Assembly (NCBI RefSeq): GCF_003334355.1 | Contig: NZ_QOWP01000039.1 | DNA: 30,913 bases | Direction: 5' to 3' (one strand) | Source: Escherichia coli | Lineage (GTDB): Bacteria; Pseudomonadota; Gammaproteobacteria; Enterobacterales; Enterobacteriaceae | Shown: positions 1 to 30,913 of the stretch, piece after piece | How the letters are laid out: every line of letters begins with the position of its first letter | Numbering within the stretch: position 1 is the stretch's first letter | The notes under the pieces: model-generated | Told to the model about the DNA's origin: nothing | What the model saw: the letters and a program-made list of their open reading frames with translations, nothing else | Database searches by the model: none | Translations under genes and position numbers: made by a program

Positions 1-2
1 TG

Positions 3-116
3 AATCTGAGGCAGCACCTGGCACGGCTGGGACGGAAGTCGCTGTCGTTCTCAAAATCGGTGGAGCTGCATGACAAAGTCATCGGGCATTATCTGAACAT
101 AAAACACTATCAATAA
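3..116 (+). CDS. 3' end of an unidentified CDS running in from the left edge (open frame, 37 codons, TAA at 114-116)
   Basis: Frame is open from the window edge to TAA at 114-116 (translation ...[37 protein letters not shown]). No start is visible and I do not recognise the protein; it could be a gene tail or a chance open frame. Confidence 0.25.
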
Positions 117-670
117 GTTGGAGTCATTACCCTATTTGCGAATCATTATCCAGTTTATCAAATTCAACTATCTTTGCACGATGTGTTTTATCAACCTTGC
201 CATGGTGTTGATGACTGTTAACTTTATCTGAATGCTTATCTTGATGGCTTGAAGAGATGTTTCTAATCTGATTGTCAATTGCTTTCATAAATAACCTGTG
301 ATATTTTTGAATTGTTTGTAACAAAATAAATGATACTTGTCTGAAAAACAGATTTACGACGATATAAAATAATAATACTTATATGTTCGCTGATTTTAAG
401 CACCGAGACTATCCGGTCTTTTACCAAATAATGAAGAATAATCCCTCCCTGGAAGATAATTGTAAAAAACAACAGCATAAGAATTAATCTTAGGATAAAT
501 TTTTATTTATCATGGCCTTTTGAACGCTGAAAAGTAGCGCTCTGCAAAGTAAACCCCGCTATAGTTATGCTATGCATTTGTCTTTAATGATATCTCGTCA
601 TTATATTAACAGGATGAAATTATCATTAATGCATATTTCAATATTAGCAGGGATACCTGAGGAGTTTAAA

Positions 671-1723
671 GTGAACATATATATCGGGTGGCTTTTCAAA
701 TTAATCCCTTTGATTATGGGCTTAATTTGTATCGCGTTAGGTGGCTTTGTGCTGGAAAGTTCAGGGCAAAGCGAGTATTTCGTCGCGGGTCATGTGCTGA
801 TTTCTCTGGCGGCCATATGCCTGGCATTATTCACTACCGCATTTATTATCATTTCGCAGCTCACGCGCGGCGTTAATACGTTTTACAATACATTGTTCCC
901 CATTATTGGCTATGCGGGGTCAATTATCACCATGATATGGGGTTGGGCACTGTTAGCAGGCAATGATGTGATGGCAGACGAGTTTGTCGCCGGCCATGTT
1001 ATTTTCGGCGTTGGTATGATTGCCGCCTGTGTATCGACGGTGGCAGCGTCATCCGGTCACTTTCTGCTCATTCCCAAAAATGCAGCGGGGAGCAAGAGCG
1101 ACGGAACACCGGTACAGGCTTATTCTTCATTAATCGGTAACTGCCTCATTGCCGTTCCCGTTTTACTCACCCTGCTCGGTTTCATTTGGTCTATTACGCT
1201 GTTACGTAGTGCTGACATAACTCCGCATTATGTCGCGGGTCACGTATTGCTTGGGTTAACCGCAATCTGTGCCTGTCTAATTGGCCTTGTTGCCACAATT
1301 GTCCATCAAACACGTAATACGTTTTCAACTAAAGAACACTGGCTGTGGTGTTATTGGGTTATTTTTCTCGGCTCAATCACGGTACTGCAGGGGATATACG
1401 TCTTAGTCAGTTCCGATGCAAGCGCCCGACTGGCTCCCGGCATTATTCTTATTTGCCTCGGAATGATCTGTTACAGCATATTCTCAAAAGTCTGGCTACT
1501 GGCACTGGTATGGAGACGTACCTGTTCGTTAGCCAACAGAATACCGATGATTCCCGTCTTCACCTGCCTGTTTTGCCTTTTCCTGGCATCGTTTCTTGCG
1601 GAAATGGCGCAGACCGACATGGGATATTTTATTCCTTCGCGAGTTCTGGTCGGTTTGGGAGCGGTATGCTTTACGTTGTTCTCAATCGTTTCAATATTAG
1701 AAGCGGGTTCTGCTAAAAAATAA
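671..1723 (+). CDS. yhiM: Inner membrane protein YhiM (350 aa, multi-pass, acid-resistance associated)
   Basis: The 572..1723 ORF matches my recollection of YhiM. I place the start at GTG 671, preceded by GGAG at 661-664, which gives 350 aa; the longer ATG-started N-terminal extension is AT-rich and atypical. The protein is strongly hydrophobic with a repeated FVAGHV motif. Confidence 0.8.
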   Translation: MNIYIGWLFKLIPLIMGLICIALGGFVLESSGQSEYFVAGHVLISLAAICLALFTTAFIIISQLTRGVNTFYNTLFPIIGYAGSIITMIWGWALLAGNDVMADEFVAGHVIFGVGMIAACVSTVAASSGHFLLIPKNAAGSKSDGTPVQAYSSLIGNCLIAVPVLLTLLGFIWSITLLRSADITPHYVAGHVLLGLTAICACLIGLVATIVHQTRNTFSTKEHWLWCYWVIFLGSITVLQGIYVLVSSDASARLAPGIILICLGMICYSIFSKVWLLALVWRRTCSLANRIPMIPVFTCLFCLFLASFLAEMAQTDMGYFIPSRVLVGLGAVCFTLFSIVSILEAGSAKK

Positions 1724-1741
1724 TTGCAACGTACCGGATAA

Positions 1742-1777
1742 AACCAGCGTTGACCATTTGCGTAACGCTGGTTTTTC
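1742..1777 (+). terminator. Rho-independent terminator downstream of yhiM
   Basis: Stem accagcgtt / aacgctggt with about a 12-nt loop, followed by tttttctt, starting about 19 nt after the yhiM stop. Confidence 0.5.
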
Positions 1778-2037
1778 TTAGGCATCATGAAATAACGCAG
1801 CATTAATGCATAGTGGTTAAGTATAAAAAACAGCAAAGTTACTGTTTTTTTCAACCTGTTCATATTTCATAAAGATCTGGCCACTGGGTGAGTTTTCAAT
1901 CACCTTTCCATCCACCTTATATTAAGCATGGAGGGTTTCAGTTCACGGGCTCATTAGAAAATAATCACAAGATAACCACTATCAAAATTAGCTCATTTTT
2001 AATGCGACTCTAATAATTTTCATCTTTAGGAAATAGG

Positions 2038-3240
2038 TCAGGACGACTTTGCTGCAATCAAATCCTGCGCACAAGCCCACGCACTCGACCACGCCCACTG
2101 GAAGTTATAGCCCCCCAGCCAGCCGGTGACGTCCATCACTTCGCCGATGAAGTACAGCCCAGGCACTTTGCGCGCTTCCATCGTCCGTGAAGAGAGTTCG
2201 TTGGTGTCCACGCCGCCGAGCGTCACTTCGGCAGTGCGATAGCCTTCAGTGCCGTTGGGTTGTACGCGCCAGTCGGTCAATGTGCTAATCAGTGCCTGTT
2301 GGTCACGCACGTTGAGCTGTTTTAGCGAAACATCCGGGATTTGCCCGAGTTGCTGTAAGCGTTCAACCAACCGCTTCGGTAGATGAACCGCCAGTGTGTT
2401 TTTCAGGCTCTGATTCGGATGTGCGTTACGCTGCTCATTCAGGAAGGTTTCGAGGTCCACATCCGGTAGCAGATTGATACTGACAAATTCACCCGGTTGC
2501 CAGTAGCTGGAAATCTGCAACACCGCCGGTCCAGATAAGCCGCGGTGGGTGAAGAGTAAGTTCTCACGGAAAACGGTGCCGTTTTCAGCGGTAATCACGG
2601 AAGGCACCGCCACGCCCGCCAGCACCTGTAACTCTTCGAGCAACGGTTTATGCAGAGTGAATGGCACCAGACCCGCACGGGTCGGCAGCACGTTGAGGCC
2701 AAATTGTTCGGCAATCTTATAACCAAACGGCGACGCGCCCAGCCCCGGCATTGACAGCCCACCGGTCGCGATGACCAGCTTTTCGCAACCGACAGTCATG
2801 CCGTTTAGATCAAGCGTGAAGCCTGTTTCATCCTTCGCCACACTCAGCACTTCGCTACGCAATCTGAAGGTCACATTGCCCTTCTCGCACTCATCCACCA
2901 GCATGTTGACAATCTGCTGCGCGGAGTCATCGCAGAAGAGTTGCCCTAACGTTTTCTCGTGCCATGCGATGCCGTGTTTATTGACCAGATCAATGAAATC
3001 CCACTGGGTAAAACGCGCGAGTGCAGACTTACAAAAATGCGGATTCTGGCTCAGATAAGCGCCTGGTTCGACATAAAGGTTGGTAAAGTTGCAGCGCCCA
3101 CCGCCAGACATAAGGATTTTGCGCCCTGGTTTTTTACCATTATCGATCAGCAGAACCCGGCGTCCTGCCTGACCTGCCAGCGCAGAACAGAACATACCCG
3201 CCGCACCAGCGCCTATAATAATGGCATCAAACCTTTCCAC
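2038..3240 (-). CDS. yhiN: NAD(P)/FAD-dependent oxidoreductase YhiN (HI0933 family flavoprotein, 400 aa)
   Basis: Full-length 400-aa ORF with N-terminal dinucleotide-binding motif DAIIIGAGAAG; I recognise it as YhiN. Confidence 0.9.
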   Translation of the reverse strand: MERFDAIIIGAGAAGMFCSALAGQAGRRVLLIDNGKKPGRKILMSGGGRCNFTNLYVEPGAYLSQNPHFCKSALARFTQWDFIDLVNKHGIAWHEKTLGQLFCDDSAQQIVNMLVDECEKGNVTFRLRSEVLSVAKDETGFTLDLNGMTVGCEKLVIATGGLSMPGLGASPFGYKIAEQFGLNVLPTRAGLVPFTLHKPLLEELQVLAGVAVPSVITAENGTVFRENLLFTHRGLSGPAVLQISSYWQPGEFVSINLLPDVDLETFLNEQRNAHPNQSLKNTLAVHLPKRLVERLQQLGQIPDVSLKQLNVRDQQALISTLTDWRVQPNGTEGYRTAEVTLGGVDTNELSSRTMEARKVPGLYFIGEVMDVTGWLGGYNFQWAWSSAWACAQDLIAAKSS

Positions 3241-3471
3241 GTTGCGCTCCTCTTAGAAAAAACGGGCGTGAATTGTAAAGATTCCTCAGTGGTCGCACCA
3301 GCATCAATATTACTAAAAGGAAGTATTTGCCTGAATTATATAAGATAATTATTTTTTGAGTGAAATCCATACAGGAGGCAAATCAAAAAAAGTCTATATT
3401 TCACTTTGCCCGCGCCGCGAAAGTCACTGATAATGCGCCGCGTTCATGTCCTCAAAATGGCGTAACGTCCT

Positions 3472-4971
3472 ATGCTACATTTGTTTGCTGGCCTGGATTT
3501 GCATACCGGGCTGTTATTATTGCTTGCACTGGCTTTTGTGCTGTTCTACGAAGCCATCAATGGTTTCCATGACACAGCCAACGCCGTGGCAACCGTTATC
3601 TATACCCGCGCGATGCGTTCTCAGCTCGCCGTGGTTATGGCGGCGGTGTTCAACTTTTTGGGTGTTTTGCTGGGTGGTCTGAGTGTTGCCTATGCCATTG
3701 TGCATATGCTGCCGACGGATCTGCTGCTTAATATGGGATCGTCTCATGGCCTTGCCATGGTGTTCTCTATGTTGCTGGCGGCGATTATCTGGAACCTGGG
3801 TACCTGGTACTTTGGTTTACCTGCATCCAGCTCTCATACGCTGATTGGCGCGATCATCGGGATTGGTTTAACCAATGCGTTGATGACCGGGACGTCAGTG
3901 GTGGATGCACTCAATATCCCGAAAGTATTAAGTATTTTCGGTTCTCTGATCGTTTCCCCTATTGTCGGCCTGGTGTTTGCTGGCGGTCTGATTTTCTTGC
4001 TGCGTCGCTACTGGAGCGGCACCAAGAAACGCGCCCGTATCCACCTGACCCCAGCGGAGCGTGAAAAGAAAGACGGCAAGAAAAAGCCGCCATTCTGGAC
4101 GCGTATCGCGCTGATCCTTTCCGCTATCGGCGTGGCGTTTTCGCACGGCGCGAACGATGGTCAGAAAGGCATTGGTCTGGTTATGTTGGTATTGATTGGC
4201 GTCGCGCCAGCAGGCTTCGTGGTGAACATGAATGCCACTGGCTACGAAATCACCCGTACCCGTGATGCCATCAACAACGTCGAAGCTTACTTTGAGCAGC
4301 ATCCTGCGCTGCTCAAACAGGCTACCGGTGCTGATCAGTTAGTACCGGCTCCGGAAGCTGGCGCAACGCAACCTGCGGAGTTCCACTGCCATCCGTCGAA
4401 TACCATTAACGCGCTCAACCGCCTGAAAGGTATGTTGACCACCGATGTGGAAAGCTACGACAAGCTGTCGCTTGATCAACGTAGCCAGATGCGCCGCATT
4501 ATGCTGTGCGTTTCTGACACTATCGACAAAGTGGTGAAGATGCCTGGCGTGAGTGCTGACGATCAGCGCCTGTTGAAGAAACTGAAGTCCGACATGCTTA
4601 GCACCATCGAGTATGCACCGGTGTGGATCATCATGGCGGTCGCGCTGGCGTTAGGTATCGGTACGATGATTGGCTGGCGCCGTGTGGCAACGACTATCGG
4701 TGAGAAAATCGGTAAGAAAGGCATGACCTACGCTCAGGGGATGTCTGCCCAGATGACGGCGGCAGTGTCTATCGGCCTGGCGAGTTATACCGGGATGCCG
4801 GTTTCCACTACTCACGTACTCTCCTCTTCTGTCGCGGGGACGATGGTGGTAGATGGTGGCGGCTTACAGCGTAAAACCGTGACCAGCATTCTGATGGCCT
4901 GGGTGTTTACCCTTCCGGCTGCGGTACTGCTTTCCGGCGGGCTGTACTGGCTCTCCTTGCAGTTCCTGTAA
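3472..4971 (+). CDS. pitA: Low-affinity inorganic phosphate transporter PitA (499 aa)
   Basis: 499-aa polytopic membrane protein starting [13 protein letters not shown] and containing the PiT-family GxNDxxK-type motifs ([15 protein letters not shown]); recognised as PitA. Confidence 0.95.
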
Positions 4972-5038
4972 TCGTACGCACCAAAACGAGCGGGTCAGCT
5001 GGCCCGCTTCAGATTGTGACATAGTGCGCTTTGTTCAT

Positions 5039-5137
5039 GCCGGATGCGGCGTGAACGCCTTATCCGGCCTACAAAAACATGCAAATTCAATAGATTGCAG
5101 AGATTATGTAGGCCTGATAAGCGTAGCGCATCAGGCA
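5039..5137. repeat. REP/BIME element pair (two inverted REP units) downstream of pitA
   Basis: gccggatgcggcgtgaacgccttatccggcctaca at 5039-5073 and the inverted unit tgtaggcctgataagcgtagcgcatcaggca at 5107-5137 match the enterobacterial REP consensus as I recall it. Confidence 0.6.
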
Positions 5138-5161
5138 ATTTTGCGTTTGTAATCAGTCTCG

Positions 5162-5191
5162 AGCGGGTCAGTTTACTGGCCCGCTTTTTTT
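5162..5191 (+). terminator. Rho-independent terminator (pitA side) next to the uspB 3' end
   Basis: Stem agcgggtcag / ctggcccgct (one G-U pair) with loop ttta, followed by a 7-T run. A near-identical stem without the T-run sits at 4988-5008. Confidence 0.5.
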
Positions 5192-5214
5192 ATGCGTTAT
5201 TATTGCTGAAGTGC

Positions 5215-5550
5215 TTAATGCCAAATCATCAATGCAATCAGGCTGACCACCACCAGACCACACAATGCGCTGGTCAGAATAAACTGCCGACGCACCCGCT
5301 CACAGCGGCGAATAAATTCATCATCGTGATGATCGCGATAACGTTGGGCATAGATATACCAAACGAGACGCACCTGTTTGTTGGGTTGGCCATGTGAGGT
5401 AAAAAAGCCCCCTCCATCAACATATTGATAGAGCAATGGATCGCAGTTACGCAGTACCACTAACAACGCGCGTAGTGATGAGAAATAGCGCGCCATGTTA
5501 ACAATGCAAACGACACATAAAGCCCAAAATAATGCGACGGTGCTTATCAT
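5215..5550 (-). CDS. uspB: Universal stress protein B (111 aa, small membrane protein)
   Basis: 111-aa ORF starting [23 protein letters not shown]; recognised as UspB, divergent from uspA. Confidence 0.9.
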
Positions 5551-5777
5551 ACCTCCTCCCCGGCGACCTGCCCGCGGAGTTCCACCCCGGGGCTACCGCT
5601 CCCGATACGCTGCCAATCAGTTAACACCAGGTCCTGGAGAAACCGCTTTTGTGGTGACCAACATCCGAGCGGCTCTATAGATAGTGTAGGAGATCAGGTT
5701 GTTTTTTTTCCAGAAGGTTAACCACTATCAATATATTCATGTCGAAAATTTGTTTATCTAACGGGTAAGCAAGGCGG

Positions 5778-5805
5778 ATTGACGGATCATCCGGGTCGCT
5801 ATAAG
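5778..5805 (+). promoter_or_regulatory. Candidate sigma70 promoter of uspA
   Basis: TTGACG at 5778-5783, then a 15-17 nt spacer and tataaggt (-10-like) at 5799-5806, about 135 nt upstream of the uspA ATG. Position only; not verified. Confidence 0.3.
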
Positions 5806-5940
5806 GTAAGGATGGTCTTAACACTGAATCTTTACGGCTGGGTTAGCCCCGCGCACGTAGTTCGCAGGACGCGGGTGACGTAACGGCACAAGAAACGCTA
5901 GCTGGCCAGTCATCGACAACTTTATGGAAGGAGTAACACT

Positions 5941-6375
5941 ATGGCTTATAAACACATTCTCATCGCGGTCGATCTCTCCCCGGAAAGCAAAGTTCTGGTA
6001 GAGAAAGCAGTCTCTATGGCTCGCCCCTACAATGCGAAAGTTTCTCTGATCCACGTAGATGTAAACTACTCTGACCTATACACCGGGCTTATTGATGTGA
6101 ATCTGGGTGATATGCAGAAACGCATCTCAGAAGAGACACATCATGCGCTGACCGAGCTTTCCACTAATGCAGGCTACCCAATCACTGAAACCCTGAGCGG
6201 CAGCGGCGACCTGGGCCAAGTTCTGGTCGATGCAATCAAGAAATACGATATGGATCTGGTGGTTTGTGGTCACCACCAGGACTTCTGGAGCAAACTGATG
6301 TCTTCCGCACGTCAGCTGATCAACACCGTTCACGTTGATATGCTGATTGTTCCGCTGCGCGACGAAGAAGAATAA
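5941..6375 (+). CDS. uspA: Universal stress protein A (144 aa)
   Basis: 144-aa [27 protein letters not shown]...; recognised as UspA. GGAG RBS at 5929-5932. Confidence 0.95.
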
Positions 6376-6401
6376 TCTTCCCTCTACGACGTGTTCCTGA
6401 A

Positions 6402-6431
6402 CGCCCGCATATGCGGGCGTTTTGCTTTTTG
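6402..6431 (+). terminator. Rho-independent terminator of uspA
   Basis: Perfect stem cgcccgcat / atgcgggcg followed by ttttgcttttt. Confidence 0.6.
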
Positions 6432-6692
6432 GCGCGCCTTGTTACCTGATCCAGCGTAAACACCTTATCTGGCCTACGGTCTGCGTTCGCAATCAAAATC
6501 CCCAGCCAATACAATATTTAACACCATCATATTTTCCATCATTAGTGTGATCAGCTGGTTATTTTCTGTTGTAATAGTGTATTAATCTATTCACCGCATC
6601 AATATTAAGAATCTCTGACAGATGTAAACTTTTTCGCGCGTTATCCCTTACGCGTTCATACTTTTCAGGATGGTATTGGAAGGTTAATAAAT

Positions 6693-8162
6693 ATGAATAC
6701 AACAACACCCATGGGGATGCTGCAGCAACCTCGCCCATTTTTCATGATCTTTTTTGTCGAGTTATGGGAGCGATTCGGCTACTACGGCGTGCAGGGCGTA
6801 CTGGCGGTTTTCTTCGTTAAACAGCTTGGATTCTCGCAAGAGCAGGCTTTTGTCACTTTTGGTGCTTTTGCTGCGCTGGTCTATGGCCTCATTTCCATTG
6901 GCGGCTATGTCGGCGACCACCTGCTGGGGACCAAACGCACCATTGTTCTTGGTGCACTTGTGCTGGCGATTGGCTACTTCATGACCGGCATGTCGCTACT
7001 TAAGCCTGACCTGATTTTCATCGCCCTGGGGACTATCGCTGTAGGTAACGGCCTGTTTAAAGCTAACCCAGCCAGCTTGCTTTCGAAGTGCTATCCGCCG
7101 AAAGATCCGCGGCTTGATGGCGCATTCACCCTGTTCTATATGTCGATCAACATCGGCTCGTTGATAGCGTTATCGCTGGCCCCTGTGATCGCTGATAGAT
7201 TCGGTTATTCAGTCACCTACAACCTGTGCGGGGCGGGGTTAATTATCGCATTACTGGTTTACATCGCCTGTCGTGGAATGGTGAAAGACATTGGTTCTGA
7301 ACCCGACTTCCGGCCAATGAGCTTCAGCAAACTGTTGTACGTGTTACTTGGCAGCGTGGTGATGATCTTCGTATGCGCATGGCTGATGCACAACGTAGAA
7401 GTCGCCAATCTGGTGCTGATTGTTCTCTCCATCGTCGTCACCATCATCTTCTTTCGTCAGGCATTCAAGCTGGATAAAACCGGGCGCAATAAAATGTTTG
7501 TCGCCTTTGTCCTGATGCTCGAAGCGGTGGTGTTTTACATTCTCTACGCCCAGATGCCAACATCGCTGAACTTCTTTGCCATCAACAACGTGCATCATGA
7601 AATTCTCGGTTTTTCCATCAACCCGGTCAGCTTCCAGGCGCTTAACCCGTTCTGGGTGGTACTCGCCAGCCCAATACTGGCAGGCATTTACACGCATCTG
7701 GGTAACAAAGGCAAAGACCTCTCGATGCCGATGAAATTTACTCTCGGCATGTTTATGTGCTCACTGGGCTTTTTGACGGCGGCAGCTGCGGGAATGTGGT
7801 TTGCGGATGCACAAGGGCTGACATCGCCATGGTTTATCGTGCTGGTGTACTTATTCCAGAGCTTAGGTGAACTGTTTATTAGCGCCCTTGGCCTGGCGAT
7901 GATTGCTGCCCTGGTGCCGCAGCATTTGATGGGCTTTATTCTCGGGATGTGGTTCCTGACGCAGGCTGCCGCGTTCTTGCTGGGCGGCTATGTGGCAACA
8001 TTTACCGCGGTGCCGGACAACATTACCGATCCGCTTGAGACGTTGCCCGTCTATACCAACGTGTTTGGTAAGATTGGTCTGGTCACGCTGGGCGTTGCAG
8101 TAGTGATGCTGTTGATGGTGCCGTGGCTGAAACGCATGATTGCGACGCCGGAAAGTCATTAA
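6693..8162 (+). CDS. dtpB: Dipeptide/tripeptide:H+ symporter DtpB (POT/PTR2 family, 489 aa)
   Basis: 489-aa MFS/POT-type membrane protein with the ERFGYYG signature near the N-terminus; recognised as DtpB (YhiP). Confidence 0.95.
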
Positions 8163-8178
8163 TTATTCTTGCAGAAAG

Positions 8179-8210
8179 CAGGGTAGCGTTATCGCTACCC
8201 TGTTTTAGTT
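8179..8210. terminator. Bidirectional hairpin terminator between convergent dtpB and rsmJ
   Basis: Stem cagggtagcg / cgctaccctg with loop ttat, T-rich on the + side (ttttagtttt) and a weaker T-rich context on the - side (rc of gcagaaag). Confidence 0.5.
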
Positions 8211-8963
8211 TTACACTGGCGTACCTGCATAGATATCAAAGCGATGCCCTTTAGTGACTACCGCGTTTGGCGTGGCGACATTCGCCAGCGGTGGCGCGTA
8301 GTCCGGGCGCTTTACCACCACGCGTTTGGTCGCCAGCAAGCGTGCAGGCTCCAGTAATCCATCGGCATCAAGATCCGGTCCCACCAGCGACTGAAAGACA
8401 CGCATCTCTTTTTTCACTAGCGCGCTTTTCTGCTTATGCGGGAACATCGGGTCGAGATAAACCACCTGCGGGCGCGGGGTAATATCAGTCAGCGCCGTCA
8501 GGCTGGAGGCGTGAATTAACTGCAACCGCTCCTGCAACCAGCCGCCGATTTCCGCATCCGCATAACCACGCGCCAGGCCGTCGTCGAGTAGCGCGGCAAC
8601 CACTGGATTACGCTCCAGCATCCGCACGCGGCAGCCGACTGAAGCCAGTACAAAGGCATCGCGCCCAAGTCCTGCAGTGGCATCCACCACATCCGGCAAA
8701 TAATCGCCTTTAATGCCCACCGCTTTCGCCACCGCCTCACCGCGACCACCGCCGAATATGCGTCGGTGCGCCATCGCTCCGCCAACAAAATCAACAAAGA
8801 TGCCGCCAAGTTTTGGCTCATCACGCTTGCGCAATTCCAGATGTTCCGGCGTTAACACCAGCGCCATCAGGTTGTCTTCATCGTGCTCCAGCCCCCAGCG
8901 GGCCGCCAGAACAGATAAGGCACCGTCTCCGGTGCCTGTTTCATCAATTAAGCAGATTTTCAC
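8211..8963 (-). CDS. rsmJ: 16S rRNA (guanine1516-N2)-methyltransferase RsmJ (250 aa)
   Basis: Recognised as RsmJ (YhiQ). The six-frame ORF extends to 9068, but I place the start at GTG 8963 (protein [17 protein letters not shown]..., 250 aa); its stop-to-start gap with prlC is only 7 nt. Confidence 0.85.
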
Positions 8964-8970
8964 TGAATGA

Positions 8971-11013
8971 TCAGCCCTTAATGCCGTAATGCTCCAGCAT
9001 CGCATCCAGCTGCGGTTCACGACCACGGAAGCGTTTGAACAGATCCATCGGCTCTTCTGAACCGCCACGGCTCAGAATGTTGTCGAGGAACGACTGCCCG
9101 GTTTCACGGTTGAAAATGCCCTCTTCCTCAAAGCGCGAGAAAGCATCTGCCGCCAGTACGTCAGCCCACAGGTAGCTGTAGTAACCTGCGGCATAACCAC
9201 CGGCGAAAATATGGCTGAAAGCGTGCGGGAAACGGCCCCAGGACGGAGATGGCACCACGGCAACCAGTTTCTTGATTTCTGCCAGAGTTTCGAGGATTTT
9301 TGCCCCCTGATCCGGGCGGAACTCGGCATGAAGGCGGAAATCAAACAGGCCGAACTCCAGCTGACGCAGAATAAACAGCGCCGCCTGGTAGTTCTTCGCC
9401 GCCAGCATTTTATCCAGCAACTCTTTCGGCAGCGGTTCGCCGGTTTCATAGTGACCAGAGATAAACGCCAGCGCCTCCGGCTCCCAGCACCAGTTTTCCA
9501 TAAACTGACTCGGCAGTTCGACCGCATCCCACGGCACACCGCTGATACCGGAAACACCAGCGGTTTCGATGCGGGTCAGCATATGGTGCAGGCCGTGACC
9601 GAACTCGTGGAAGAGGGTGATCACTTCGTCGTGAGTGAACAGCGCCGGTTTACCATTTACCGGGCGGTTGAAGTTACAAGTCAAATACGCGACCGGTTTT
9701 TGCAAAGAACCATCAGCTTTACGCATCTGGCCTACGCAGTCATCCATCCACGCCCCGCCGCGCTTGTTTTCACGGGCATACAGATCGAGGTAGAAGCTAC
9801 CGCGCAGTTCGTTATTTTCGTCATACAGTTCGAAGAAACGTACATCCGGATGCCAGACATCAACATCTTTACGCTCTTTAGCGGTGATGCCGTAAATACG
9901 CTTAACCACTTCAAACAGGCCGTTAACCGCTTTGTTTTCCGGGAAGTACGGACGCAGCTGTTCGTCACTGATGCTGTAGAGGTGCTGTTTTTGTTTTTCG
10001 CTGTAGTAAGCGATATCCCACGGCTGCAACTCATCGACGCCAAATTCGGCTTTGGCAAAGGCACGCAATTGCGCCAGCTCTTTTTCGCCTTGTGGACGCG
10101 CGCGTTTTGCCAGATCGGTTAAGAAATCCAGCACCTGCTGCGGGTTTTCTGCCATTTTAGTGGCAAGGGATTTAAAGGCGTAGTTTTCAAAGCCCAGCAG
10201 TTGCGCCAGTTCGTGACGCAGCGCGAGGATCTCTTCCATCACCTTGCTGTTATCCCATTTACCGGCGTTTGGGCCTTGATCGGAGGCGCGGGTGCTGTAA
10301 GCGCGATACATCTCTTCACGCAGAGCCTGGTTGTCGCAGTAGGTCATTACCGGCAAGTAGCTTGGGATATCCAGCGTCAGCAAATAACCTTCCAGCTCTT
10401 TCGCTTCGGCCTGGGCTTTTGCCGCAGCCAGCGCGCTTTCTGGCATCCCCGCCAGCTCCGCTTCGTCGGTAACGAGTTTGGTCCAGCCCATTGTCGCATC
10501 GAGGACGTTGTTGCTGTACTGGTTGCCCAGTTCAGAAAGACGGGTCGCAATTTCGCCGTAACGCTGCTGTTTCTCTTTCGGCAGACCTATGCCAGAGAGT
10601 TCAAAGTCGCGCAGTGCGTTATCAACCGCTTTCTTCTGCGCCGTGTTCAGCGTGGCGTAATGATCGCCATCGCGCAGGTCGCGATACGCTTTATACAGCC
10701 CTTCATGTTGCCCTACCCAGGTGCTGTATTCCGACAGCAGCGGCAGGGTTTGTTCGTAGGCTTCACGCAGTTCCGGGCTATTTTTCACCGAGTTCAGGTG
10801 GCTGACCGGGGAGAAGATACGCCCCAACACATCGTCCACTTCCGCCAGCGGCTGGCAGAGATTTTCCCAGGTGTACGGTGCCCCTTGCGCTACTACGCGC
10901 TCCACGTTTTCGCGGCAGTCGTTCAATGCCTTAGTCACGGCTGGAACGACATGTTCCGGGAGAATTTTAGAAAACGGAGGCAATTCAAAGGGAGTCAGTA
11001 ACGGATTCGTCAT
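8971..11013 (-). CDS. prlC: Oligopeptidase A (M3 family zinc metallopeptidase, 680 aa)
   Basis: Starts [17 protein letters not shown] at ATG 11013 (the six-frame ORF has 13 extra upstream codons). HEFGH zinc-binding motif present; recognised as PrlC/OpdA. Confidence 0.9.
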
Positions 11014-11075
11014 TCGCGCAGTCCTGGTTAAAGAGGTTAAGGAAGCGCTCAACAGGCGCTTTACATAATGTGTGT

Positions 11076-11104
11076 AGCATGGGGTTAAGTGTAGTGAATT
11101 TCAA
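11076..11104 (-). promoter_or_regulatory. Candidate sigma32 (heat-shock) promoter of prlC
   Basis: Read on the minus strand: TTGAAA (rc of 11099-11104), a 14-nt spacer, then CCCCATGCT (rc of 11076-11084). This matches the sigma32 consensus TTGAAA-N13-15-CCCCATnT and lies about 60 nt upstream of the prlC ATG; prlC is a known heat-shock gene. Confidence 0.5.
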
Positions 11105-11215
11105 TGAGAAACGTTACGCTTTCGCGGCGGCGGCCTCTTTTCGGTATACTGTCCTGATACGCTTTTGTGCGCCCCGAATACGGGCCGATTTTTACTTACC
11201 GGAACACCTTTACCC

Positions 11216-30913: not shown

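Follow-up and report, generated by a model that had tools for sequence, protein, structure and literature searches.

Three reading frames upstream of yhiM at the edge of an Escherichia coli contig: probable IS1 end, IS1-cut yhiL and chance ORF

What do the three short reading frames represent that lie upstream of yhiM, at the left edge of a 30,913 nt stretch of Escherichia coli DNA (contig NZ_QOWP01000039.1; this whole stretch is referred to as the window)? A plus-strand frame is open from the edge to position 116. On the minus strand, ORF 127..324 (65 aa, TTG start) and ORF 275..478 (67 aa, ATG start) occupy different frames and share 50 nt. These coordinates, as given in the initial annotation, were confirmed by translation and by the ORF list. 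The description of the surroundings as AT-rich DNA upstream of yhiM is also accurate, with a G+C content of 33.8% in 132-288 and 30.1% in 289-670, compared to 47.4% for the window, and with the GTG start codon of yhiM at 671. The product of 127..324 is indeed hydrophilic and rich in His, Lys, and Asp, which together account for 34% of its residues. The initial annotation had left all three products without identification; each can now be given a name (C-terminus of the IS1 transposase, 5' end of yhiL, and probable chance ORF). We are highly confident of the explanation as a whole, namely that the region consists of an IS1 end, a yhiL gene cut by IS1, and a chance ORF in the yhiL-yhiM spacer. 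The features are:

1..131, plus strand: last 131 bp of IS1 (base-for-base match to annotated IS1A 3' ends and to the full IS1 of CP095454.1)
3..116, plus strand: C-terminus of the IS1 transposase InsB / InsAB', 37 codons and TAA (translation falls within the full copy's InsB frame)
109..131, plus strand: right terminal inverted repeat of IS1, 23 bp, ATCAATAAGTTGGAGTCATTACC (read from the sequence; outer IS1 end in L002, L003, and L005)
127..288, minus strand: chimeric 53-codon ORF (MKAID...DNDSQIG) with its TAA at 127-129 within the IS1 repeat (sequence and ORF list; 14 public contigs)
132..140, no strand: right-hand copy of a 9-bp target-site duplication, CTATTTGCG (flanks both IS1 ends in CP095454.1)
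132..288, minus strand: 5' fragment of yhiL, codons 1-52 and one base (ATG at 286-288; identity to K-12; annotated start in relatives)
275..478, minus strand: 67-aa ORF located in the yhiL-yhiM spacer, probably arisen by chance and not a gene (ATG not conserved; frame broken in 4/6 lineages; chance length)
289..324, minus strand: spurious lengthening of the ORF up to an in-frame TTG, within the yhiL 5' untranslated/promoter region (unannotated; frame broken in 2/6 strains)
289..670, no strand: divergent yhiL/yhiM promoter region, 30% G+C (yhiM transcription start A649; Shine-Dalgarno GAGGAG at 659-664; GTG at 671)

In strains KMi029 and Res13-Lact-ER02-39, copies that bear the annotation "IS1-like element IS1A family transposase" have a 3' end with 100% sequence identity to bases 1-131. 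Translation of 3-119 on the plus strand gives 37 open codons, followed by TAA at 114-116, and position 116 is equivalent to the end of the annotated IS1A transposase CDS in both strains. The full 768-bp IS1 copy from CP095454.1 includes these 37 residues in its InsB frame, and its product is assigned to Pfam families PF03811, PF12759, and PF03400 (Zn_ribbon_InsA, HTH_Tnp_IS1, DDE_Tnp_IS1). The 37-aa InsB fragment alone, being too short, has no match in NCBIfam. Positions 109-131 are the reverse complement of the IS1 right-end repeat GGTAATGACTCCAACTTATTGAT and are the same as the annotated IS1A ends. Because 109-131 is the right terminal inverted repeat, the boundary of IS1 is at base 131. When compared to known IS1 of the IS1A/IS1B type from Enterobacteriaceae, the terminal 131 bp, the 23-bp right repeat, and the InsB C-terminus are the same, and the element itself shows no difference; just its last 131 bp fall within the window. 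The plus-strand frame is thus the tail of the IS1 transposase, and it is real by homology and not by length. It looks truncated because the window begins inside IS1, a repeated element of the kind in which short-read contigs typically break. A related draft contig (L007), which has 1 mismatch in 6,288 nt, terminates 8 bases further left than the window, and both edges are as expected if assembly from short reads is interrupted inside a repeated IS.

To the right of the IS1 boundary, bases 132-600 match K-12 and many other E. coli genomes with 100% sequence identity, and are contiguous there with a gene annotated as "YhiJ/YhiL family protein". The annotated start of yhiL corresponds to window position 288 in K-12 (AML001, MG1655), in strain WI2, and in six diverged strains. 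It lies 382 nt from the yhiM GTG, upstream of it and in divergent orientation, so that the frame is identified as yhiL by sequence identity as well as by synteny, and not by its length. The coding part from 288 down to 132 translates to MKAIDNQIRNISSSHQDKHSDKVNSHQHHGKVDKTHRAKIVEFDKLDNDSQI, which is the same as the N-terminus of K-12 YhiL, and codons 1-52 form an open frame in all seven sequences (the window and the six diverged lineages). At the 131|132 junction, the yhiL frame gains a Gly codon and TAA (127-129), which are wholly or partly supplied by IS1. An exact-protein look-up retrieved a gene for the resulting 53-aa chimeric product on 14 public contigs, one of which is the complete chromosome CP095454.1. 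The same look-up has no gene on record for the 65-aa product with the TTG start. A start at TTG 324 is annotated in none of the genomes examined, and in two of the six diverged strains, a 1-bp deletion breaks the frame of the 12-codon extension to this TTG.

Intact YhiL from strain WI2 has 535 residues, with DUF6860 at 40-164 and DUF4049 at 209-532. The stump ends at YhiL residue 52 and carries neither domain completely: only about 13 residues of DUF6860 are kept, and none of DUF4049. On the basis of its sequence, the stump is best described as a gene remnant and not as a functional member of the YhiJ/YhiL family, and it is probably without function. The closest well-described counterpart is yhiL of K-12 (b4660; YhiJ/YhiL family with DUF6860 and DUF4049). 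The first 157 nt of that gene are 100% identical to window 132-288, and its promoter region and the divergent yhiM are the same. The genes differ in their fate: in K-12, a frameshift near codon 410 has inactivated yhiL, the window copy is cut at codon 53 by IS1, and yhiL from WI2 is intact. It is also intact in O157:H7 and others, and it has been frameshifted independently in K-12 and in EF7-18-58/S1-IND-01-A. Between lineages, the 5' part of yhiL (132-288) shows 83-90% nucleotide identity compared to 96-98% for the yhiM-proximal promoter (571-670), and the first 52 codons show many amino acid changes which cluster in codons 3-10. A search for literature on DUF4049/YhiJ gave nothing usable. 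The translation of K-12 yhiL (L001 1551-3157, minus strand) contains GDHTGDR ... GNHE at residues of about 300-350. We assume that this resembles the signature of calcineurin-like metallophosphoesterases, in which case DUF4049 may be phosphoesterase-like.

For ORF 275..478, conservation was analyzed by aligning the region with that of six diverged E. coli lineages, which have 87-93% sequence identity over 132-600. Its ATG (CAT at 476-478 on the plus strand) is ATT in all six lineages. Its frame is destroyed in four of them, by a 1-bp insertion in O157:H7, by a nonsense change in OkiPb01679, and by a 2-bp insertion together with a 1-bp deletion in EF7-18-58 and S1-IND-01-A. Neither the start codon nor the frame is thus conserved as would be expected for a small protein gene. 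A complete ORF of at least 67 aa is found in 10% of dinucleotide-preserving shuffles of 132-670, and for this reason the length of the ORF alone is no evidence for a gene. NCBIfam gave no match for the four short translations including 275..478, fragments which are too short, and this ORF is annotated in none of the genomes inspected. Judged by these sequence comparisons, ORF 275..478 is most probably noise.

Two other readings of the minus-strand ORFs have to be weighed. ORF 275..478 could be a genuine small hydrophobic protein restricted to the K-12-like lineage. The frame begins with ATG and comprises 67 codons, its sequence is 100% conserved among many K-12-like genomes, and promoter-like hexamers occur nearby on the minus strand (466-438 and 399-372). 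However, promoter-like sites are not in excess in this region (5 found in 1-800, compared to 3.3 +/- 1.7 in shuffles), and the ORF overlaps the start and leader of yhiL. In view of this, and of the ATT codon and disrupted frames in other lineages, we consider such a gene very improbable. Alternatively, both overlapping ORFs might be halves of one gene that was broken by a frameshift, as was considered in the initial annotation: they lie on one strand, in different frames, and K-12 yhiL is in fact a frameshifted pseudogene. The frameshift of K-12 is far downstream, though, and outside of the window. All annotated genomes have the yhiL start at window position 288, which is inside the ORF overlap, and the gene runs leftwards from there. 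Codons 1-52 of yhiL are open in all six diverged lineages, whereas 275-478 is upstream of this start, has no homolog, and is broken in 4/6 lineages. A single frameshifted protein is refuted by the yhiL start at 288 and by the lack of conservation of 275-478, and we find this reading hardly credible. What can be retained is that a pseudogene exists (yhiL); it was inactivated by IS1 rather than by a frameshift, and the two ORFs do not belong to one protein. When the fragments are aligned to other strains, only 132-288 belongs to a longer protein. Similarly, the suspicion of noise in an AT-rich promoter region holds for the non-conserved ORF 275..478 but not for 127..324, which contains the genuine 5' end of yhiL.

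The spacer itself is well characterized in K-12. Primer extension placed the transcription start of yhiM at an A located 22 nt upstream of GTG, and translation signals are arranged as GAGGAG-N6-GTG (PMC6604978). The window matches these signals with A649, GAGGAG at 659-664, and GTG at 671. The mechanically called ORF 572..1723 starts at ATG 572; it over-extends yhiM by 33 codons, into sequence that is upstream of the mRNA. K-12 has 78 "promoter islands", and the yhiL/yhiM spacer belongs to them. As a class, they are AT-rich, promoter-dense, H-NS-bound, mostly silent, and tied to horizontally acquired genes; a second island has been reported inside K-12 yhiL (PMC3661553). The window carries the same DNA (identical over 132-600), but with the difference that IS1 is found about 160 bp into the yhiL side of the island. 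Because the DNA is this promoter island, it is AT-rich and has many promoter-like and ORF-like chance signals. An Rfam search of 1-1200 (E <= 1) had no match, and a terminator scan of 1-800 found none.

The leftward extension and strain comparison that had been proposed in the initial annotation resolved the left edge as IS1 cutting yhiL. We searched 5,426 RefSeq complete E. coli genomes for the exact junction. Among the matches listed (30 of 39 with high coverage; 8 of 18), those with full coverage consist of two to three joined pieces, with IS1 at other yhiL positions. The exact junction was reached through the exact-protein look-up of the 53-aa product. The complete chromosome CP095454.1, which has an identical junction, carries a 768-bp IS1 with CTATTTGCG on both sides, a sequence that occurs once in intact yhiL. 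Beyond IS1, the remainder of yhiL is found, followed by yhiJ, yhiY, yhiI, and rbbA. The target duplication has 9 bp, ends with C and G, and is located in AT-rich DNA, which is the usual type of IS1 target. The case of CP095454.1 is thus a simple transposition in which 9 bp of the target were duplicated. Only the right end of such an arrangement is present in the window, to which CP095454.1 is a relative, with 24 differences in 6,288 compared positions. An intact yhiL without IS1 at this position is found in the genomes most similar to the window, namely WI2 and eight others (100.0% over 24,869 nt); the insertion is therefore recent relative to the WI2 lineage.

According to our explanation, IS1 has inserted in codon 53 of yhiL, which is an AT-rich and apparently dispensable gene divergent from yhiM. 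The first 157 nt of yhiL (from 288 to 132 on the minus strand) have stayed attached to their promoter. The yhiL frame runs into the IS1 repeat and stops one codon later, which leaves a 53-codon stump and inactivates yhiL. ORF 275-478 is most probably an open frame that arose by chance in the AT-rich, H-NS-bound yhiL/yhiM promoter region. In the window's own genome, the remaining parts of IS1 and yhiL probably follow on the left side. It could instead be that IS1 in this genome marks the end point of a deletion or rearrangement, with the remaining yhiL not on its other side: the window ends inside IS1, so that the left flank is out of view, and IS1 copies at a distance of 165-190 bp are joined to deletions into yhiJ (TKEC21-59, E41) or to ISEc1 (PEC422). 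Against this, the only complete chromosome with the exact junction shows a simple insertion with a 9-bp duplication, and the junction base and CTATTTGCG are the same in the window and in CP095454.1. We thus consider a rearrangement unlikely and favor a simple insertion.

The same site has been used by IS1 in both orientations. In four of the contigs with the 53-aa product (L006, L008, L011, and L012), it is the left end of IS1 that abuts CTATTTGCG; the orientation is opposite to that at 131|132 in L005, L007, L009, and L010. The 53-aa product is the same in both cases because either inverted repeat supplies the G-stop. L005 shares yhiN SNPs with L011/L012 despite the opposite IS1 orientation, which shows that orientation does not follow the local haplotype. 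Recombination between IS1 copies was ruled out by reasoning as the source of the opposite orientations, because an inversion keeps the pairing between flank and IS end. As recombination cannot swap the IS end at a flank, the copies with opposite orientation at 131|132 presumably represent independent insertions.

Among the loci examined from complete E. coli genomes (L002, L003, L019-L024), at least 8 distinct IS1 sites are found within about 620 bp. Their window-equivalent positions are -109, -62, -56, -33, 132, 161, 240, and 514, a range which covers the 5' third of yhiL and the yhiL-yhiM spacer. The site at -62, located 194 bp further into yhiL than 131|132, has also been used in both orientations (KMi029, 10-bp duplication; AH04, 9-bp duplication). 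In TKEC21-59 (L022) and E41 (L023), the other side of IS1 is joined to the 3' end of yhiJ, and in PEC422 (L024) to a truncated ISEc1. The deletion to the yhiJ 3' end corresponds to about 2.8 kb and comprises the 3' part of yhiL and most of yhiJ. These three cases are IS1-associated adjacent deletions or rearrangements.

IS1 was found in or near the yhiL 5' region in 39 genomes in one orientation and in 21 in the other, out of about 4,190 RefSeq complete genomes that have the locus. This is about 1.4% of genomes, compared to an expectation of about 0.2% per 800-bp interval (based on about 10 IS1 ends in the median genome), and is a rough excess which is uncorrected for clonality. IS1 inserts preferentially into AT-rich DNA and at certain hot spots. 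The local AT-rich DNA probably attracts IS1, and the target preference of IS1 together with the dispensability of yhiL suffices to explain the recurrence. A search for literature on IS1 hot spots gave nothing usable. It is rather doubtful that the yhiL 5' end and the spacer are a true IS1 hot spot beyond AT preference, selected via yhiM expression or via loss of yhiL. If they were, expression of the stress gene yhiM might be altered by read-out from IS1 or by interference with the silencing of the promoter island by H-NS; such selection via yhiM is conceivable but unsupported.

All components of the region are already known (IS1, yhiL, and the yhiL/yhiM promoter island), and the same allele occurs in public assemblies. 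The corrected annotation comprises the end of an IS1 and a yhiL pseudogene disrupted by IS1, with no further gene, and on its own is of low importance. In natural E. coli, yhiL and its promoter island have been struck repeatedly by IS1 and, independently, yhiL by frameshifts. These events fit with yhiL being a dispensable, H-NS-silenced, horizontally acquired, and decaying gene.

Two further observations concern the gene neighborhood. In KMi029 (L002 5079-5794) and in L008 (1-3907), a copper-resistance island (pcoE, pcoS, pcoR, and copC/copD-like genes) is located directly downstream of yhiM. In the window, the downstream neighbor of yhiM is yhiN, at the place that is occupied by the copper-resistance island in some of the strains with IS1 in yhiL. 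A passage of PMC8417528 describes transposition of Tn7/pco/sil into the chromosome and mentions yhiM, and a passage of PMC11005409 links YhiM to copper stress. At 17122-18345 (plus strand), between the ars genes and slp, the window has an uninterrupted ORF of 407 aa. In K-12 MG1655, yhiS is presumably split by IS5 at the ars-slp position; if so, the window strain carries the uninterrupted form.

Follow-up and report, generated by a model that had tools for sequence, protein, structure and literature searches.

Pairs of inverted REP sequences stand after pitA and after arsC in a 30.9-kb stretch of Escherichia coli DNA (30,913 nucleotides, hereafter the window), and a first-pass annotation had read them as possible marks of an old insertion boundary. 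The locus raises the question of what these repeats are, how they came to lie at the ends of genes, and whether they delimit anything. We placed the window on the E. coli chromosome through its open reading frames, 100% matches to complete genomes and the MG1655 annotation. Its gene order runs yhiM, pitA, uspB, uspA, dtpB, rsmJ, prlC, rlmJ and gor, and onward through dinQ, agrA/B, arsRBC, yhiS and slp up to gadW and gadX. There is no rayt gene in the window, and the MG1655 RefSeq record lists no repeat_region features for the stretch matching it. REP and BIME sequences at convergent 3' ends are already known and routine, a part of the textbook knowledge on E. coli from the 1980s and 1990s on. 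BIME-1, also named RIP or RIB, is a ~150-bp non-autonomous REPIN/MITE-like Escherichia element in which a Y REP is followed by an L linker bearing an IHF-type site and by an inverted Z1 REP, with short terminal inverted repeats (TIRs). It has been defined by one y and one z1 REP, a conserved L linker with an IHF site, and occurrence as single copies (Ton-Hoang et al., 2012, PMC3333891). Judging from their sequences, the pair after pitA (site A), the pair after arsC (site B) and a fragment after uspA (site C) are all BIME-1 copies, each at a different stage of decay. Taken jointly, the BIME-1 identity of the three sites, insertion at terminator hairpins and an arsC copy that is no boundary marker form an account that we consider likely to be right.

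To describe the family we derived a 151-nt consensus from 14 full-length copies at independent sites, with the TIR AGAYTGMTGACAAA at either end (13/14 match). All the BIME-1 sites that we could name lie between gene 3' ends or inside operon spacers, and with queries containing site A, 5,426 complete E. coli genomes gave a median of at least 39 matching places each. Site A aligns end to end with this consensus: it is an intact BIME-1 of 150 nt (5010-5159, + strand) with the TIRs CAGATTGTGACA... and ...TTGTAATCAGTCT. Its Y-type REP, or palindromic unit (5038-5072, + strand), was recognised by reading the sequence, by an exact 14-mer and by naRNA4 hairpin 1; the 35-nt L linker (5073-5107, + strand) by Rfam ES036 and by the IHF-consensus core ATTCAATAGATTG at 5085-5097; and the Z1-type REP, inverted with respect to the Y REP (5108-5137, - strand), by sequence reading and an exact 14-mer. 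The REP 3' half CTTATCMGGCCTAC is found with 0 mismatches at 5059-5072 (+) and 5108-5121 (-). Scanning with REP consensus models, the check proposed along with the first-pass annotation, bore out the pair: naRNA4 hairpin 1, itself a Y REP, scored 38.2 bits against 5033-5069, and ES036 (RF02751) 42 bits against 5075-5115, with a gathering score of 37.6. The ES036 consensus consists of the BIME-1 L linker plus GTAGGCCU, the start of the Z1 REP. The core of the linker agrees with WATCARNNNNTTR at 12 of 13 positions, and the IHF site is predicted from this consensus match. On folding, the element is predicted to form a single long hairpin (MFE -44 kcal/mol; z = -5.8 and -6.1 on the two strands).

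Site B, also found by the consensus models through its left REP, is a BIME-1 in decay (16513-16650, + strand), with the left flank CAGGTTGTTAGAAAAGTGCGC and the right end ATTTTGC. Its left REP (16542-16578, + strand) is a Z2-like/Y-hybrid: a 36-nt REP pattern matched 16543-16578 with 2 mismatches (0 matches in 100 shuffles), and the naRNA4 Z2 hairpin scored 31.1 bits, with two compensatory pair changes. A degenerate linker precedes the inverted Z1 REP (16614-16643). The pairing of Y and Z1 REPs is therefore a loose one here, with Z1 present and a Z2-like left REP that carries Y-like stem changes. Sites B and A are 78-86% identical over ~122 nt, including the linker and outer flanks; the site B linker has decayed (ES036 20.2 bits, below gathering; IHF core 10/13), and the predicted fold contains three separate hairpins.

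What had been listed as a possible REP fragment after uspA (site C) turned out to be a relic of the left half of a BIME-1 (6434-6477, + strand), made of the flank GCGCCTTGTT and a decayed Y REP. It was identified by consensus alignment and by the 14-mer with 1 mismatch. The relic aligns to consensus positions 17-64 with a score of 25, whereas 200 shuffles reached 15 at most; a chance match was ruled out by the extension of the alignment into the BIME-1 left flank. It occurs in 5,417 of the 5,426 E. coli genomes at one place per genome, and is hence fixed. The relic gave no significant fold. It is overlapped by the small ORFs yriA and yriB of the MG1655 annotation (window 6442-6526, - strand), so that decayed REP sequence would encode part of these small proteins.

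The surroundings of site B differ among genomes. A contiguous arsC-yhiS arrangement like that of the window is found in 3,168 of the 5,426 E. coli genomes, and the other 2,258 lack it. In both of the two non-contiguous genomes that we inspected, a 1.5-kb module made of arsR2 (ArsR/SmtB, - strand) and arsP (PF03773) separates the BIME from yhiS. The window and the module-bearing genomes are homologous through the BIME up to 16706, and again from 16772 on. Just past the BIME, the window retains a 3' remnant of arsR2 (16637-16706, - strand) spanning the ~22 last codons, with the translation YTMLDAIIGISRREYCVNSKIA before the stop compared to YAMLEAIIEFLREECCVNSKIA in the intact gene; the stop codon (16637-16639) and last codons of this remnant lie inside the right end of the BIME. 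It is followed by a 42-nt internal fragment of the arsP permease gene (16718-16759, + strand), 81% identical to positions 10538-10579 of locus L003, inside the arsP CDS. The retention of both remnants indicates that the window state is a deletion derivative, and AT-rich DNA abuts site B here because the 1.5-kb arsR2-arsP module was deleted.

Several other features of the region came to light. At L002 9528-9546 (corresponding to window 16637-16650), a locus with an intact arsR2, the stop and last ~3 codons (..SKIA) come from the BIME right end GCAAAATTGCCTGA, and the Citrobacter werkmanii arsR2 ends in ..SPKI using unrelated DNA; the insertion of the BIME seems to have replaced the native arsR2 C-terminus. 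In Escherichia sp. L088 (GCA_024733345.1), arsP-arsR2 adjoins yhiM (DUF2776) and yhiY, with arsRBC absent nearby, and the module thus occupies varying positions of this neighbourhood across Escherichia lineages. E. coli WP8-S17-ESBL-12 (L003) carries arsRDABC, with extra arsD and arsA, and has chuS/chuA right after dctR, replacing yhiD-hdeBA, so both the ars cluster and the acid-fitness region are mosaic within E. coli. In the window yhiS (17122-18345) is an intact 407-aa ORF, split by IS5 in MG1655, with no NCBIfam match; the stretch in which it lies is the window's richest in AT (GC 0.31-0.34). A 30-nt inverted repeat (1973-2002 and 16893-16922, 87% complementary, arms 14.9 kb apart) brackets yhiN..arsC, both of its arms lying in AT-rich spacers beside yhiM and yhiS, and is too long for an obvious chance match. 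Finally, positions 13878-14222, upstream of arsR and opposite dinQ, hold two 114-nt direct repeats that are 88% identical and contain internal terminator-like palindromes; these are the agrA/agrB antisense RNAs (Rfam AgrB, 106 and 108 bits), which are known biology.

We then considered how BIME-1 copies are placed with respect to genes. All three sites do lie at convergent or terminator-proximal gene ends, as had been noted: site A between pitA and uspB, site B originally between arsC and arsR2, and site C directly downstream of the uspA intrinsic terminator (6399-6432, + strand; predicted hairpin 6399-6422). The adjoining hairpin terminators described for every site were recovered at sites A and C, and none was predicted near arsC. 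At site A there are two of them, flanking the element. The left copy (4987-5009, strand not assigned) reads CGAGCGGGTCAG^CTGGCCCGCTT; it has lost its loop and kept the upstream A-run, and is terminator-like for the - strand (uspB) transcript only (5008-4989, tail CGTTTTGG). The right copy with its T-run (5160-5191, + strand), downstream of the BIME, is of the original type, is identical to the hairpin of alleles devoid of the element and constitutes the pitA terminator; its terminator-like hairpin on the + strand spans 5161-5186, with 11 pairs ahead of the T-run. As the hairpin is palindromic, its two copies are able to pair mutually around the BIME, and this paired structure has a predicted folding energy of -108 kcal/mol (z = -9.95).

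The history of this arrangement can be read from natural variation. Scoring as filled any genome with at least 80% coverage of a 501-nt query spanning the site, the pitA/uspB BIME-1 is present in 1,940 of the 5,426 complete E. coli genomes (~36%), while the remaining ~64% are without the element plus one hairpin copy, their locus being 173 bp shorter. Four short alleles (O157:H7, APEC O2:K1:H4, AR_0374 and O169:H41) share the sequence pitA-stop...CCAAAA-CGAGCGGGTCAGTTTACTGGCCCGC-TTTTTTT, which forms a single, perfect bidirectional terminator of the intrinsic type. The allele of the window bears this same hairpin at 4987-5009 and 5160-5186, with the 150-nt element exactly in between. Among 80 uspB loci of other species, with one genome per outgroup species, a single hairpin was found in Klebsiella, Enterobacter, Citrobacter amalonaticus S646, E. 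whittamii and other non-coli Escherichia, and is therefore the deep ancestral state of the pitA/uspB spacer. E. albertii has a filled allele with both hairpin copies, in which the insert is 94.8% identical to that of the window and uspB 95.8%; with such a gene-like divergence, the insertion at site A dates far back, and part of the empty E. coli alleles may have arisen by precise loss or by recombinational replacement. The direction of gain and loss at this site is ambiguous, given a filled E. albertii alongside empty alleles in several Escherichia lineages that are closer to E. coli.

Details of the spacer in other species are also of note. The loop of the left hairpin in E. albertii, TAAA, is the reverse complement of the TTTA of the right copy, and its asymmetric stem positions are direct; the loop reflects either an inversion by intra-hairpin template switching or two substitutions. 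The possibility that the left hairpin is an inverted copy was rejected upon manual comparison in E. albertii, where the asymmetric T..G stem favours a direct copy (2 mismatches vs 4). Five uspB loci of Citrobacter and Salmonella carry their own species-specific REP-like doublets between the pitA stop and the hairpin. These doublets stand beside a single terminator hairpin without any duplication of it, and C. amalonaticus S646 is empty. The occurrence of separate REP-like doublets at the same spot implies repeated, independent colonisation.

To see if the duplicated hairpin was peculiar to pitA/uspB, we scanned metagenome contigs for exact patterns of the L-linker core, which gave at least 120 loci; 104 usable copies represented 24 distinct BIME-1 sites among the matches listed. 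For each site, the 45 nt to the left of the element were aligned to the 45 nt to the right, and scores were compared to those of 552 mismatched-flank controls. In 7 of the 24 listed sites the score exceeded all controls (10.5-21.5, for a control maximum of 10.0), two more reached p=0.02 and a tenth was visibly duplicated. The repeats are in each case a site-specific hairpin abutting the ends of the element, for instance AAAAACGGGTGGCGTTGCCACCCGA/CAGATTG...CAATCT/CACGGGTGGTGTTACCACCCGGTTTG, where slashes mark the element ends. The element is next to a strong hairpin in 19 of the 24 listed sites, compared to 8 of 24 control windows (p=0.0011); ~9 of the 24 have a hairpin on a single side and a few have none.

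Filled and empty alleles could be compared at six loci. At ysgA/metE (filled in 0 of 5,426 genomes, and in a related lineage only), mscS/fbaA (3,720), yqjF/yqjG (78) and lpdA/yacH (494), as at pitA/uspB, the empty allele has one hairpin and the filled allele shows the hairpin-BIME-1-hairpin structure. Whole-hairpin duplication hence occurs in 5 of the 6 pairs, over 21-36 bp (27, ~22, ~34, ~24 and ~21 bp). The exception is dppA/dppB (3,250), where the upstream hairpin is not duplicated and only a 4-bp GTAT duplication is seen, so that hairpin duplication is frequent yet not obligatory. Three further candidates were discarded as pairs: at katE/chbG the alternative allele is a non-homologous replacement; the acnB-flank site is filled in no E. 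coli genome and its left flank is unmatched; and rhlE/ybiA gave no clean empty allele, the one partial match being due to IS1397 in the BIME. In this rhlE/ybiA spacer, E. coli strain 2A bears an IS1397-family, IS3-like element inside BIME-1, in agreement with the published specificity of IS1397, for which BIMEs are an insertion target. A literature search that did not reach the primary papers of the 1990s returned no description of duplicated target hairpins flanking BIME-1; the flanking-hairpin footprint is real in these data, and of all the findings it alone might be new.

To our knowledge, target choice and integration of REP, BIME or REPIN elements have never been shown in vivo. As a tentative proposal, which we hold to be possible but short of probable, BIME-1 would integrate at the base of a terminator hairpin and duplicate the whole hairpin, the duplication being set by DNA structure with no fixed stagger; REPIN-type elements more generally perhaps insert likewise. 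The element would enter at the base of the hairpin, and two strand breaks would flank the extruded hairpin or cruciform, adjacent in space and one palindrome-length apart in the duplex. With breaks on either side of the extruded hairpin, repair would duplicate the entire palindrome; insertion and gap repair would then follow. Alternatively, resolution of the junction might yield two ends capped by hairpins, which would capture the element. The target duplication of 21-36 bp would have its length dictated by structure. As the enzyme we presume the REP-associated Y1 transposase TnpA_REP/YafM, with a possible part for host junction or hairpin nucleases. In vitro, TnpA_REP has been shown to bind the hairpins of REPs and to cut BIMEs that are single-stranded (Ton-Hoang et al., 2012, PMC3333891). 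Its relatives, the IS200/IS605-type Y1 transposases, are reported to move without target duplication (Nunvar, 2010), and TnpA_REP is for this reason not an obvious predictor of the hairpin-duplication signature; a contribution of host nucleases, or another mechanism, is possible.

Other explanations have to be weighed against this proposal. REP or BIME sequences could be edge markers of an anciently inserted AT-rich island, the pair after arsC being its insertion scar or landmark. The transition into AT-rich DNA is indeed there in the window, where GC falls from 0.52 to 0.37 and then 0.33 immediately past site B, and 71% of the cumulated BIME-1 length is found in strain-specific loops (Chiapello et al., 2005); these loops, however, are mostly the BIMEs themselves. 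The arsR2 and arsP remnants lie just past the BIME, and when the module is present GC remains at 0.46-0.50 for ~1.3 kb beyond the element and drops only after arsP: in the ancestral arrangement site B stands inside the ars cluster and not at a core/island junction. The comparison with other genomes that had been called for extends to Citrobacter werkmanii, which has the same arsDABC, a convergent arsR2 and a divergent arsP, and whose arsC/arsR2 junction, a 67-nt spacer, is a plain hairpin without any REP. As read from these alignments, the BIME of site B was inserted within the ars cluster, between convergent arsC and arsR2, and its adjacency to AT-rich DNA is secondary. We consequently regard the island marker as very improbable, and its link to a boundary as a by-product of local deletion. 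It is just as implausible that site A should chiefly be a gene for a small RNA (Rfam ES036/CssrF) and no mobile repeat. Its ES036 match at 5075-5115 is above the gathering score, but since the model is made of the BIME-1 linker and the start of Z1, a match denotes the repeat family rather than a locus-specific sRNA gene. The linker core recurs in the at least 120 metagenome stretches mentioned above, no promoter-like site was found beside site A, and we also count against this reading that a literature search for CssrF returned nothing relevant, only unrelated papers.

Two more explanations bear on the hairpins themselves. The flanking hairpins could predate the insertion, BIME-1 having landed between tandem terminators, or all short alleles could be secondary deletions, uninformative as to how BIME-1 inserts. 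Direct repeats of 21-36 bp would permit precise deletion, and the filled allele of E. albertii, with its gene-like divergence, means that some empty E. coli alleles may be losses. Bachellier and colleagues are said to have termed such presence/absence events, in 1997, excisions of whole BIME-1, a point in favour of deletion. Yet none of five empty alleles has two hairpins, distant outgroups have one at pitA/uspB, and the element ends abut stem bases precisely at more than nine unrelated loci, each with its own hairpin sequence; even if short alleles were losses, the origin of the duplicates would still need explaining. We therefore deem this explanation improbable. The position of the elements might otherwise result from host selection, for which BIMEs would be 3'-UTR stabilisers, bidirectional terminators or attenuators, or IHF/gyrase-linked topological elements, with other insertions purged. 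REPs are found between 207 of 704 convergent gene pairs, such pairs being more highly expressed, and 78 REPs lie within 306 bidirectional terminators (2026 preprint, 10.64898/2026.03.23.713779); BIME-plus-terminator units have been read as attenuators (Naville and Gautheret, 2010); and the 5.2% mismatches of the site A insert with E. albertii are below the expectation from uspB synonymous sites. Selection nevertheless leaves unexplained the exact abutment to stem bases and the site-specific duplication, and the fact that elements so often differ in presence among E. coli genomes speaks against strong selection at any one locus. As the source of the observed positions we find it rather unlikely, though a serious candidate, and it is compatible with hairpin insertion rather than exclusive of it.

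Insertion at the base of a hairpin would have consequences for the flanking genes. It would split one bidirectional terminator into two inward-facing one-way terminators, the left with the A-run and the right with the T-run. Since the left copy has the A-run only and the right copy the T-run only, both convergent mRNAs are predicted to carry the BIME in their 3' UTR, where REP stem-loops could impede 3' exonucleases; IHF is likewise predicted to bind BIME DNA at the linker. The flanking direct repeats would be a possible route to precise loss. If true, the hairpin reading would provide the first concrete target and geometry for REP/BIME movement, both of them testable and both named by a reproducible footprint of one hairpin in empty alleles and hairpin-element-hairpin in filled ones. 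It would also mean that an inserted element changes the wiring of a bidirectional terminator and gives each convergent transcript a structured, overlapping 3' UTR, and the 36% of filled alleles at pitA/uspB offer natural isogenic-like comparisons.

How do these elements compare with known systems? Site A shows no difference from BIME-1 (RIP/RIB) as known from the work of Gilson, Bachellier and Hofnung, of Boccard and Prentki, and of Oppenheim, and is a textbook member: it shares a length of ~140-150 bp, a single copy per locus, an extragenic position at the 3' ends of transcription units, presence/absence of the whole element among isolates, inverted Y and Z1 REPs and an IHF-type L linker. Site B departs from this type in its Z2-like/Y-hybrid left REP and degenerate linker, and site C is a relic of the left half only. 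Whole BIME-1 presence/absence among isolates and enrichment in strain-specific loops are on record (Chiapello, 2005, citing Bachellier, 1997).

With REPINs mobilised by RAYTs (Bertels and Rainey; Nunvar et al.), BIME-1 shares two inverted REPs forming one long hairpin, a non-autonomous nature, vertical persistence and an association with a single-copy Y1 (HUH) transposase. Unlike REPINs, it is conserved in sequence beyond the REPs and bears terminal inverted repeats there; and while REPINs and IS200/IS605 relatives are described without target duplication, BIME-1 here shows a long, hairpin-defined duplication at most of the informative loci. Bacterial MITEs (e.g. Correia or ERIC-type) are similar in their ~150 bp, TIRs, long stem-loop, direct target repeats and intergenic location, and can also carry an IHF site. 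BIME-1 has the terminal inverted repeats of a MITE but lacks a fixed short target duplication: MITEs duplicate a fixed short length through a DDE transposase, whereas in BIME-1 the duplication is of 4 bp or 21-36 bp and tracks the local palindrome. We identified no cognate DDE element with BIME-1 termini, and REPs have been described as devoid of MITE signatures (Delihas, 2011). IS1397/ISKpn1 and the IS110-family elements that insert into REPs recognise secondary structure of the target DNA at gene 3' ends, as is proposed here for BIME-1. Class C group II introns, in turn, insert after terminator stem-loops. Unlike BIME-1, neither these introns nor IS1397/ISKpn1 and the IS110 family are known to duplicate the whole target hairpin.

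Follow-up and report, generated by a model that had tools for sequence, protein, structure and literature searches.

The minus-strand element TTGAAA-N14-CCCCATGCT, which lies in the divergent spacer between prlC and rlmJ, very probably serves the prlC-rsmJ operon of Escherichia coli K-12 as its sigma-32 (RpoH) promoter. This promoter is already documented, an ordinary case of heat-shock regulation and not an addition to the sigma-32 promoter family; in both E. coli and Salmonella, prlC-rsmJ is accepted as part of the sigma-32 regulon, to which nothing is added here. The case illustrates instead that a real heat-shock promoter can be recognised from a reading of sequence alone. A preliminary description of this DNA had proposed just such a promoter, and heat-shock control of prlC together with rsmJ is supported by the phylogenetic footprint, the anatomy of the operon and the literature.

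The window, i.e. the whole stretch of DNA analysed, comprises 30,913 nucleotides. Its region 10700-11500 is 100% identical to that of E. coli K-12 MG1655 and was found in 5423 of 5426 complete E. coli genomes. Gene coordinates are those of the RefSeq annotation of the identical MG1655 record, mapped onto the window (and, for prlC, also of the list of open reading frames). The genes and elements discussed below are as follows.

8971-11013, minus strand: prlC, oligopeptidase A, 680 aa
8211-8963, minus strand: rsmJ (yhiQ), GTG start
11216-12058, plus strand: rlmJ
12130-13482, plus strand: gor
ending at 8162, plus strand: dtpB
11104-11099, minus strand: -35 element TTGAAA, read from the sequence (conserved block ATTGAAAT at 11105-11098)
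11098-11085, minus strand: 14-nt spacer between the -35 and -10 elements, read from the sequence
11084-11076, minus strand: -10 element CCCCATGCT, read from the sequence (core CCCCAT at 11084-11079)
11069-11073, minus strand: predicted transcription start, a purine, most likely the A at 11069 (from the geometry of dnaK P1)
11014-11068, minus strand: prlC leader, about 55 nt
11061-11043, minus strand: GC hairpin AAGCGC-CTGTTGA-GCGCTT, at about +9 to +27 (from folding)
11025-11022, minus strand: Shine-Dalgarno sequence AGGA, 8 nt before the ATG, at least 97% conserved
8200-8181, minus strand: hairpin GGGTAGCG-ATAA-CGCTACCC, followed by TGCTTTCT, read from the sequence

With prlC on the minus strand and rlmJ on the plus strand, the divergent spacer extends from 11014 to 11215. 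Its annotated length of 202 bp agrees with the roughly 200 bp given in the preliminary description. The range assigned there to the promoter (11069-11215) does contain the motif; it also spans the entire rlmJ half of the spacer, and it misses the prlC leader at 11014-11068.

The minus strand of the motif region reads cATTGAAAttcactacacttaaCCCCATGCTacaca, and a longer reading of the spacer gives ...ctcATTGAAAttcactacacttaaCCCCATGCTacacacattatgtaAAGCGCctgttgaGCGCTTccttaacctctttaaccAGGActgcgcgaATG. As had been proposed, the motif is correctly placed for prlC: it is oriented toward the gene, and its end lies 65 nt 5' of the ATG. The -10 consensus of sigma-32 is CCCCATNT, from which single promoters depart, and some 13 to 15 nt are permitted between TTGAAA and CCCCAT. 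Relative to what is expected of the family, the -35 (C)TTGAA(A) is represented here by an exact TTGAAA whose leading base is A instead of the usual C, the C-tract -10 by an exact CCCCAT, and the spacing by 14 nt; orientation, position and purifying selection on both elements likewise conform. The -10 of prlC reads CCCCATGC, with a C at position 8 in place of the T of the textbook sequence, and that position is treated here as a preference, not as a defining feature. The earlier statement that the element comes close to the heat-shock consensus thus holds, with both cores exact and the combination unique in the window. An exact TTGAAA-N14-CCCCAT occurs once on the two strands of the 30.9-kb window, against 0.01 expected (mean of 100 dinucleotide-preserving shuffles). 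If up to two mismatches are allowed, seven matches are found against 3.5 expected, which is the level of chance; only the exact match is therefore meaningful.

When species-representative genomes were scanned once with residues 1-300 of PrlC, 80 loci were returned. Together with the window, these provided 79 usable distinct upstream sequences, and the PrlC relatives were all at least 89% identical. The comparison covers the Enterobacteriaceae, with about 80 species-level genomes from some two dozen named genera, among them Escherichia, Citrobacter, Salmonella, Klebsiella, Raoultella, Enterobacter, Kluyvera, Leclercia, Lelliottia, Pluralibacter, Phytobacter, Trabulsiella, Kosakonia, Franconibacter and Atlantibacter. 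TTGAAA was present in 78 of the 79 upstream sequences (the exception being TTGAAT) and CCCCAT in 76 (the exceptions being CCCCAG twice and CTCCAT once), while the 14-nt spacing was kept in all 79. Conservation of the E. coli base across the spacer was distributed as follows.

-35 hexamer: mean 99.8% (79 sequences)
-10 hexamer: mean 99.4% (79 sequences)
14-nt spacer between the two: mean 79%, minimum 42% (79 sequences)
all other intergenic positions: mean 53% (79 sequences)
rlmJ side of the prlC-rlmJ spacer: mean 46%

Each of the four C's 5' of the AT in the -10 element is at least 97.5% conserved. A C-tract at this place is a determinant of sigma-32 and not of sigma-70. The A that precedes TTGAAA is invariant among the relatives, and it belongs with a small set of prlC-specific bases conserved among genera, the others being G/T-C-T-A after CCCCAT, where T-T-A is usual. 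In two Kosakonia loci (L071 and L076), the upstream neighbour is a gene other than rlmJ and the leader is shortened to 33 nt, with the motif intact in front of prlC; the element thus goes with prlC, not with rlmJ. In E. coli itself, 5421 of 5426 complete genomes carry exactly one copy, at an identity of at least 95%, of an 86-nt stretch surrounding the promoter. With its hexamers and 14-nt spacing essentially fixed, this footprint could be used as a positive control for promoter-finding methods.

Occupancy by sigma-32 and regulon membership of the prlC promoter are taken from the literature. A ChIP-chip study of sigma-32 recorded a prlC signal of 2.4 (log2 ratio), and it cites Wade 2006, Nonaka 2006 and Zhao 2005 as also reporting prlC as a target (PMC2996942). 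Elsewhere, prlC-yhiQ was placed under RpoH (PMC2710865), PrlC was named among sigma-32-controlled proteins (PMC8076867), and prlC was up-regulated along with the sigma-32 regulon (PMC6498945). Conlin and Miller (2000, J Bacteriol 182:518) describe the opdA operon of Salmonella, in their title, as heat-shock regulated. The heat-shock promoter of prlC in E. coli and opdA in Salmonella, for which the sources are that paper and the RpoH regulon lists of Nonaka 2006, Wade 2006 and Zhao 2005, agrees with the present element in locus, organism and two-gene operon. prlC goes unmentioned in the main text of a genomic SELEX paper on RpoH promoters, and the supplements of PMC3415461, PMC9104697, PMC3923258 and PMC11548764 yielded nothing usable on a mapped prlC start.

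A counterpart is provided by dnaK P1, a reference promoter for sigma-32, for which a cryo-EM open complex has been described (PMC10216364). The two promoters have in common TTGAA in the -35, CCCCAT in the -10 and a similar geometry, dnaK P1 being CTTGAAG-N13-CCCCATTTA and prlC ATTGAAA-N14-CCCCATGCT. Compared with dnaK P1, prlC has a spacer longer by 1 nt, an A where dnaK P1 has C before TTGAA, and GCT instead of TTA after CCCCAT. The same paper gives CTTGAA as the -35 consensus of sigma-32.

A match to a promoter motif may, of course, be fortuitous. Across the genome, RpoH motif instances far outnumber bound sites, since by ChIP-exo only 52 of 1036 were occupied (PMC9104697); for that reason, the present case rests on conservation and on published ChIP, not on the motif by itself. 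A chance match without function is nevertheless extremely improbable here, as 0.01 exact matches were expected in the window, the elements are at least 99% conserved in 79 sequences while their flanks drift to about 50%, and both ChIP and regulon evidence have been published; the conservation pattern refutes it in practice. Shared operators are common in divergent intergenic regions, and the conserved blocks do lie near the middle of the spacer, so that they might instead form the operator of a transcription factor controlling prlC and rlmJ alike, with the likeness to sigma-32 elements a coincidence. This, too, is very improbable: both blocks are exact matches to the sigma-32 elements and are spaced as sigma-32 permits, the motif is kept before prlC in Kosakonia where rlmJ is not the neighbour, and the published sigma-32 ChIP signal falls at the position of the prlC promoter. 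The conservation pattern, the motif without rlmJ and the ChIP result together exclude such an operator in practice.

A dual use of the promoter deserves more weight, although it is still doubtful. Here, sigma-70 would use TTGAAA with a weak -10, CATGCT, for basal expression, and sigma-32 would add induction under stress; such sharing is an add-on to the main explanation and not a replacement for it. prlC is expressed without heat stress, which would fit, but basal sigma-32 could explain that expression equally. TTGAAA-N17-CATGCT is legible in the sequence with 8 of 12 matches, the -35 agreeing with TTGACA at five of six positions and the -10 keeping its A2 and T6. CATGCT, however, matches TATAAT at only three of six positions, its fourth position is G or T among genera, and sigma-70 has no need of the conserved CCCC tract. 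Extensive overlap between sigma factors was reported, to judge from its title, by Wade et al. 2006 (cited in PMC2996942). A sigma-70 consensus scan listed no site on the minus strand of the prlC-rlmJ spacer. As a main reading, a promoter for sigma-70 only was rejected, because the scan found no site on either strand of the spacer and the best -10 reached three of six matches.

With sigma-32 as the preferred reading, the following course of events may be proposed. RNA polymerase carrying sigma-32 would recognise ATTGAAAT at -35 and CCCCATGCT at -10, 14 nt apart. The scaffold of dnaK P1 has its +1 at 10 nt past the T of CCCCAT (PMC10216364), and when this geometry is applied to the CCCCAT of prlC, transcription is predicted to start near A11069. 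The transcript would run from a leader of some 55 nt through prlC and rsmJ to the hairpin at 8200-8181, where it would end. When heat or the misfolding of proteins raises sigma-32, the levels of oligopeptidase A and RsmJ would be expected to increase together. We infer where exactly transcription starts and ends, and how large the induction is.

The two genes are closely coupled. The GTG start of rsmJ lies exactly 7 nt 3' of the prlC TGA, so that the distance given in the preliminary description is confirmed by the sequence. The gap measures 0 to 8 nt in most genera: among 76 loci, a strict pattern placed the rsmJ start 0 to 8 nt past the prlC stop in 59 (one of them with a 4-nt overlap), and five more, missed by the pattern and read by eye, have a GTGAAC start 7 to 10 nt after that stop. 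In a further ten of the 76, the gap contains an insertion of about 125 bp, and rsmJ still follows in the eight that were checked. Near the prlC-rsmJ junction, a consensus scan of the minus strand called nothing resembling a promoter. The hairpin at 8181-8200, an 8-bp, GC-rich stem located after the rsmJ stop and between the convergent rsmJ and dtpB, is a plausible terminator and likely a bidirectional one serving both rsmJ and dtpB; a terminator scan of the window did not list it. With the two genes on one strand, a gap that leaves no room for a promoter or terminator, a conserved linkage and a hairpin after rsmJ, the features of a bicistronic operon are all present, and co-transcription is predicted.

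The insertion in the prlC-rsmJ gap is palindromic and was seen in some Citrobacter, Raoultella and Phytobacter (loci L011, L012, L019, L050, L053, L054, L059 and L061-L063); on the basis of the ERIC consensus, we take it to be an ERIC/IRU-like element. In the remaining two of the 76 loci, L017 (Citrobacter amalonaticus) and L042 (Leclercia adecarboxylata NCTC13032), the prlC frame ends early, at 617 and 644 codons, respectively, versus 680 elsewhere. This early stop may reflect a frameshift or an assembly error.

The arrangement resembles that of rlmE-ftsH, in which, according to a paper of 2000 as cited in PMC7056703, an rRNA methyltransferase and a protease or peptidase are likewise co-transcribed from a sigma-32 promoter. 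The two differ in that the methyltransferase gene comes first in rlmE-ftsH, whereas the order is reversed in prlC-rsmJ, and in that the enzymes and their targets are not the same (Um2552 of 23S rRNA for rlmE-ftsH, m2G1516 of 16S rRNA for RsmJ). In the literature searched, rsmJ was linked to no heat-related phenotype. Heat-shock control of an rRNA methyltransferase, of RsmJ as of RlmE, is a known and little-studied phenomenon.

A second feature of the prlC leader is its GC hairpin, which is present in 66 of 68 distinct leaders from Enterobacteriaceae, with 3 to 10 nt between the arms, and is absent from the short leader of the Kosakonia sacchari type. The variation in arm spacing weakly favours a hairpin over an operator of fixed spacing. 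Covariation is weak: 90.7% of cells are paired, only two pairs show double changes, the GCGC cores are invariant, and the covariation score was reached by 20 of 500 shuffles. This is too little to claim an RNA structure from covariation, and the leader has an ordinary folding energy (z = -0.64). No Rfam family matched the region 10700-11500, even at E <= 1; the hairpin thus corresponds to no described RNA. As it is clear of the Shine-Dalgarno sequence, it is also no classical RNA thermometer. That it might be an undescribed element of post-transcriptional control (through mRNA stability, pausing or attenuation, for instance) or a preferred landing site beside which REP sequences insert is a tentative and rather unlikely proposal; if true, sigma-32 would be joined by a second layer of regulation in the prlC promoter region. 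REP-like palindromic insertions of 12 to 84 nt lengthen the prlC leader in L005 (E. coli E69), L018, L024, L025 and L029, all at one place, immediately past the promoter and ahead of the GC hairpin.

On the rlmJ side of the spacer, a TATACT at 11145-11150 (plus strand) is 60 to 80% conserved among genera and is preceded, at an 18-nt spacer, by a weak -35, TTCGCG. The consensus scan did not call it; TATACT is likely the -10 element of rlmJ. A small hairpin, CCCG-AATA-CGGG followed by CCGATTTTTAC, lies at 11171-11197 (plus strand) in what is presumed to be the rlmJ leader; it is 10 to 40% conserved and is probably insignificant.

Elsewhere in the window, five matches reached the Rfam gathering score, all on the plus strand. 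These are ES036 (5075-5115), two AgrB-family copies adjoining dinQ (13894-13977 and 14125-14208), ES205 (23643-23714) and GadY (29493-29606), small RNAs that are expected for the part of the K-12 chromosome contained in the window.
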